Shown: in pieces, positions 1 through 64,000 of the stretch
How the letters are laid out: each line of letters begins with the position of its first letter
How positions within the stretch are numbered: position 1 is the first letter of the stretch
NCBI GenBank assembly: GCA_041690135.1
Contig: JAWLHY010000015.1
Span: forward strand, 143,820-207,819
Direction of reading: 5' to 3'
DNA from: Armatimonadota bacterium
GTDB taxonomy: Bacteria > Armatimonadota > SYMT01
DNA length: 64,000 bases
The notes under the pieces: generated by a model
The model's input: the letters and a program-made list of their open reading frames with translations, nothing else
What the model was told of the DNA's origin: nothing
Database searches by the model: none
Program-made: the position numbers and the translations under genes

Positions 1-2
1 AG

Positions 3-407
3 CGCTCGGGAACGCGCCTCTGCATCGTCTCCAATACGCACCGGCCGGGCCGCCTGAAGGACCTGGCGATGCGTCTGGGCGTGCAGTGGGTGCCCTCCGG
101 CGGTAAGCCGCGCCGCCGCGGATTCCTCCGCGCGATGGAGGCCATGGAAAGCTCCGTCGAGGTCACGGCGGTGATCGGGGACCAGGTGATGACCGACATC
201 TGGGGCGGCAACCGCTGCGGCCTCCTCACGATTCTGGTGGCGCCTCTCTCGCCCCGCGAGTTCATCGGCACGAAGCTCATCAGCCGCAACGTGGAGCGGT
301 TTCTGCTAAAACTCCTGGAGAGCCAGGGTAAGCGGGCGCAGCACGTTCGAACTCTAGAGATATGCACGCAGGAGTGTCTCAAAAATGAGGTAGCCTCCGG
401 CCGATGA
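3..407 (+). CDS. yqeG: YqeG-family HAD IIIA phosphatase (5'-truncated by window edge)
   Basis: Frame open from base 3; motifs IVSN, KP, VIGDQVMTDIWGGNRCGLLTILVAPL typical of YqeG. Confidence 0.85.
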   Translation, partial: RSGTRLCIVSNTHRPGRLKDLAMRLGVQWVPSGGKPRRRGFLRAMEAMESSVEVTAVIGDQVMTDIWGGNRCGLLTILVAPLSPREFIGTKLISRNVERFLLKLLESQGKRAQHVRTLEICTQECLKNEVASGR

Positions 408-805
408 GGACTAGGATTACGACCAGGACAAGGCGTCCTGGGTAATGACGAGTTCTCAGGACTGAGGCTGCCGGATCGTGTAAGGGCGAGTTCCCTGACC
501 AGGGGGCGGGTGGATTAGGATCAGGATGAGGATAAAGAGTTCCGTGTAATGACAGGTTCGCTGACCAGGGACGGTTGGATTGGGACCAGGATAAGGAGTC
601 CCTGGTCATGACAGGTGCCCTGACCGAGGGGCGGATGGATTAGGACCAGGATTAGGATAAGGAGTTCCGGGTAAGAACGGGTGCCCTGACCAGGGGGCTT
701 GCCGCGTCGCTAACGGGTTCTGTTTTTGGAGGCTGAGTGCTTCGGCATTGGGCTCATCTGCATCGTGGAAGTTGCTGCTGGTCTCTCGCTCCTCGCAATG
801 ACGAT
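405..805. repeat. Degenerate ~60-bp tandem repeat (about 4 units) built on AGGAT(A/T) hexamers; related copy at 16550-16955
   Basis: Recurring unit ggataaggagttccg.gtaa...gg(t/g)ccctgacc.ggggg between 480 and 715; tail gtgct(t/c)cggcattggg...ctcctcgca shared with 16890-16950. Confidence 0.8.
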
Positions 806-814
806 CGTGGGCAC

Positions 815-1021
815 TGCCTGAACGTCCAATGCCTGAACGCCTGAATGTTTACCAGTCGAGGGGTGGCCTGACCACCGGAATGCCTAATGCCCCATGCCCG
901 AAGTCCTATTCGCTTCATTCGCACAATTCGCGGATCGTTCCCTACCTGAATGCCTGAACGCCTGAATGCCTGGCGGACGGGACGTCCGCGCTCCTAACGC
1001 CCAATGCCCAACGCCCAACGC
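815..1021. repeat. Short tandem repeats: octamer (t/c)gcctgaa and heptamer cccaa(t/c)g
   Basis: aatgcctgaacgcctgaatg at ~828-848 and ~948-968; cccaatgcccaacgcccaacg at 1000-1020. Confidence 0.8.
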
Positions 1022-1405
1022 CATATCATCATTGATGCCGACCTGAACGACGCCACCCAGGCGATGGAGATCACCTGGGGCGACCAGCATCGCAGCACTT
1101 ATCCCCTCAAGTACCTGCGGGCGGAGTGCCCATGCGCCCAGTGCCGCACGGAGCGGCAGGAAGCGAAGGCGAACCCCAACCCGTTCCGGGTGCTCAACAC
1201 CGGGACCAGCCCGGATAGCTGGCGGATCGCCGACCTGGAAGAGGTGGGGCGCTACGGGTTGAAGATCACCTGGGGCGATGCCCACTCCACCGGCATTTAC
1301 ACCTTCGAGTACCTCCGCGAGATCTGCCCCTGCGAGGCCTGCAAGGCGGCGCGTCCGGCGGACGATAAGCCGTTCGTGCACGGCATCTATATTCCCGGAT
1401 CGTAA
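1004..1405 (+). CDS. DUF971 / gamma-butyrobetaine hydroxylase N-terminal-like protein
   Basis: ITWGDQH..Y..YLRAECPCAQC and VGRYGLKITWGDAHSTGIYTFEYLR motifs. Confidence 0.85.
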   Translation: MPNAQRHIIIDADLNDATQAMEITWGDQHRSTYPLKYLRAECPCAQCRTERQEAKANPNPFRVLNTGTSPDSWRIADLEEVGRYGLKITWGDAHSTGIYTFEYLREICPCEACKAARPADDKPFVHGIYIPGS

Positions 1406-1431
1406 CCCGGACCGTATCGGAACCCCACGTA

Positions 1432-2199
1432 GTGAAAGTCGTTGTTCTGGGCTCGGGCACCTCTCATGGGATCCCCGCCGTCGGCTGTGCCTGCCACGTT
1501 TGCGCTTCTCCGGACCCCCGCGACCACCGCAACCGGTGCTCCATTGCCGTCACCTGGCGAGACCGGTGCGTGGTGGTGGACACCCCGCCCGAACTACGCC
1601 AGCAAGTGATCCGCAGCCAGATCCGCCGCATCGACGCCCTGTTCTTCACCCATTCCCACGCGGACCACATCTTCGGCCTGGACGATATCCGCCGCTTCAA
1701 CGAGATGCAGCAGGTCGACATGCCGGTGTTCGCCCGCCCCGAAACGCTCCAGGATATCGAGCGGTCCTTCCGCTATGTGTTCATCCCCACGCAGCTCGGC
1801 GGCGGGAAGCCGCGCCTGGCCCTCACGCCGCTGACGGGCGCGCGGCTGGAGTGGGAAGGGCTCTCCATCGAGGCAATCCCGGTGTACCACGGGGAGCTGG
1901 AGGTGCTGGCGTACCGGTTCGGAGACTTCGCCTACGTCACCGACGTGAGCCGGATCCCCACCGAGTCCATGGAACGGCTGCGGGGTCTCGATATCCTGAT
2001 GCTGGGCGCGCTGCGCTGGGAGCCGCACACCACGCATTTCAACATCGAGCAGGCCCTGGAAGTCGTGCGGGAGCTGCGGCCGCGCCGCACCTTCTTCACC
2101 CACCTGGCCCACAACCTGTTGCACGCGGAAACCGAGAGCCGTTTACCCGCCGGGGTCCGGCTGGCCTATGACGGCCTGATCCTGGACCTCCCCGACTAG
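1432..2199 (+). CDS. MBL-fold metallo-hydrolase (PhnP-like phosphodiesterase)
   Basis: LGSGTSHGIP..C.C..C, THSHADHIFGLDD, THL motifs. Confidence 0.9.
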   Translation: MKVVVLGSGTSHGIPAVGCACHVCASPDPRDHRNRCSIAVTWRDRCVVVDTPPELRQQVIRSQIRRIDALFFTHSHADHIFGLDDIRRFNEMQQVDMPVFARPETLQDIERSFRYVFIPTQLGGGKPRLALTPLTGARLEWEGLSIEAIPVYHGELEVLAYRFGDFAYVTDVSRIPTESMERLRGLDILMLGALRWEPHTTHFNIEQALEVVRELRPRRTFFTHLAHNLLHAETESRLPAGVRLAYDGLILDLPD

Positions 2200-2247
2200 A
2201 GACAGCCTGCACGAAATCGGTTAAGATAGGGCCCGGGCATTTGATCT

Positions 2248-2655
2248 ATGCAACTACGAGCCATCTGCAAGTCCAAGATCCACCACGCCACGGTCACCGA
2301 GGCGAACGTCGAGTACATCGGCAGCATCGCCATCGACAGTGACCTGCTGCGGCTGGCGGACATCGTTCCGGGAGAGAAGGTCGCCGTCTGGAACGTCACC
2401 AACGGCGAGCGGGTAGAGACGTATGCGCTGCCCGCGCCGGCCGGTTCCGGGCAGATCCTGGTGAATGGAGCCGCAGCCCATCGGTTCAGCCCTGGCGACA
2501 AGGTGATCGTAGCGGCCTTCGTGCTGACCGACGAGATCATCACCCCGCACATGATCCTGGTAGACGGCCAGAACCGGTTCGTCGACTGGCTCGGCGATAA
2601 CCGCATGCCGGACTGGTCCCTTCAGGACCTGGCTACTCCCGCTCCCGAGCTGTAG
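2248..2655 (+). CDS. panD: Aspartate 1-decarboxylase
   Basis: KSKIH.ATVT.A...YIGS (Gly-Ser self-cleavage site), NGER.ETY, NGAAAH. Confidence 0.95.
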   Translation: MQLRAICKSKIHHATVTEANVEYIGSIAIDSDLLRLADIVPGEKVAVWNVTNGERVETYALPAPAGSGQILVNGAAAHRFSPGDKVIVAAFVLTDEIITPHMILVDGQNRFVDWLGDNRMPDWSLQDLATPAPEL

Positions 2656-2659
2656 TCCT

Positions 2660-2706
2660 GCGATTGCAAATTGAGAATTGCAAATTGCAAATTGCAAATC
2701 TGAATT
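2660..2706. repeat. Heptamer tandem repeat (ATTGCAA)n
   Basis: gattgcaaattgagaattgcaaattgcaaattgcaaatc. Confidence 0.85.
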
Positions 2707-2732
2707 AGCAGATACGCTCTCGGCTCTCGTAA

Positions 2733-2761
2733 TTGACGGACAAGCACCGTCTTGTTATACT
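2733..2761 (+). promoter_or_regulatory. Sigma70-type promoter of thi operon
   Basis: TTGACG-17bp-TATACT with extended -10 TG, upstream of TPP aptamer. Confidence 0.8.
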
Positions 2762-2802
2762 GGCCTGGCTATTCTGGGAGATAAATTCCCATCAATTGGC
2801 GA

Positions 2803-2889
2803 GCCGCTAGGGGTGCCGGCAGGGACGTAAGCCGGCTGAGAAGACACCCTCGGAACCTGGCCCTGGTAATGCAGGCGTAGGGAAGCGGA
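2803..2889 (+). ncRNA. TPP riboswitch aptamer
   Basis: ctaggggtgc...gctgaga..accct..gaacctg...tggtaatgcaggcgtagggaag consensus, directly upstream of thiamine genes. Confidence 0.93.
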
Positions 2890-2925
2890 AGCATCGCAGT
2901 GTCGGACAGTCTTGTCCACAGGCAG

Positions 2926-2956
2926 AGCGCTTCCCCAGGGGAAGCGTTTTTTTGTT
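2926..2956 (+). terminator. Intrinsic terminator (TPP riboswitch expression platform)
   Basis: cgcttcccc-a-ggggaagcg inverted repeat followed by T7, just before thiG RBS. Confidence 0.85.
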
Positions 2957-2967
2957 TGGAGGCGACC

Positions 2968-3759
2968 ATGGTCGGCGGTCAGAGTGACGATGTCCTGGTC
3001 ATTGCGGGAAAGGAGTTCCGGTCCCGCCTGATCATGGGGAGCGGCAAGTTCCCCGACCCGGAAACCATGAACCGGGCTTACGAGGCGGCCGGCACGGAGA
3101 TGATCACCGTCGCACTGCGCCGGCTCAACCTGGACGACCCGAACGAGAAGACTCTCCTCGATTACATCGACTGGTCCCGCTACGCCATCCTGCCGAACAC
3201 GGCGGGCGCGCGTACGGCCGAAGAGGCGATCCACACCGCACGGCTCGCGCGGGCGATGGGCCTCTCGGACTGGATCAAGCTGGAAGTGATCCCCGATCCC
3301 AAGTACCTGTTGCCGGACCCCATCGGCACCCTCGAGGCGGCGAAGGTCCTGGTGAAGGAAGGGTTTGTCGTCCTACCGTACATCAACGACGACCCCATTC
3401 TTGCCAAGCATCTGGAGGAGATCGGCTGCGCCACCGTAATGCCACTGGCGGCGCCCATCGGCTCCGGGCAGGGATTGGTGAACTACAGCCAGATCCAGAT
3501 CATCATCGAGCAGGCGAACGTGCCGGTGGTTGTGGACGCGGGGATCGGGGCGCCCTCGGATGCCGCCCTGGCGATGGAGATCGGCAGCTCCGCCTGCCTG
3601 ATCAATTCGGCCATTGCGCTGGCGAAAGACCCGGTGGGGATGGCAAAGGCCATGGCCATGGGGGTGGCGGCGGGCCGCGAGGCCTACCGCGCAGGCCGCA
3701 TGGCCCGCAAGGCCTACGCCTCCGCAAGCAGTCCGTTGGAAGGAATTGTGGGTAGGTGA
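2968..3759 (+). CDS. thiG: Thiazole synthase
   Basis: [43 protein letters not shown]; ATG 2968 has GGAGG RBS. Confidence 0.96.
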
Positions 3760-4427
3760 TGACGAGTTACGATCCCCGGCGCTGGCCGGAAAAGGTCTTG
3801 ATGCTGGTCGTCGATCCGGGCCAGTGCGGCGACCGGAGCCTCTCCGAAGTGGTGGAGAAGGCGATCGACGGCGGAGTGAACGTGGTCCAGCTCCGGGCCC
3901 CCGGCCTGCCGGCGGGCGAGCTGCTCTCCCTGGCCCGCCGTCTCCGCGGCATCTGCGCGCATCGCTCGCTCCTGGTGGTGAACGACCGCCTCGACGTGGC
4001 GGTCCTTAGTGGCGCCGACGGAGTGCATCTGCCGGAGAACGGCCTTCCGGTCTCCGCGGCCCGGCAACTGCTGCCGCCCTCCATCCGGGTGGGGCGCTCC
4101 GTTCACTCGATCAACGCCGCCCGCCAGGCCGAGTCGGACGGCGCCGATTACGTGGTGCTGGGGACCATCTTCGCCAGCCCGACGCATCCCGACCAGCAGC
4201 CCGCCGGCATCGAATTGGTGAGCAACGTGACGCGCCGCCTCAAGATCCCCGTGGTGGCGATCGGCGGCATCACCCCCGAAAACGCCGACGCCTGCTGGAG
4301 CGCGGGCGCCACGGGCATCGCCGTCATTTCCAGCATCCTGAAGGCGGAGGACCCCCAGGCGGCGGCCCAGCGCCTGGCGCCCGCCTGCGAGGAGCGGGAG
4401 AAGGATGGGGAGGGAGCATGCGCCTGA
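3756..4427 (+). CDS. thiE: Thiamine phosphate synthase (ThiE/TenI family)
   Basis: VQLR, VNDR.DVA...GADGVHL, SVHS, VAIGGIT; operon context. Confidence 0.85.
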
Positions 4428-4615
4428 AGGTCAACGGCCAGGAGCGGGAGTTCGAGAACATCGGCACCGTCGAGGACCTGATCGCCACTCTCGGCATTCA
4501 CCGCATGATCGTCGTGGAACATAACGGCACGATCTTGAAGCGCGACCGGTACGCCACGTCGCGCCTCAATGAGGGCGACGTCCTCGAGATCGTCCACATG
4601 GTGGGCGGCGGCTAG
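4418..4615 (+). CDS. thiS: Sulfur carrier protein ThiS
   Basis: 65 aa, VNG start, C-terminal EIVHMVGGG. Confidence 0.95.
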   Translation: MRLKVNGQEREFENIGTVEDLIATLGIHRMIVVEHNGTILKRDRYATSRLNEGDVLEIVHMVGGG

Positions 4616-4624
4616 CGCGCTGTG

Positions 4625-5734
4625 ATGGCCCATCCCGATGTCATCGTAGTCGGCGGCGGCGTGGTGGGCTGCGCCGTGACCTATTTCCTGGCGGCGGCCG
4701 GATACCGCGTCGCGCTCCTCGAGCGCGGAGAACTCGCCTCCCAGGCTTCCGGGGCGGCGGCCGGCATGCTCGCGCCGATCTGCGAGGCGACGGACGACGG
4801 GCCGTTCTTCGAACTCGGGGTCCGCAGCCTGGCGATGTTCCCCGACCTGGCGCCGGTGCTGCGCGAGCGCTCGGGGATCGATCCCCAGTTCGTGCCTTCC
4901 GGAATTCTGCGGGTAGCCGCATCAGAGGAAGAGGCGGACCATCTCCGGGAGCAGGCGGCTCGCCTTAGCGGCTACGGGCTGGAGTGGCTGGACGCGGAGG
5001 CGGCGCGCGAGCGGGAGCCACTGCTGGCCCCCGATCTCCGGGGCGCGCTCTGGTCACCCCGAGAAGCGCATGTCTACAGCCCGCTGATGACGCGGGCGTA
5101 CGCCGGAGCCGCCGCGGCGCTCGGCGCCTCCGTGGAGATGGGCGTACCGGTGATAGAGTTGCTGCGGCAGGGGGAGCGGGTACGAGGCATCCAAACCCCG
5201 AGCGGTCCCCGGGAAGCCGGTCTTGTGATCCTTTGCACCGGTGCCTGGACCCGCTTTTGCACGGCCTGGCTGGACGTGGCGGTGCCGATCGAGCCGGTGC
5301 GCGGACAGATCCTGGCGCTGGAGGCCCCGCGGCCCGCACCGAGATCCATCGTGTGGGGAGAAGGGGCTTACCTCGTTCCCAAGCTGGCCGGCCAGGTCAT
5401 CGTGGGTGCGACCCAGGAACAGGCGGGGTTCGATTGTCGAACTACCGCCGCAGGGGTGGCGCGTCTGCTTTCGGCGGCCCCTCGCTACCTGCCCGCCCTG
5501 GCGAAAAGCACGTTCCTGCATGCCTGGGCCGGGCTCCGGCCGGACACGCCGGATCATCTCCCGCTGCTCGGTCCGTTGCCGGGCGTGGAGGGCCTGCTGC
5601 TGGCCGCGGGGCACTTCCGCAACGGGGTATTGCTCAGTCCGATCACGGGAGAGATCATGCAGCGACTGGTCTCTGCCGGCAGCCTGCCCGCGGAAGCGGA
5701 ACCTTTCCACCCGAAACGATTGATCGGCGTTTAG
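4625..5734 (+). CDS. thiO: Glycine oxidase
   Basis: GGGVVG FAD motif, ASGAAAGML, PVRGQ, WAGLRP, GHFRNGVLL. Confidence 0.93.
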   Translation: MAHPDVIVVGGGVVGCAVTYFLAAAGYRVALLERGELASQASGAAAGMLAPICEATDDGPFFELGVRSLAMFPDLAPVLRERSGIDPQFVPSGILRVAASEEEADHLREQAARLSGYGLEWLDAEAAREREPLLAPDLRGALWSPREAHVYSPLMTRAYAGAAAALGASVEMGVPVIELLRQGERVRGIQTPSGPREAGLVILCTGAWTRFCTAWLDVAVPIEPVRGQILALEAPRPAPRSIVWGEGAYLVPKLAGQVIVGATQEQAGFDCRTTAAGVARLLSAAPRYLPALAKSTFLHAWAGLRPDTPDHLPLLGPLPGVEGLLLAAGHFRNGVLLSPITGEIMQRLVSAGSLPAEAEPFHPKRLIGV

Positions 5735-5810
5735 GAGGTGCCTGCATCCCGACGCATGCGCCGGGTAAGAGTCAAGGGATCGTCGTGGCGAATGGAATGC
5801 GATCCAGGTG

Positions 5811-5839
5811 CATGCCCGGAGTCCCCGAGATATCGGGGC
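5811..5839 (-). repeat. Palindromic REP-like element (CCCCGAGATATCGGGG core)
   Basis: Reverse complement of copies at 11381-11410 and 11912-11940. Confidence 0.8.
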
Positions 5840-6163
5840 TTTGCAGTACGATATTGGCATCCACCTGGCCCCAGTCGGCTACCGGCGTGGGACCCAGAAG
5901 CAGGTTCTTTGCCGAGGGATACCTCGGACTCCGGGCAAGGATCAAGCTGTTGTCCCGTTTATCAAGATGGAGCTATGGTCCCTGCCAGGGTTCCCTACCG
6001 CCTGGGGCCGGAGCGCAACCACAGGCAACCCACTGATCCAGTTGGTACTATCGGTGGGCGGGACGCCCGCGCCACGTTACTCGCAACGGACGCAGGATCG
6101 AGGCGCCCGCAAGGCGAACAGTACTCTACAATCCCGCCGAGGGGATCCGGAGGAGAAATCCGC

Positions 6164-6649
6164 TTGCCGTCTCAGCCCTGCACCAATCATCCGAACGAGA
6201 TGACCTTCATCCGGTGCGGACGGTGCGACAAGCCGTTTTGCGTGCGGTGCCTGGTGGATACGCCGGTCGGCAAGAAGTGCCGGGCGTGCGCCGAGAACCG
6301 CACGCACCTGACCGAGTACACCCCCGGCAGCGTGCTGGCCGTGCTGGTGGCGACCTTGATTACGGCGTTGGTCGGCGCGTGGCTCATCAAGGAGCTGCGG
6401 ATCCTGCTCCTGGCCGCGCCGTACGGCTGGATAGTGGGAGAGGTGGCCCTTCGGGCGGGGAAGCGCAGTAGAAGCACGGCGGTCCAGGTAGCGACCGGGC
6501 TCGGAACCTTGCTCGGTGGCCTGCTTGGAATGGGATACACGGCAGCCGGGGAAATGGCTCCCGCGGGCTGGCACTTTCCCGGGCTCTGGGGCCTGGCGAT
6601 GGTCATTTTGGGATGTATGATCGCCGTCTCGCGAGTCCGGCATCTTTGA
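6164..6649 (+). CDS. B-box-like zinc-finger membrane protein
   Basis: CTNHP..T..RCGRCDKPFC.RC...PVG..C..C then ~4 hydrophobic helices; TTG 6164 with GGAGGAG RBS. Confidence 0.75.
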   Translation: MPSQPCTNHPNEMTFIRCGRCDKPFCVRCLVDTPVGKKCRACAENRTHLTEYTPGSVLAVLVATLITALVGAWLIKELRILLLAAPYGWIVGEVALRAGKRSRSTAVQVATGLGTLLGGLLGMGYTAAGEMAPAGWHFPGLWGLAMVILGCMIAVSRVRHL

Positions 6650-6664
6650 AACGGTTTGGTGGCA

Positions 6665-7381
6665 ATGGCACTACAGATTGACGCAATACTGGAACTCCAG
6701 TCCCTCGATACGGAGATCGGAAAGCTGCAGCAAGAGCAGGGAGCCCTGGATCGCGGCGACCGGGTCGAGCGGGCTCTGGCGATCCGGCAGGCCCGGCTTA
6801 CCCAGGCGGAACGCCGTTACCAGGGGCTACAGATCGAGCAGCGCAGCGCGGAGCTGGAGTTGAAGGGACTGGAAGAGAAGAAGCACGAGGAGTCCCAGCG
6901 CCTTTACAGCGGCAAGATCACCGCACCCCGCGAGCTGCAGTCGATCGAGATGGAGATCGCGATGCTGGAGCGCCAGCGGCAGCGGCTGGACGAGAGCATT
7001 CTGAAGCGGATGGATGAGATCGAGGCGGCCCGTAAGGCGGTCGAGACCGCGAGCGCCGCCGTCGACGAAGCCCAGAAGGCGCTCAAGATCGTCCGTCGCC
7101 GGTACGAGAAGGAAGCGGCCCGCGTCGAAGGCGAGCTCGGGAAGCTCCTCCCGCGGCGGGACCGCATTGCGAAGTCTCTCGATCCCGAAGTGCTGCAGCG
7201 CTACGATTCGATCCGCCGGCGGCAGCACAACATCGGCGCGGTCCGGATCGAGAACCTGGCCTGCGGCGGCTGCCGGATGAAGGTCGGCGGAGCACTCATG
7301 CGACGCGTGGTGGCCGGCGAGCAATACGTTTACTGCGAAAGCTGCAGCCGCTTCCTCTTCCCGCCCCTGGAAGAGGGCTAG
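6665..7381 (+). CDS. Coiled-coil plus C4 zinc-ribbon protein (DUF164 / CT398-like)
   Basis: LQ.LD start, long coiled coil, C-terminal CGGC...CESCSRFL. Confidence 0.9.
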   Translation: MALQIDAILELQSLDTEIGKLQQEQGALDRGDRVERALAIRQARLTQAERRYQGLQIEQRSAELELKGLEEKKHEESQRLYSGKITAPRELQSIEMEIAMLERQRQRLDESILKRMDEIEAARKAVETASAAVDEAQKALKIVRRRYEKEAARVEGELGKLLPRRDRIAKSLDPEVLQRYDSIRRRQHNIGAVRIENLACGGCRMKVGGALMRRVVAGEQYVYCESCSRFLFPPLEEG

Positions 7382-7405
7382 TTTTCACGTAAGGTGCCGC
7401 CGGAA

Positions 7406-7825
7406 ATGCGACTGGAAGAACAGGCGCTGCAGAGATGTGACGAGACGGGCGACGGGTTCCCACCCGCGCCCGTTCGCCGTCGGAGACGCTCTCGCCGACC
7501 CGAGCCAGGTTCCCTTGGGCAGCAATATCTTGCGGAGACCCGTCGGAAACGCGCAACGGCCTTCCTGCTCATCGTGGCTACCCTGGCGGCCTGCGCACTG
7601 TTCCTCTTCCGCCCGGGCTTCCAGTCGATCTCCCAGGCATCGCAAGCGGGAAGGGCGCCGGGAGCACGGTCCCAGCAGGACTGGCTGCAGCAACCCGGGG
7701 TCCGCGAAGCCGTGATGCGCGCGCTCCAGGGCCGCACCGGCAGCCTTCCGGAGAGCGGGGGAGCGGTGATCCACGATGGGACCACCGGCCGGAAGCTGGA
7801 AATCAAGACCCCGCAGGGGGACTAG
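7406..7825 (+). CDS. Hypothetical single-pass membrane protein
   Basis: One hydrophobic segment after a basic region; co-oriented with upstream genes; start uncertain. Confidence 0.55.
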   Translation: MRLEEQALQRCDETGDGFPPAPVRRRRRSRRPEPGSLGQQYLAETRRKRATAFLLIVATLAACALFLFRPGFQSISQASQAGRAPGARSQQDWLQQPGVREAVMRALQGRTGSLPESGGAVIHDGTTGRKLEIKTPQGD

Positions 7826-7890
7826 GATCAGGATAAAGATAAAGAGGGCCGGGGTGGATTAGGACTAGGATTACGATTAGGATGAGGACG
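7823..7890. repeat. Hexamer tandem repeat (AGGAT(A/T)-type)
   Basis: taggatcaggataaagataaag...ggattaggactaggattacgattaggatgaggac. Confidence 0.75.
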
Positions 7891-8103
7891 TCCGTCCCTG
7901 CGGAGTTATTTCCGCGCACCCTTTAGCCGCACCCTGGCACGGGTCGCGACCCTGAACGGTCGCGCTCTGGTACCGCACGCTGCCCACCTCCGTGGGCGCG
8001 CGGTTCGTATTCAAAGCGGCGGCAGATCCTCCAGGTAGCTCCTGCTGTGAAAATAGACCCTCGCCGCCGCCCATTTTCATTAATGGGGGTGAGCCGTAGG
8101 CTC

Positions 8104-9162
8104 ATGATCGCTGAACACCTGAACACCGTGCCTTCTGTCTACCCCCTCCGTGAATCGATGATTGGCCGGGTGGGACTGGTGGTTCCCGCCTGGTTCGCGC
8201 CCGACACCTCACCCCAGTTAGCCCGGGAGTTGCTGCACGCCACTTTGGGCGATCTGCCGTCTTGCCTGGCGCCGGCGGATGCACTGGTGGTGGTGGATGG
8301 CTCCCCGGTTGCCGCCGCGGCCGCGCGTGCGGTGCTGGCCGGTCTCTCGGCGGGCGGCGCTCCCCCGTTCCGGATCCATGAACTGCCGGAGAACCAGGGG
8401 AAGGGCGCCGCGCTCGCCCTCGGCATCCGGCTCCTGCTGGAGGAGCGGCCGCAGCTCACCTGGATCGCCATCCGGGATGCCGACGGCGACCACTTCCTGG
8501 ACGACCTGCCCCACCTCTACCGCGCCGGAGAGCAGGTCCGCGAGGCGTACCCGGACCGGCCCGTGTGGGTCGTGGGGCGGCGGAGCAGCGTCCACGCCCC
8601 CCTGGGTTGGATCCGCGGCGAATACGAGCTGCTGTTGAACGAAGTGATCGTGGAGGCGGTCGCCTTCGCCCGCGCCCGCGCCGGCCGCGTGTGGGATACC
8701 CGGTTCCTCATCGATCGCGTGCCCGACCTGCAGAGCGGCTATAAGCTCTACACCGCGGAGGCGGCGCGGCTCAGCCTAAAGGCGATCGCGACAGAGGCAA
8801 CAGCTTACCCGGACCTGGACCTGGGTCGGACCGGAATGGAGATCGTGCCGTTCGTCGCCCTCGCCCTGAACGGCGGCATCTGTGTGGAAGGGGAGCGCAA
8901 GACCTTCTTCGACCAGCCGGTCTCCAGCTACGGCCGCGCGGACCGTGCCGCGTTCTACGGCTCCAAGCTCGCCTGGGCGCTCCTCAAGTGCGAGCTTCCG
9001 GCGGAGGCCTCCGCCCGCCTCCTGGACGGCGCCCTGGCCCGGCGTCCGCTCTTCACCGATCCCGCCGGCCGCGAAGAGCTCCTCCGCTTCCGGGAGGCGG
9101 TCCTCCAGCGGCTCGATCCCGGTTACGACGCCACACCGCCCCTCACCCGCCTCTACCTCTAG
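8104..9162 (+). CDS. Glycosyltransferase family 2-like protein
   Basis: VVVDGS, N.GKGAAL..G, DADGDH (DxD), D.QSGYKLY; alternative start 8158. Confidence 0.75.
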   Translation: MIAEHLNTVPSVYPLRESMIGRVGLVVPAWFAPDTSPQLARELLHATLGDLPSCLAPADALVVVDGSPVAAAAARAVLAGLSAGGAPPFRIHELPENQGKGAALALGIRLLLEERPQLTWIAIRDADGDHFLDDLPHLYRAGEQVREAYPDRPVWVVGRRSSVHAPLGWIRGEYELLLNEVIVEAVAFARARAGRVWDTRFLIDRVPDLQSGYKLYTAEAARLSLKAIATEATAYPDLDLGRTGMEIVPFVALALNGGICVEGERKTFFDQPVSSYGRADRAAFYGSKLAWALLKCELPAEASARLLDGALARRPLFTDPAGREELLRFREAVLQRLDPGYDATPPLTRLYL

Positions 9163-9606
9163 CCTGAGGCCGATTACGATAAGGATTACGATGAGGATCA
9201 GGAAGGGCGGGGTGGGGAGGCCGAGGTGGGAGTTCGTTTCGTAGTTTTGGGCGCGCATTCTCGACACAGAGGGCCACAGAGAGGACGATAGGGGACACAG
9301 ACTCCGAAAGGGACTTTGACACGGATAGCACGGATGGAACGGATCGACACGGCAGAGTCGAAGGGGAGGAGTTCGTTTCGCAGATCTGGCGCAGGTTCTT
9401 GACACCGAGAGGCGAAAGGGTCGGCGTCACGACGGAGCTCACGGAGCGCACAGAGAGGGTTGGGGCAGGCGGTTTCGACGGGAGTCGGGACCGCCTGCCC
9501 GTTTGTGTGGGGGTTTGCGAGATGGAGTTGTCAAAGTTCCGCCCTTATGCGGAGGGGCGGCCGGACTTCGCCGGGACCGGAGAAGGTGAAGGTAGCGAAA
9601 AGAGGG

Positions 9607-10755
9607 CTACGTCCAGGAATTGAGCGGGCTTGCGGCGACCCTGGGCGAGCCGAAGATCACGGCATTGCGCCCCGGGTGGTTCCCCGTGTTGATCCCGGCA
9701 AAGGAATGCCGGGCTGTACACGCGAAACCCGCCGCTGCGGGTTGGGGTGCGGCGGAGTCACGAAGGGTGCTGGGGGTTCGCAGGGGAGAGTTCGTTTCGC
9801 AGTTTTTCGGTAGGGCCGGAGAGACCTGGGGAGATGCGGCGATGGCAGGCTCGGCCGGCGGGGGTAGTGTGCGGCTGGGCCTCCTGCGTTCCGCCGGAGA
9901 GGAGGGGGACTCCTTTTCGGGAGCCGCATTGTCCGGCAGGTGCGCCTGGGTAGGGCGGACGTCTTTGAGGAGGCGGTGGAGGCGGGCGAGCTGGCGGCCG
10001 AGGTGCGCCTCGTAGCGGGTGAGCTTCTCCAGTTCGTCGGCGCCGGGGAGTTGCGCTACCTCCAGCTGATCGCGGAGCCGGGTTTCGACGCGGTGGATCT
10101 CCAGGGAGAGCTGCGCCGCTTCCCGCTCCTGGTGGCGGTGGAGGGCGTGGAAGAGATCTTCCAGCGGCATCTCGCAACGGTCGGCCAGGTCACGGAGCGC
10201 CCGGCGAAGGGTGGCGGCGGTGCCGTGAAAGCGGTCGTCACCCCGGAGCGGCTGGAGGTGGGCTTCCATGCGGTCCCAGTTAGCGCCGGAGAGGGTGCGA
10301 TGGACCGCTTCGTGGGCCCGGCAGATCACCTGCCAGTGCTGCGCCTCGGTCAAGGGGTCCGTGTCGGGGAGATCCCGGAGGGAGCGCAGCCAATCGAGAT
10401 GCTCCAACCGCTCGGCGACGCACTCCTTCGCGTCCGCCAGCGTGAGTTTCCGGCGGCTCACCGTATCCTCCACGCACGGGCTTTCCGCTTCTTCGTGGAG
10501 CTTGCGACGGCGGAGGTTGACGGCGGTCACCTCGGCACGGGCACAGCGAGCGAGGCGCCAGAGCACGGAGGCGATCTGCTCGCCGAGGGTGTGGTCGAGC
10601 ACGCCGACCGCCTGGAGATCGGCGAGAATTCCCTGCCGATGCCGCTCCCAGTCTTCCTGAGTCTCGAGGTCGTCGACGACGACACGCTCGGAGAGTAGCC
10701 CATGCTTGAGGGCGTTCATGGAAGAGCGTTGTTTACCGGTTTCGGTTTTGGACAT
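9607..10755 (-). CDS. Hypothetical protein with N-terminal KT..GK.RSS.NALKHGL motif
   Basis: Motifs KTETGKQRSSMNALKHGL, WRL.R, LTRYEAHL.R; AAGGAG RBS upstream. Confidence 0.8.
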   Translation of the reverse strand: MSKTETGKQRSSMNALKHGLLSERVVVDDLETQEDWERHRQGILADLQAVGVLDHTLGEQIASVLWRLARCARAEVTAVNLRRRKLHEEAESPCVEDTVSRRKLTLADAKECVAERLEHLDWLRSLRDLPDTDPLTEAQHWQVICRAHEAVHRTLSGANWDRMEAHLQPLRGDDRFHGTAATLRRALRDLADRCEMPLEDLFHALHRHQEREAAQLSLEIHRVETRLRDQLEVAQLPGADELEKLTRYEAHLGRQLARLHRLLKDVRPTQAHLPDNAAPEKESPSSPAERRRPSRTLPPPAEPAIAASPQVSPALPKNCETNSPLRTPSTLRDSAAPQPAAAGFACTARHSFAGINTGNHPGRNAVIFGSPRVAASPLNSWT

Positions 10756-10821
10756 GAACTTACTCCTTCGGAGCCACAGATTTCACAGATTGGAAGACCG
10801 GCTGACTGACTTCTGTATTAC

Positions 10822-10851
10822 TAGTATACGCGGGTGGCTGTATACTATCAA
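10822..10851 (-). promoter_or_regulatory. Sigma70-type promoter overlapped by palindromic operator
   Basis: Minus strand TTGATA-17bp-TATACT; inverted repeat TAGTATAC-N10-GTATACTA at 10822-10847. Confidence 0.65.
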
Positions 10852-11354
10852 GCTTTAGTTTGTATTTTTAGGTAGGGCGTTTTGCACAGCCAAGCGGGGA
10901 GAGGCAGGCGTGGGGAGAGCGGTCCGGGGAAGAATGCCGGGCGCGGGGGAGTGGAGGGGGAGTTGCGACCTGCGAGAGTACGGGGCCGGAGGTGCTGACC
11001 AGCGTGACGTCGCCTGCGGGAAGAGAGACGATTCTGAAGTCATCGCCTCCGGTGGCGGATGAGGGGCTGGTGATCGCGTGCCCGGTTCACTCACTCTCAG
11101 TGAGTCGTGTGGGATCCTATCCGTGCCGGTCGGAAGTGCAGTAACCCCATGGCCGGCATTCTCCAGGCTCGTCCGGATGCCGGCAGCACTGGAGCGGGGT
11201 CCCAGGGTCGGATCTCGCCCAACCACAAGGATGTTAGCCATCGTAGATCGATCCCATACGCGTCCAAAGCGGTAACTGGACGGATGAAGCCCGGCCAGTT
11301 GCCTCCTTCAGGCGATTGAACCAGCGGGTTGGTTCGGTGACATCAGGGGCTCTG

Positions 11355-11415
11355 CCGGCGAGGAGGCGTGAGGGAGTTCGGTGCCCCGATATCTCGGGGA
11401 CTCCGGGGCATGGCG
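11355..11415 (+). repeat. Direct repeat copy 1 with palindromic core
   Basis: ccggcgag..gtgccccgatatctcggggactccggg; copy 2 is 531 bp downstream. Confidence 0.85.
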
Positions 11416-11579
11416 CAGGCTTCTGTGCGCGTTGGCGCCGTCAGGTTCAGGTTCCTGGTCTGGTTGGGGCCCATTGGGTGGGTCCAACCAGCAGGGAACG
11501 TGCTGCGTTCACCGGGAGGGAGGAACCTGGCTAATAGGGGCGTGTCTGGCCGGTAAGCGCTGCCTAGGGAGAGAACCTG

Positions 11580-11804
11580 ATGAAGACGGATCGAACGACA
11601 AAGCTCTTACTGCTCGCGATTGCCTCTGCCCTGTGGGTGCAGATCCTGCGACCCGCCTTTGCACCCACACCCGCCACGGCCGAGGCGGGCCCGATACAGG
11701 TTGACATCGTCCGGGTGAAAGGTCAGGATCTGGTCAGCACGGTGGTCCCCGTGGATGGAAGTTCCATCTCCGTGTGGCCTCTCAAGGTCAAAGTAGAGAA
11801 TTGA
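11580..11804 (+). CDS. Small exported/membrane-anchored hypothetical protein
   Basis: MKTDRTTKLLLLAIASALW signal-like N-terminus, GGGAGAG RBS. Confidence 0.7.
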   Translation: MKTDRTTKLLLLAIASALWVQILRPAFAPTPATAEAGPIQVDIVRVKGQDLVSTVVPVDGSSISVWPLKVKVEN

Positions 11805-11885
11805 GGCAGCGACAGCCATTCTCCGATGGCAGACGGGAGCGGAGTCGCCGCGTAGAGGTTGTGTTCCGTAACGCCAGAGACGGAA

Positions 11886-11946
11886 CCGGCGAGGGGGCAA
11901 GAGGAAGCTCAGTGCCCCGATATCTCGGGGACTCCGGGCAGAATGC
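11886..11946 (+). repeat. Direct repeat copy 2 with palindromic core
   Basis: Matches 11355-11415. Confidence 0.85.
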
Positions 11947-12022
11947 AAGACGCAGCCCGAGTTGACGTTGGCGGCTTCGGTGGCCTGAGTTTGGTAAGTC
12001 TCACAACCTCCTGAATGACGCC

Positions 12023-12112
12023 TCCTTATCCTTATCCAGTAAAGAGGGGGCCGTTCCGCCTCACGGAACAGCCCCTCTTTATCCTTATCTTCCCGGGTCC
12101 TTATCTTCGCCG
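12023..12112. repeat. Hairpin plus (CCTTAT)n element; related inverted copy at 54692-54732
   Basis: Stem taaagagggg.cc gttccg / cggaacagcccctcttta at 12040-12081; ctctttatccttatcttcccgggtccttatc is the reverse complement of the 54693 element apart from one hexamer. Confidence 0.75.
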
Positions 12113-12115
12113 GGG

Positions 12116-12829
12116 CTATCTCGTGGCCTGGACTCGCTCCTGGGCACGCTCCACGCGAGCGGCGGAGCTGGGGTGGGTCTGCAGCCAGCTAATGCCGTTG
12201 GCCCCACCGCTCAGGCGGTTCAGGAGTTGGAGCAACCGGACCATTCCCTGCGGATCGTAGCCCGTGCGCCGCATCAGCGCGATTGCGTCGTCGTCCGCCT
12301 CATATTCCTGGCGACGACCGTAGGACAGGAGTTGGATGTTCGCGGCCACCCGACCCGCCGCGCCCACATCGCCTCCGGCGGCCTGCTCCAGTACGGCCGC
12401 GCCCAGGCCATAGATGGAGGAGCGTTCCATCTGCCGGGCCGAGTGCCGGTTGGCCACGTGCGCTACCTCATGGGCCAGCACGCCGGCCAGCATGTCCTCG
12501 TCCCCTCCGATCCGCTGGAGCATGCCCTCATAGATGTAGATCGGCCCGCCCGGCAGCGCCATGGCGTTGATCTCCGGCCGGTCGATCACCTTGAAGCTCC
12601 AGGGCAGGTTCGGACGGGAGCTGGCGGCCGCCAGGCGCTGGCCGATACGGCTCACGGCCGGGTCGTTGTAGGTTCGGTACTGGCGCTCGATCGCCGCCGC
12701 CGTCTGCTGTCCGGCGCGGATCTCTTCACTCTCGCTGACGTCCGTGGCGCCGCAGCCGGCCATCAGCGTCAGGGTTCCCGAAAGCAGCAGGACGCCTGCC
12801 GCGGCTCGGAATGCGCAAACCATCTTCAC
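12116..12829 (-). CDS. M48-family metalloprotease, probable lipoprotein
   Basis: LMAGC lipobox, INAMALPGG, LAHEVAH, E.EAD, THP. Confidence 0.92.
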   Translation of the reverse strand: MKMVCAFRAAAGVLLLSGTLTLMAGCGATDVSESEEIRAGQQTAAAIERQYRTYNDPAVSRIGQRLAAASSRPNLPWSFKVIDRPEINAMALPGGPIYIYEGMLQRIGGDEDMLAGVLAHEVAHVANRHSARQMERSSIYGLGAAVLEQAAGGDVGAAGRVAANIQLLSYGRRQEYEADDDAIALMRRTGYDPQGMVRLLQLLNRLSGGANGISWLQTHPSSAARVERAQERVQATR

Positions 12830-12848
12830 CTCCGTAGTTGTTCCGGAG

Positions 12849-14126
12849 TCAGCGCCGGGGCCGGCGACGGACCGCCTGCTTTACGGCACGCTCCGCAGTT
12901 CGTTCCACCTGGTTCAACAGCGGGAAGAGACGGCCCGGCCCTGATTCTCGCCACAACTGCACGCGGTGATTGATCCGGTCCGTGGCTCCCCAGAGATACT
13001 TGTAGGGTTCGTTCCCGCGCAGGAAGTCGAACTCGACCGCGCCCTGGGCGGCTGCCGCTTCGATGGCGAAGCCGATGAGCAGCGTTCCGGGGCTGGCGTG
13101 CGACAGCTCGGGGTCGAACCCCCCGCCGTAGTAGTACCCCCGGCGCCGGCAGACGAAACAGTAGAGCGCTCCGTGCACCGCCCCTCGCAGGTATAATCCG
13201 TGGAGGTGCAGCCAGCCGCGCCGCTGGAAAGCCGCCGCTGCCTCCGCGTGGAAGGCGCGCACCCGGCGCCCGCCGAACACGCCCGGCAGGCCTCGCTTGC
13301 GCCAGCGGGTACCGTGAAGGCGGAACATCTCCGTGAGGAGGGGGAGGACCTGGTCGGGCCCGGCGGTTTCCAGGCGCAGCTCCCCCAACCGCTCCGCCCG
13401 GCGCCGGTAATAGCGCAGGTTGGAGCGCATCTTCCCCGGCACGAAGGCAAGTGCCTCCCCCGGTGAAGGCTCGAGTGAGAGAACCGGGCAGACTTCCTGG
13501 GCAATCACGGAAGTCTCATGCCAGGGGAGGCCCGCGTGCGGTTGCATTGACAGCTGCGGTGCGCCGGGTAACCTCACCCCCCTCGCCCCTCTCTCCGACG
13601 CAGAGAGGGGGAGCTCACGCGCAAGGCCAGGTAGCGAAACCAGTTCAGCGTTGACGCAAACACGCTCCTGTCCAGGATTGCTCGCACACGTGGGGGCGAG
13701 GTCTCTCTGGGCTCCATAACTATCAACGGTTCCTCCGTGCAGCGTAGATCCTTCTCGAACTTGCTGGAAGTCGCAGAAGTCCCAATCGTTACGCCGGGCT
13801 TCGAGGTATTCCCAGAAGGGAAGAGGGGAGGTGCCGGGCCGGAGGAGCCAGTCCAGGTAGTCTGAGTTTCCGGTCCCCAGCAGGGACACGCCCCGGAGCG
13901 GCAGGCCGTAGTAGTGATGCCGGAAGAGCGGCGCCAGGCCGCACAGCTCTTTCCCTTCGTAGAGGGCCAGAGCCCAGAGGCTTCCTCTTCCCAGGTGGCG
14001 CCACCAGGGGATCAGCCAATCGGGGGACTGGAAGGGCGTCGCGGAGGGGCACTCTTCCCACAGGCGGTCCCACTCCGGCCGGAGTGCCTCCAACTCCGCC
14101 GGGGTGGTGATCTGCTTCAAATGCAT
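12849..14126 (-). CDS. GNAT-family acetyltransferase (CelD/BcsL-like) with internal insertion
   Basis: TPFQSPDW..PWW, SDYLD, SPGTLL, FDFLRG.EPYK; atypical ~70-aa segment mid-protein. Confidence 0.85.
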   Translation of the reverse strand: MHLKQITTPAELEALRPEWDRLWEECPSATPFQSPDWLIPWWRHLGRGSLWALALYEGKELCGLAPLFRHHYYGLPLRGVSLLGTGNSDYLDWLLRPGTSPLPFWEYLEARRNDWDFCDFQQVREGSTLHGGTVDSYGAQRDLAPTCASNPGQERVCVNAELVSLPGLARELPLSASERGARGVRLPGAPQLSMQPHAGLPWHETSVIAQEVCPVLSLEPSPGEALAFVPGKMRSNLRYYRRRAERLGELRLETAGPDQVLPLLTEMFRLHGTRWRKRGLPGVFGGRRVRAFHAEAAAAFQRRGWLHLHGLYLRGAVHGALYCFVCRRRGYYYGGGFDPELSHASPGTLLIGFAIEAAAAQGAVEFDFLRGNEPYKYLWGATDRINHRVQLWRESGPGRLFPLLNQVERTAERAVKQAVRRRPRR

Positions 14127-15097
14127 TCCGATAGGAACGTAGCGCCGAGGACACCGGCATCTTTGCGGAAGTGGGCGGGGAGCACGGGCACGCGCTGGTA
14201 GCCCTTGATGGCGTAGGCGTCGACGGTGGCCTGGATTGTCTTAAAGAGGAGGGGGTTATCCTGGGCGGTACCGCCACCGACCAGGACTTTCTCCGGCGCC
14301 AGGATCTTCACCAGGTTGGCGATGCCGATCCCGACCCAGCGGCCCGTCTCTGATATCACCGCACGCGAGGCTTTGTCACCGACTTCGGCGGCGGCGACCA
14401 CCGCGCGAAAGTCGAAGTTGCCCGGCTCGAGCGCCTCGCCCAAGCGGGCCAGTGCCGAATCCGGATGGCATTGGACCAGGTCGCGGGCTCGGGCGGCGAT
14501 CCCGTCGCGACCCGCCAGGCTCTGCCAGCAGCCGTTCAGGCCGCAGTGGCAGTGAACCGGTCCTTCAACGGCGCCCACGATCTGGTGACCGACCTTGCCG
14601 ACCCGACCCCGCGCGCCGGTGACGAGGCGGCCATCCAGCACGATCCCGCCGCCGATCCCGGTGCCGAGCGTGATCATCGCCAGGTCGCGGCAGCCCCGAC
14701 CGGCGCCCGCGCGCAGTTCCGCGAGGGTGGCGGTGAGGCCGTCGTTCAGGATCGTCGCCGGGACCTGAAACCGCTCCCGAAGTGCGGAAGCCAGCGGAAA
14801 GGCCTCCAGGCCGGGGAAGCGCTTCATGGAGTAGCAGATCCCGTCCCGGAAATCGATGTCGCCGGTGATCCCCATGCCGATTCCGCACAGCCGGGGTGGG
14901 GAACCAGGGCAGCGCGCCAGCAGCCAGTCGGCCATCTCCGCCAGCCGGTCCAGGATCTCGCCGGCCTCCCAGCTTCCGGAGGAGGGAATGCTCGCGACCG
15001 CGAGGAGCGTCTCCTCACCCGACCGGCGCAGGCCGGCGCGAAAGTTGGTACCGCCCAGGTCGGCGCCCAGATATACGCAAGTTCGATCGGCTGGCAC
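14117..15097 (-). CDS. ROK-family sugar kinase
   Basis: DLGGT, ND, TLGTGIGGG, GH...CHCG..GCW. Confidence 0.88.
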   Translation of the reverse strand: MPADRTCVYLGADLGGTNFRAGLRRSGEETLLAVASIPSSGSWEAGEILDRLAEMADWLLARCPGSPPRLCGIGMGITGDIDFRDGICYSMKRFPGLEAFPLASALRERFQVPATILNDGLTATLAELRAGAGRGCRDLAMITLGTGIGGGIVLDGRLVTGARGRVGKVGHQIVGAVEGPVHCHCGLNGCWQSLAGRDGIAARARDLVQCHPDSALARLGEALEPGNFDFRAVVAAAEVGDKASRAVISETGRWVGIGIANLVKILAPEKVLVGGGTAQDNPLLFKTIQATVDAYAIKGYQRVPVLPAHFRKDAGVLGATFLSECI

Positions 15098-15099
15098 GG

Positions 15100-16488
15100 T
15101 TACAGGAGACGCCGCAGGACTTCGCCTTCCGCGATCGGGAAGGGACGCGCGACGCGGTCCATGATTTCCGTGTGCGGGTCGACGCCAAGGCAGTGGAAGA
15201 GCGTGGCAGCGAGATCGCCAGGCGATACGGGATCACTGGCGGGATAAGCGCCGTCCGGAGTGCTGGAGCCGTACACCTGTCCGCCGCGGATACCGCCACC
15301 GGCCAGGAGCACACTGAACACCTGCGGCCAGTGGTCGCGACCCCCGTTCGGGTTGAAGCGGGGAGTGCGCCCGAACTCCCCGGTCACCACTACCAGCGTT
15401 TCGTCCAGCAGGCCGCGGTCGTGGAGATCCGCGAGCAGCGAGGAGACGGCGCGGTCGGTGGGAGGCAGCAACTCATCCTGGCACCAGGGCAGGTGGCGGC
15501 TGTGGGTGTCCCAGCCCTGGCCCCCGGCGCCGCTGTCGTGGCGGACCCAGTTCACGGCCACCAGGCGGACCCCGGCCTCTACCAGACGGCGTGCCATCAG
15601 CACGCTTTGCCCGAAGATGTGCCGCCCGTACCGTTCCCGCGTGGCCGGCGATTCCTGGTCCAGGTCGAAGGCTCGAGCCGCCTCACCGCCCGTGAGGATA
15701 TCGAAGGCCTGGGCGTAGTTCGGCTGGAGACCGATGCCCGCACCGGGTTCCTCTTCCAGGCGGAGGCGCAGGTTCGCCTGCTCCAGCAGCGCGCGGCGGC
15801 GGGTCAAGCGGCCTTCCGTCATACCCTCGATAACTCGCAGCTCTCCGGAGGAGAAATCGGCCTTGTAGGGGTCTCCGTTCACGACCATCGGGTCGTACGC
15901 CGAGCCGAGGAACCCGGCGTGCTGGCCGGCGCGGATGGGACCGTTCGGGTTCATCTGCTCCGGCAGGGTCACAAAAGTTGGGAGCCCTCGCGATTCCGAG
16001 GGGCGCAGCAGCGTCAGGACCGACCCGTAATGGGGATGATCTTCCCGCGACATCGCGGCCGCCCGGGCAGGGGCTCGCGGGTACTTCCGACCCGTGATCA
16101 TCCAGTAGCAGCCCGCCGGGTGCCCTGCGTCCTTATGGTTCATGGAGCGGATCAGCGCGTACTTGTCCGCATGTTTCGCGAGGAGGGGGAGGTGCTCGGA
16201 AATCTCGATGCCGGAAACGTTGGTCCGGATCGGCTTGAAGGTCCCGCGGTATTCCTGCGGCGCCTCCGGCTTCGGATCGAACGTTTCGTACTGGCTCGCG
16301 CCTCCGGAAAGGAACAGGAGGATGCACGACTTTGCCCGGCCCACGGTCCCGCCAGCGGCGGCGGACGGTTTCGCCTGCAGCAGTAGCGGCAGCGAGAGAC
16401 CGAACCCGGCCTCGCCGAACCGGACCAGCATTTCCCGGCGCGTCGCGCGACCCGGTTTCACATTCCTGGAGCAGCCTGTCAGCATCAT
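15100..16488 (-). CDS. DUF1501 domain protein (copy 1)
   Basis: RRE twin-Arg-like start, AKSCILLFLSGGASQ.ETFDPKP, ARRLVEAGV, WDTH, GEFGRTP, RDHW. Confidence 0.92.
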   Translation of the reverse strand: MMLTGCSRNVKPGRATRREMLVRFGEAGFGLSLPLLLQAKPSAAAGGTVGRAKSCILLFLSGGASQYETFDPKPEAPQEYRGTFKPIRTNVSGIEISEHLPLLAKHADKYALIRSMNHKDAGHPAGCYWMITGRKYPRAPARAAAMSREDHPHYGSVLTLLRPSESRGLPTFVTLPEQMNPNGPIRAGQHAGFLGSAYDPMVVNGDPYKADFSSGELRVIEGMTEGRLTRRRALLEQANLRLRLEEEPGAGIGLQPNYAQAFDILTGGEAARAFDLDQESPATRERYGRHIFGQSVLMARRLVEAGVRLVAVNWVRHDSGAGGQGWDTHSRHLPWCQDELLPPTDRAVSSLLADLHDRGLLDETLVVVTGEFGRTPRFNPNGGRDHWPQVFSVLLAGGGIRGGQVYGSSTPDGAYPASDPVSPGDLAATLFHCLGVDPHTEIMDRVARPFPIAEGEVLRRLL

Positions 16489-16549
16489 GGTTCTCCAAAA
16501 CTCGCTACGATCTATGGAGTACCGGCAGCCGCGGAAGTTACGGGTGGAA

Positions 16550-16955
16550 TGACAGGCTGAGGATAAGGATAAGGAGTTCCGGTTCAGGATAAGTTCCCTG
16601 ACCGAGGGGCGGGATGATTATGAAGGGGGTGAGGATAAGGATAAGGAGTTCCGAGTAAGGGCGAGTGCCCTGACCATTGGGGGGCCTGCCCTAGCCCTAC
16701 GCTTCGCCGGGTGTACTTCGCCGGGTAGACTCGCGTCGGGTGATGGGGTGCAGGCGCAGGAAGGCCATGCTTCGGCGCTGCGGCGGTGGGGAGCGGTTTG
16801 GCGCGAGGCTGCCACGTCCGTGTAAGAACAGCTCCCCTGACCAGGGGGCCTGCCGCGTCGGGTAATGGGGTGCAGTTACAAGGCGGCTGTGCTCCGGCAT
16901 TGGGACGGTGGAGGTCTGAGAAGCCGACTGGGTTCTACCTCTCCTCGCAGAGACA
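16550..16955. repeat. Second copy of the AGGATA-hexamer / ~60-bp repeat element
   Basis: gaggataaggataaggagttccg..ccctgacc units, ccctgaccagggggcctgccgcgtcg matching 685-710. Confidence 0.78.
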
Positions 16956-17378
16956 CCGCTTAGCTCATCGAACCCGAAGACGTCTTCGCGTCATTGCGAG
17001 ACCGGCTGTGTCGATCCGTCTGCGAAGGCTGCCCACTTGATTACAGCACGGTATCACACGGACGCCGCCGCAAAGCCGGTCGTGGCAATCCCCCTGGTAA
17101 GTGGACTTGGCGGTTGAACACGGGTCTTGCTGCCCCATACGCAGACGCCACTCCTGAGTCCCGAGCGTTATGGAGTTGCTGCCGCTCGTCCTCTGTATTT
17201 GCACTCGTCCGGCCGCGTGCCCCTTCATTCCCTACTGGCCCTCTCCCACCGTGTGGAGTCCCGTATGCCGCTTCACTGGCATCCGTTCGGCTTCCGTCAT
17301 CAGAGAAACGCAAAGTCTCCAGGTGGATAAGGGATGCCTGTTTAGGGTACGCTTTCTAAGCGAAGGAAGCTGTAAGCG

Positions 17379-19193
17379 GTGGGAGGTCGGGCCACGGTGG
17401 GTAGACTTCAACGGATTTCCGGGACCAAACGCGCCTTGACGGGCGCCCTGACGCTCGCGGCGCTGACCGGGATTGGGCTCACTCCTCACCTTTCCTCCGC
17501 GGTGGCCGATCAGGTGCTCCCCAAGCCGTCGCTTCCCTCCGCCACCCGGGGGCCGCTGGCTATCGCCTTTACCCCCGGCGGCGAGCGCGCCGTGGTGACG
17601 GAGGGGGACGAGGGAACCGTCGCCCTGGTGGACACCCGCTCCGGGCAGGTAACGGGACGCATCCCCACGGGCGGCGAGCAGCCCTGGGGGATCGCCGTCG
17701 CTTCGAACGAGACCGCCGTCGTCGCCAACACGTTTTCGGGCTCGGTCGCCCTTCTGGACCTCCAGAAGCAGGAACGCCGGCATCTCGTGCCGCTACGCGG
17801 CGAACCCACGGAAGTGGTTCTCGACAAGAAGCGAGAGCGCGCTTTCGTTTCCCTGGCCCAGTTAGACCAGGTGGCGGTGCTGGAGCTACCCACCCTGCGC
17901 GAGCTCAAGCGGGTCTCCGTGGGACGTCGCCCCCGCGCGATGGCCTTGACCCCCGACGGTTCGACCCTGCTCGTCGCCAACTTGCAGGGGGGCGATGTCA
18001 GCCTGGTGGATACGGCCGGACTCCAGGAGACCCGCCGGATTGCGGTAACAGGGATCAACCTGCGCGGCATCGGCGTCACCGACGACGGAATGCGGGCCTA
18101 CGTCACGGGCCAGATTGCGGCCAACACCCGCGTGACCCGCGAGACGCTGGACATCTGGACCAATACCGTCTTCTCCCTCGATTTGCGTCCGGATGCCCGC
18201 TCCGACAGCGCGGAGGGCTGGATCGACTTCAGCCTGGCCTCTTCCCCGGATCCGGACGGCATCGTGGTGCTCGGCAAAGAGAAGGTCGCGGTCGCCCTCT
18301 CGGGTTCCGACCAGGCCCTGCTGGTACGCACGCCCGGCCCGCACCTCCGCAGCTACGATCCGGTCATCGAGCGGCGGGCAACGGTGGGAGCGCGGCCCCG
18401 CGGAATCGTCGCCACACCGGACCGGAAACAACTCTGGATCGCCAACCAACTTGACAGCACGATCTCGGTGCTGGATGCCGCCACCATGGCGCCCATCCGC
18501 CGCATTGCGTTGGGAATTCCGAAGCGGATGGATGCCCGCCTCAAGGGACGCTACCTCTTCGGCAACGCCTCCCTGACCGCCGGGCGACAGTTTAGCTGCA
18601 ACTCCTGCCATCCGGACGGAAACACCGACGGACTCGCCTGGGAGTTCATCCACGTACCGGACCGCTTCGAAAAGCGAAACACCCGCAACCTGCGGGGCGG
18701 CATTGTCAACACCGCGCCCTTCCGGTGGTCCGGCCACAACAAGGACATCGAGGAATTCGTCCAGGAGGAGATCACCGGCCTGCTCAAGGGACCGCCCGCG
18801 GACCACGGCACCCTGCACGCCTTCTGGAACCTGGTGGGCCAGTTCCCGATGCCTCCCAACCCCTACCGCACGCTGGAAGGGGAACTCACCCCCCAGGCCA
18901 GACGCGGACAGGCACTGTTCACGGGAAAGGCGGGCTGCTCCAGTTGTCACACCGGGGAACTGTACGGCGGCACCGGTCTAACCGGCTGGGTCGGCACCAC
19001 GGATGACCGTCTTGAGGTCGACGTGCCGCACCTGCACGGCGTTTACGATTCCGCGCCGTATCTCCACGACGGCCGGGCGAAGACCCTGGAGGAGATCTTC
19101 AGCCGGTACAATTCGGAACAGAAACACGGAAAGGCCCACGAACTCTCCCAGGAAGAGCTGGCGGACCTTCTGCGGTATGTGCGAGAGCTCTAG
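17379..19193 (+). CDS. Exported YVTN beta-propeller plus di-heme cytochrome c protein
   Basis: Repeated VG.RPR..A.TPDG blades; two CxxCH (CNSCH, CSSCH); SAPYLHDG as in cytochrome c peroxidase-like domains; start uncertain. Confidence 0.85.
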   Translation: MGGRATVGRLQRISGTKRALTGALTLAALTGIGLTPHLSSAVADQVLPKPSLPSATRGPLAIAFTPGGERAVVTEGDEGTVALVDTRSGQVTGRIPTGGEQPWGIAVASNETAVVANTFSGSVALLDLQKQERRHLVPLRGEPTEVVLDKKRERAFVSLAQLDQVAVLELPTLRELKRVSVGRRPRAMALTPDGSTLLVANLQGGDVSLVDTAGLQETRRIAVTGINLRGIGVTDDGMRAYVTGQIAANTRVTRETLDIWTNTVFSLDLRPDARSDSAEGWIDFSLASSPDPDGIVVLGKEKVAVALSGSDQALLVRTPGPHLRSYDPVIERRATVGARPRGIVATPDRKQLWIANQLDSTISVLDAATMAPIRRIALGIPKRMDARLKGRYLFGNASLTAGRQFSCNSCHPDGNTDGLAWEFIHVPDRFEKRNTRNLRGGIVNTAPFRWSGHNKDIEEFVQEEITGLLKGPPADHGTLHAFWNLVGQFPMPPNPYRTLEGELTPQARRGQALFTGKAGCSSCHTGELYGGTGLTGWVGTTDDRLEVDVPHLHGVYDSAPYLHDGRAKTLEEIFSRYNSEQKHGKAHELSQEELADLLRYVREL

Positions 19194-19328
19194 ACGCTAT
19201 TCGCCGGTCGCGTCTTCCGCGAGGAATAGGTGAGTGGAGGAATGGGGGAACGATCGCCATGGGCACCCCCATTCTTCCATTCTTCGCTGGACTCATTCGA
19301 CCGGCCCCTCGGGGACCGGCGTGCCCCA

Positions 19329-19700
19329 CTAGCGGGCGATCAGCTTCGGGCGGATGACTTTCCCCCGCTGCACCTCGATCTCCAGGTCCGCGGGCGGCTT
19401 GAGATCGGTGATCCAGGGTCCGATGGTGGGCACATGGAGCTTGTAGCGTCCCGGCTCGACGTTGTCGATGTCGAACCGACCGCGCCGCATCCGATAGGTC
19501 TCGTGGTAGGTCATTCTCTTGCCAGCCAACGTGGAGAGAACGACGATCCCGTCGAGCCCATGCCCCGCGGGGGTGATGAGATAACCATGAATATGCCCGC
19601 CCTTTTTAAATGCGGGTTCCAGTTTGGCCTCGGGCGTGGCCTGTGCGGCACCAACCGCCAGCACCGCCCCCAGCAACACACCTGCTCCCAGGCGTCGCAT
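19329..19700 (-). CDS. Exported hypothetical protein (carboxypeptidase regulatory-like fold)
   Basis: Signal peptide MRRLGAGVLLGAVLAVGAAQA; GRF.IDNV.PG.Y.L motif. Confidence 0.65.
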   Translation of the reverse strand: MRRLGAGVLLGAVLAVGAAQATPEAKLEPAFKKGGHIHGYLITPAGHGLDGIVVLSTLAGKRMTYHETYRMRRGRFDIDNVEPGRYKLHVPTIGPWITDLKPPADLEIEVQRGKVIRPKLIAR

Positions 19701-19810
19701 GTTGTTCCTCCCTCTGCGACCCCTCCCCAATGGGACGCCGCAGCCTTATCCAGAAGCGATTCTGGCAGCGGGCGGCGGCGGATCACTCCACCTTTTGGAG
19801 TATACCGGCC

Positions 19811-20746
19811 ATGAAATGGGCTGAAATCGAGCTAGAAGTGCATCCTTCCTTCACCGAAGCCGCGGAAGCCGTCCTGACGGAGGCCGGCTGCGCGGGCGTG
19901 GTGGTCCACGATCCGAACGCTGTCTCCAGCGATCCGTTTGCTGATTGGATCGTCCGGGACCAGGAGCCGCGGCCGCAACCCGATGCCCCGGCCGCGGTCC
20001 GGGGTTACCTCCCCGTCGACGACCGCCTGGAGGCGGCGCTGGAGGATATCCAGCACCGGCTCACGCTCCTGCGAGAGGCCGATCTCGACGTGAATGAGGA
20101 GATCACCCTGCGCACGGTCGACGATGCCGCCTGGGCCGATGCCTGGAAGACCTACTTCAAGCCCCAGCGCATCGGGCAGCATTTCGTGGTCAAGCCGACC
20201 TGGGAAGCCTGGGAGGGGCAGCCGGAGGACCGGATCATCGAGATCGATCCGGGAATGGCGTTCGGCTCCGGATCGCACCCAACCACGCGACTCTGCCTGA
20301 CGGTGTTGGAAGAAGTGGTACAGCCCGGCCAGCGAATCCTGGACTGGGGGACCGGCAGCGGCATCCTGGCGATCGGCGCCGCCCGGCTGGGCGCCGCCGA
20401 GATCACCGCCGTCGACCTGGACCCGGTAGCGGTGAAAGTTACCCGGGAGAACATCGCGCAGAATAGGCTCGAGGCCGTCATCCAGGCAGCGGAGGGGAGC
20501 ATCGAAGCCGTAGCCGCCGAACCGCCCTACGACCTGGTGATCGCCAATATCGTGGCCGATCCGATCATCGCCGGCGCGCCGGAGATCTACCGCCACCTTC
20601 GCCCCGGCGGCCAGGCGGTCGTGAGCGGCATTATCGACCGGCGTGAGGCGGAGGTCACGGCGGCACTGGAGGCGGCGGGGCTTCGGCTACAGGACGTGGC
20701 CCGGGAAGAGGACTGGAGAGCACTGTTGCTGGAACGGCCTGAATGA
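19811..20746 (+). CDS. prmA: Ribosomal protein L11 methyltransferase
   Basis: W...WK.YF.P, DPGMAFGSGSHPTT, D.GTGSGIL, ANI, SGII. Confidence 0.95.
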   Translation: MKWAEIELEVHPSFTEAAEAVLTEAGCAGVVVHDPNAVSSDPFADWIVRDQEPRPQPDAPAAVRGYLPVDDRLEAALEDIQHRLTLLREADLDVNEEITLRTVDDAAWADAWKTYFKPQRIGQHFVVKPTWEAWEGQPEDRIIEIDPGMAFGSGSHPTTRLCLTVLEEVVQPGQRILDWGTGSGILAIGAARLGAAEITAVDLDPVAVKVTRENIAQNRLEAVIQAAEGSIEAVAAEPPYDLVIANIVADPIIAGAPEIYRHLRPGGQAVVSGIIDRREAEVTAALEAAGLRLQDVAREEDWRALLLERPE

Positions 20747-20859
20747 GAGGATAGGGGTCGGGGCGCTCGGCGGTCGCCTGGTGACACCGGCCTGCAGGGG
20801 GGGTGAGATCAGGGGGACGTAGCCAGCGCTTTTGCGCCGTGTGGCGGAACAGGTTCGGG

Positions 20860-21320
20860 GGCAAGGTCGCAAGGAGATCCTTCACTGCGTTCAGGGTGAC
20901 GGACTCCTTTGGCAGGTTCCGTATGGCAGAGCGGGAGGCCGGGGGCCTGATCGCCAGCCGCCGATGCAATCGGCGAGTCCACACTGAAGCCTACGGCGGT
21001 TGCTGAGTTGGCATGACGGGAGGCGGGAACGGCGGTCGCAAAGAGATCCTTCACTCCGTTCAGGATGACGGACTCCCGGGGCAGGTTCTGTATGGCAGAG
21101 CGGGAGGCCGGGGGCCTGATCGCCAGCCGCCTATGCAATCGGCGACTCCACACAAGGGCCCTACGCGACTGCTGGTCTGGCGCAACGGGAGGCTGGAACG
21201 GCGGTCGCGAGGAGACCCTTCACCGCGCTCAGGGTGACACACCCGCGCCTGGGGCCGGCCTGCAGGACGGGTCCTAGCCCAGGGTCGCGAGGAGACCCTT
21301 CACTCCGTTCAGGATGACGT
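20860..21320. repeat. BIME-like mosaic of palindromic repeats, 169-bp period
   Basis: aga(t/c)ccttcac..cg.tcagg.tgac at 20875, 21044, 21213, 21293; cgccgatgcaatcggcg palindrome at 20959 and variant at ~21128; between convergent genes. Confidence 0.9.
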
Positions 21321-21344
21321 ACCCCGCGCGGTGCGGTCGGCGGA

Positions 21345-22295
21345 TCAGTAATCCATCGCCAGGCAGGCGGCGCCGACAATGCCTACCTCCGGGCCGAGGG
21401 CGGCGGGGACAATCCGGGTGGGTCGCGTCAGGCTGGGCATGCAGCGAGCCGCGACCTGCCGCCGCAACGGTTCGAAGAGGAGATCCGCCGCGCCCGTGGC
21501 GACCCCACCGCCCAGGATCACCACCTCCGGGTCGAGGAGGTTGATGACGTTGGAGATCCCGGCCCCCAGGTAGATGACCGTTTCTCTCCACACGCGCCCA
21601 GCCACGCGGTCGACTTCGCGCAACCGGTCCACGAGCCATTCGGACGTGATCGCATCGGGGTCGGGACAATTGTCGCCACCGGCTTCCGCGTAGGCGAGGC
21701 GAGCGCGGGCCGCAATCCCGCGTCCGGAGGCCAGGGCTTCCAGGCATCCGTAGCCGCCGCAGTCACAGGGAGGTCCCCCAAACGGGACGATGATCTGGTG
21801 GCCGAACTCTCCCGAGGTCCCCCCGGCGCCGCGGTACACCTGGCCGTCCACCACGACCCCGCCGCCGATGCCGGTGCTTATGGTGATGTAAGCCACCACG
21901 GAAGCGCCCACCCCGGCCCCGAACCGCGCCTCCGCCAGGGCACAGGCGTTGGCGTCATTCTCTCCGGCGGCCGGACAACCGAACGTCTCCTCCAGCACCG
22001 GCTGGAGAGACACCTCGAGCAACTCGGGCAGGGTAGGAGCCGCCAGCATCAAGATTCCCTGGGGGTCCGCGGGTCCCGGCAGACCGATCCCCACCCCCGC
22101 CAGCGGCTCTCCCGGATGGCCGCCGGATTCGCTAATGGCACGCTGACCCAAGGCGAGGATGGCGGAAAGCGGATCCCCGCCGGCACGCAGTTCCGCGGTC
22201 GGGGCCCGCAGGTGCGAAAGTACCCGGCCGTCCTCGGTTACCACCCCGGCAGCGACTTTCGTCCCGCCGACATCGATCCCCAGGTAGCGCTTCAT
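21345..22295 (-). CDS. ROK-family glucokinase-like protein
   Basis: GIDVGGTK, ENDANA.ALAE..FGAG, STGIGGG, GEFGH, CDCG..GCLE. Confidence 0.92.
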   Translation of the reverse strand: MKRYLGIDVGGTKVAAGVVTEDGRVLSHLRAPTAELRAGGDPLSAILALGQRAISESGGHPGEPLAGVGIGLPGPADPQGILMLAAPTLPELLEVSLQPVLEETFGCPAAGENDANACALAEARFGAGVGASVVAYITISTGIGGGVVVDGQVYRGAGGTSGEFGHQIIVPFGGPPCDCGGYGCLEALASGRGIAARARLAYAEAGGDNCPDPDAITSEWLVDRLREVDRVAGRVWRETVIYLGAGISNVINLLDPEVVILGGGVATGAADLLFEPLRRQVAARCMPSLTRPTRIVPAALGPEVGIVGAACLAMDY

Positions 22296-23875
22296 GCGTC
22301 GGGGTTCCGCGTGTACACCACCTCCACCTTGCCGGTGAAGGCCAGCTTCCACTTCGGGTGCCGGGCGAGCGCGGACGCCAGAGCACCCGTTTTGCTGGTG
22401 AGAACTACTTCCACCTCCCGGCGGTCCAACGCCTGGTCCCAGCCCGCGGCCACGTTGTGGATCTTCATCTCGTCGTCGAACGCCTTCGTGGGATAGTAAA
22501 CTTCCGCGCGACCATCGATGAACACCGGTCGCTGCGGATAGAGCTCCCAGATCAGGTAGCCACCCCAGACATAGTCGTTGTACAGCTTCCCCGGCCAGTG
22601 ACCCCGCTTCATCAGACGGACAGCCGACTCGGGGAAATAGCCCTGGTGGATGGCGTGGCTGTACCAGCGGTCGGGTGCCACGCGCGGCCAGTAAGCGACG
22701 ATTATGACCGAAGTGAAGACCACCAGGAGAAACGAACCCACAGCTCGGACCGCCGGGACCGCGAAGTATTCCCGCAGCACGTCCAGCGGCTCGGCTTCCT
22801 GCCAGAGGGCAACCAGGCCCGCAGCGAGCAGGGGCGTGGCGGCGATGGCGAACGGCACCGTATTCCGCTGCGAGGTAAGCGCCGCGTGCGCCATCGCTAC
22901 GAGCACCAGCATCTCGCCCAGGCGGCCACGCGCACCGGCGGGCGCCACGGCGGCTACACCGAAGGTCGCGAGCAGCACGACCTCGAACGGGCGCATCACG
23001 GTGTTATGGAAGTTCGGCGACCACCACTCCGAGATGTAGTCCATCACCTGGGGATGGCCCAGCACCTGGAAGGGATAGGTGTAGACCATAAACCCATGGG
23101 GGTTCAGCGCCACAGCCACGGAAGCCGCCGCGACCCCTCCGGCCAGCGGCGCCAGACCGGGCGAAGGGCGCCGGAACCAGGCCTGACCCATGGCCTCTCC
23201 GAGGACCCACAGCCCCACCAATACCAGACCCACGACCACCCCGCCGTGCAGATTGGCCCAGAGGATGAACACGAACGGCAGGGCCCAGGGAAGCCGGGGA
23301 AGCTCGCCCCGGTGATAGAGGTCGAGACAGAGGAGGAGCCCCGCCAGCAGGATGAAGGTCAACATCTGTGGGCGGAGGTCGGCGTAGTTGCGCATCACCA
23401 GCGCCGTGGCGAGCGCCGCGCCGACTCCCAGCGCCGTGCTGCCGCTGCGCATCCGTGCCCGGAGGAGCACCAGTCCACACGCCACGGCCGCCAGGCCGCA
23501 CTTGTAGAAAAGCAGGGCCTCCTTGGGCAGATAGCGGTAGACGAGGTAGAAGAGGACCTCCGTCAGCCACTCGTGGACCATCCACGGCTGGCCCGCCGCC
23601 GTCCAACTGAACACGTCCCGATCGGGGATCCGGCCCTCCCGGACGATCAACTCCCCGGTCTTCAACTGCCACCAGAAGTCCGTCACAGCAATCGGGACGA
23701 GGCAAATGAAGAAGACGGCCACCAACGCCAGGATGCCGGCCAGGAAGAGCATACCGCGGTTCACGTGCTCCACGGGCTTCGTCGCGGTTGACTCCCCTGA
23801 CGCTTCAGTTGGAGGTTGGATAGCTGGGGGAAGAGTGGTGGGCACGAGAAGGGAGTGTCCGGAGGAGTCATTCAA
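22292..23875 (-). CDS. Multi-pass membrane protein, probable GT-C-type glycosyltransferase
   Basis: DFWWQL..G, HEWL, RP, LWANLHGG, I.EW, FIDGR motifs; many TM helices. Confidence 0.7.
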   Translation of the reverse strand: MNDSSGHSLLVPTTLPPAIQPPTEASGESTATKPVEHVNRGMLFLAGILALVAVFFICLVPIAVTDFWWQLKTGELIVREGRIPDRDVFSWTAAGQPWMVHEWLTEVLFYLVYRYLPKEALLFYKCGLAAVACGLVLLRARMRSGSTALGVGAALATALVMRNYADLRPQMLTFILLAGLLLCLDLYHRGELPRLPWALPFVFILWANLHGGVVVGLVLVGLWVLGEAMGQAWFRRPSPGLAPLAGGVAAASVAVALNPHGFMVYTYPFQVLGHPQVMDYISEWWSPNFHNTVMRPFEVVLLATFGVAAVAPAGARGRLGEMLVLVAMAHAALTSQRNTVPFAIAATPLLAAGLVALWQEAEPLDVLREYFAVPAVRAVGSFLLVVFTSVIIVAYWPRVAPDRWYSHAIHQGYFPESAVRLMKRGHWPGKLYNDYVWGGYLIWELYPQRPVFIDGRAEVYYPTKAFDDEMKIHNVAAGWDQALDRREVEVVLTSKTGALASALARHPKWKLAFTGKVEVVYTRNPDA

Positions 23876-23947
23876 AGGCGGCCGCTAACGCTCGGCACCT
23901 TACTTCAGCCTATCTTCCATCCGTTCACCCGGAGGAGTCAAGAACTC

Positions 23948-25045
23948 CTAGGTAGGATCCGTACGGATATAGGCATTGCCGGGGAGCCGGCGGGCCACGC
24001 CTTTCATCTCCAGCAGGAGCAGGGTGGCGCTGACCTGCCCGGCAGGGAGACCGGTCTCCACGATCAGGTCGTCCATGGGGAGAGGCTCGGCGCCCAGCAA
24101 GTTGAACAGGCGGGTCTCTTCGGGTGTGAGGGTGGGTGGGGGCGGCGGCTCCAGGTCGAATGGAAGGGTTTGCTGCCGTGATCCGGTGCAGAACTCCTCA
24201 AGGATGTCGTCCACCGACTCGACCAACTTCGCCCCGTCCCGCAGGAGTGAGTGTGGTCCCCAGTTCCGGGGATTGTCGACGTTGCCGGGCACAGCGAATA
24301 CTTCACGGCCCTGCTCCAGCGCGCATTCGGCCGTGATGAGCGCACCGCTGCCCTTCGGTGACTCCAGCACGACAACCCCCAGCGAGAGCCCACTGATAAT
24401 ACGATTCCGGCTGGGGAAGTGCCACGCGTCGGGTGGGCACATCATCGGGTATTCGGAGAGCAGCGCTCCACTCTCGGAAATCATCTGCGCCAGACGACGG
24501 TTCTCGTAGGGATAGGCGACGTCGACCCCGCAGCCGAGACACGCAAGGGTCCTTCCGCCCACCCGCACCACCGCCTGGTGGGCGGCGGTATCCAGACCCC
24601 GGGCGAGACCGCTCACCACGGTGAAGCCCGCCTCTACCAATCCGCACGCCAACCGGTCTGCAGTCCGCTTGCCGTAGTCGGAGGCCTGGCGACTGCCGAC
24701 GAGCGCAATCGCCCGGTGGTCGGTGTCGGCGAGAGTGCCCCGCACATAGAGCGCCACCGGGGGATCGGGGATCTGCGCGAGGAGGGGAGGATACTCCGGA
24801 GAGATTCTGGGGACGAGGGTGACCTGAAGGGCCTCCATCAGGTCGAGCTCCCGTCGTGTGACCTGGTGGCGCTCATCGAGTAGTTTCTCCGCCACCGCGA
24901 GCGAGCACCGCTCGGCGGCGCTCACTTGTGAGGCGGTAACGCCGAACAGCGCCTCCGGGGAGCCGAAATGGTCGAGAAGGCGGTTCAGGCGGCGGGCCGA
25001 AGCGCCCGTCTTGGTCAGGCGAATCCAGGAGGCGAGTTCGTTCAT
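23948..25045 (-). CDS. dprA: DNA-processing protein DprA
   Basis: YP.LL..I.DPP..LY.RG, VGSR.AS.YG, VSGLARGLD, FP.RNRIISGLS, GREVFAVPG. Confidence 0.96.
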   Translation of the reverse strand: MNELASWIRLTKTGASARRLNRLLDHFGSPEALFGVTASQVSAAERCSLAVAEKLLDERHQVTRRELDLMEALQVTLVPRISPEYPPLLAQIPDPPVALYVRGTLADTDHRAIALVGSRQASDYGKRTADRLACGLVEAGFTVVSGLARGLDTAAHQAVVRVGGRTLACLGCGVDVAYPYENRRLAQMISESGALLSEYPMMCPPDAWHFPSRNRIISGLSLGVVVLESPKGSGALITAECALEQGREVFAVPGNVDNPRNWGPHSLLRDGAKLVESVDDILEEFCTGSRQQTLPFDLEPPPPPTLTPEETRLFNLLGAEPLPMDDLIVETGLPAGQVSATLLLLEMKGVARRLPGNAYIRTDPT

Positions 25046-25234
25046 CGGCGGCGAGTGAGCTGGAGATCAGAGCGCACGGCTGTTCATTTGCCGGCCGAGC
25101 CCTTCATCCCTTCTTCAAGGGAAAGGTGTGCAGGCATCGAGGTAATTGGGGCAATCGGGCATTGGGACGCTCAGGCATTGGGGCGCTCAGGCATTGGGGA
25201 TTGGGGCCTGATGGGAAATAGGCGTTTGAGACGC

Positions 25235-25272
25235 AAAAGAAAAGAGGTCCCCGCTCTGGGGACCTCTTTTCT
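25235..25272. terminator. Bidirectional intrinsic terminator
   Basis: agaaaagaggtcccc-gctct-ggggacctcttttct just after the beta-propeller gene stop. Confidence 0.85.
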
Positions 25273-25299
25273 CCGTAAAGGACCAAGTTTCGGCCGGTT

Positions 25300-27198
25300 C
25301 TACTGGAGGCCGGGAGAGCCGAAGCCACCCTGGCCGCGACCGAAGCCGCCGCGGTTGCCCCGCATGTTGCCATAGCCTCCACGACCGCGGTTCTGGTATT
25401 GGTAGCCGCCGAAGCGCCCGCGGAAGGTGCCGGGGCGACCCTGGGCACCGTACCCGCCAGGACCCGTCATCGCGCCGCCGGGACCGCCGGGACCGCCGGG
25501 GTAAGCACCCGCGCCCTCGGACCCCGGATAGCCACCCGGGCCGCCGGCGCCGCCCTGCGGCTCTTTCTTCTTGGGCACCGCCACCGCGCCGCGCGGCACA
25601 ATATTGCTGTCGACGTTGAAAGTCCACTCCAGGGTGGAGGGGTTCCCCTTCCAGTCCGCCGCGATCAGCGTCAGGCGGTGAGGACCGTTCGCCAGAGGCT
25701 GCTCCGGCTGCCCCTTCTCCGGCTTCTGCGTCACGTAGGTGAGCAACCGCTTCACGGGGTTGTAGATCCAACCCTTCTTCTTGTCCGCGCTGGCCACGCG
25801 CTCGCCGTAGGCCACCGGGCTCGGATCGATCGGGACACCGTCCAGCAGAAGCTCGATGGTGTCGGGGTTGATCCCGGACCCTTCATCCCACAGATAGGCG
25901 GAAACGTAGACGGGCGGGAAGCCGTTGATCAGGGCGCCACGGCGGGGACGGGGCGAAACCACCAACGGGCCTTCGTCGTCGCTGGCTTCGGCCGAGAGGC
26001 AGGTGAGCGACCCGCTATCGTCCACGACGTACAGCTTCTTGTTGTGCGCCGCCATCGGAGCCCGGATCGCGTAAGAGGAGTACAGGGGCTCAATGCCCTT
26101 CGGCGCTTCCATCCGATAACCCCAAAGCAATTTGCCCTGGGTGACGTCGATCCCGTAGAGGAACCCCTTGTCGGTCGTGACGTAAAGCGTATTTCCCGCC
26201 AGGAGCGGAGCCCCCTGCGGGCGGCCATCCACGGAGACCTTCCAGGGCTTGCCTTCCGCGGTCATCGCCTGCTTCCCCGAGTTGGTCACGCAGTGGATGT
26301 TGCCGCTCCGGTCGCCGAAGTACCAGAACTTCTCCGTAATGATCGGCGTGGTGCTGATGTCGTTCTCTACGAACTGCCCCATCGGGAAGGCCCGGTAGCT
26401 CCCGCCACGCAGCCGATACTGGAACATCGACGTACCCGCGGCCAGGTAGATCCGCCCGTTGTAAGCAACCGGCGCGCTATCGCCGCTGGCGGCCGTCGCC
26501 CGAGAGGTCCACATCAAACGACCGGTGTCGGCCTGGAACGCCCACAACTTGAGGTCCTGCGAGTTAATGTAGACGACCCCGTTGTAGTAAACCGGAGAGG
26601 TGGCGGAATCGTCGGACATCGGCATCGGGTTCTTGCCGTCGTTCGACTTCCACAGCAGGCGGCCGTCGCGGGCGTTGATGCAGTAGACGAAGTCGTCGTC
26701 CGACCCGAAGTAGAGGTTATTCCCAACGAGGATAGGAGAAGTGCGGACCGATCCGTCCGTGGGGAAACTCCAGGCTACGGTCCCATCAATCAGGCTGTAA
26801 GCCGTGATGCGACGGTCGGCATCCGGCACGTAGATGAAATCCTGGCCGATGCAGGGAGTGGCGGTGATCGACGGAATGTTGGGATCGTCGTCCGCGCCTT
26901 CCGGCATCCGCCATCGCATCTCGCCGGTTTCCACGTCCAGGCAGTAGATCCGGTTCTTCGAGGGGAAGAAAACCTGATCACCGCTGATCACCGGGCCACC
27001 GAGATTGCCGGGGCGCTTGGCGTACATGTTAGTCGCGTGCTTCCAGAGCACGGCGAGCGGAGCGCCCAACTTCTCTGTCGTGTAGAAATTGTGTTCAGGA
27101 TTCCCGCCGTAGCAGGTCCAGTCGGCCCGCGCCGGCGCGGCCAGGAGTGCGAGCCCTAATGCGGCGAGGCCGAAAGCGCGGAGATGGGTAGCAGCCAT
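25300..27198 (-). CDS. Exported PQQ-like (BamB-type) beta-propeller protein with Gly-rich tail
   Basis: Signal peptide ...PARA-DW..YGGN; repeated LY.LD..TG...W blades; GGPGG/RGG C-terminus. Confidence 0.85.
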   Translation of the reverse strand: MAATHLRAFGLAALGLALLAAPARADWTCYGGNPEHNFYTTEKLGAPLAVLWKHATNMYAKRPGNLGGPVISGDQVFFPSKNRIYCLDVETGEMRWRMPEGADDDPNIPSITATPCIGQDFIYVPDADRRITAYSLIDGTVAWSFPTDGSVRTSPILVGNNLYFGSDDDFVYCINARDGRLLWKSNDGKNPMPMSDDSATSPVYYNGVVYINSQDLKLWAFQADTGRLMWTSRATAASGDSAPVAYNGRIYLAAGTSMFQYRLRGGSYRAFPMGQFVENDISTTPIITEKFWYFGDRSGNIHCVTNSGKQAMTAEGKPWKVSVDGRPQGAPLLAGNTLYVTTDKGFLYGIDVTQGKLLWGYRMEAPKGIEPLYSSYAIRAPMAAHNKKLYVVDDSGSLTCLSAEASDDEGPLVVSPRPRRGALINGFPPVYVSAYLWDEGSGINPDTIELLLDGVPIDPSPVAYGERVASADKKKGWIYNPVKRLLTYVTQKPEKGQPEQPLANGPHRLTLIAADWKGNPSTLEWTFNVDSNIVPRGAVAVPKKKEPQGGAGGPGGYPGSEGAGAYPGGPGGPGGAMTGPGGYGAQGRPGTFRGRFGGYQYQNRGRGGYGNMRGNRGGFGRGQGGFGSPGLQ

Positions 27199-27254
27199 AC
27201 CTAGGTCCTCCAGGTGGGAGCCTCTTCCCGACTCCACCATGTTGGTTACGGAGC

Positions 27255-27560
27255 TCAGTCCGCCGAGAGTGCCCGTCCTGCGGCGGCATAAAGCTGTGCG
27301 CCGCGTCCCGCGATCCAGGACGCGACCAAGCCGGACACAAACAACCTCGCGATTTGCACGCCAAAGGCAATCGCCCACTGGTCGAGCTTTTCTCCGGGCT
27401 TGGGGAGCATTTCACCCAGGCGATAGGTGCCCACAAAGACCACCACCAGGAGAATGATGCCGCCGGTAAACACGGCCAGGCCGATTCCGCGGCCGACCCA
27501 ATCGGGCTGCCGCGAGCGCTCACCTTCCACCACGAAGCATCCTCCGCCGCCTTCGCACAC
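27255..27560 (-). CDS. Small two-TM hypothetical protein
   Basis: Two hydrophobic helices; co-oriented with neighbours. Confidence 0.65.
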   Translation of the reverse strand: MCEGGGGCFVVEGERSRQPDWVGRGIGLAVFTGGIILLVVVFVGTYRLGEMLPKPGEKLDQWAIAFGVQIARLFVSGLVASWIAGRGAQLYAAAGRALSAD

Positions 27561-27709
27561 GACCCGGACGTGTGCGGCCAGCGTTACCCGGCATTATACC
27601 ACGTCGGCAGAACGACCGGGCAACCGGCGGCAGAGTGTGTCCGCTTTCCACTTTCTCTTTGGACTCACCCCGTCCGCCGATAGTTTCCACTGATTGCCCG
27701 CCCCACCCT

Positions 27710-29479
27710 TCAGGGCAGATCTTTCCGCACGTAGACGCGGACCGTGGGCATGTAGTAGCGCCAGTCGTGCGGGGGAATGCCCCTCCGCCACCAGGTGAAC
27801 CCGAGCAGAGCCGGCCGCGGGCGGAACTCCCGCTCGATCCGGTAATCCGCCTCCAACGCCTCCATCAGATCCAGAACGCCGCTCTGGAACGAGGGATCGG
27901 CGTTGCGGACCCGGACGGGATCCTCGTACTCGTAGTCGGTCAACACGACGCGCGCGGGCCGGTGCTCCCGCAGCTTGGCCCCCGGGAGCGCTCCCGCGGG
28001 GGAGGGATGAGAACGAGGCGCCAGCACCTGGTAAGGGCCAGCCGCAAAAAGGTCGGGGCGCGCCACACCTTCTTCCACGGGATCCCACGCCGGGGGACCG
28101 CCGTAGGGAAGTGCCCAGAGCTTCACGCTGCCGGCGGTGGGGTGCACGGGTGGGGTGTAGTACCAGGCATCCGATCCCAGCGCCACCACGTCGTCCGGTC
28201 GGGAAACCGAGCGGAGGTGGGCGGCGGCCTGGTCCCGCGCGTCCGGCGCGGTCAGGACCCCCAGGTGGGCCACGGTGGATGCGCATGCGGCGACGCCGGC
28301 CAGCACACCCAGGCCGGTCCAGAGCCGCGCCCGCGGTGTCGACAGGCCTTCATCCACCATTCGGGCGGCCAACAGCACTAGGACCGGCACCATTGGGGTG
28401 ATGTAGCGGAGGAACTTGCGCTCGGCGGGGAGGAGCAGGAGGAAGAAGGGGAGCAGGAAGAGCAGCAGCAGAAGATCGGCCTTCCCACGCCGGTACATGG
28501 CCCAGGCCAATCCTCCGAGCGCCAGCAGGTAAAGAGGCCACTCCAACGCCACCGGGAAGGAGATCCCCAGGTGGTAAAGGAGCGTTGGGGGGGTCTCCTG
28601 GAAAATCAGGCCCTGCCCCTCGCGATTGCGACCCATTTCGTAGGCCAGGTCGGCGAGAAACCGCGGGGTCTCCAGCACCGCCCCGGGGGTTGCCACCAGA
28701 AATGCCCCGACGCACACGACCATGCATGCGGGAAGGGCCACCAGCGCCGGGCGGCGACCGCCTACCTCTCCGCGAAAGAGCTGCCAGAGCGGTACTGCCA
28801 GGGCGAACGCCGCGGGGAAGGCGTTGTATTTGGTTCCCACCGCCAATCCCGCCGCGGCCGCGCCGGCCAGGAGCCAGCCTACGACCCGCCGGGCTTCCTG
28901 CGCGCGCAGCGCCTGCGCTGCCGCGACCAGGGTGAGGGTGGTGAAGAAGGTCGCGGGAACGTCGACCGTCATGTAATGCCCGAGCATCACCGCCAGCGGA
29001 GCCACAGCCAGGAAGCCGGCGGCCAGCCATCCCGCGCGGGCCGAGTAGAGGGTGCGGCCCAGCGACAGGACGAGACCGACCGTTCCCGCTCCCAGGAGGG
29101 CGGTCACCCAGCGGCTGACCCATAACAGATGGCCGAGATCCGCCACCCACTGCGTGAACGGCCCGGCCTGGGGCACCGCGCCCCACCCGGCGACCGGCGC
29201 GGTGAAGTCGTAGGCCAGGCGAGAGAGGAGGATGTAGAGCGTGCCGTAGTTGTAGAAAGTGGGGGTGAAGTCCAGCCAGAGCGGGTTGACCTGCCCCAGC
29301 ACGAACAGCAACACCGCTTCATCCGGATGATAGGGGTAGTAGCGGCCCGCGTGGGGAAGCCCCCAGCCGATTCCCCAGGTACGGAGCAGGAGCGCCGCCA
29401 TCAACAGAAGCAGCACGCAGACCGGGTAAAGCCACCGCCGGCGGGGATGTTTGGGGAGGTTCTCGGTTTCGCCAGTCAA
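27710..29479 (-). CDS. Glycosyltransferase family 39 (PMT/ArnT-like) membrane protein
   Basis: GLP...HPDE, FYNYG.L, HY.TVD, GTKYN, RY..P; start uncertain (TTG 29479). Confidence 0.82.
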   Translation of the reverse strand: MTGETENLPKHPRRRWLYPVCVLLLLMAALLLRTWGIGWGLPHAGRYYPYHPDEAVLLFVLGQVNPLWLDFTPTFYNYGTLYILLSRLAYDFTAPVAGWGAVPQAGPFTQWVADLGHLLWVSRWVTALLGAGTVGLVLSLGRTLYSARAGWLAAGFLAVAPLAVMLGHYMTVDVPATFFTTLTLVAAAQALRAQEARRVVGWLLAGAAAAGLAVGTKYNAFPAAFALAVPLWQLFRGEVGGRRPALVALPACMVVCVGAFLVATPGAVLETPRFLADLAYEMGRNREGQGLIFQETPPTLLYHLGISFPVALEWPLYLLALGGLAWAMYRRGKADLLLLLFLLPFFLLLLPAERKFLRYITPMVPVLVLLAARMVDEGLSTPRARLWTGLGVLAGVAACASTVAHLGVLTAPDARDQAAAHLRSVSRPDDVVALGSDAWYYTPPVHPTAGSVKLWALPYGGPPAWDPVEEGVARPDLFAAGPYQVLAPRSHPSPAGALPGAKLREHRPARVVLTDYEYEDPVRVRNADPSFQSGVLDLMEALEADYRIEREFRPRPALLGFTWWRRGIPPHDWRYYMPTVRVYVRKDLP

Positions 29480-29535
29480 CGCACACCCTGCTCCGCAGTG
29501 CGGCCCACTTCGGCCGGCGGACTTTCCGCGGAGGG

Positions 29536-30150
29536 TCAGGAGTGCACCTGATCCCGCAACTCCGCCACGGCCGCCATGATTCGTTCCGCAGCCTGTTCGA
29601 ACTCTTCTCGTCCGGGCTTCCGGCCCATTTCCGCCCGAAACTCGAGGGGCGGACCGTAACGGAGTCCCACCCGGCTCAAACGGATGCCGCCCTCGCGGGG
29701 AGTCACCTCCCGCGTACCCCACAGGTAGAAGGGGATAACGGGAACGCCGCTCCGGTACGCAATCATTCCTACGCCCATCTCGGCCGGCTGAAGTTCCCCC
29801 GTCTCGCTGCGGGTTCCTTCCGGAAAGATCACGACCGGAAAACCGCGCTCGAGGTACTCATAGGAGCGCTTCAGCGCGTTGCGGTCGGGAGCGCCGCGCC
29901 GCACCGGATAGGCGTGCAGGCGGGTGATGAGCCAGGCAAACCAGCGCTTCCGGAAAAGCTCCTCTTTCGCCATAAAGGCATGCGGGCGCCATAAGGAGAT
30001 GGCGACCAGCGGTGGATCCAGGTTGCTGATGTGGTTTCCCGCGAGAATGTAGGCGCCGCGTTTGGGAACGTACTCCGTGCCCTCGATCCTGGCTCGCATC
30101 AAGAGCCGGTAGATGAACCAGCAGAGGGTCCAGACCACCCGATAGATCAT
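29536..30150 (-). CDS. plsC: 1-acyl-sn-glycerol-3-phosphate acyltransferase
   Basis: NHISNLD (HX4D), FMAKEELF, FPEGTRS. Confidence 0.9.
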   Translation of the reverse strand: MIYRVVWTLCWFIYRLLMRARIEGTEYVPKRGAYILAGNHISNLDPPLVAISLWRPHAFMAKEELFRKRWFAWLITRLHAYPVRRGAPDRNALKRSYEYLERGFPVVIFPEGTRSETGELQPAEMGVGMIAYRSGVPVIPFYLWGTREVTPREGGIRLSRVGLRYGPPLEFRAEMGRKPGREEFEQAAERIMAAVAELRDQVHS

Positions 30151-30833
30151 GGCTGCTCCCGTTCCCGAGCCAACGCCGCGATCCGGGCCACGACTTCGTC
30201 GATCGTCAACCCATCGGTGCAGACCTCGACCGCATCCTCGGCCTTTCGGAGGGGCGAGTGCTCGCGCCGCATGTCCCGGGTGTCCCGCTCAAGAACCTCG
30301 CGGAGGACGGTCTCCGAATCGACTTCGGCGCCCCCGGCACGCAACTCTTCGGCGCGTCTCCGGGCGCGCTCCTCGCCGCTGGCGGTCAAATAGACCTTCA
30401 GCCGGGCCTGGGGAAAGACCACGGTGCCGATGTCGCGCCCTTCCATGACCACCCCGCCCTCGGCGCCGAGCCGGCGCTGTTGATCCACCAAGGCCTCGCG
30501 CACCCCCGGCCAGCAACTCACCTCCGAGGCGCCGCGACTGATCTCGGGCGTGCGGATGGGGGCCGAGACATCCTCGCCGTCCACCCACAGGCGAGGCCGC
30601 TCCTCGTGCGGCTCGAACTCAAAACGCAGCCGTCCGGTAAGCTCCGTGAGGGCCTCGGCGTCATCCCAGGCAATCCCCGCCCGGCGCGCCATCAGGGCGA
30701 CCGCCCGGTACATTGCGCCGGTATCGATGTAGACGTAACCCAGGTCACCGGCTACCCGGCGGGCGACGGTACTCTTTCCCGCACCCGCGGGACCGTCGAT
30801 GGCGACGATAGGCTTGGAGGACTTGGAGGGCAT
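30147..30833 (-). CDS. cmk: Cytidylate kinase
   Basis: IDGPAGAGKST, DTGAMYR, MEGRDIGTVVFP. Confidence 0.96.
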   Translation of the reverse strand: MPSKSSKPIVAIDGPAGAGKSTVARRVAGDLGYVYIDTGAMYRAVALMARRAGIAWDDAEALTELTGRLRFEFEPHEERPRLWVDGEDVSAPIRTPEISRGASEVSCWPGVREALVDQQRRLGAEGGVVMEGRDIGTVVFPQARLKVYLTASGEERARRRAEELRAGGAEVDSETVLREVLERDTRDMRREHSPLRKAEDAVEVCTDGLTIDEVVARIAALAREREQP

Positions 30834-31066
30834 ACAAGACTTCTCGTGGTATGGGAGTCCATCCGGCGCGAATGCCTGCAACGGGAAGCGCCGACGGCTG
30901 TCAAAGAGTCTATCGCATCGTTTGCTTCATCCGGCACGCAGGCACCGAACGGCTTGTTATGAGGATTTTTGCGCGGAACATGATCGATCCAGAGGCACAG
31001 CAGAGGGGGCTTACTCCTCCCGACAACGGCGAGTCCGGCCGCGCGGCACACCGTCGCCGGGAATGG

Positions 31067-33991
31067 ATGACGGGGAGAGTCGCGGCGCCCGTTTGGGCGC
31101 TCCTCCTGCTGGGTTCCGCCGCCCTGCCACTGGCAGCCGCCCGCAGCCCCAAGGCCATTCAGTACGAGAGCGAGGTACTCCCGCTCTTTCGCGCGAAGTG
31201 CATCGGCTGCCACGGCGCGGGGCTGCCGGAGGCGGGTCTCGACCTCCGCACCCGAGGCGATCTCCTGGAGGGTGGGTATTCGGGCCCCGCCGTAGTTCCC
31301 GGGAGCCCGGAGAAGAGCGTCTTGTACCAGACCCTGGCGGACGGACGCATGCCGAAGGGCGGACGGCGCTTTACCCCGCAAGAGCTGCGGGTCGTGGCCG
31401 ACTGGATCCGGGGCGGGGCGGCCGGCGCGGGACCGGAGACCGGTCACTGGGCCTTCCGCCCACCGAAAGCGACCCCGGTCCCGCCGGTGAAAGCGGCCGA
31501 CCGGGTGCGGAACCCGATCGACGCTTTCTTGCTGCGAGACCTGGAACGGAAGGGTTTGTCCTATACGCCGGAGGCCGACCGTCGTACCCTGATTCGCCGG
31601 CTCACGTTTGACCTGATCGGACTCCCGCCCACGCCCGCAGAGATCGAGGCCTTCGTCCGGGATGCGCGCCCGGATGCGTACGAGCGCCTGGTGGACCGTC
31701 TCCTGAGCGATCCGCGCTACGGCGAGCGCTGGGCGCGCCACTGGCTGGACACCGCCGGATACGCGGATAGCGAAGGCGTGCTGCAAGAGGACCGGATCCG
31801 GCCGAATGCCTGGCGTTACCGGGACTACGTCATCCAGAGCCTCAATGCCGACAAGCCGTACGACCAGTTCCTGCGGGAACAGATCGCCGGGGATGAACTC
31901 GTCGATTACCGGAACGCCCCGGCATTCACGCCGAAGATTGTGGAAACCCTGACCGCCACCGGGTTCCTGCGGACCGCCGTGGATGCGACCCGGCCGGACT
32001 TCAACCCCCACCAGTACGGGGAATACCAGTACCGGATGCTGCACGACACCCAGACGATCGTCTTCTCGACGGCGCTGGGGCTTACGGTCCAGTGCGCCCG
32101 GTGCCACAGTCACAAGTACGAGCCGATCTCCCAGAAGGACTACTACGCCGTTCAGGCTCTCTTCATGGGGGCGGTGCGCCCGCGCGGCAAGCTGTTGCCC
32201 ACCGCGCTCCGGCAGATCGTGGCCGCGACCGCGGAAGAGCAGAAGCACGCGCGGGAGGTGAACGCGCAGGTCGATGCCGCGGTCGCCGCGCTCAACCAGG
32301 AACTGGCGGCGCTGACGGCGGAACACCAGGCTCGCGACCTGGAGCGACGTGCCGCGGAGATTCCCGAGGCGGACCGCACGGCGCTCATCGCAGCCGTGCG
32401 CCTACCGGAAGCCAAACGCAGCGCCGAACAGAAGACCCTGGTGACCCGGCACGCCAAACTGATCCGCACTCCGGAGGCACTTGCCGCCGCCGATTCCGAG
32501 TTCCGGGAGAAACAGGCGGCGATCGTAACCAAGCGCAACCAGGAAAACAGCCGCCGAATCGTCCACACGGAACTCCGCGCCTTTTACGACCAGGACGCCA
32601 ACCCGCCGCCGACGCCCCTGCTGCAAAGGGGAGACTGGCTCCGGCCGGGGGAACCCGTTGAACCTGGAGTACCGGAGCTGCTAGCACGAGTCGCCGGCCC
32701 GCTCGAGCTTTCGAAGCCGACACCAGGCGCGGCAACCACCGGTCGTCGCCTCGCCTTCGCCCGCTGGATCACGCAGGCGGATCATCCCCTGACGGCGCGG
32801 GTGATGGTCAACCGGGTCTGGGCCCATCACTTCGGCGTGGGCATCGTGCCGAGCGTGGAGAACTTCGGCCGCTCCGGTCAGGCGCCGACGAACCAGGACC
32901 TGCTGGACTGGCTGGCATGCTCCTTCGTCGCGGGGGCCGGGGGGAAGGGGTCCGGGGCCGGGGAGACTGGTGAACAGGCCCGGTACGGTTTGCCGGTACG
33001 CAAGGGTGATGCTGTTGGCAAATTCCGGAGTGCGCACGAGTTGGCACAACGAGATCAACCTCGCGAGCAGCGGAATGGAACGGCGTCACATTCCCTACGG
33101 CACCGTCATCCGAGGCCCCTTCAATTTGCCAACAACATCAGGGGTGCGAGGGAGCCGGGAACCAGGGAGTCGGGGACCCGATTCACCGCGGCATCATCTG
33201 GTTCCGAGGGTTCGAGATACGCAGTACGGAATTCGCATTACGCACCCGTCCCCAATCCCCGGCCCCCGACCTCTGGCCCCACCGAAGGCCTGGCCTGGAG
33301 TCTCAAGAAGCTCCACCGGCTCATCGTCACTTCTTCCGCGTACCGGCAGGGGTCGGGATGGAACGAGCGGGCGGGGCGGATCGATCCCGAGAACCGGCTG
33401 GTGTGGCGCCAGCGGCCGCGCCGGCTGGAGGCCGAGGCGATCCGGGACGCGATGCTGGCGGTCTCCGGCACGCTGGACGGCCGAATGTTCGGCGAGCCGG
33501 TCGCGAACGTGACGCAGCCGACTGGGGAGATCGTGGCGGCGGGTGAGGAGCAAGGTGGGCGACGCTCGATTTACCTGCTGGTGCGCCGCTCCATGCCGGT
33601 GACGCTGCTCAACACCTTCGATGCCCCCGTGATGGAGACGAACTGCACCCGGCGGACGACCTCCACCACGGCGACCCAGGCTCTGGCGCTGATGAACGGA
33701 ACCTTCCTGAACGCACAAGGGCGACACTTCGCAACCCGGCTCCTGCGTGAAAGCCCTCCGGCCGGTGGTGCGGAAGCGCCGGTGGACCTTCGGACGGTCC
33801 GGCACGCCTTCAGCCTGGCGCTGGGCCGCGCACCCAGCGCCAAGGAGCAGGCCGAGGCCATGGAGTTCCTGCGCGGGCAAATTGAGCTTTACCGCAAAGG
33901 GCAGGACACGGCGAAAGACGCGGGGGTGCGGGGATATGCGGACTTTTGCGCAGCGCTTTTGAGTTCGAACGAGTTCATTTACGTGGATTAG
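31067..33991 (+). CDS. Planctomycete cytochrome c / DUF1549 / DUF1553 protein with in-frame insertion
   Basis: CIGCH, HWAF.P, YGERWARHWLD, CARCH.HKY, TARVMVNRVW, LLDWLA...WSLKKLHRLIVTS, QALALMN. Confidence 0.92.
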   Translation: MTGRVAAPVWALLLLGSAALPLAAARSPKAIQYESEVLPLFRAKCIGCHGAGLPEAGLDLRTRGDLLEGGYSGPAVVPGSPEKSVLYQTLADGRMPKGGRRFTPQELRVVADWIRGGAAGAGPETGHWAFRPPKATPVPPVKAADRVRNPIDAFLLRDLERKGLSYTPEADRRTLIRRLTFDLIGLPPTPAEIEAFVRDARPDAYERLVDRLLSDPRYGERWARHWLDTAGYADSEGVLQEDRIRPNAWRYRDYVIQSLNADKPYDQFLREQIAGDELVDYRNAPAFTPKIVETLTATGFLRTAVDATRPDFNPHQYGEYQYRMLHDTQTIVFSTALGLTVQCARCHSHKYEPISQKDYYAVQALFMGAVRPRGKLLPTALRQIVAATAEEQKHAREVNAQVDAAVAALNQELAALTAEHQARDLERRAAEIPEADRTALIAAVRLPEAKRSAEQKTLVTRHAKLIRTPEALAAADSEFREKQAAIVTKRNQENSRRIVHTELRAFYDQDANPPPTPLLQRGDWLRPGEPVEPGVPELLARVAGPLELSKPTPGAATTGRRLAFARWITQADHPLTARVMVNRVWAHHFGVGIVPSVENFGRSGQAPTNQDLLDWLACSFVAGAGGKGSGAGETGEQARYGLPVRKGDAVGKFRSAHELAQRDQPREQRNGTASHSLRHRHPRPLQFANNIRGAREPGTRESGTRFTAASSGSEGSRYAVRNSHYAPVPNPRPPTSGPTEGLAWSLKKLHRLIVTSSAYRQGSGWNERAGRIDPENRLVWRQRPRRLEAEAIRDAMLAVSGTLDGRMFGEPVANVTQPTGEIVAAGEEQGGRRSIYLLVRRSMPVTLLNTFDAPVMETNCTRRTTSTTATQALALMNGTFLNAQGRHFATRLLRESPPAGGAEAPVDLRTVRHAFSLALGRAPSAKEQAEAMEFLRGQIELYRKGQDTAKDAGVRGYADFCAALLSSNEFIYVD
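33007..33140. mobile_element. Putative MITE (134 bp, 18-bp terminal inverted repeats) nested in coding insertion
   Basis: tgatgctgttggcaaatt ... aatttgccaacaacatca (17/18 complementary), flanked by ggg on both sides. Confidence 0.55.
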
Positions 33992-33995
33992 TCAC

Positions 33996-35438
33996 ATGCT
34001 GAGTTTTGATTTGAGACAGAGAGGCCGGCTGGTGGAACTGGTGTCGCGGCGGGAGTTGTTCTCCCGGCTGGGAGCCGGTGCCGGGGCGTTGGCGCTGGCC
34101 TCCCTGCTGGAGGAGGCCGCCGCGGCAGCTTCCCCCTCGGGCCGCCAGCGTTACGACGTGCAGCCGAAGGAGCCGCATCACCCGGCCCGGGCGAAACGGA
34201 TCATCTATCTGTTCCAGAACGGCGGACCCAGCCACGTGGACCTGTTCGACCCGAAACCGGAACTAAAGAAATACGAGGGTCAGAAGCCGGGCGAGGGGTT
34301 CGTCAACGACGTGGACCCCAAGAAGACCGGGACCTGGCTCGGCAGCCCCTTCCAGTTCGCGCGGCATGGGCAGTCCGGCCTAGAGCTTTCCGAGTTGCTC
34401 CCGGAGTTGGCCCATCACGCCGACGAGATCTCCGTGATCCGCTCGATGGTCTCCGAGCACGAGAACCACGAACAGGCGTGCTGTCACATGCACACCGGCT
34501 CTCCCGTCGCCGGAAGGCCGACGATGGGTTCCTGGATTACCTACGGCCTAGGCACGGAAAACCAGAACCTGCCGGCTTACGTGGCTCTTCTGAACCCGGC
34601 CGGGCTCCCCGTGGATGGGGCCCGCAACTGGTCGAGCGGTTGGATGCCTCCTCTTTACCAGGGGATGCCGGTGCGCGCGACCGAAACGACACCGATTCTC
34701 AACCTCGAGCAGAAGATCCCGGAACTGGCCGCGGACCGGCGGCTCCAGTTTCTCCAGAAGCTGAACCGCGAGCACTTCCGAACGCGGGATGAGAACCTGG
34801 AACTGGAGGCACGGATCGCGACTTTTGAGCTCGCCGCACGGATGCAGCTAGCCGCGACCGATGCCCTGGACCTCAAGACCGAAACGGAGCCGACGCGCAA
34901 GTTGTACGGTCTCGATCGGCCGGAGACGGCAGTCTACGGGCGCGAGCTCCTGATGGCGCGGCGGCTCGTGGAACGCGGCGTGCGGTTCGTGCAGGTAATG
35001 ATGTCCGGTCAGCCGTGGGACACCCACAGCAACAATAACGCGAACCTGCGGTCGCTCTGCAAGTCAACGGACCTTCCGGTCTCGGGTTTGCTGAAGGACC
35101 TGCGCCAACGCGGCCTTCTGGAAGACACCCTGGTCATCTGGACGGGCGAGTTCGGCCGGACGCCCTTCGCGGAAGGAAAAGATGGGCGTGACCATCACAA
35201 ACGGGCGTTCAGCCTGTGGGTCGCCGGAGGGGGGATCAAGGGCGGGGTGACCGTGGGCGCCACGGATCCGTTCGGCTACAAGTCGGTGGAGGATATCGTC
35301 ACGGTGGCGGACTTCCATGCCACCGTGCTGCACCTGCTGGGCATCGATTTCAACCGGCTCACCTTCCGTCACGACACCCGGGAAGAGAAACTGACCGACG
35401 TGCATCCGGCACAGATTGTCAAACAAATCGTGGTCTGA
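33996..35438 (+). CDS. DUF1501 domain protein (copy 2), partner of DUF1553 gene
   Basis: SRRE, AKRIIYLFQNGGPSHVDLFDPKP, WDTH, GEFGRTP, GRDHH. Confidence 0.93.
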   Translation: MLSFDLRQRGRLVELVSRRELFSRLGAGAGALALASLLEEAAAAASPSGRQRYDVQPKEPHHPARAKRIIYLFQNGGPSHVDLFDPKPELKKYEGQKPGEGFVNDVDPKKTGTWLGSPFQFARHGQSGLELSELLPELAHHADEISVIRSMVSEHENHEQACCHMHTGSPVAGRPTMGSWITYGLGTENQNLPAYVALLNPAGLPVDGARNWSSGWMPPLYQGMPVRATETTPILNLEQKIPELAADRRLQFLQKLNREHFRTRDENLELEARIATFELAARMQLAATDALDLKTETEPTRKLYGLDRPETAVYGRELLMARRLVERGVRFVQVMMSGQPWDTHSNNNANLRSLCKSTDLPVSGLLKDLRQRGLLEDTLVIWTGEFGRTPFAEGKDGRDHHKRAFSLWVAGGGIKGGVTVGATDPFGYKSVEDIVTVADFHATVLHLLGIDFNRLTFRHDTREEKLTDVHPAQIVKQIVV

Positions 35439-36579
35439 TAGTGGCAACGGCATGAGCGGCCATGCCTTCTTCACGGCCCACGAAGCCAAGGCGCTCGTTG
35501 GTGGTGGCCTTAATGCTGACCTGGCCGGGGTCGGCTTTCATCGTTTCAGCGATGCGGGCTCGCATGGTGTCCACGTGGGGGCCGATTTTCGGACGTTCGG
35601 CCAGGAGCATGGCGTCGACGTTGACCAACTCCCACCCGGCTTCCCGCAGCCGTTCCAACACCACGCCGAGCAGTAGGAGACTGCTGATGCCGCAGTAACG
35701 AGGGTCGGTGTTGGGAAAGAGCTTCCCGATATCGCCCAGCGCGGCCGCCCCGAGGAGCGCGTCGCAGATCGCGTGGAGCAGCACGTCCGCATCGGAGTGA
35801 CCGTCCAGCCCCAGGCCTTCCGGGTGCTGCAGCTCCACGCCGCCCAGAACAAGGGGACGGCCCGGCACGAGCCGGTGGACGTCGTAACCGAACCCGGTGC
35901 GCACTCCACCCCCCGTCATCAACGCTTCCGCCATCCGTAGGTCCTCCGCCACCGTCACCTTGATGTTGTTCCTTTCGCCCGGCACGAGCCGCACGGGGTG
36001 CCCCAACCGCTCCACGTAACTCGCGTCATCCGTGCCGGCAAACCCTTCTTCCTTTGCACGCCGGTAGGCTCCCACCAGTAGCTCGTAGCGGAACACCTGG
36101 GGCGTCTGGACACCGTAGAGTTCCCGGCGGTCGATGGTCTCCAACGTGGCCTGGCCGTCGAACGACCGTTTGAGGGTATCCGACACCGGAGTGGCCGGAA
36201 GCGCGGCTCCGTGTTCGCGGGCCGCCTCGATCACCGCCGAGACCAGGGCTGGAGTAGCCAGAGGCCGGGCTCCGTCGTGGATCGCCACCCACTCCGTTCC
36301 GTCGGGAACCGCCTGGAGTGCATTCCAGACACTATCGTAACGTTCCGCCCCGCCCACACAGATGGTGTGGAGTTTGGAGAAGGCGGACGCGATGCGGGAG
36401 ACGGCTTCCACGTCCTCTTCACCGGTGACCACGACCAGCGCATCGATCTCGGGACACGCTTGCAGCACCGCGAGGGACCCATGGAGGACGGTCCGTCCCG
36501 CAAGGGGGACCAGGACCTTGTTCTGACCGGCACCGAACCGACGCCCCTTGCCAGCGGCGGCTACTATCGCTGTTACCAT
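35419..36579 (-). CDS. ispDF: Bifunctional IspD/IspF
   Basis: AAGKGRRFG..NK, IHDGARP, VQTPQ.F, TDD then G.GYDVH, GHSDADVLLHA, KATT.E.LGFVGR.EG. Confidence 0.96.
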   Translation of the reverse strand: MVTAIVAAAGKGRRFGAGQNKVLVPLAGRTVLHGSLAVLQACPEIDALVVVTGEEDVEAVSRIASAFSKLHTICVGGAERYDSVWNALQAVPDGTEWVAIHDGARPLATPALVSAVIEAAREHGAALPATPVSDTLKRSFDGQATLETIDRRELYGVQTPQVFRYELLVGAYRRAKEEGFAGTDDASYVERLGHPVRLVPGERNNIKVTVAEDLRMAEALMTGGGVRTGFGYDVHRLVPGRPLVLGGVELQHPEGLGLDGHSDADVLLHAICDALLGAAALGDIGKLFPNTDPRYCGISSLLLLGVVLERLREAGWELVNVDAMLLAERPKIGPHVDTMRARIAETMKADPGQVSIKATTNERLGFVGREEGMAAHAVATIRPRFV

Positions 36580-36609
36580 CGAGGGAGATCCTTGGTTAGC
36601 GGGGATTGG

Positions 36610-36658
36610 AAAAAGGGGAAGAGCGACGCCAGCAATGCAGCGTTGCTCTTCCCCTTTT
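36610..36658. terminator. Long hairpin with T-tracts on both strands
   Basis: aaaaggggaagagcgacgc ... gcgttgctcttcccctttt. Confidence 0.75.
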
Positions 36659-36722
36659 ATCGCGTTCTACGTTCAAAAGCCGCCCGGTAAGGGCTTCAGG
36701 AGCTCACCAGTCTGGCCCACTC

Positions 36723-36836
36723 ACAATCGCTCCCGCGGAATGCCGGGGTCGCATTCCACACGGCAGCACGGGTGCAAGCCCAAGGCCAGGCGGGGACGGA
36801 GCCTCCGCCCTACTTCTACAGGTGCAAGAACAAAGG
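36723..36836 (-). repeat. ~110-bp dispersed element with GTAGGGCGG REP-like core; second copy 53107-53217
   Basis: Reverse complement ctttg..cttgcacctgt.ga.gtagggcgga.gctc.gtc.ccgcc...cttgcacccgt...gtgtggaa.gcgac.ccggc matches 53107-53217. Confidence 0.8.
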
Positions 36837-36916
36837 CGGTTCCGTTCACCCCAAGGCGGCCTCCCATGGGACCAAGGCGTGATTTGACCCTTCGAACCGG
36901 CAAGACGAGCGGTTCC

Positions 36917-38095
36917 CTAATGTTGACGGCCGCGGCGAGGGTTCCGCTCCCGGTCCCGGTAATAGCTCCGGAGGTTCCGGTCCATCAACTCCTGCTCTTC
37001 GTCGGCCACGTCCTTCAAGTTGGCGAAGATCATCTTGCCGGCGACGGTCTGCAGCACGCTGCTGACCACCACATCCACGCTTTCCCCCACGCAGTGGCGG
37101 CCGTTCTCCACCACGACCATCGTGCCGTCGTCGAGGTACGCAATCCCCTGGCCCGGTTCCTTTCCGTCCTTGATGATGTGGACGCAAAGGATCTCCCCCG
37201 GGAGGACGACCGGCTTGAGCGAATTCGCCAGCTCATTCACGTTCAGCACGCGCACGCCCTGAAGTTCCGCGACCTTGTTCAGGTTGAAATCGTTGGTGAC
37301 GATCGCGCCTTCCATTGCCTTAGCGAGACGGACCAGCTTACTGTCCACCGGCTCATGGTCCGCCTTGTGGTCCGCCTTCTGGATCATATGATCGTAGGTG
37401 CGGACCACCAGACTCAACTCCTTCTGCATGGCGTTGAGGATATCCAGCCCACGCCGTCCCCGGGCGCGCTTGAGCGAGTCGCCGGAGTCCGCAATGGTCT
37501 GCAACTCGTCCAGTACGAACCCCGGCACGTAGATCGTTCCCTCGACGAAGCCGGTCCGGCAGATATCGGAGATCCGGCCATCGATGATGATGTTGGTGTC
37601 CAGGATCTTCGCCTGCTTGAGCATGGCCTTCTCATCGGATGCCTGCGCGCCGTACGGAGGCAACAGCTTCCGCAGCTCCTCGCGCATGCTCATGGCACCC
37701 TGGGTGGTGAGGAACACCATAACGAAAGCGAGGGCTACCGCCAGAAGCGTGCGCAGCAGCGGTTCCTCGATCTGGTTAAAGATCGGCTGCATCAACATCG
37801 TGATCAGCAACCCGACCAGCGCGCCCACGCAGAGGGCGATCTTATCATTCGCCGGCATCTCGCGCAGGTTCTCCGCGAGCGACGATATATAGGCGCTGAT
37901 CTTCGAATAGCCGAAGACACCGGCCAGGATGCCGATCAGGGTGAAACCTACCTGGCTCAGGAGAACGAGCCGGGTGTTCTCACCGATGTACTTCACGATC
38001 TCCGGGATCTTGATGTACCAGGATCCGGCGCGGAAACCGAGATAGCCGCCGATCACAGAAAGAACAAGAAGAAGAACCGCCCTAACAATGGCCAC
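36917..38095 (-). CDS. PIN/TRAM domain membrane protein (YacL-like)
   Basis: [48 protein letters not shown]; upstream of ispD; GTG 38095 with AAGGAG. Confidence 0.93.
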
Positions 38096-38393
38096 CAGCG
38101 TGACTCCTTGAGCAACTCGCCGACAGAGTGAACAGGTCTCTGCCAACCTTTCGCGGAGGGGCGCAGACTACGTTGCGTTACCTGATTTACTGTTTCCAGC
38201 GCAAATCGGACCGGGCACCGCGGACATTCGCACCAGGCACTGCCACACGGTACGCCGCTCCCCACTTCTGCATGCGCAACGAATGAGAAGATTGTTGCCC
38301 GGAGTATATCACGCCCAGGAGCATTCTACTGCACAACAGACTACAATCCGCCACCTACAGTCTGACACGCCGTTCGGCCCGTTGTTCCAGCCC

Positions 38394-39884
38394 TTAGCGG
38401 ACGCTTAGCCGGTACTCAACGATCTCCGCACGGATGCGCCCGATCACCCGGGTCCCGGCGAGCATGTCCGCCGGGTCGCCCTGAGCGAACTTGATGTGGG
38501 TGGCATCCACTTCATCGGTGTCCAGAGTGGGATCGAAAGCGTACCAGCCATCAGCCTCTTCCGTCAACCGGCACTCCACCCACGCGTGATAGTAGAACCC
38601 GTCGTTCTGGTAGAGCATCCCCGTGCAGAGGCGCGTCGGGAGGCCTGCGGCCCGGCCCAGAGCCGCGAAGAGGGTGGCGTAGTCCCGGCATACTCCCTCT
38701 CGCGAACGCATGATCTCGGCAGCAGACCGCGGGGTGCCGATGTTAGTGGGCTTCTGCATGTGCTGGTGGACCCAGGCGCGCACGCGCCGGGCGAGAGTCA
38801 GCCGATCGCCGGCGCCTTTCGCCAGTTCCGACGCCTGGCGCCGGATCTCCGGGTCGTCCAGTCCCAGATAGGCGGCATCGTCAAGGAACTCACCGGCGGC
38901 GCCCGGCGGCGCCAGCGGTAAAGCTGCCGTCGGCAATGCCCGCGTAGCGACCCGATAGGTCCCGGCAAAGGTGGTCACTCCTGCCTCATCCAGCTTCTGG
39001 CGGCTTTCGACCTTCTGGCGCGTATCGGAGAGGATGACGTTCTCATCCGGCAAGCCGGACAGCCGGACCTGCAGAAGGGCGACCTTGCGGGGGTCCGGGA
39101 TACGCTTCGTGGTCTTAACGGCGGTGGAGACGGCAAAGTCCGTGTCCGGCCCGGCGGCACCGGCCAGCGGCATCAACGGCTCGACGTCTTCGCGGACCAG
39201 GCGAATGCCGATCTTGCTGTCATCCTCAAGCAGTTGACCTTCGCTATCCAACCAGCTCTCCGAGGTGCCCGTGACGGAGTTGACGGTACGCACGAGGAAC
39301 GCCATCACCGGCTTCCGCGCCACGTTTCGCCGGTCCTGGCGCAACACCTCGGTTTCAATCCGCTGGATGGCCAGACTCGCCGGATCGAAGAAGTGGGTCA
39401 CCCACTTGTTGCCGACGCGGAACCGGGTTCCGGCCCCTCCCGTGGAGAGTTGCGGGTCGTCAACCAGGACGACGCCCTTGGGAATCGGTAGAGACTTGGT
39501 CGACTTCTGTCCCCCCGCATCGATCTCGGACACCACGCGATCCGGGTGGTACCGGGTCTGGATCTGGGTCGTCCGACCGGAGGAGATCATCGTGAAGCGG
39601 GACTGGAGAGGGTGCCCCTGCTTGCTGGAATAGTACTGAATCCGGATCTTCTGCTCGACCTCGCTGCCCAGTGCCTTCAAACGGACGTCGGACTCCGCCT
39701 CCGTGCGCACTACGGACTGGTTCTCGAACCGATCGTCGTAGGTCCGCGAGACCATCGATCCGATGCGGGAGTTGAGCAGGTAGATTCCATAACGCTGGGT
39801 GGAGCGAAGCTCCGCCGCGACCGCCGCACTCCAGGAGAGCAGGGCACAGATCAACCACAAGGAAATGCGTACGGGGCGCGGCAT
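38394..39884 (-). CDS. Exported transglutaminase-like domain protein
   Basis: Signal peptide; GVCRDYA, YHAWVE, FDPT (Cys-His-Asp triad). Confidence 0.88.
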   Translation of the reverse strand: MPRPVRISLWLICALLSWSAAVAAELRSTQRYGIYLLNSRIGSMVSRTYDDRFENQSVVRTEAESDVRLKALGSEVEQKIRIQYYSSKQGHPLQSRFTMISSGRTTQIQTRYHPDRVVSEIDAGGQKSTKSLPIPKGVVLVDDPQLSTGGAGTRFRVGNKWVTHFFDPASLAIQRIETEVLRQDRRNVARKPVMAFLVRTVNSVTGTSESWLDSEGQLLEDDSKIGIRLVREDVEPLMPLAGAAGPDTDFAVSTAVKTTKRIPDPRKVALLQVRLSGLPDENVILSDTRQKVESRQKLDEAGVTTFAGTYRVATRALPTAALPLAPPGAAGEFLDDAAYLGLDDPEIRRQASELAKGAGDRLTLARRVRAWVHQHMQKPTNIGTPRSAAEIMRSREGVCRDYATLFAALGRAAGLPTRLCTGMLYQNDGFYYHAWVECRLTEEADGWYAFDPTLDTDEVDATHIKFAQGDPADMLAGTRVIGRIRAEIVEYRLSVR

Positions 39885-39989
39885 GCGGTCCTCCGAAAGC
39901 AAGGTGACGATGCCGCTATTCTAGCGGATTCCGGAGAAGGCTGCAGGATTCGGAACCGATCGATGGCGGCTGGAAATCGGTGCTCGGGT

Positions 39990-40500
39990 TAGAACCGGGG
40001 GTCGCGAGGACCGGGAGTAGAGGGGTGGTCGGGTTGGCGGGGCGGGAGGCGGGGGCAAGGTCGCAAGGCGCCGATGCAATCGGCGAGTCCACACTTGGGA
40101 TCAAGGCGAGGGTGGGGTTGGCGGGACGGGAGGCGGGGGTAGGGTCGCGAGCGCACCGGAATGGCGTCCGGACTTCCGTTGGGTGCACGATGGCGGCTAA
40201 TACTCGGTAACGGGGTTCATACCGAGGGTCGCAAGGATCGGCACCTGAGGGGTGGCAGGATTGGCGGGGCGGGAGGCGGGGGCAGGATCGCCAGGCGCCG
40301 ATGCAATCGGCGAGTCCACACTTGGGGTCAAGGCGAGGATGGGGTTGGCGGGGCGGGAAGCGTGGGGTAGGGTCGCGAAGCGCCGATGCAATCGGCGAAT
40401 CCACACAAATGAACCGGACGGAGACGGGGTTGGCGGGACGGGAGACGGGGCGCGGGTGAGGAGATCCTTAACGCCGTTCAGGACGAGGGCATCCTGAACG
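39990..40500. repeat. BIME-like mosaic sharing the cgccgatgcaatcggcg palindrome with 20860-21320
   Basis: Palindrome at ~40068, 40296, 40381; g.ttggcggg.cggga.gcg units recur about 5 times; gagatcctt..cgttcagga at ~40462. Confidence 0.88.
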
Positions 40501-40733
40501 GCCTGGAGCTACTATGCCGGGAGGGAGTGACCCTCACCACGGCCATTCACCCGCAAATGTACCACTACCGGTTCCGAACGGATGCCTAAGGGGTGTGGGG
40601 AGGTGCCTGTGCAGGTACCGCTTCCCAATACACGGCCGCGCAAGCGCCGGCACTCCGGCAAGCCTCCCTGACCTGGGCGGAGAAGCAGGTTCGTGCCGAG
40701 GGGGCAAAACTACTCAGTAACTCCCCCAAACCC

Positions 40734-41147
40734 TTAGCCGCCGGCGACGCGGATGCGGTTGAGGGCGCGGTTGTGGGCGGCCTCGGCGTCACGGATGGCT
40801 TGCTCGTTGTAGGTGCCCTGGACGGAGCGCATCTGCTCGCGCGACTCGTCCCGCGAGCGCCGGGCACGGTCGAGGTCGATCTCCTCGGCGCGCTCCGCGG
40901 AGTCCGCCAGCACCGTGATGGTATTGTTGAAAATCTGGAGGAAGCCACCGCTGACAGCCAGGCGCACCTCCTCGCCTCCGGACCGGCGGTACCGCAGCTC
41001 GCCGGTCTCCAGTTCACTCAGCAGGGGGGCGTGGTTGGGCAGCACGCCGAAGGAGCCGAGCACCCCGGGGGCAACGAGCGAAGTCGCTTCGTCGCTGACG
41101 ACCACCCGGTCCGGCGTAACGATATCCACGGTAAAGGTTCGTGCCAT
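40734..41147 (-). CDS. atpC: ATP synthase F1 epsilon
   Basis: IVTPDR, G.FGVLPNHAP, VSGGF. Confidence 0.95.
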   Translation of the reverse strand: MARTFTVDIVTPDRVVVSDEATSLVAPGVLGSFGVLPNHAPLLSELETGELRYRRSGGEEVRLAVSGGFLQIFNNTITVLADSAERAEEIDLDRARRSRDESREQMRSVQGTYNEQAIRDAEAAHNRALNRIRVAGG

Positions 41148-41340
41148 ACGTTCGTATTGCGTAATGCGTATTGCGTATTGAGGAAGCTTACGTGCGAGGT
41201 AGGTGCGATCGCAGGGGGACTACCTCGGGTTGATGCATAATCCGTGATGCGTGTTGCGTAAGCTTACGTGCGAAGTGAGTGCGAAAGGCAGTGGCATCGC
41301 GGCGGGCAAGCACTTACTTCGTAATGCGTAATGCGTAAGG
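41148..41340. repeat. Heptamer tandem repeats TGCGT(A/G)(A/T) inside the atp operon
   Basis: cgtattgcgtaatgcgtattgcgtatt; cgtgatgcgtgttgcgtaa; cgtaatgcgtaatgcgtaa; aagcttacgtgcga occurs twice. Confidence 0.85.
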
Positions 41341-41389
41341 ACACCGGACGGGCGGCCCGATGCCCTTACCCAACGCTTGCGCTTGCCGC

Positions 41390-42835
<1,446 letters not shown>

Positions 42836-43714
42836 TTATTTCAAAGCTTCTGCGCCGCTCACGATCTCGGCGATTTCCTTGGTGATCGCGGCCTGGCGCG
42901 CGCGGTTGAGCGTGAGCGTGAGGTTATCGATCATCTGGCCGGCGTTCTCGGTGGCGGCGGTCATGCTCGTCATCCGGGCGCCATGCTCGCTGGCCATCGC
43001 CTCCGCCACCGTGCGGAACACCTGCGTATCCACGTAGCGCGGCAACAAACGACCGAGCAGGTCCTCGGGGGAAGGCTCGAAGATCATCTCGCCACCCCGC
43101 GCCGCCACGTCCTGGACCACTTCCTCGGCTTCTTCCGGAGGCGTCAGCGGCAAGAGCGGCAGAACCGTCGGCACCTGCGTCATGGCGGACTGGAAGCGCT
43201 GGTAGGCGATGTAGACCCCGTCCACCTCGCCGCCCTCGAACATCCGCCGCATCGTCTGCACCAGCGGCTGCACGTCCGCGAAGGTGAGGCTGGTGCCGGT
43301 GCCCAGCGGGTGCGACTCGATCACGGTGTAGGGTTGGCGGCGGAAGAACTGTTGGGCCTTCTTGCCGAGCAGGAGCAGCCGCACGGTCTCGGGATCGCGA
43401 CCGCGCAGGAACTGCGTCGTCTGCCGGAAGAGGTTGGTGTTGTAGCTTCCGCAAAGACCGCGGTCCGAAGAGATCACCAGCAGCGCCACATTCCGCTCTT
43501 CCCGCACCTCGAGGAGCGGGTGGGAGAAGGCCGCACCCGCGGCGGAGAGCTGGCGCATCATCTGCTCCATCTTCTCCGCGTAGGGGCGCGCGGCTTCCAC
43601 CCGGCCCTGGGCCCGCTTGAGGCGGGCCGCGGCCACGAGCTTCATCGCCCGGGTGATCTTCTCGATGTTTTTGACTGTCCGGATCCGGGTCCGGATCTCA
43701 CGCATCGACGCCAT
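42836..43714 (-). CDS. atpG: ATP synthase F1 gamma
   Basis: KITRAMKLVAAA, DRGLCG.YN, RQAAITKEI.EI..GA. Confidence 0.97.
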   Translation of the reverse strand: MASMREIRTRIRTVKNIEKITRAMKLVAAARLKRAQGRVEAARPYAEKMEQMMRQLSAAGAAFSHPLLEVREERNVALLVISSDRGLCGSYNTNLFRQTTQFLRGRDPETVRLLLLGKKAQQFFRRQPYTVIESHPLGTGTSLTFADVQPLVQTMRRMFEGGEVDGVYIAYQRFQSAMTQVPTVLPLLPLTPPEEAEEVVQDVAARGGEMIFEPSPEDLLGRLLPRYVDTQVFRTVAEAMASEHGARMTSMTAATENAGQMIDNLTLTLNRARQAAITKEIAEIVSGAEALK

Positions 43715-43726
43715 TGCGGCTGTTCC

Positions 43727-45241
43727 TTAGCTCTGTGCCTTGAACTGCTGGGTGTATTCCGCACAGGCGCGGTTGAGCGTTTCCTTGGTGTCGCCGGAGA
43801 GCTCGGCCGTGCGCTCCATGTTGGCCACCACTTCCGCGTACCGGTCCCGCATGAACTTGTAGAAGCCATTCTCCCAGTCCTTGACCCGGTTGAGCGGAAG
43901 ATCATCCGCGTAGCCGTTGGTTACGGCGTAGATGATCATGACCGCGTCGGCGTTGGACATCGGCTGGAACTGGTTCTGCTTGAGGATCTCCACGATCCGC
44001 TCACCGCGAGCGAGCTGGGCCTGGGTCGCCTTGTCCAGGTCACTGGCGAACTGGGCGAAGGCCTGCAGCTCCCAGTACTGGGCCAGGTCGAGCTTGAGGC
44101 TACCGGCGACGGACTTCATCGCCTTCGTCTGCGCCTTGGACCCCACGCGGGACACCGACACACCCACGTTAATGGCGGGCCGGATACCGGAGTAGAAAAG
44201 GTCGCTTTCCAGGTAAATCTGCCCGTCCGTAATCGAAATCACGTTGGTGGGGATATAGGCGGACACGTCGCCGGCCTGGGTCTCGATGATGGGGAGTGCC
44301 GTCAGGCTTCCGCCGCCCAGGTCGTCGCTCATCTTGGCCGCGCGCTCCAGCAGGCGGGCGTGGAGATAGAAGACGTCTCCCGGGTACGCCTCGCGCCCCG
44401 GCGGGCGGCGGAGGAGCAGGGACACCTGGCGGTAAGCCACGGCGTGCTTGGAGAGATCATCGTAAACCACCAGGGCGTGCTGGCCGCTGTCGCGGTAGTA
44501 TTCCGCCATCGTGCAGCCGGCATAGGGGCCGATGTACTGCATCGGGGCCGGGTCGGAAGCGGTGGCGGCGATGACGGTGGTGTACTCCATCGCGCCTTCG
44601 CGCTCGAAGATGTCCACGATGGCGCGCACGTTGGAGAGCTTCTGGCCAACGGCCACGTAGAAGCACTTCACACCCGAACCCTTCTGGTTAAGGATGGTGT
44701 CCAGCGCCACGGCGGTCTTGCCGGTACCGCGGTCGCCGATGATCAGTTCGCGCTGGCCGCGGCCGATCGGGATCATCGAGTCGACGCCCTTGAGACCGGT
44801 CAGCAGCGGCTGGTCCACGGGCTGGCGGGCCACCACGCCCGGCGCCTTGATCTCGATGCGGCGGCGGTGCTCGGTGACGATAGGACCCTTGCCGTCGATC
44901 GGCTGCCCGATGGCGTTCACCACACGACCGAGGAGGGCGTCACCCACCGGAACGTCGGCGATGCGGGTCGTCCGCCGGACCGTGTCGCCTTCCTTCACCT
45001 GGGTATCGGAGCCGAAGATAACGACTCCGACGTTGTCCTCTTCCAGGTTCAGAACCATCCCCACGACGCCGTTCGGGAACTCGACCAGTTCGCTGGCCAT
45101 GACGTCCTGGAGGCCATAGATGCGGGCGATACCGTCGCCGACTTCGAGGACGGTCCCGACCCCTACCTGTTCAATTGTGGGGCCAAATCCCTGGAGCTCG
45201 CGCTCCAGGATCGAGGTTACTTCTTCAGGCCTGATCGCCAT
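43727..45241 (-). CDS. atpA: ATP synthase F1 alpha
   Basis: [31 protein letters not shown]. Confidence 0.98.
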
Positions 45242-45272
45242 TGTTTATCTCTCCAGAGGTTCAATCCAAAAC

Positions 45273-45821
45273 TTAAACGGTGCGGCCGGTCGTCAGCCAA
45301 CTCCGAAGCTGGCCCAGCCGCGCCTTCACGCTCCCATCGATAATGGTGTCGCCCATCCGGAGGACCAGTCCACCCATCAGCGAGGGATCGATCGAAACCT
45401 GAAGGGTGACCGTTTTGCCGGTCCTCCGCGAGAGGGCGGCGGCCAGCGCATCGCGCTCGGCATCCGTCATCGGCACGGCGGCGGTCACCTGGACGGGAAG
45501 GATCCGGCGGTGCTCGTTGGCGAGACGCCGGTACTCCTCGTAGATGTCATTCAAAACAGTCTCGCGGCGGCGATCCACCAGCAGGCCCAGGAACCGCAGC
45601 GTCAGCTCGCCTACGCGGTCGGAAAAAGCATGGCGCAGCAACTCGCGCTTCCGGGCTCCCGCCACGGTCGGGGCACGCAGCACCCGCTGCAGGCGGGGAA
45701 CCTCGCGCAGGATCTGATCGACGATCTTCAGGTCATTCTCGACCTCGTCGATCTTACCTTTGCTGGCCGCAGTTTGGAAAAGGGCGTGCGCGTACCGGCG
45801 CACGACGGCAAGTTCCGCCAT
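45273..45821 (-). CDS. atpH: ATP synthase delta
   Basis: RRYA.ALF, DPSLMGG...GD.IIDGS. Confidence 0.95.
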   Translation of the reverse strand: MAELAVVRRYAHALFQTAASKGKIDEVENDLKIVDQILREVPRLQRVLRAPTVAGARKRELLRHAFSDRVGELTLRFLGLLVDRRRETVLNDIYEEYRRLANEHRRILPVQVTAAVPMTDAERDALAAALSRRTGKTVTLQVSIDPSLMGGLVLRMGDTIIDGSVKARLGQLRSWLTTGRTV

Positions 45822-45908
45822 AGCTGTAATGTGGATCTCTAGTCGCGAGAGGAAATCAGCCCGTGATCGTCCCCGTCGACGGCAGGCAAAAAGAACCAGG
45901 GGGACCCG

Positions 45909-46397
45909 TTACGAACGGGTTCCCACCTGCGAAATGAAATCACCGATCAATTCACGATGGACCGCGGGGTTGATCTCGCGCTCCAGGATCTTGCTGGCAG
46001 CCACGACCGCCAGATCGGACATCTCCGAGCGGATCTCCGCGATCGCCTTGCGCCGCTCCTGCTCGATCTCCGAGACGGCCCGATCCTTGAAAGTCGAAGC
46101 CTCTTCTCGAGCGCGGGTAATGATCAACGAAGCCTCTTCCTGGGCCTGCTTCACCGCGCCCGTGATGTGCTCACGCGCTTCGGCTTCGATGTTCGCCAGG
46201 CGCTGCTCGTAGTCCGAACGGGTGCGCTCCATCGCTCGCCGGTCCGCCGCGATCTGCTCCAGCGTGTCCGTGATCTCCTTCTGACGCGTGTCAATGGCGT
46301 TCCCGACCGGCCCGAAGGCGAACTTGGCCATGAACAGCACCAGGAGGATGAACGCGACCGCCTGCATGATGACGGCGACCAGGTTGATATCGAGCAT
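45909..46397 (-). CDS. atpF: ATP synthase Fo b
   Basis: N-terminal TM then coiled coil; operon position. Confidence 0.93.
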   Translation of the reverse strand: MLDINLVAVIMQAVAFILLVLFMAKFAFGPVGNAIDTRQKEITDTLEQIAADRRAMERTRSDYEQRLANIEAEAREHITGAVKQAQEEASLIITRAREEASTFKDRAVSEIEQERRKAIAEIRSEMSDLAVVAASKILEREINPAVHRELIGDFISQVGTRS

Positions 46398-46424
46398 GTC
46401 GCTCTCTCCTCAAAGTACAGGGAA

Positions 46425-46449
46425 GGGGAGAGGGCCGACCCCTCTCCCC
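46425..46449. other. Stem-loop between atpE and atpF
   Basis: ggggagaggg-ccgac-ccctctcccc, no U-tract; possible mRNA stability element (inference). Confidence 0.6.
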
Positions 46450-46463
46450 AGGGTCCGTACCGA

Positions 46464-46769
46464 CTAGCCGCCGGCCGCGCCCGCCGCCTGGATCGCCTGC
46501 ATCACATCGGCGCCGCGCGGGAGGCCGATGACGAAGAGGATGATCAGGCTGACGAGGAGGGCGTAGATCGCGAGGGACTCGATCAGAGCCAGCGCGATAA
46601 TCATGGCCGTCTGGATGCGCCCCGCCGCTTCCGGCTGGCGCGCGATGCCTTCGAGAGCGGCGGCGCCCACGCGACCCTGCGCGAGAGCGGCGCCGATCGC
46701 GGCGATAGCTACACCCAGGCCGCCCGCCAGAGCGAGCAGCGCCAGGTAAAGTCCAAGTGCATTACCCAT
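46464..46769 (-). CDS. atpE: ATP synthase Fo c
   Basis: ARQPEA loop, LIESLAIY carboxylate. Confidence 0.96.
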
Positions 46770-46813
46770 CGTTTGTGTCTCCTTAAGGTAAACGCTGCGA
46801 GAAAGGTTCGAAA

Positions 46814-48319
46814 TTACGCATGCGCGGGCGCCGCTTCGTGAGCGTGCCCATGGTCGTGGTCGTGGCCATGGGCGCCGTGCTCACCGTGGTGGCCGCCATG
46901 GTCCTCGTGGGTTGTCATCAGCGCGATGTAAACGCATGTGAGAATGCTGAATACCATCGCCTGGACAAAGCTGGTAAACAGGGCCAGGAACAACATCGGG
47001 AACTGGAAGGGCACGAGCCCTTTCGTGAACATCACCCCCAGGCTGAGCAGGATGACGATGACCACGTCTTCCCCAAAGATGTTGCCGAAAAGTCGGATCG
47101 TGAGCGAAAGGACCTTCGCGAACTCGCCGATGACGTGGATGGGTACGTTGAGCGGCCCCAGCCACCACGGGTCACCCACGAAGTGCATGAAGTAGCCCTT
47201 CAACCCGTTGACGCGGATCCCCTCGATCTGGACGTAGGTCACCACCACGATCGCGAGCCCTGCCGCGACGTTGATGTTCGCCGTGGGACTCGCCCAGCCC
47301 GGGAGCATCCCGGCGATGTTCATGATGAAGACGTAGATGAACACCGTTCCTACGAGCGGCAGATACTTCTTGTAGTGGGGACCGATAAGGCCCGCGGTGA
47401 AACCGTCGAGCCCGCCGTAAATCATCTCCAACACCGTCTGGCGGCGGCTCGGCAGGCGCGCCAGGTTCCGCGTCAGCAGGAACGTCACCACCGCGATCGT
47501 CAGCGCGGTCAGCAGCGAAATCACCAGCAGTTCCGGGAACATGCCCTCGCGAGCGAAGGCCACCGTCGGCTGGAGCAGTGTGACCTGCTGGCCGTTCACC
47601 TCGATCGTCGCGCGTTCCATGTTTCCCGTGGGAGTCGCACTGCCGATCGAGCCGATCACCGGCTGGATGTGATACTCCGGCTTGGGGGTGGCGTGGGCGT
47701 GGTGATCCTCGTAGGTGTACTCGACCCGCTGGCCCGCAAGCGCCTGGATCTCCTCGGCGCTCAACGGCTCACCGGCCGGACCCACCGCCCCGGCCGCGTT
47801 GATGGTAGCCGGTCCGGCGTACCAGAACCGCTTCATCGGACCGTAGATCCACGAAGGCAGGTGGATGCTGAACTCTTCCTGATGCTCCCCTTCGCCGTGG
47901 GCGCCCTCACCGTGGGCGCCCTCACCGTGAGCACCTTCGGTCCCGTGAGCGCCTTCCGCGCCATGGCCCGGCTGCTCCCCGATTTCGTGAACACCGCCCT
48001 GGGGGCCATGCTGACCGCCGGGGCCTGGTTCTTCCGCACCCTGATGCGAGCCACGCTCCGAAGGGATCGTGACGGAGGTCTCGGCAGGAGTGGTAGTCGT
48101 GGGCGAATGTTCGCCCGCGGGGGCGTGCTCGCCCGCCGGCGCGGTGGCAGCCGGAGCGTGCTCGCCCGCCGGCGCCGTTCCGTGCTCCTGTGCGGGAGCC
48201 GGTCGCAGCCAGAGCGCGATGGCGAGGACGACCGCAGTCGCCGAAAGGGCGTTGCGGAGGGAACTTCTCAGCCCCGCCCGCGCGCCTGATTCAGTTGTAG
48301 GGGAGTTGCGACGCTTCAT
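46814..48319 (-). CDS. atpB: ATP synthase Fo a with long N-terminal extension
   Basis: [31 protein letters not shown] in C-terminal half; start uncertain. Confidence 0.92.
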
Positions 48320-48392
48320 GAAACTGTCGGCGATGTTCTTGCGTGTGGTTAACCACACAAAATCTGTCGGTCCGGCGACCCCACCAGTTATA

Positions 48393-48845
48393 TCACCGGT
48401 ATCTTTCGCGATTCCTGTCCTGGTTGGCTACCGCAGTGGCAATCACCGAAACCAACATCGTTCCGTGCACCAGCAGGGCCCCCAGGACCACCGCAAAGAT
48501 GTTGATCAGGCCCCGGTCACCCGCCCACGCGATTCCGAGCAGCCCCACCAAAAGGAAGGGCAGCTTGAGGCAGGCGCCGATGGCCAGCTTGAGCGCGGAA
48601 TTCCGCCCCCCGTTAAAGAGGAACTTGACCGTCAACTCGATGGTCCAGAGGCTAAAGAGGCCGACACCGGCCCCACAGATCACCCCTGCGGCCGCGGCCC
48701 GGTGCTCGAATCCGAGCAACAACAGGGCCGCCAGAATTGTCAACTGTGTTGAACGCTTATACACCCCAGCAAAAAACTGTCGATCCAACCCCTGGGACCA
48801 GAAGTCCCACTCCTGCTGGGGCGCCTGCGGAAACTGCATGTCCAT
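48393..48845 (-). CDS. ATP synthase protein I-like membrane protein
   Basis: Four hydrophobic helices directly upstream of atpB. Confidence 0.7.
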   Translation of the reverse strand: MDMQFPQAPQQEWDFWSQGLDRQFFAGVYKRSTQLTILAALLLLGFEHRAAAAGVICGAGVGLFSLWTIELTVKFLFNGGRNSALKLAIGACLKLPFLLVGLLGIAWAGDRGLINIFAVVLGALLVHGTMLVSVIATAVANQDRNRERYR

Positions 48846-48895
48846 CTAAAAAACTGCTCTGCCTCGAAATCCTTTGAATCCGTAGTCCAGGTCCG

Positions 48896-49180
48896 CTATG
48901 TATCGGTGTTCCGATTCCGTCTTCGCTCTTCGGCTTCCGCGGCATCCTGCTCGCGCCCCGCCCGGATTACCGCCTGGATCAACTGCTTGAAACCTGCGGC
49001 CACCCCGACCAGAGTGAAGATGATCACCCAGAAGCTCGTCCCGAACCTGCGATCCAACCAGATCCCGATCGCCACCCCGATCGCTACGGAGAGGGCGAGG
49101 GTTAAACCTACCGAACTCAGGCTCGCTGCCAGCCGCCAAGACCGGTAGTCCGGTCGCCGGGGGCCGCGAGGCTCGCTCAT
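48896..49180 (-). CDS. AtpZ/AtpI-family protein
   Basis: G...G.WLDRRFGT....IIF.L.G..AGF motif. Confidence 0.88.
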   Translation of the reverse strand: MSEPRGPRRPDYRSWRLAASLSSVGLTLALSVAIGVAIGIWLDRRFGTSFWVIIFTLVGVAAGFKQLIQAVIRAGREQDAAEAEERRRNRNTDT

Positions 49181-50934
49181 TTCCCTAACTCAAAGCGGTC
49201 GTGCAGTGCGCGAACCGCCTTTGGTGCGTCGTCCGTGCGCACGAGACACGAAACCGTGCCCTCCGAATCCGCCATCTGCAGCATGCCGATCCCCTGATCG
49301 TGCAAGGTGCGCGCGATCTCGAAGAGAAAACCCGGTTCCTCCCACATATTGAGCGCGACTACCGACACCATTTCGCAATTCTCGGCGAGCTCGTAAGCAA
49401 GGCCGCGCGCATTCAGGATGGCTTCCACTTTCCGTGCGAAGGCCTGGTCGACGATGAAGCTCGAGGTCAGCGGCCCGATGCTGTTCAGATAGAAGTTGAC
49501 GCCGGCATCGCCGATGGTCTGGTACACCTCGTATTCGGTGCGAGCCCGGTTCGCCGGATCTCCGAACTCGACGGTGAAGTAGACCAGCTTGGAAATGGTC
49601 GCCACACCGGTCACGGCGCGCTTCACCGGCGGCTCGATCGCCGCCAACGGCGCGACCAGCGTACCGGGAGCCCGGATAAAGCTCGACTTCACCCAGAGCG
49701 GAATCTGGTGCAGCATCGCGACTTCCGCGGCGCGCGGGTGCAGCACCTTGGCGCCCTGGTGGGCCATGTTGCAGACCTCTTCGTAGGTCACCATCGAAAG
49801 CGTGCGCGCGTCCGGCACCACTTCCGGGTCGGCAGTCATCACCCCGTCCACGTGGGTGTAGATCTCGACCTTTTCCGCGCCGAGCGCCGCCCCGAGCGCG
49901 GAAGCGGTCGTGTCGCTGCCGCCGCGGCCCAGGGTCGTGATCGCCCCCTGGTCGGTAACCCCCTGGAAGCCGGCGACCACCACCGCATCCACCCGGTCCT
50001 CGTAGAGCAACTGCTCGATGTAAGTGGGGTTGATGTCGATGATTTGCGCGTCGCCGTAGCGGTAATCCGTGAGAATTCCCGCCTGGCCGCCGCTAAGCGC
50101 CACCGCCCGCAGGCCGAGCGTCTTCAATGTTTGCGCCATAATGACGGTGGAGATCAACTCTCCGCACGCCATCAGCATGTCCCGCTCGCGGGCTTCCGGC
50201 TCGGTATCCGGGTCCACCGCGTTCAGGTGCGAGAGCAGGGTATCCGTGGCATACGGCTCGCCCATCCGGCCGATGGCCGAGACCACCACCACAGGGCGAT
50301 ACCCTTCTTCGATCGCTTCCTTCACCCGCTCGGCCGCGAGCTTGCGGGCCTCGGCGGTGCCGACGGAACGCCCGCCGAACTTCTGCACCACGATCCGCGG
50401 AGGCGGCGGTTGGACCTGGAACTCCTGGCAGAGGGCTTCGACCGCGGTCGGCGCCAGGCCCGATTCGACCAGCACGAAAACGGTATCCGGACCGTCTCCG
50501 GTCTGGACAATCGGCACGTTCGCCCGGAGCAGGGCGCCCGCGATCCGTGACATCACACCGCTGAGCCCACGCATCGCGGCCGCGTAGACACTGACCATCG
50601 AAACCGAAGGGGTGACCGTGGCATCGAAGCCAGCCTGGGCCAGCGCGTCGAGGGCGGCCTGAAGCTCCACTTCCTCCACCACGAAGCTGAGGCTCTGGCG
50701 GTGCAGTTTGACCAGGTTGATGCTAACCTTCCCCTCGGTGAGGATCCGGTAGACTTCCAACTCCTGAGCCGTACGCGGCCGATTCGCAGCAAGGGGAACG
50801 AGGAGATGGGCATACGCACCGCGGGCGGTTACGGAAGTGACTCCACGCTCCTTTTCAAAGGGCGCTCGCGGCGGTTTCCCGGCCGGCGTGCGAAGTCGAT
50901 TCACCGCCTCATCTGCAATCACAAAATGCTCCAA
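49177..50934 (-). CDS. Aspartate kinase (DapG-like) with extra N-terminal ACT-ACT module
   Basis: VQKFGG.SV, VVSA.GR.GEPYATD, TTLGRGGSD, DGVMTADP, GAKVLHPR; ACT pairs at both ends. Confidence 0.9.
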   Translation of the reverse strand: MEHFVIADEAVNRLRTPAGKPPRAPFEKERGVTSVTARGAYAHLLVPLAANRPRTAQELEVYRILTEGKVSINLVKLHRQSLSFVVEEVELQAALDALAQAGFDATVTPSVSMVSVYAAAMRGLSGVMSRIAGALLRANVPIVQTGDGPDTVFVLVESGLAPTAVEALCQEFQVQPPPPRIVVQKFGGRSVGTAEARKLAAERVKEAIEEGYRPVVVVSAIGRMGEPYATDTLLSHLNAVDPDTEPEARERDMLMACGELISTVIMAQTLKTLGLRAVALSGGQAGILTDYRYGDAQIIDINPTYIEQLLYEDRVDAVVVAGFQGVTDQGAITTLGRGGSDTTASALGAALGAEKVEIYTHVDGVMTADPEVVPDARTLSMVTYEEVCNMAHQGAKVLHPRAAEVAMLHQIPLWVKSSFIRAPGTLVAPLAAIEPPVKRAVTGVATISKLVYFTVEFGDPANRARTEYEVYQTIGDAGVNFYLNSIGPLTSSFIVDQAFARKVEAILNARGLAYELAENCEMVSVVALNMWEEPGFLFEIARTLHDQGIGMLQMADSEGTVSCLVRTDDAPKAVRALHDRFELGK

Positions 50935-51021
50935 ACGGGTAGGAGTTTGCGACCCAAAAAACCGGTCGCAACGTGCCTTTCCTGAACCCGCCGTAGTGTA
51001 TCATGGGGGGTGGTACGCGCC

Positions 51022-51070
51022 AAGTGCTTTTTTTCACAAGCGTTTTGAGTACTTGTGACTGTTTTCACAA
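51022..51070. promoter_or_regulatory. Tandem CRP/Rex-like operator in divergent promoter region
   Basis: TTGTGA-ctgttt-TCACAA at 51053-51070; weaker site 51022-51039; ttttcacaagcg repeated 31 bp apart. Confidence 0.6.
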
Positions 51071-51108
51071 GCGGTAAGAATTCGATGGAAGAGACACCGA
51101 CGAAGCCG

Positions 51109-51390
51109 ATGTTTGAGGACCGTACCCTGCCCTGTAAGGAATGCGGTGGGACGTTCGTTTTCACTGCCCGGGAGCAGGAGTTCTATCAGTCGAAGGGGTT
51201 CGAAAACGAGCCGAACCGGTGCCCGGAGTGCCGGAACGCCCGCCGGGGCGGCAGACGCCCCCAGCGGGAGGTTTCGGAGATCGTGTGCGCGGGGTGCGGG
51301 ATCACGACGGAGGTACCGTTCCGCGCCACGGGGGCGAAGCCGCTGTACTGCCGGGAGTGCTATGGGGTGCGCTCCGGGAGCGCGGATTAG
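51109..51390 (+). CDS. Zinc-ribbon / CxxC-x17-CxxC domain protein
   Basis: MFEDRTL.C.ECG..FVFTA.EQEFY..KGF.NEP.RC..CR and C..CG...VPF.....P.YC.EC. Confidence 0.93.
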   Translation: MFEDRTLPCKECGGTFVFTAREQEFYQSKGFENEPNRCPECRNARRGGRRPQREVSEIVCAGCGITTEVPFRATGAKPLYCRECYGVRSGSAD

Positions 51391-51853
51391 GACAAAGGTC
51401 ACGATGAGGAGGGCGGCGGCGGCAAGGGTTCGGGTTATATCGCGTCGGAGAGCTGGGTTGGCGCTTTGACACAGACTACACGGGAAGGCACGTCGCCGGT
51501 CTTGGCGCATTGGCGGCCGTAATGCATTGAGGTGGGTTATCCCGAGGCAGGTGCAAGGTACGCCAATTCCTGACCGCCGACACACGAGGGATTGGAAATC
51601 ACCTCGCTGGACTATGCGTCCTCGCGGACGCGAGAACCTCTTGACCTGCCTCGTTACGCGTGGACCCGTTCGGGAGACCGGGTCCGGCTGCGCGAGCGAA
51701 CCGCGCGGCGTTCCGAGATGCGCTACAGTGAACCCAACCCCGTGCCAGCCCGGGTTTTACGCATCACACATCACGCCCAACCACCGTCTGCCGTATTCGT
51801 CCTGTCCCCGGTCTACTCCTGACACGAGGTAGAGGCCCCTGGTGCAACCCGCC

Positions 51854-52720
51854 TCACCCCAACCCCGCCTGCGCGAAGACCTGGTCGAGGGTCTCGCGGG
51901 TTTTGATGGCGGCGGCGAGGGGGTCCTGCGCGGCGAGGTCGCGGAGGGATTGGCTGAACGGCTCGACTGTTACGGGGCCGTCGTAGCCGATCTCGTGAAG
52001 GATCTTGAGCAGCTCGCCGTTGGGGATGAGGCCGGTCTCGCCGGGGAGGCAGCGCTGGTTGTCGATCTGGTCCAGCAGGTCCACTCCTGCCGGAGCATCG
52101 TTGATGTGGACGTAGACGACATCGTCGGCGGTGAGCTGGCGGACGTCGTCCAGGGTGCTGCGGGACGTGTACCAGTGCCAGCCGTCGAAGAGCAGGCCGA
52201 CGTTGCCGGTGCCGATGGCGCAGCAGAGGGCCAGCATGCCGTCCATGGTGTGGATGAAGCCGTAGCGGTGGGAGGCGCGGAGGGTGCGCGGGCCGATGAA
52301 CTCCAGGCCGAGCCGGTGGTTATAGTCGAGCAGGATCTCGGCGGCGAGACCGAACCGGCGGACCACCTGGTCGAAATGCTCCTGGCGGGGCAGCTCGTCG
52401 CTGAAGGGAAGAACCCAGGTCATGGTCCGGTAGCAGCCCAGGTCGGCGGCCAGCCGGGCCTGCGCGTGGAGGCGCCCCAGGCTCTCGAAGAACTCCTGCT
52501 CGGAGGCGCGCCAGTTCACCGGGAAGGACCAGCCGCCGATCTTCAGACCGCGGTCCGCATAGGCGGCACGGACCGCCTCCACGCCCTGGTCGGCGGCCAT
52601 GCGCTCGGCGTCCGCCAGGCTGAGGTCCGCTCCCTCGAAGCCGGCCTGCTGGGCCAGGTCCAGCCCCTCCAGCCAGCCGCACTTGATCCCGATCGCCCCG
52701 GGCGTGAGGTTCTTGAACAT
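51854..52720 (-). CDS. Sugar phosphate isomerase/epimerase (xylose isomerase-like TIM barrel)
   Basis: GLEF.GP, D.WHW, VHIND, R.LPG..G, YDGPV.VE. Confidence 0.88.
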   Translation of the reverse strand: MFKNLTPGAIGIKCGWLEGLDLAQQAGFEGADLSLADAERMAADQGVEAVRAAYADRGLKIGGWSFPVNWRASEQEFFESLGRLHAQARLAADLGCYRTMTWVLPFSDELPRQEHFDQVVRRFGLAAEILLDYNHRLGLEFIGPRTLRASHRYGFIHTMDGMLALCCAIGTGNVGLLFDGWHWYTSRSTLDDVRQLTADDVVYVHINDAPAGVDLLDQIDNQRCLPGETGLIPNGELLKILHEIGYDGPVTVEPFSQSLRDLAAQDPLAAAIKTRETLDQVFAQAGLG

Positions 52721-52771
52721 CACCGTTGATCTCCTGAATGGTCGTGGCGCACCAGGTAATCTTATATCGTG

Positions 52772-52880
52772 GGCGTGATGCGTATTGCGTATTGCGTAGG
52801 GGGGACGTGACTTTGGGCGGTGGGGAGGTAGGAGGGCGGCTTTCGGACAAGTGCGCGATGCGTGATGCGTGATGCGTGAA
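52772..52880. repeat. Heptamer tandem repeats TGCGT(A/G)(A/T)
   Basis: cgtgatgcgtattgcgtattgcgtag; cgcgatgcgtgatgcgtgatgcgtga; inverted partner acgcatcacacatcacgc at ~51759-51776. Confidence 0.8.
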
Positions 52881-53106
52881 GGTTTGGGGCTTGAGTTGGG
52901 ATCGGTCAGCTCAAGGTTGGTGGCAACACGGAACGGGTACGGGCGCTGCTGCGCGGGCCAGCACGAAAACGCGAAAGGGCGAAGAACGCGAAAGGGAGAA
53001 CGCACAGGTGCGAACCCGAAGTCTAGTGGGTCACCCATTCCAGAATACCGATTGGCCGCGCCCGCTCTGTGCAACGACAGGACCGGCTACTGGTGAGCGG
53101 CATGTG

Positions 53107-53217
53107 CTTTGAGCTTGCACCTGTGGATGTAGGGCGGAAGCTCTGTCACCGCCGGGCCACGTCTTGCACCCGTCGTGTCGTGTGGAAGGCGACTCCGGCC
53201 GCTGCGAGAGCGAATTG
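53107..53217 (+). repeat. Second copy of ~110-bp GTAG-core element
   Basis: Matches reverse complement of 36723-36836. Confidence 0.8.
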
Positions 53218-53300
53218 GGAACACGCGTCCTAATGGATGCACAGTTGCGGCTGCTCGTTTGTGATGTTGAGCAGGATACAATTTCGCAATGGTACCCCGA
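53206..53300 (+). pseudogene. C-terminal remnant of XisH-family gene
   Basis: ESELGTRVLMDAQLRLLVCDVEQDTISQWYP resembles the XisH C-terminus and overlaps the XisI start. Confidence 0.55.
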
Positions 53301-53624
53301 GAGCAGTACCCCGAAATCGCGAAACAGGTCATTCGAGAGTATGCCGCATTGCCGCCTTCGCTAGGTCAGGTCGACGTTGAAACCGTTTTTGCGGACGAGC
53401 AGGGTCACTACGAGCTGACCTAAAGCGGGTGGGATCGGTGGCGGCGGATTCACGGGATGGTGATCCACGTGGACATCCGGGACGGGAAGATCTGGATCCA
53501 GCATGATGGAACGGAGGAGGGGATCGCGAACGACCTGATGGCGGCGGGTGTGCCGCAGTCGGACATCGTGCTGGGATTCCATCCGCCGAGTGAGCGCGCT
53601 TACACGCCCTTTGCGGTAGGTTAG
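53289..53624 (+). pseudogene. XisI-family gene interrupted by an in-frame TAA
   Basis: ..GHYELT*SGW...RIHG.VIHVDI.DGKIWIQHDGTEEGIA.DL.AAGVP..DIVLGFHPP..R.YT.FAVG; stop at 53421-53423. Confidence 0.88.
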
Positions 53625-53651
53625 GGTCGGTCGGGAGAGGGAAGCGGTGAG

Positions 53652-54713
53652 ATGAACGTGGGGATTATCGGGGCGGGGGGCATTGCGCAGAAGCTGCACC
53701 TGCCGCAGATCGTGCAGATGCCGGAGATGCGGGTGACGCACCTTTCCGGTCGCAAGGAGAGCCGTTTGCGGACGCTGGCGGAGCGGTTCGACGTGCCGTA
53801 CTGGAGCACGGACTACCGGGCGCTGCTGGCGGATGACGCACTGGACGGGATCATCCTGGCGCTACCTCACCCGCTCCACGTGCCGATAGGGCTGGAAGTG
53901 CTGGCCGCCGGAAAGCACCTGCTGATGCAGAAGCCGCTGTGCGGGGACATGGAAGAAGCGGACGCGTTCGCGGAGGCGACGGGGCGCACGGACCGGACGG
54001 TGCTGGTGATGCCGCATTTCGCTCCGGAGATCTACCGGACCCGCGACATGCTCCGGGAGGGCGTAATCGGCAAGCCGTCCGGCGCGCACTGCCGCACGAG
54101 TCACGGCGGGCCGGAGGTTTACTACTCGGAGGTGCGGGACGGGTTCGGCGAGAAGAACGACGACCTGTGGTTCTTCGACGCGAAACAGGCGAGTGTGGGC
54201 GCGCTATTCGACATGGGCGTGTACGCCGTGGCGGCCCTGGTGGCGGCGCTCGGCAGCGTGAAGGCCGTGATGGGACAGGTGGCTACCCTGGACAAGCCGA
54301 CGGAACTCGAAGACACCGCCACCCTCATCCTACAGTTTGCGAACGGCGCCATCGCCACCGCGGAGACCGGCTGGTGCGACCCGGCCCGCACCTGGCAGTT
54401 CCGGGTGCACGGAACCCGCGGGAAGATCACCATCCCGGGCCAGGACGGGGCGACGATGACGCACTGGGAGCCGGGCAGCTACACCCGGGAGGACCTGCCC
54501 CCGGTGCCGCACCCGGTGGACGCCTCCGCGAGCAGCCGTGGGAACGTGCACGAGCACTGGCTGCAGTGCATCCGGGAGAACCGCCAGCCGGAACTGAGCC
54601 ACGCCTGGGCGGCGCGACACGTGACGGAGATCCTGCTGGCGGGGCTGGAGTCGTCGCGCACGGGGCAGCGGGTGGAAATCCGGAGCGGAGCCGATAAGGA
54701 CCCGGGAAGATAA
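53652..54713 (+). CDS. Gfo/Idh/MocA-family oxidoreductase
   Basis: GIIGAGGIA, P...H, GKHLLMQKP, GALFDMGVY, EDTA. Confidence 0.92.
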   Translation: MNVGIIGAGGIAQKLHLPQIVQMPEMRVTHLSGRKESRLRTLAERFDVPYWSTDYRALLADDALDGIILALPHPLHVPIGLEVLAAGKHLLMQKPLCGDMEEADAFAEATGRTDRTVLVMPHFAPEIYRTRDMLREGVIGKPSGAHCRTSHGGPEVYYSEVRDGFGEKNDDLWFFDAKQASVGALFDMGVYAVAALVAALGSVKAVMGQVATLDKPTELEDTATLILQFANGAIATAETGWCDPARTWQFRVHGTRGKITIPGQDGATMTHWEPGSYTREDLPPVPHPVDASASSRGNVHEHWLQCIRENRQPELSHAWAARHVTEILLAGLESSRTGQRVEIRSGADKDPGR

Positions 54714-54840
54714 GGATAAGGATAAAGAGGGACGGGTACTGGTCCTTGATGGTGGCGGGATGGCCCAAGAAGGGTGCGTGAGCACGGACCCTTCTTGAGT
54801 AGGAGCAAGTGTAGGAGTAGGAGTAAGAGTAAGAATCGGG
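54692..54840. repeat. Hexamer repeats (GATAAG)n and (GAGTA(G/A))n
   Basis: gataaggacccgggaagataaggataaggataaagaggg; gtaggagtaggagtaagagtaag. Confidence 0.8.
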
Positions 54841-54858
54841 TCCTTACAAGGAGAGGGC

Positions 54859-56898
54859 ATGGAGTATCCGCGGAGCCGGGTGGAGGAGGTCAGCGACGAA
54901 CTGCACGGGGTAGCCGTGGCGGACCCGTATCGCTGGCTGGAGGAGGGGGAGAGCGCCGAGGTCCGGGAGTGGACGGAGGCGCAGAACACGCTGACGGAAG
55001 CGGTGCTCGGGCAGTTTCCGGGGCGGGAGCGTATTCGAGAGCGCCTGACGGAACTTCTTTCGGTGGGGACGCTCACGAGCCCGGCGGTGCGGAAGGGTCG
55101 CTACTTCTATCAGCGCCGGGAGGGGGAGCAGAACCAGCCGGTCCTGTACTGGCGGCAGGGAAGCGGGGGTGAAGACCGGGTGCTGGTCGATCCCGCTGTT
55201 TACGAGGCGGACGGCACCGCGGCCCTCGACTGGTGGTTCCCTTCCCCGGACGGACGTCTCCTGGCCTACGGAATCTCGCACCAGGGGGATGAGAAATCCA
55301 CGCTCGGGATCCGGGTCGTGGAGACGGGCGAGGACCGGGAAGACCGGATCCCGCACACGCGCTTCACCTCGCTGGCCTGGCTTCCGGATGCGAGCGGGTT
55401 CTATTACACCCGCTACCCCGAGCCGGGGACCGTACCCCGGGGCGAGGAGAACTACTGGAAGAAGGTCTACTACCACGCCCTCGGCACCGATTGGCGCGAG
55501 GACCCGGTGGTCTTCGGGGAAGGCCGGGCGCGCGAGGATATGTACGGCGTCGACCTCTCGCCGGACGGACGCTGGCTGTGCGTCTCGGTGTTCCAGGGCT
55601 GGGCCAAGAGCGAGGTGTACCTGCTGGACCGGGCGCGCACCGGGGCGGAGTTCGTGCCCGTCGTCGAAGGGGTCGAGGCGCTCTTCGTGCCGTGCGCGCA
55701 GAACCGGTTCCTCTACCTTCTGACGAACGACGGGGCGCCGAACTACCGTATCTTCCGCATCGACCCGGAGCGCCCGGCACGGGAGTCGTGGGAGGAGATC
55801 GTTCCGGAAGGGCCGGAGGTGCTCGAAGGCCTGGGCGTGGTGGGCGGCCACCTGGTGTGCAACACCCTGCGCCGGGCCTGTTCCGGACTGCATCTTTTCA
55901 CCCTGGACGGCGCGCCGGTCCGGGAAGTGGAGCTGCCGGGCCCCGGAACGCTGTTCGGCTGGAACGGCGAGTGGGACGGCGACGAGCTCTATTACGGGTA
56001 CGTCTCCTTCACCCAGCCGCCCACGGTGTTCCGGCACTCGGTCGGCTCCGGCGCCACCGAGTTGTGGCAGCAGGTAGAGGCGCCGATCGACACCGACCGC
56101 TTTCTCACCCGGCAGGTGACCTATCCCTCTCGCGACGGGACGGAGATCTCCATGTTCCTCGTCCACCGTAAGGACCTGGAACTCGATGGCGAGCGCCCCA
56201 CGCTGCTGTACGGATACGGCGGGTTCAACGTGTCGCTGGGGCCTTCGTTCGTCCGCGGCGCCTATCTGCTGCTGGAGCGGGGAGGGGTCTACGCCATGGC
56301 CAACCTCCGCGGCGGTGGGGAGTACGGCGAAGCGTGGCACCGGGACGGAATGCTGGAGCGCAAGCAGAACGTATTCGACGACTGCATCGCCGCGGCGGAG
56401 TACCTGATCCGGGAGGGCTACACACGACCGGAGAAGCTGGCGCTCCAGGGGGGCTCGAACGGCGGCCTGCTGGTGGGAGCCGTCATTACCCAGCGGCCGG
56501 ACCTCTTCCGCGCCGGGGTCTGCCAGGTGCCGCTGCTGGATATGGTCCGCTACCACCAGTTCAGCATCGCCCGCCTCTGGATTCCCGAGTACGGCAGCGC
56601 GGATGACCCCGAGCAGTTCCAGATACTTCACGCCTACAGTCCCTACCATCGGATCAGGGAGGGGACCGCCTATCCGGCGATGCTGATCACCGCGGCCGAG
56701 TCCGATACTCGAGTCGACCCGCTCCACGCGCGCAAGTTCGGCGCCCGCCTGCAGGCGGCGAACGGGAGCCAGCACCCCATCCTGCTGCGGATCGAGACGC
56801 GCGCCGGACACGGGGCCGGGAAACCGCTGACCAAGGTGATCGAGGAGCAGACGAACGTGTGGAGCTTCCTCTTCCAGCAACTGGGGATCGAGCCGTGA
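54859..56898 (+). CDS. Prolyl oligopeptidase (S9A)
   Basis: DPYRWLE, YGYGGF, RGGGEYG, GGSNGG, D.RV.P.H, AGHG. Confidence 0.96.
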   Translation: MEYPRSRVEEVSDELHGVAVADPYRWLEEGESAEVREWTEAQNTLTEAVLGQFPGRERIRERLTELLSVGTLTSPAVRKGRYFYQRREGEQNQPVLYWRQGSGGEDRVLVDPAVYEADGTAALDWWFPSPDGRLLAYGISHQGDEKSTLGIRVVETGEDREDRIPHTRFTSLAWLPDASGFYYTRYPEPGTVPRGEENYWKKVYYHALGTDWREDPVVFGEGRAREDMYGVDLSPDGRWLCVSVFQGWAKSEVYLLDRARTGAEFVPVVEGVEALFVPCAQNRFLYLLTNDGAPNYRIFRIDPERPARESWEEIVPEGPEVLEGLGVVGGHLVCNTLRRACSGLHLFTLDGAPVREVELPGPGTLFGWNGEWDGDELYYGYVSFTQPPTVFRHSVGSGATELWQQVEAPIDTDRFLTRQVTYPSRDGTEISMFLVHRKDLELDGERPTLLYGYGGFNVSLGPSFVRGAYLLLERGGVYAMANLRGGGEYGEAWHRDGMLERKQNVFDDCIAAAEYLIREGYTRPEKLALQGGSNGGLLVGAVITQRPDLFRAGVCQVPLLDMVRYHQFSIARLWIPEYGSADDPEQFQILHAYSPYHRIREGTAYPAMLITAAESDTRVDPLHARKFGARLQAANGSQHPILLRIETRAGHGAGKPLTKVIEEQTNVWSFLFQQLGIEP

Positions 56899-57890
56899 AC
56901 TCGCTGCCGGCGCCCGCCCGCTACTACCCGTTTCACCGGGGGAAGTACGAGGTCTCCCCACGCCTCCAGTCCCTGGGAACCGCGTTCGGAAACGGGCCGG
57001 CGGACGGGCGCCTCTTGCAGCTCGACACCGAGTTTCCCACTTACCGGGAGAACAAGCTCGCCTGTCGCCGCGAGGATCGGGCGAAGTACTGCCGGACACA
57101 CGAGTACCAGCCCCAGGTCGCCGCACAGGTCGCCGGGACTCTCCTGGCGGATCTGGTCCGCGATTATCCGACCTGCTTCCAGGCCCGCGCGCAGGGAGCA
57201 GAGGGCCTGGAGCTCGACTGCCGCCTGACGGGTGAGACCCTGCGGTTCGGTCCGGGTATGACCCTGGTGGACGCCGCCGGACCAGAGGCGGTTTCCCCGC
57301 CGTACGCGGATGCCCTGGATGCCCTCGCCTGCCAGATCCAGGAAGACCTCGCCGTGGTCAGCACGGAGGCGGGCCGGGACTGGCTCTCCGCCGTCCACGT
57401 TTGCAGCCCGAGCGGCTGGGCGCCCGCGGAGAAGATCGGGCAGGACTTCGGGGCGCTGCACGACCCGGTGCCGGGGATGGAATCCCTAAGGCCCCTCGCC
57501 GGCAAGCTGGTGGACCTGATCGTCCACCGGGGCCCCCACGTCCGCTTCGTGTGGGGCATCTCGCCGGACAGACGACTGAACCGGCACCCCAAGCCGCCCG
57601 TGGGAATCTCCCCGGCGACGTGGCGCGGCCGTTACGATTGGTCGCAGCCGTCGCCGTTCGTGGTCCGGGTGGAGCGCCAGTGCCTCTACCCGCTACCGCA
57701 GGTGGGGGCGAGCCTGTTCTGTATCCGCCTCTCGTTCATCGACGCCGCGGAGCTGCGGACCGACGAAGAACGCCGCGCGCAGCTCCGGGCGGCGCTCCTC
57801 TCCATGTCACCCGCGAGCCGGACCTACAAGGGAGTCACGGAATGCTTCGAACCCCTCATCGCCTGGCTCGCTCGCCCACCGGAATACTGA
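56895..57890 (+). CDS. DUF3445 / heme-dependent oxidative N-demethylase alpha-like protein
   Basis: QEDL, C.PSGW...EKIG..F..LH.PVP, RFVW.I, RVERQ.L..LP, YKG; GTGA overlap with upstream gene. Confidence 0.85.
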   Translation: MNSLPAPARYYPFHRGKYEVSPRLQSLGTAFGNGPADGRLLQLDTEFPTYRENKLACRREDRAKYCRTHEYQPQVAAQVAGTLLADLVRDYPTCFQARAQGAEGLELDCRLTGETLRFGPGMTLVDAAGPEAVSPPYADALDALACQIQEDLAVVSTEAGRDWLSAVHVCSPSGWAPAEKIGQDFGALHDPVPGMESLRPLAGKLVDLIVHRGPHVRFVWGISPDRRLNRHPKPPVGISPATWRGRYDWSQPSPFVVRVERQCLYPLPQVGASLFCIRLSFIDAAELRTDEERRAQLRAALLSMSPASRTYKGVTECFEPLIAWLARPPEY

Positions 57891-58647
57891 CCTGGCGCTC
57901 CCACATCGCCAGCGCCAGTTCCCGCGGGCGAGCGCGGACGCCGGAGAGCGCGAAGAACTCGTATACGTTTTCCAGGTCCCGCAGCAGCAATTCGAAAGCT
58001 GTGGAGTTGTAGCGCGGATCCACGGCCTGCGGGAAATCGATGATCCGGACGTCCGCGGTCCTCTCTTCCGGCCGGACCACCAGAATGTTGTAGGGCGAGA
58101 GGTCTCCGTGGATGACGTTCTCCGACAGGCAGAGCTCCACGTTCCGCACGACCTGCTCGAACAGCCGCTGCGCCACGGGGGTCGATAACTCCACGGTGTG
58201 AAGAGGTGGGGCAGCAATCCCCTCATCGCCGAGGAACTCGATCAGGATGGCACTCTCGCCGCACGCCACGGGCCGCGGCACATCCGCCCCCGCCGCATGG
58301 AGCGTGCTCAGGGTGGCGAACTCATGCCCGATCCACATGCTGAACTGGGTTTCCCGTCCCTTGCGCGTCTTCTTCTCCATGGCGCGGCGGATCCGCCCAT
58401 CCAGCACCACACGTCCCTCCTGGTAAACGGCATCGTTCTGGAAGCCGCGGCCTTCGCGCGAACGGTAGACCTTTCCGGCGAGATAGCCGCCGCCCACCGA
58501 CGGTCCCCCCTCACAGCAATAGACTGTCGCCTCCTTGCCGCTCTTGACCACCCGCACGACGCGGGAGATCAATTCATCTTCCAGGAAGTCGACCAGCGCG
58601 TCCGGTACGCCGCCGCCCCTCCGTTTCCGATTCTTTTCCGGGAGCAA
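57856..58647 (-). CDS. RIO1-family serine/threonine kinase
   Basis: KSGKEATVY, KVYR, W...EF..L, IHGDLSPYNIL, IIDFPQAVD. Confidence 0.95.
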   Translation of the reverse strand: MLPEKNRKRRGGGVPDALVDFLEDELISRVVRVVKSGKEATVYCCEGGPSVGGGYLAGKVYRSREGRGFQNDAVYQEGRVVLDGRIRRAMEKKTRKGRETQFSMWIGHEFATLSTLHAAGADVPRPVACGESAILIEFLGDEGIAAPPLHTVELSTPVAQRLFEQVVRNVELCLSENVIHGDLSPYNILVVRPEERTADVRIIDFPQAVDPRYNSTAFELLLRDLENVYEFFALSGVRARPRELALAMWERQVSIPVGERARR

Positions 58648-58699
58648 TGCTCTTGATCCTCATCTTTTCAAGGTCGAGTGAATTGAACGGATGTGCCTG

Positions 58700-58740
58700 A
58701 TAAAGAATAACCCGACCGGGACATGGCCCCGGCCGGGTCA
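58700..58740 (-). terminator. Terminator-like hairpin upstream of RIO1 gene
   Basis: Minus strand tgacccggccggg-gccatgt-cccggtcgggtta then ttcttta. Confidence 0.7.
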
Positions 58741-58762
58741 TGGAGCATCTCTTCGGTAGGGA

Positions 58763-58804
58763 CTACCGCCGCCCTGCTCCGCGGGCGGATGTAAGGTTGA
58801 CCAT
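58763..58804 (-). CDS. Putative 13-aa leader peptide MVNLTSARGAGRR
   Basis: AAGGAGGT Shine-Dalgarno 7 nt upstream of ATG; stop 22 nt before hairpin. Confidence 0.6.
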   Translation of the reverse strand: MVNLTSARGAGRR

Positions 58805-58872
58805 AACATCCACCTCCTTCCGCGGACCGGTTCACCGGTCCGACTCCTGTGTCGCGCGGGGCGGGCAGGCTG

Positions 58873-59400
58873 CTAAACACAAGCCGGCTCCCGGTCCCAG
58901 TCTTCGTAGCGCCGGCGGATCTGGCGCATGTAGTAGGCCACGTTGGCGGAGGTGCAGCCGAGGACGCTGCCCGTCTCTCGCCAGGTGAGGCCGTCCAGCA
59001 GGCAGTCGACGATCTCCCGCTGGGTGGAGGTGAGCTGCGCCTTGAACTCGCTGACGGTAGCCCCGTCGACGGCATCCGTCGCGGGCTCGGCGGCGGGATC
59101 TCGCTCCAACTCGCCGTCCAGCGACTGGCAGCGGCGGACACGCGCGCGGCGAATCGCATCCAGGAGGCGCCAGCGGGCACGCTTGATCAGGTGCTGCTCG
59201 GGGGAGCCGATCCGCAGGTCGAGGCCCGGAATCGCTTCCAGCACGCCCAACCAGGCTTCCTGGAGCAGGTCGTCGCTATCCTCGCCGCAGCGCCGGGCGT
59301 AGTAGGCCGCCATCCGCTCCAGCCGCGGGCGCAGCGCATCCACGACTTCACCGGTCGCTATCGGGTCGCCAAAAGTGGCACGTTCTATGGTCTGGTTCAT
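58873..59400 (-). CDS. Sigma-70-family (ECF-like) RNA polymerase sigma factor
   Basis: DDLLQEAWL (region 2), LLDAIRR, LT..QREIV.....GLT.RE....LG.T (region 4 HTH). Confidence 0.85.
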   Translation of the reverse strand: MNQTIERATFGDPIATGEVVDALRPRLERMAAYYARRCGEDSDDLLQEAWLGVLEAIPGLDLRIGSPEQHLIKRARWRLLDAIRRARVRRCQSLDGELERDPAAEPATDAVDGATVSEFKAQLTSTQREIVDCLLDGLTWRETGSVLGCTSANVAYYMRQIRRRYEDWDREPACV

Positions 59401-59427
59401 GGCTTCGGGTCAAGTTCGGTCAGTAAG

Positions 59428-59466
59428 AAACGCAAAAAGGCCGCAGGCAGCATGCTGCCCGCGGCC
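59428..59466 (-). terminator. Attenuator terminator upstream of sigma gene
   Basis: Minus strand ggccgcgggcagc-at-gctgcctgcggcc followed by tttttgcgttt. Confidence 0.85.
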
Positions 59467-59536
59467 CGAAACTGATCGGGGTCGCCCGGTGAACCAGTCT
59501 TTGGCTGTCGGCCCCATTGGGGCGGACTAAAGCCGG

Positions 59537-59614
59537 TTAGCGATGAGGATTCACCGGGCAGCGGCGGGCAAGGCGCACGCGCTTATCTCGAAGGGTGGCT
59601 ACGATCATCAACAT
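59537..59614 (-). CDS. Putative 25-aa leader peptide MLMIVATLRDKRVRLARRCPVNPHR
   Basis: AAGGAG RBS 6 nt upstream; overlaps alternative pairing segments; precedes terminator. Confidence 0.65.
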   Translation of the reverse strand: MLMIVATLRDKRVRLARRCPVNPHR

Positions 59615-59942
59615 CTAACGCTCCTTCAGCCCGGTGGGGCTCAAAACTGCGGTCATTCTACAGGAAGGCTGCCCGCTCTGTCACTAGACCTTCCAAAATA
59701 GGTAGTGGGGTGGACGACGAGTCCCCTCACGCTCCCGAAGGCCTCTATCGCGTGAGGCGGCGCCGGCGCTAAAGGAGTTTTCAGAATTTTTTTCGGGTGA
59801 TCAGTGGGGGCTCTGAGTTAGCGGGTTGGAAGCCCCCCTCGGGGGCCAGGGGTTGAACGTTGAAGTCCCTTGGCGGCCAAGGGCTTTCCGAGGTGCGGGA
59901 GGGTACAATCTCCGAGGCGGTGTGGAAAGGAGAGAGGGGACT

Positions 59943-60755
59943 ATGCCGTTGCCATTGGACCTGGTGCTGGTGCGCCATGGGGAGTCGGAGGGGAACGTGG
60001 CCTCGCGGCGGACGCTGGCGGGGGACAATAGCTGTTTCACGCCGGAGTTCCTGGCCCGGCATAGCTCGCAGTGGCGGCTGACGGACCGGGGCGTCCGGCA
60101 GGCGGAGGCGGCGGGAGCCTGGATCCGGGAGAACCTGTGGACCGATTTCGACCGGTACTATGTCTCCGAGTACCTGCGGGCCAAGGAGACGGCCGCGCAC
60201 CTGGGGCTGCCGGAGGCGGTGTGGTTCTCGGACTTCTACCTGCGGGAGCGGGACCGCGGCGACTGGGACGTGATCACCTACGAGGAGCGAATCAACCGGT
60301 ACCCGGAATCGGTCCGCGAACAAGAGGCGGAGCCGTTCTTCTGGACACCGCCGAACGGGGAATCGCTGGCCCAGCTCTGTCTGCGGATCGACCGGGTGCT
60401 CCACACCCTGCACCGGGAGTGCGGCCAGATGCGGGTGATCGTGGTTTGCCACGGAGAGGTGATGAAAGCGTTCCGGGTCCGGCTGGAGCGGATGACCCAG
60501 AAGGACTATCACGCGCTGCACGCCTCCCGAGATCCCCAGGACCGCTACCGCAATGGGCAGGTGGTGCACTACACCCGGCGCAATCCCCGCGATCCCGGAG
60601 CAGAACCCGCGCCCTACCTGAACTGGGTTCGAACCGTGTGCCCCTGGGACCCGGACCCCTCTGCCGACGCATGGCGCGAGATCGGGCGGCCCCGGTTTAC
60701 GAATGAGGAACTGCTGGAGGAGGTGCGGCGGGTCCCGCGGCTGGTCGAAGGATGA
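59943..60755 (+). CDS. Histidine phosphatase / phosphoglycerate mutase family protein
   Basis: LVRHGESEGN, LT..G..QA, S.Y.RA.ETA, LRER..G, GES, VCHG. Confidence 0.92.
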   Translation: MPLPLDLVLVRHGESEGNVASRRTLAGDNSCFTPEFLARHSSQWRLTDRGVRQAEAAGAWIRENLWTDFDRYYVSEYLRAKETAAHLGLPEAVWFSDFYLRERDRGDWDVITYEERINRYPESVREQEAEPFFWTPPNGESLAQLCLRIDRVLHTLHRECGQMRVIVVCHGEVMKAFRVRLERMTQKDYHALHASRDPQDRYRNGQVVHYTRRNPRDPGAEPAPYLNWVRTVCPWDPDPSADAWREIGRPRFTNEELLEEVRRVPRLVEG

Positions 60756-60915
60756 GGCCGGTGGGGGTTGATGAACCGCCAAGACGCAAAGAACGCCAAG
60801 AAGGGGAAGAGGAGAAGGTAAAGGTTTTGGCAGTCGGGCTTTCAGGCGGTCGGTGGTCAGGTGTTTGGGTGGTCAGGCACCCCTGTGGGGCGTAAATGTT
60901 CGGGTGTTAAGCCAT

Positions 60916-61413
60916 TCAGTTGTACCAGTGGAGGTGGGCTATGGGGTGCTTCGGATCGTCGAGGGAGAGGAACAACTGGAGAGGGCTTCGCTCGTTGGGG
61001 GAGTTCAGCGCGCCGACTTGCGCCGAAATCGACCGCCGGATCCGGGAGAGTTGCCAGCTCTCTACCAATTTGGGGCTGTAAAAGGGCTCGATTGGGCTTT
61101 CTTCCGGCGGCGAATTGTTACGGGTGGTCTTGCCGGCAAAAGTGGGCTGAGCAAGAAACGATTCGAGGCCATCCGCCGGAATCTCAACGCGAGCGTAACC
61201 ATAAACGTTCAACGCTCCGAACCGTTCGCTTTCAAGAATCCGCGCACCGGGAGGAAACTCGATCCTCGCGTGAGACGAGAGTTCCCGGACGTCCACGAAC
61301 GGGATAGGCCGGTTGATCGCCGCACAGCCTCGTAGAGCCGCGGTGATTCCGGGCACCAGCAGCAACAGGCCCCCCATACCCAGGCCAAGCGTTACCGTGC
61401 GACGGGAGATCAT
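60916..61413 (-). CDS. Hypothetical membrane-anchored/exported protein
   Basis: N-terminal hydrophobic segment; lower GC; follows DUF1501 gene. Confidence 0.55.
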   Translation of the reverse strand: MISRRTVTLGLGMGGLLLLVPGITAALRGCAAINRPIPFVDVRELSSHARIEFPPGARILESERFGALNVYGYARVEIPADGLESFLAQPTFAGKTTRNNSPPEESPIEPFYSPKLVESWQLSRIRRSISAQVGALNSPNERSPLQLFLSLDDPKHPIAHLHWYN

Positions 61414-61440
61414 GGGGGGGCCTACGTTGCGAAGCTGATT

Positions 61441-62811
61441 TCAGCTCAGTAGCTCGCGGATCGGTTCGCCGCCTTCGAGGAGGTAGACGGGACGGCCGGT
61501 GCGGTCGGTGAAGGTGGCGGCGTGGGGGTCGATGCCCAGGTGGTGGTAGACGGTGGCGAGCACGTCCTGTGGGGAGAGGGGGCGGTCGACCGGGTATTGG
61601 CCCTTCCCGTCCGATTTGCCGATGGCCTGGCCCATCCGCATGCGGCCGTTCGCCATCAGGACGCTGAACGTGTGGCCCCAATGGTCGCGGCCGGCATCCT
61701 TGTTCATCTTGGGGGTGCGGCCGAACTCGCCCATGGCCACCACCAACACCCGCTCGAAGAGACCGCGGTCGATCAGGTCTTCCACCAGTGCGGCGATGGC
61801 GCGGTCCAGGTGGGGAATCAACAGCTTGCCACCTTCTTCCGTCTTGAGCTGCGGCGGGGTGCCGTGGTGGTCCCACGGGACGCAGTTGACGGTAACGAAG
61901 GTGACGCCAGCCTCCACAAGACGGCGAGCGAGGAGAGCGCTTTGCCCGTAGGTATGCCGCCCGTACCGGTCGCGCAACTTCGCGGGCTCGGCCTCGATGT
62001 CGAACGCGGCCCGGGTGTGGGCGCCCGTGAGCATGTCGAAGGCGCGCTGGTAGGCGCCGTCGCGCTCCGCCATCGCGCTGTCGGCCGTGGCGAAGGAGCG
62101 GTCGAGCTGATCCAGGAAGGCGCGCCGGTTCTTCAGCCGGTCGAAGTTCAGGCCGCGCGCCAGGTTCAGGTCGCGGACCTCGTACTTCTTCTCGTTGGGG
62201 TCGGAGTTGACGATGAACGGGTTGTGGGCGGCTCCCGCGTAGGCGTGGTAGTGGAACAGGTTGTCCGTGCCGCCGCGGAGGTGGGGGACACCCACGTAAG
62301 GCGGCATCCCGCTCCGGTTGGCGCCGCGGAGGGCGGCGGTCACCGCGCCCATCGCCGGGTTCCGCTGGGCACGCTCCACCGCGTTGAAGGCGGGGCCTTC
62401 CCAGCCCGTGAGCATCCAATGGTTGCCTTTCGTGTGATCGCCAGTGCCATGGTTCACCGTGCGGAGAATGGCGAGCTTATCGGCGATCCGCGCGTTCTCC
62501 GGCATCAACTCGCAGAACTGGAGGCTGTCCACCTTCGTAGGGATGGCGCCGAACGGGCCGCGGTACTCGCGGGGCGCCTCCGGCTTGGGGTCCCAGGTCT
62601 CCATGTGCCCCGGACCGCCGCTGCACCAGAAGAGGATGACGGCCGTATCGCGGGTCGGGCTGGGGGTGCCCGGAGTGGCCGCTTGAGCGGCACGGAGCCG
62701 GAGGAAATCGGGGAGGAGGAGGCCGCCGACGCCGAGGGCGCCCGCCTGGAGGAAACTGCGGCGGGCGACGCCGTCACAATCGCGAGAGCCCTGGCCGGTG
62801 ATCTTGATCAT
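61441..62811 (-). CDS. DUF1501 domain protein (copy 3)
   Basis: RRSFLQAG, GGPGHMETWDPKP, ARRLVEAGV, WDHH, GEFGRTP, GRDHW. Confidence 0.93.
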   Translation of the reverse strand: MIKITGQGSRDCDGVARRSFLQAGALGVGGLLLPDFLRLRAAQAATPGTPSPTRDTAVILFWCSGGPGHMETWDPKPEAPREYRGPFGAIPTKVDSLQFCELMPENARIADKLAILRTVNHGTGDHTKGNHWMLTGWEGPAFNAVERAQRNPAMGAVTAALRGANRSGMPPYVGVPHLRGGTDNLFHYHAYAGAAHNPFIVNSDPNEKKYEVRDLNLARGLNFDRLKNRRAFLDQLDRSFATADSAMAERDGAYQRAFDMLTGAHTRAAFDIEAEPAKLRDRYGRHTYGQSALLARRLVEAGVTFVTVNCVPWDHHGTPPQLKTEEGGKLLIPHLDRAIAALVEDLIDRGLFERVLVVAMGEFGRTPKMNKDAGRDHWGHTFSVLMANGRMRMGQAIGKSDGKGQYPVDRPLSPQDVLATVYHHLGIDPHAATFTDRTGRPVYLLEGGEPIRELLS

Positions 62812-62922
62812 GGGTGGGAGAGAGGTAAGCGGACCATCGACAACAGGAATTAGAGGTCGGCACGGCCACGAAGTTTCACTACCCTCAGTTCACGGTGGGG
62901 CTGTACCGGCCCCGAAAGCTCC

Positions 62923-63213
62923 CTATGCGGACGCTTCCAGGTCAGCATGCCTTCGGCACTTCTCCTCAATCCACCCAATACCGATGTTCGCTACCATTCC
63001 GCTGCAGATCACCGAAAGCCCTGCTTGGGAACCCCCAAATGGGATTACGACCGCTACGGCGACAAAACAGCCCACGGCTAGCGCCAACCTCGCCAACTCC
63101 CATCCGGACCCGGATTCAAGCCACTTCCGACGCCGGTACTCGACTCCGCCTCCCGAATAAAGGCAGAACAGGATGAGGAAGCAATATGTTGCCGGAGAAA
63201 GATCGATCATCAC
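62923..63213 (-). CDS. Possible small membrane protein
   Basis: Three hydrophobic stretches; no family recognised. Confidence 0.35.
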   Translation of the reverse strand: MMIDLSPATYCFLILFCLYSGGGVEYRRRKWLESGSGWELARLALAVGCFVAVAVVIPFGGSQAGLSVICSGMVANIGIGWIEEKCRRHADLEASA

Positions 63214-63295
63214 TCAGACCCTTCGAGCGTGGCCGGATGTGCGTGCGCAGTCAGTTGTGCGGGCCGGGACCGGCGGGGACGAGTCCCTGGCAACA

Positions 63296-63526
63296 TCACC
63301 TGGGATACGGTTCCCGCAGCGCCCGCCGGTTGTGCACGCAAACTACGATGAGACTTGTCACCGCACCCACGACGGGGATCAGCCAAATCGCAAGCATCCA
63401 TGCGAGTTTGGTAGACGCGGAGAACCTGCTTGTAGCAACCAGGACCGATGCGGCAATGGTGAGAGCCAGGTAGGCAAGCCCCACCATTGCCTGGATCGCC
63501 AGAGCTGCGAGGTTGATTTCGATCAT
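63296..63526 (-). CDS. PLDc N-terminal-domain-like small membrane protein
   Basis: K.AWMLAIWLIPVVGA motif; AGGAG RBS before ATG 63526. Confidence 0.65.
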   Translation of the reverse strand: MIEINLAALAIQAMVGLAYLALTIAASVLVATSRFSASTKLAWMLAIWLIPVVGAVTSLIVVCVHNRRALREPYPR

Positions 63527-63546
63527 CCGTTGCTCCTGGGCTCTGT

Positions 63547-63622
63547 GGGCGCCCGCCTGATGGAAGCTGGGGTGGACGACGCCGTCACAATCGCGAGAGC
63601 CCTCGCCGGTACTCTTGATCAT
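63547..63622 (-). repeat. Degenerate duplicate of the first 76 bp of DUF1501 copy 3
   Basis: 67/76 identical to 62736-62811 by manual alignment; 811 bp apart. Confidence 0.9.
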
Positions 63623-64000
63623 TGCAGGTGAGTGGGGCTACGAGTGGTAAAGGCTCAGCAAGTATTCGAGGTTCGACAAGCAGGGGAAGTTTCAGGATCG
63701 AGATGACAGACGACGATGAACTCAGTCCACAGGAGCAACGGAAGCGAAAGCGAGTGCAGCCAGGCGAGCGCTTATGAAGCACGCTAAAGCACCAACGGTC
63801 TTTGCCACACTCCGCGTGCGCAAGTACCGTGTGCCGGACAGGGTATGCCGTGATCTTGGAATTGCCCGCTTCACGAAACGCTCGTACCGTGACCGACGGG
63901 GACGAGGGGGCTGTGAAAGTACTTAGATTCGGGACCCAAGTTCGGTCCCAGCCGGGGACCGGTGCGGACCGAACCCGCTTATGGACTCTTTATCTTTTCG

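Follow-up and report, generated by a model that had tools for sequence, protein, structure and literature searches.

Sigma factors are normally held under the control of anti-sigma proteins. What, then, might govern a sigma factor gene that has no such partner beside it and is preceded by a short leader ORF and a terminator-like hairpin, and what might tie it to the RIO kinase gene that follows? The question is raised by a locus within a 64,000-nt stretch of DNA (the window) from an Armatimonadota bacterium (GCA_041690135.1, contig JAWLHY010000015.1, positions 143,820-207,819). The locus had been singled out by a sequence-only reading, and all of the features which that reading listed were found in place on the minus strand. 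We put the probability at roughly 0.6 that an ECF-like sigma factor conserved across Armatimonadota is controlled by leader-peptide transcription attenuation in the leader at about 59740-59401.

A sigma factor gene without an anti-sigma neighbour

58873-59400, minus strand: ECF-like sigma-70 family factor of 175 aa, with Sigma70_r2, r4_2 and TIGR02937 matches

By profile search the sigma ORF scores 49 bits against TIGR02937 (cutoff 42.9), matches Sigma70_r2 with E = 2.6e-12 and reaches 23 bits for r4_2, slightly below the cutoff of 25.7. The possession of regions 2 and 4 only, together with the match to the ECF superfamily model, places it among the ECF (group 4) factors. Its nearest solved structures are distant, namely sigma-H (3mzy, E = 6.5e-9) and WhiG (1.4e-7). 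The factor is present in 122 of 401 genomes of the phylum at E <= 1e-25, and the comparative set used throughout consists of 82 unique Armatimonadota loci with the ECF-like sigma; because the loci are related, locus counts overstate their independence.

ECF factors usually, though not always, have an anti-sigma factor encoded with them; none was found here. No neighbour is conserved among 81 sigma loci, the biggest neighbour cluster comprising 9 of them, and there is therefore no conserved anti-sigma gene adjoining sigma. What had been read from the window alone is thus borne out across the family.

A conserved leader ORF and terminator-like hairpin ahead of sigma

59537-59614, minus strand: leader ORF (uORF1) of 25 codons plus stop, MLMIVATLRDKRVRLARRCPVNPHR (6 Arg), with a GAAGGAG SD 6 nt upstream
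59428-59467, minus strand: intrinsic-terminator-like hairpin (59467-59438) and T-tract (59437-59428), TTTTTGCGTTT, 37 nt before the sigma ATG

A strong SD followed by a uORF of 12-60 codons lies before sigma in 68 of the 82 unique loci, with the start codon 3-12 nt past the SD; by these measures the uORF is missing in 14 of 82. Between the leader ORF and sigma, an intrinsic-terminator-like element likewise recurs. A hairpin of -10 kcal/mol or lower with a T-tail just before sigma was found in 42 of 82 loci, compared with 1/82 coding and 2/82 antisense controls, and the strict form is missing in 40 of 82. These figures come from a fold-based finder, used in place of a perfect-stem finder that proved too strict (28/82 loci). 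When the hairpin was aligned over 27 sequences, all 10 of 10 predicted pairs displayed compensatory changes. The uORF and the hairpin with its T-tract can thus be regarded as a conserved attenuator-like unit before sigma, and in this the sequence-only reading is supported.

Within this region of the window, a terminator scan alone gave 2 where 1.8 were expected, which is not above chance, and both of the window's leaders fold better than shuffles (z = -3.5 and -4.3). That the first leader exceeds chance follows from its conservation across loci and not from window statistics. A paralogous sigma (~38% identity) was considered as sharing the leader and rejected, having a different upstream motif and neither uORF nor terminator.

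A relative that is 95-99% identical is represented in an RNA library, where a 911-nt contig covers uORF1, the terminator and the sigma ORF, DNA carry-over being possible. The contigs of this relative give no cover at RIO or upstream of 59756, from which no absence of transcripts can be concluded. No sequencing run had a share above 0.16, and with shares so small no habitat is assigned.

A promoter-like motif and its candidate regulon

59744-59773, minus strand: conserved promoter-like motif TTTAGC-N18-GATAGA (equivalent to TTTAGC-N17-CGATA), a candidate promoter for the leader and sigma and possibly the sigma factor's own target
59655-59684, minus strand: GTGACA-18-TAGAAT, a sigma-70-like promoter candidate with 10/12 consensus matches, possibly a secondary promoter

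The downstream element, GTGACA-18-TAGAAT, had been proposed as the promoter by the sequence-only reading. It is a single site in 2.8 kb where shuffles lead one to expect 0.5, which alone is not significant; it is not kept in an alignment of family relatives, and RNA-library contigs of the close relative reach upstream of it, to 59699 and 59727. The conserved motif ~90 nt upstream is better supported and displaces it. In strict form, TTTAGC-N17-CGATA precedes the uORF by no more than 260 nt in 44 of 68 loci; in 52 of 82 it lies at most 700 nt from the sigma start, and the whole 9.1 Mb genome has 4 such sites. A housekeeping role for the motif was excluded by the tRNA upstream regions of this genome, where the promoters are TTGACA-N17-TATAAT, unlike TTTAGC-N17-CGATA.

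Across genomes the motif is enriched only where the sigma factor is present: 26 sigma-bearing genomes gave 114 hits against 40 for the control, whereas 44 genomes without sigma gave 44 against 66. Judged by these controls, chance alone would produce about one third of the motif hits. In 4 genomes a second copy stands directly after the sigma gene.

We infer that the sigma factor recognises TTTAGC-N17-CGATA. The link is putative, and the -10 part of the motif is housekeeping-like at some loci (GATAAT, TATAAT). Another sigma factor might read the motif and co-regulate the leader, RIO, hflX and the other motif-led genes, none of which would then belong to the regulon of this sigma. We consider this rather unlikely, given the restriction of motif enrichment to sigma-bearing genomes, the placement of the motif before the sigma factor's own leader, the second copy directly after sigma and the different conserved upstream motif of the paralogous sigma.

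Genes behind the motif include hflX in 4 genomes from 4 families, rsgA in 3 genomes from 3 families and mutS2 in 2; as ribosome-rescue or maturation genes, they fit a translation-stress theme. The motif is also located upstream of rtcB, Thg1-like, ProRS, GNAT acetyltransferase and RIO kinase genes. Many motif-led genes are not translation-related, among them genes for an ABC transporter, an OLD-like ATPase, a TPR protein and a peptidase. hflX as a universal target was excluded, the strict motif being found at 2 of 30 hflX loci and a relaxed form at 6 of 30.

The RIO kinase and the second leader unit

58763-58819, minus strand: uORF2 of 13 codons (58804-58763), with the SD AAGGAGGT (58819-58812) 7 nt upstream, as read from the sequence
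58697-58741, minus strand: hairpin 2, of 16 bp (58741-58707), with U-rich tail TCTTTATCAG; a terminator for sigma, or else a partial one ahead of RIO
57856-58647, minus strand: RIO1-like kinase of 263 aa (Pfam RIO1, E = 3e-31), with a TTG start that is also found in the ortholog of genome G313

The protein carries a RIO domain, matching PF01163 at 108.9 bits against a cutoff of 22. Its score of 169.1 bits for NF041645, the PA4780-family equivalog model, lies below the cutoff of 350 and marks it as a relative, not an equivalog. The nearest solved structures are of archaeal Rio1 (e.g. 12ez, E = 6.8e-17, and 1zp9, 7.3e-17). SGKEA, HGDLSPYN and IDFPQ, which we take to be the catalytic motifs of RIO kinases, are present in the translation.

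The association of RIO with sigma, suggested from the window, extends beyond it and is seldom one of adjacency. Among 32 RIO loci, 4 are sigma-RIO operons, from three families, and the strict motif is present at 8 of the other 28. RIO lies downstream of sigma at 3 of 30 loci in a genome search and at 2 of 80 loci of the genome collection; synteny is therefore the exception, and as a general rule it was excluded.

The sequence-only reading went further in proposing serial uORF-terminator attenuators before sigma and before RIO, both opened by ribosome stalling. Both units are indeed present in the window. Of the 4 sigma-RIO operons, 3 (that of the window, G313 and G296) have an SD-led uORF in the spacer between the two genes, and uORF2 has an SD that pairs with the coding region of uORF2 itself (9 of 200 shuffles are equally good). 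The unit before sigma stands; that before RIO fares less well. The 5' arm of hairpin 2 shows no complementarity to uORF2 (the pairing is equalled by 127 of 200 shuffles), which leaves uORF2 unsupported as an antiterminator of that hairpin. In G313 the spacer hairpin has no T-tract, in G296 there is no separate hairpin and in G006 no equivalent uORF is obvious; hairpin and T-tract are seen together in the window only. With n = 4 operons the conservation of the second unit cannot be judged, and hairpin 2 may be just the sigma terminator. The two-attenuator model as a whole is therefore unlikely.

Predicted alternative pairings in the sigma leader

59621-59636, minus strand: segment 1, composed of CACCGGGC (59636-59629) and the SD GAAGGAG (59627-59621); paired with the uORF1 3' end in the MFE fold
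59550-59571, minus strand: segment 2, within uORF1, composed of TTGCCCGC (59571-59564) and GCCCGGTGAA (59559-59550); in folds an alternative partner of segment 1 or segment 3
59484-59493, minus strand: segment 3a, TTCACCGGGC; in folds its partner is segment 2 or else the region of the sigma translation start

The 3' end of the uORF has two complementary partners, the SD region of the uORF itself and the terminator 5' arm. In 36 of 68 loci its pairing with the SD region is better than in 95 or more of 100 shuffles. Pairing with the terminator 5' arm reaches this level in 21 of 37, against 2 of 37 for the uORF 5' end as control, and a predicted antiterminator that overlaps the leader ORF and would exclude the terminator is thereby found across the family; at 16 of the 37 loci the antiterminator shuffle test is not significant. 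When cognate partners are set against non-cognates, the cognate beats at least 90% of them for 2:3 at 16 of 37 loci; for 1:2 this holds at 19 of 37. The predicted antiterminator duplexes are 17-25 bp long, lie mostly in the arm (10-16 pairs there) and differ in sequence among lineages. The antiterminator strand has its 3' edge at a distance of 0-13 nt from the uORF stop in 15 of 16 examples, and in the sixteenth (L009) the strand extends 5 nt beyond the uORF end.

In the window, uORF1 does not pair directly with the terminator arm any better than shuffles do (48 of 200 pair equally), and segment 2 is predicted to form a 13-bp helix with 59478-59500, 11 nt upstream of the stem, which only 3 of 200 shuffles equal. 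Between uORF stop and terminator lie anything from 28 to 281 nt at the 24 loci with both listed, and simple steric coupling therefore cannot apply everywhere. As predicted from these pairings, the leader is arranged as 1:2, 2:3 and 3:4, in the manner of a trp- or whiB7-type attenuator.

Might the pairings alone suffice? A purely RNA-based switch (for instance a thermometer, or an element that binds a ligand or a protein) could sequester both SDs, with the short ORF incidental. The SDs of uORF and sigma are both predicted to be paired in most folds, the conserved peptide motif (H/Y)RSPR(S/F)G is explained by the pairing of its codons with the SD region, and at 16 of 37 loci the flanks before and after the terminator pair more strongly than their shuffles. 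However, an incidental ORF does not readily account for a start codon 3-12 nt past a strong SD in 68 of 82 loci. Nor does it account for the CCTCG motif, which is in frame in the uORFs of 16 of 24 loci with the stop exactly 27 nt from its first base in 9 of those 16, its frame and stop distance being kept although uORF length varies. The in-frame codon composition of the uORFs also differs from that of the other two frames; in their 5' part AGR codons make up 3.6%, against 0.9% in sigma ORFs, and Ile and Thr are enriched too. A scan of 4227 Rfam families gave no match at gathering score, the sole match with E <= 1 being Ysr276, at 22 bits against a gathering score of 100. We judge a switch of this kind to be distinctly improbable.

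It is very improbable that the uORF is the gene of a small functional protein, such as a mini anti-sigma, with its own terminator and with sigma transcribed separately: SD, ORF and terminator do resemble a small gene, and an anti-sigma neighbour is wanting among the 81 sigma loci, but the peptides are poorly conserved beyond the RNA-constrained stretch, the ORF 3' end is complementary to the terminator arm, and the gap from hairpin to sigma start, 23-47 nt in 21 of the 24 loci with a listed hairpin and devoid of a promoter motif, leaves no space for a separate promoter.

A model for control of sigma by its leader

Across the family we observe a conserved leader anatomy, complementarities within it and a motif distribution that follows the sigma factor. 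Translation is probably the signal to which such a leader responds, and the switch would operate in the following direction. Transcription would begin at the specialised promoter TTTAGC-N17-CGATA, and a ribosome would load at the strong SD and translate the ORF of ~25 codons. Segment 2, comprising the last ~10 codons and the stop, would have two possible partners, the SD region (segment 1) or the terminator 5' arm with its flank (segment 3). Quick translation to the stop would cover segment 2, allowing the terminator to form and keeping sigma off; were there no translation, 1:2 would form and termination would again be possible. If the ribosome were slowed while still in the 5' part of the ORF, segment 2 would stay free to form 2:3 and block termination, a pairing that in many loci would also expose the sigma ribosome-binding site. 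The sigma factor would then probably act on its own promoter type, raising its own expression, and probably turn on a small regulon, often of ribosome-rescue and RNA-repair genes and the RIO kinase, which in this genome sits directly downstream of sigma.

A translation-stress sigma circuit that works like whiB7 is, we infer, the best reading of the locus, with both the signal and the match of sigma to promoter putative. It is tempting to speculate on a phylum-wide surveillance of translation, in which the attenuator would gauge ribosome speed and release an anti-sigma-less sigma factor, autoactivating from TTTAGC-N17-CGATA, to drive a ribosome quality-control regulon of HflX, RsgA, MutS2, RtcB, GNAT acetyltransferases and the RIO kinase. 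We offer this wider proposal tentatively, as one that may well prove wrong.

Comparison with known systems

The whiB7 regulon includes hflX and acetyltransferases. As described in PMC10274678, the stress transcription regulator whiB7 (wblC) of Actinobacteria is preceded by a uORF and a Rho-independent terminator; transcription terminates when the uORF is translated efficiently, impaired translation gives an antiterminator with read-through, and the regulator then activates its own promoter. The sequence-only reading had known of no description of the present arrangement. This holds for the version with a sigma factor, which was not found in the papers searched, but the concept has a precedent in whiB7, as that text describes it (PMC10274678). 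The Armatimonadota case, known here from sequence alone, likewise has a putative stress regulator behind a uORF and a predicted terminator. It differs in phylum, in an output that is a sigma-70 family protein and not a WhiB-like Fe-S factor, and in a segment 1 that is the uORF's own SD, and there is no sequence relationship. As predicted, then, the sigma leader system works like whiB7 and is not a member of the whiB7 system.

With the trp, leu and his attenuators the leader shares the 1:2, 2:3, 3:4 logic and a leader stop at the edge of segment 2. Unlike them, it is without a single-codon run, with rare AGR, Ile and Thr enriched in the 5' part, and the controlled gene encodes a sigma factor in place of a biosynthetic operon. 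As with ermC and cat, the sigma SD is predicted to be sequestered at many loci in a helix that a rearrangement driven by the leader ORF could open; in contrast to these, no known arrest motif was recognised and there is a canonical hairpin with T-tract, so that the main decision appears to be transcriptional. The sigma factor resembles autoregulated ECF factors in that it consists of regions 2 and 4 alone and that a conserved two-block candidate promoter precedes its gene, and differs from them in that no anti-sigma was found and control appears to reside in the mRNA leader. The kinase has the RIO domain of archaeal and eukaryotic RIO1 and of the bacterial PA4780-family kinases and, unlike those, is tied here to a sigma-leader unit and a promoter motif.

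A full-text search of the main text of openly accessible articles, judged from titles and abstract starts, found no published description of such a sigma-leader circuit. A search of the same kind, combining RIO kinase with bacteria, sigma factor and ribosome, found nothing on a sigma-RIO arrangement.

Implications

If the model is true, an mRNA leader that senses the ribosome and gates a sigma factor, conserved throughout a phylum that has been little studied, would be a distinct means of coupling translation status to global transcription. It would parallel the whiB7 response, which is of clinical importance, whiB7-like logic with a sigma output having arisen independently. The shared promoter motif provides a concrete regulon that can be put to the test and, since it places the RIO kinase beside HflX, RsgA and MutS2, makes RIO function directly approachable. 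The consequence for bacterial RIO kinases would be a first regulatory context, one that points toward the small subunit or ribosome repair.

The sigma and RIO genes

Every element named by the sequence-only reading, which had placed a sigma gene and a RIO1 kinase gene each behind a uORF and a terminator, was found on the minus strand of the window:

59684-59655, minus: promoter GTGACA-18-TAGAAT proposed by the sequence-only reading
59614-59537, minus: uORF1, the leader ORF of sigma, 25 codons, behind GAAGGAG
59467-59438, minus: 13-bp GC-rich hairpin, then TTTTTGCGTTT
59400-58873, minus: sigma ORF (Pfam, NCBIfam)
58804-58763, minus: uORF2, the ORF before RIO, 13 codons, with AAGGAGGT
58741-58707, minus: hairpin 2, before RIO, 16 bp
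58647-57856, minus: RIO ORF (Pfam, NCBIfam)

The sigma protein is a sigma-70 family ECF-type factor (Pfam and NCBIfam; r2 E = 2.6e-12; TIGR02937 49 bits, cutoff 42.9), to which the closest solved structures are distant. The RIO protein is a RIO1-domain kinase (Pfam, E = 3e-31), closest among solved structures to Rio1 of archaea and eukaryotes; with the PA4780-family model of NCBIfam it reaches 169 bits, under the 350-bit cutoff. Scans confined to the window were not above chance for promoters (1 observed, 0.5 expected) or terminators (2 observed, 1.8 expected), and an Rfam scan of the window returned no family; both leaders fold better than shuffles (z = -3.5 before sigma, -4.3 before RIO). 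A histidine-phosphatase superfamily gene (59826-60755, plus) lies divergent from the leader and an HODM_asu-like gene (56859-57890, plus) is convergent with RIO and shares ~35 nt with its 3' end; these two flanking genes are not conserved beside sigma.

The genome containing the window is 9.1 Mb in size with 65% GC, and relatives drawn from the genome collection are nearly all labelled Armatimonadota. A sigma match at E <= 1e-25 occurs in 122 of 401 genomes of the phylum, usually as one ortholog of 45-70% identity, and RIO in 45 of the 401. No conserved neighbour of sigma emerged from 81 loci, the biggest neighbour cluster holding only 9 of them; hence no conserved anti-sigma gene adjoins it, in agreement with the earlier description. 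In an alignment of orthologs (A1), all 12 sequences carry invariant Cys at 91 (RRC) and 149 (GC[TS]SAN), a possible sign that this sigma factor, without an anti-sigma, senses redox state or metals. Each family genome also possesses a paralogous sigma of ~38% identity (L014-L019; copy in the window's genome at G000:C1:238306-238800), with another conserved upstream block, GGAAACATGGATTTAACACG ... GAAGCA ... CGTAAT ... CTACACTTACC; these loci have neither uORF nor terminator and lack the leader.

Conservation of the sigma leader

Genome searches and the genome collection together yielded 82 unique upstream regions of Armatimonadota sigma loci. A strong SD, typically CCGGAAAGGAGGC, with a start codon 3-12 nt on and an ORF of 12-60 codons, is present in 68 of these, so the uORF first noted in the window proves to be a conserved feature. 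Loci of MAGs with the labels Capsulimonas, Chthonomonas and Fimbriimonadia are among those that have the unit. In the 160 nt preceding the sigma start, terminator-like elements (a hairpin of -10 kcal/mol or lower that runs straight into a 9-nt stretch with 6 or more T) were found in 42/82 loci, against 1/82 in coding controls of equal size and 2/82 on the antisense strand. Hairpins of -14 kcal/mol or better occur at 36 loci, and when the 27 shorter ones were aligned, all 10 predicted pairs had at least one sequence changed on both sides. In 21 of the 24 loci where the hairpin is listed, it ends 23-47 nt short of the sigma start, and in many loci it is followed by a GGAGGAGA-type SD for sigma. 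Since this gap leaves a separate promoter no space, sigma expression must, to judge from sequence, depend on read-through of the hairpin.

The uORF before sigma appears to be translated. In its 5' part, the in-frame frequencies of AGR, Ile and Thr codons are 3.6%, 7.9% and 10.8%, against 0.9%, 4.1% and 4.0% in sigma ORFs and 1.7%, 4.1% and 5.8% in the other two frames. Of the 24 loci having CCTCG, 16 keep it in the CCT CGx frame, where 8 would be expected, and in 9 of these 16 the uORF stops exactly 27 nt from the first base of CCTCG, although ORF lengths vary from 20 to 34 codons. The encoded peptides are poorly conserved except for a C-terminal (H/Y)RSPR(S/F)G-like stretch; the codons of this stretch (CGC TCG CCT CGT TCC GGC) show complementarity to the SD region, so that what looks like a peptide motif mostly reflects a constraint on the RNA.

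Alternative pairings in the sigma leader

Three segments of the leader, namely the uORF1 SD region (segment 1), the 3' part of uORF1 (segment 2) and the terminator 5' arm with its flank (segment 3), were considered for alternative pairing, each locus being compared with 100 dinucleotide-preserving shuffles. The 1:2 pairing, between the SD region and the final 45 nt of the ORF, beats at least 95 shuffles in 36/68 loci. The 2:3 pairing of the ORF 3' end with the terminator 5' arm (taken as arm, 12 nt upstream and loop) does so in 21/37, whereas a control pairing with the ORF 5' end in place of the 3' end reaches this level in only 2/37. The 2:3 duplexes span 17-25 bp, of which 10-16 fall within arm or loop, and stop 0-13 nt short of the ORF end in 15 of 16 examples, the strand of one locus (L009) extending 5 nt beyond it. 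Their sequences vary between lineages. When partners were swapped, the cognate beat at least 90% of dissimilar non-cognate partners in 16/37 loci for 2:3 and 19/37 for 1:2. Furthermore, in 16/37 loci the predicted folds have the terminator flanks paired so as to hide the sigma SD (shuffle test).

In the window, segment 2 (GCCCGGTGAA, 59559-59550) can pair with CACCGGGC (59636-59629) at the SD or, alternatively, form a 13-bp helix with TTCACCGGGC (59493-59484) that is equalled by 3 of 200 shuffles. Direct pairing of uORF1 with the terminator arm is no better there than in shuffles (48/200 equal). For the window's genome, antitermination is suggested by the family pattern together with the modelled fold of the nascent leader.

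A conserved promoter-like motif and transcripts

The promoter originally proposed for the leader, GTGACA-18-TAGAAT, is unconserved in an alignment of relatives. What is conserved upstream is TTTAGC-N17-CGATA (59773-59744 in the window), found no more than 260 nt upstream of the uORF in 44/68 loci (median 81 nt) and no more than 700 nt from the sigma start in 52/82. The tRNA genes of the same genome have near-consensus TTGACA-N17-TATAAT promoters (e.g. C1:823786, C1:1152434, C2:1278321), which indicates that its housekeeping promoter is canonical and that TTTAGC-N17-CGATA is of another type. Around ten tRNA genes are packed into ~1.1 kb at G000:C4:52411-53525 (aragorn).

RNA-library contigs 90-99% identical to the window, from four runs of one study, cover 58789-59727. 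One of 911 nt spans uORF1, terminator and sigma ORF; the end of another, at 59727, lies upstream of the start predicted by the sequence-only reading and ~10 nt short of that expected from the conserved promoter. As such contigs do not show strand, ends or level and may include DNA carry-over, they are compatible with the leader model without being a test of it.

Motif distribution and candidate regulon

Scanning 71 genomes that were each at least 95% complete, with the reversed pattern as control, gave 114 motif matches against 40 control matches in the 26 genomes with a sigma ortholog, 44 against 66 in the 44 genomes lacking one, and none of either in the single genome with the paralog only (totals summed by hand; sigma status taken from the 401-genome search, with G044 added afterwards). 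The strict motif has only 4 sites in the window's own genome: the sigma leader, hflX, where the HflX domain architecture was confirmed, and two proteins without a Pfam family, of 230 aa (G000:C2:829340, L125) and ~164 aa (G000:C3:887862, L126).

We fetched 83 sites, 80 from 13 genomes and the 3 non-sigma sites of the window's genome, and took as downstream gene the longest ORF starting no more than 350 nt after the motif, available for 76 of them. The recurrent products were as follows:

Products encoded behind the motif
HflX: 4 genomes, 4 families
RsgA: 3 genomes, 3 families; in one, directly after the sigma gene
MutS2-like: 2 genomes
RimJ/L-like GNAT: 3 genomes, one family
Two-domain GNAT: 3 sites
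RpoD-like sigma: 2

RtcB, a Thg1-like enzyme, prolyl-tRNA synthetase, a TROVE-domain protein and RIO were each found once. HflX, RsgA, MutS2 and RtcB are known to act on ribosomes or in RNA repair. Products unrelated to translation are also encoded behind the motif, among them an ABC transporter, an OLD-like ATPase, a TPR protein and peptidases; several scanned products have no Pfam family, and 57 are singletons, part of which are probably spurious ORF calls.

A second motif copy lies immediately 3' of the sigma gene at G008:C314:10999, G141:C162:18654, G064:C73:14816 and G028:C193:73428; it precedes rsgA in G008, and the downstream ORF calls are short or doubtful in the other three. In G048, an identical promoter-pattern string occurs six times (C6, C12, C32 and C72 at 30-57; C31; C151), four of the copies 30 nt from a contig start, and probably represents repeated or mobile DNA and not a promoter set.

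The link to RIO and the second leader

Sigma lies directly upstream of RIO in 4 of 32 RIO loci (the window's genome, G006, G313 and G296; three families). Of the other 28 loci, 8 have TT[TG]AGC-N17-CGATA no more than 700 nt upstream, mostly right before the ORF start, against a roughly estimated chance of ~1e-4 per 700 nt, and a relaxed form is present in 14. Taken together, these sequence patterns argue that the sigma-RIO association is real and exists either as an operon or through a shared promoter. Most sigma-bearing genomes lack RIO. Most Armatimonadota RIO proteins (L003-L007, L161-L185) are extended at the N-terminus by an acidic stretch that includes a TYKPSRHE..WL..SL.PF-like motif; the RIO of the window, which is linked to sigma, has no such extension.

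The second uORF-terminator unit is present in the window, but complementarity between its uORF2 and hairpin 2 is no better than in shuffles (127/200 pair equally). The sigma-RIO spacer of G313 contains CCGGAAAGGAGG, an ORF of 11 codons and a strong hairpin that lacks a T-tract; in G296 an SD-led ORF runs over the RIO start, and the G006 spacer holds no obvious equivalent of uORF2. The unit may be the sigma terminator, with some transcription leaking through it towards RIO, or a device that acts on translation. The initial interpretation of the locus stands in part, its first leader and sigma-RIO link being supported and its promoter and second attenuator less so or not.

Proposed mechanism

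We propose that translation controls read-through of the sigma leader and that sigma feeds back on its own promoter type. A ribosome reaching the uORF stop unhindered would mask segment 2, resulting in termination; with no uORF translation, 1:2 would form and termination would also follow. If the ribosome were slowed in the 5' part, with its many rare codons, segment 2 would stay free for 2:3 pairing, which would permit read-through and open the sigma start region. The sigma factor would in turn act on its own promoter type and induce its targets.

This scheme agrees with the published control logic of whiB7 (PMC10274678). The four-segment layout is common to the classical attenuator, but segment 1 here is, unusually, the leader ORF's own SD. 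Hence, the unit would work like whiB7 and trp-type attenuators while being a member of neither family, and its output differs from theirs in being an ECF-like sigma without an anti-sigma partner. The listings returned by our literature searches contained no description of the sigma leader system. It is of interest as a system conserved across the phylum with a regulon that can be tested.
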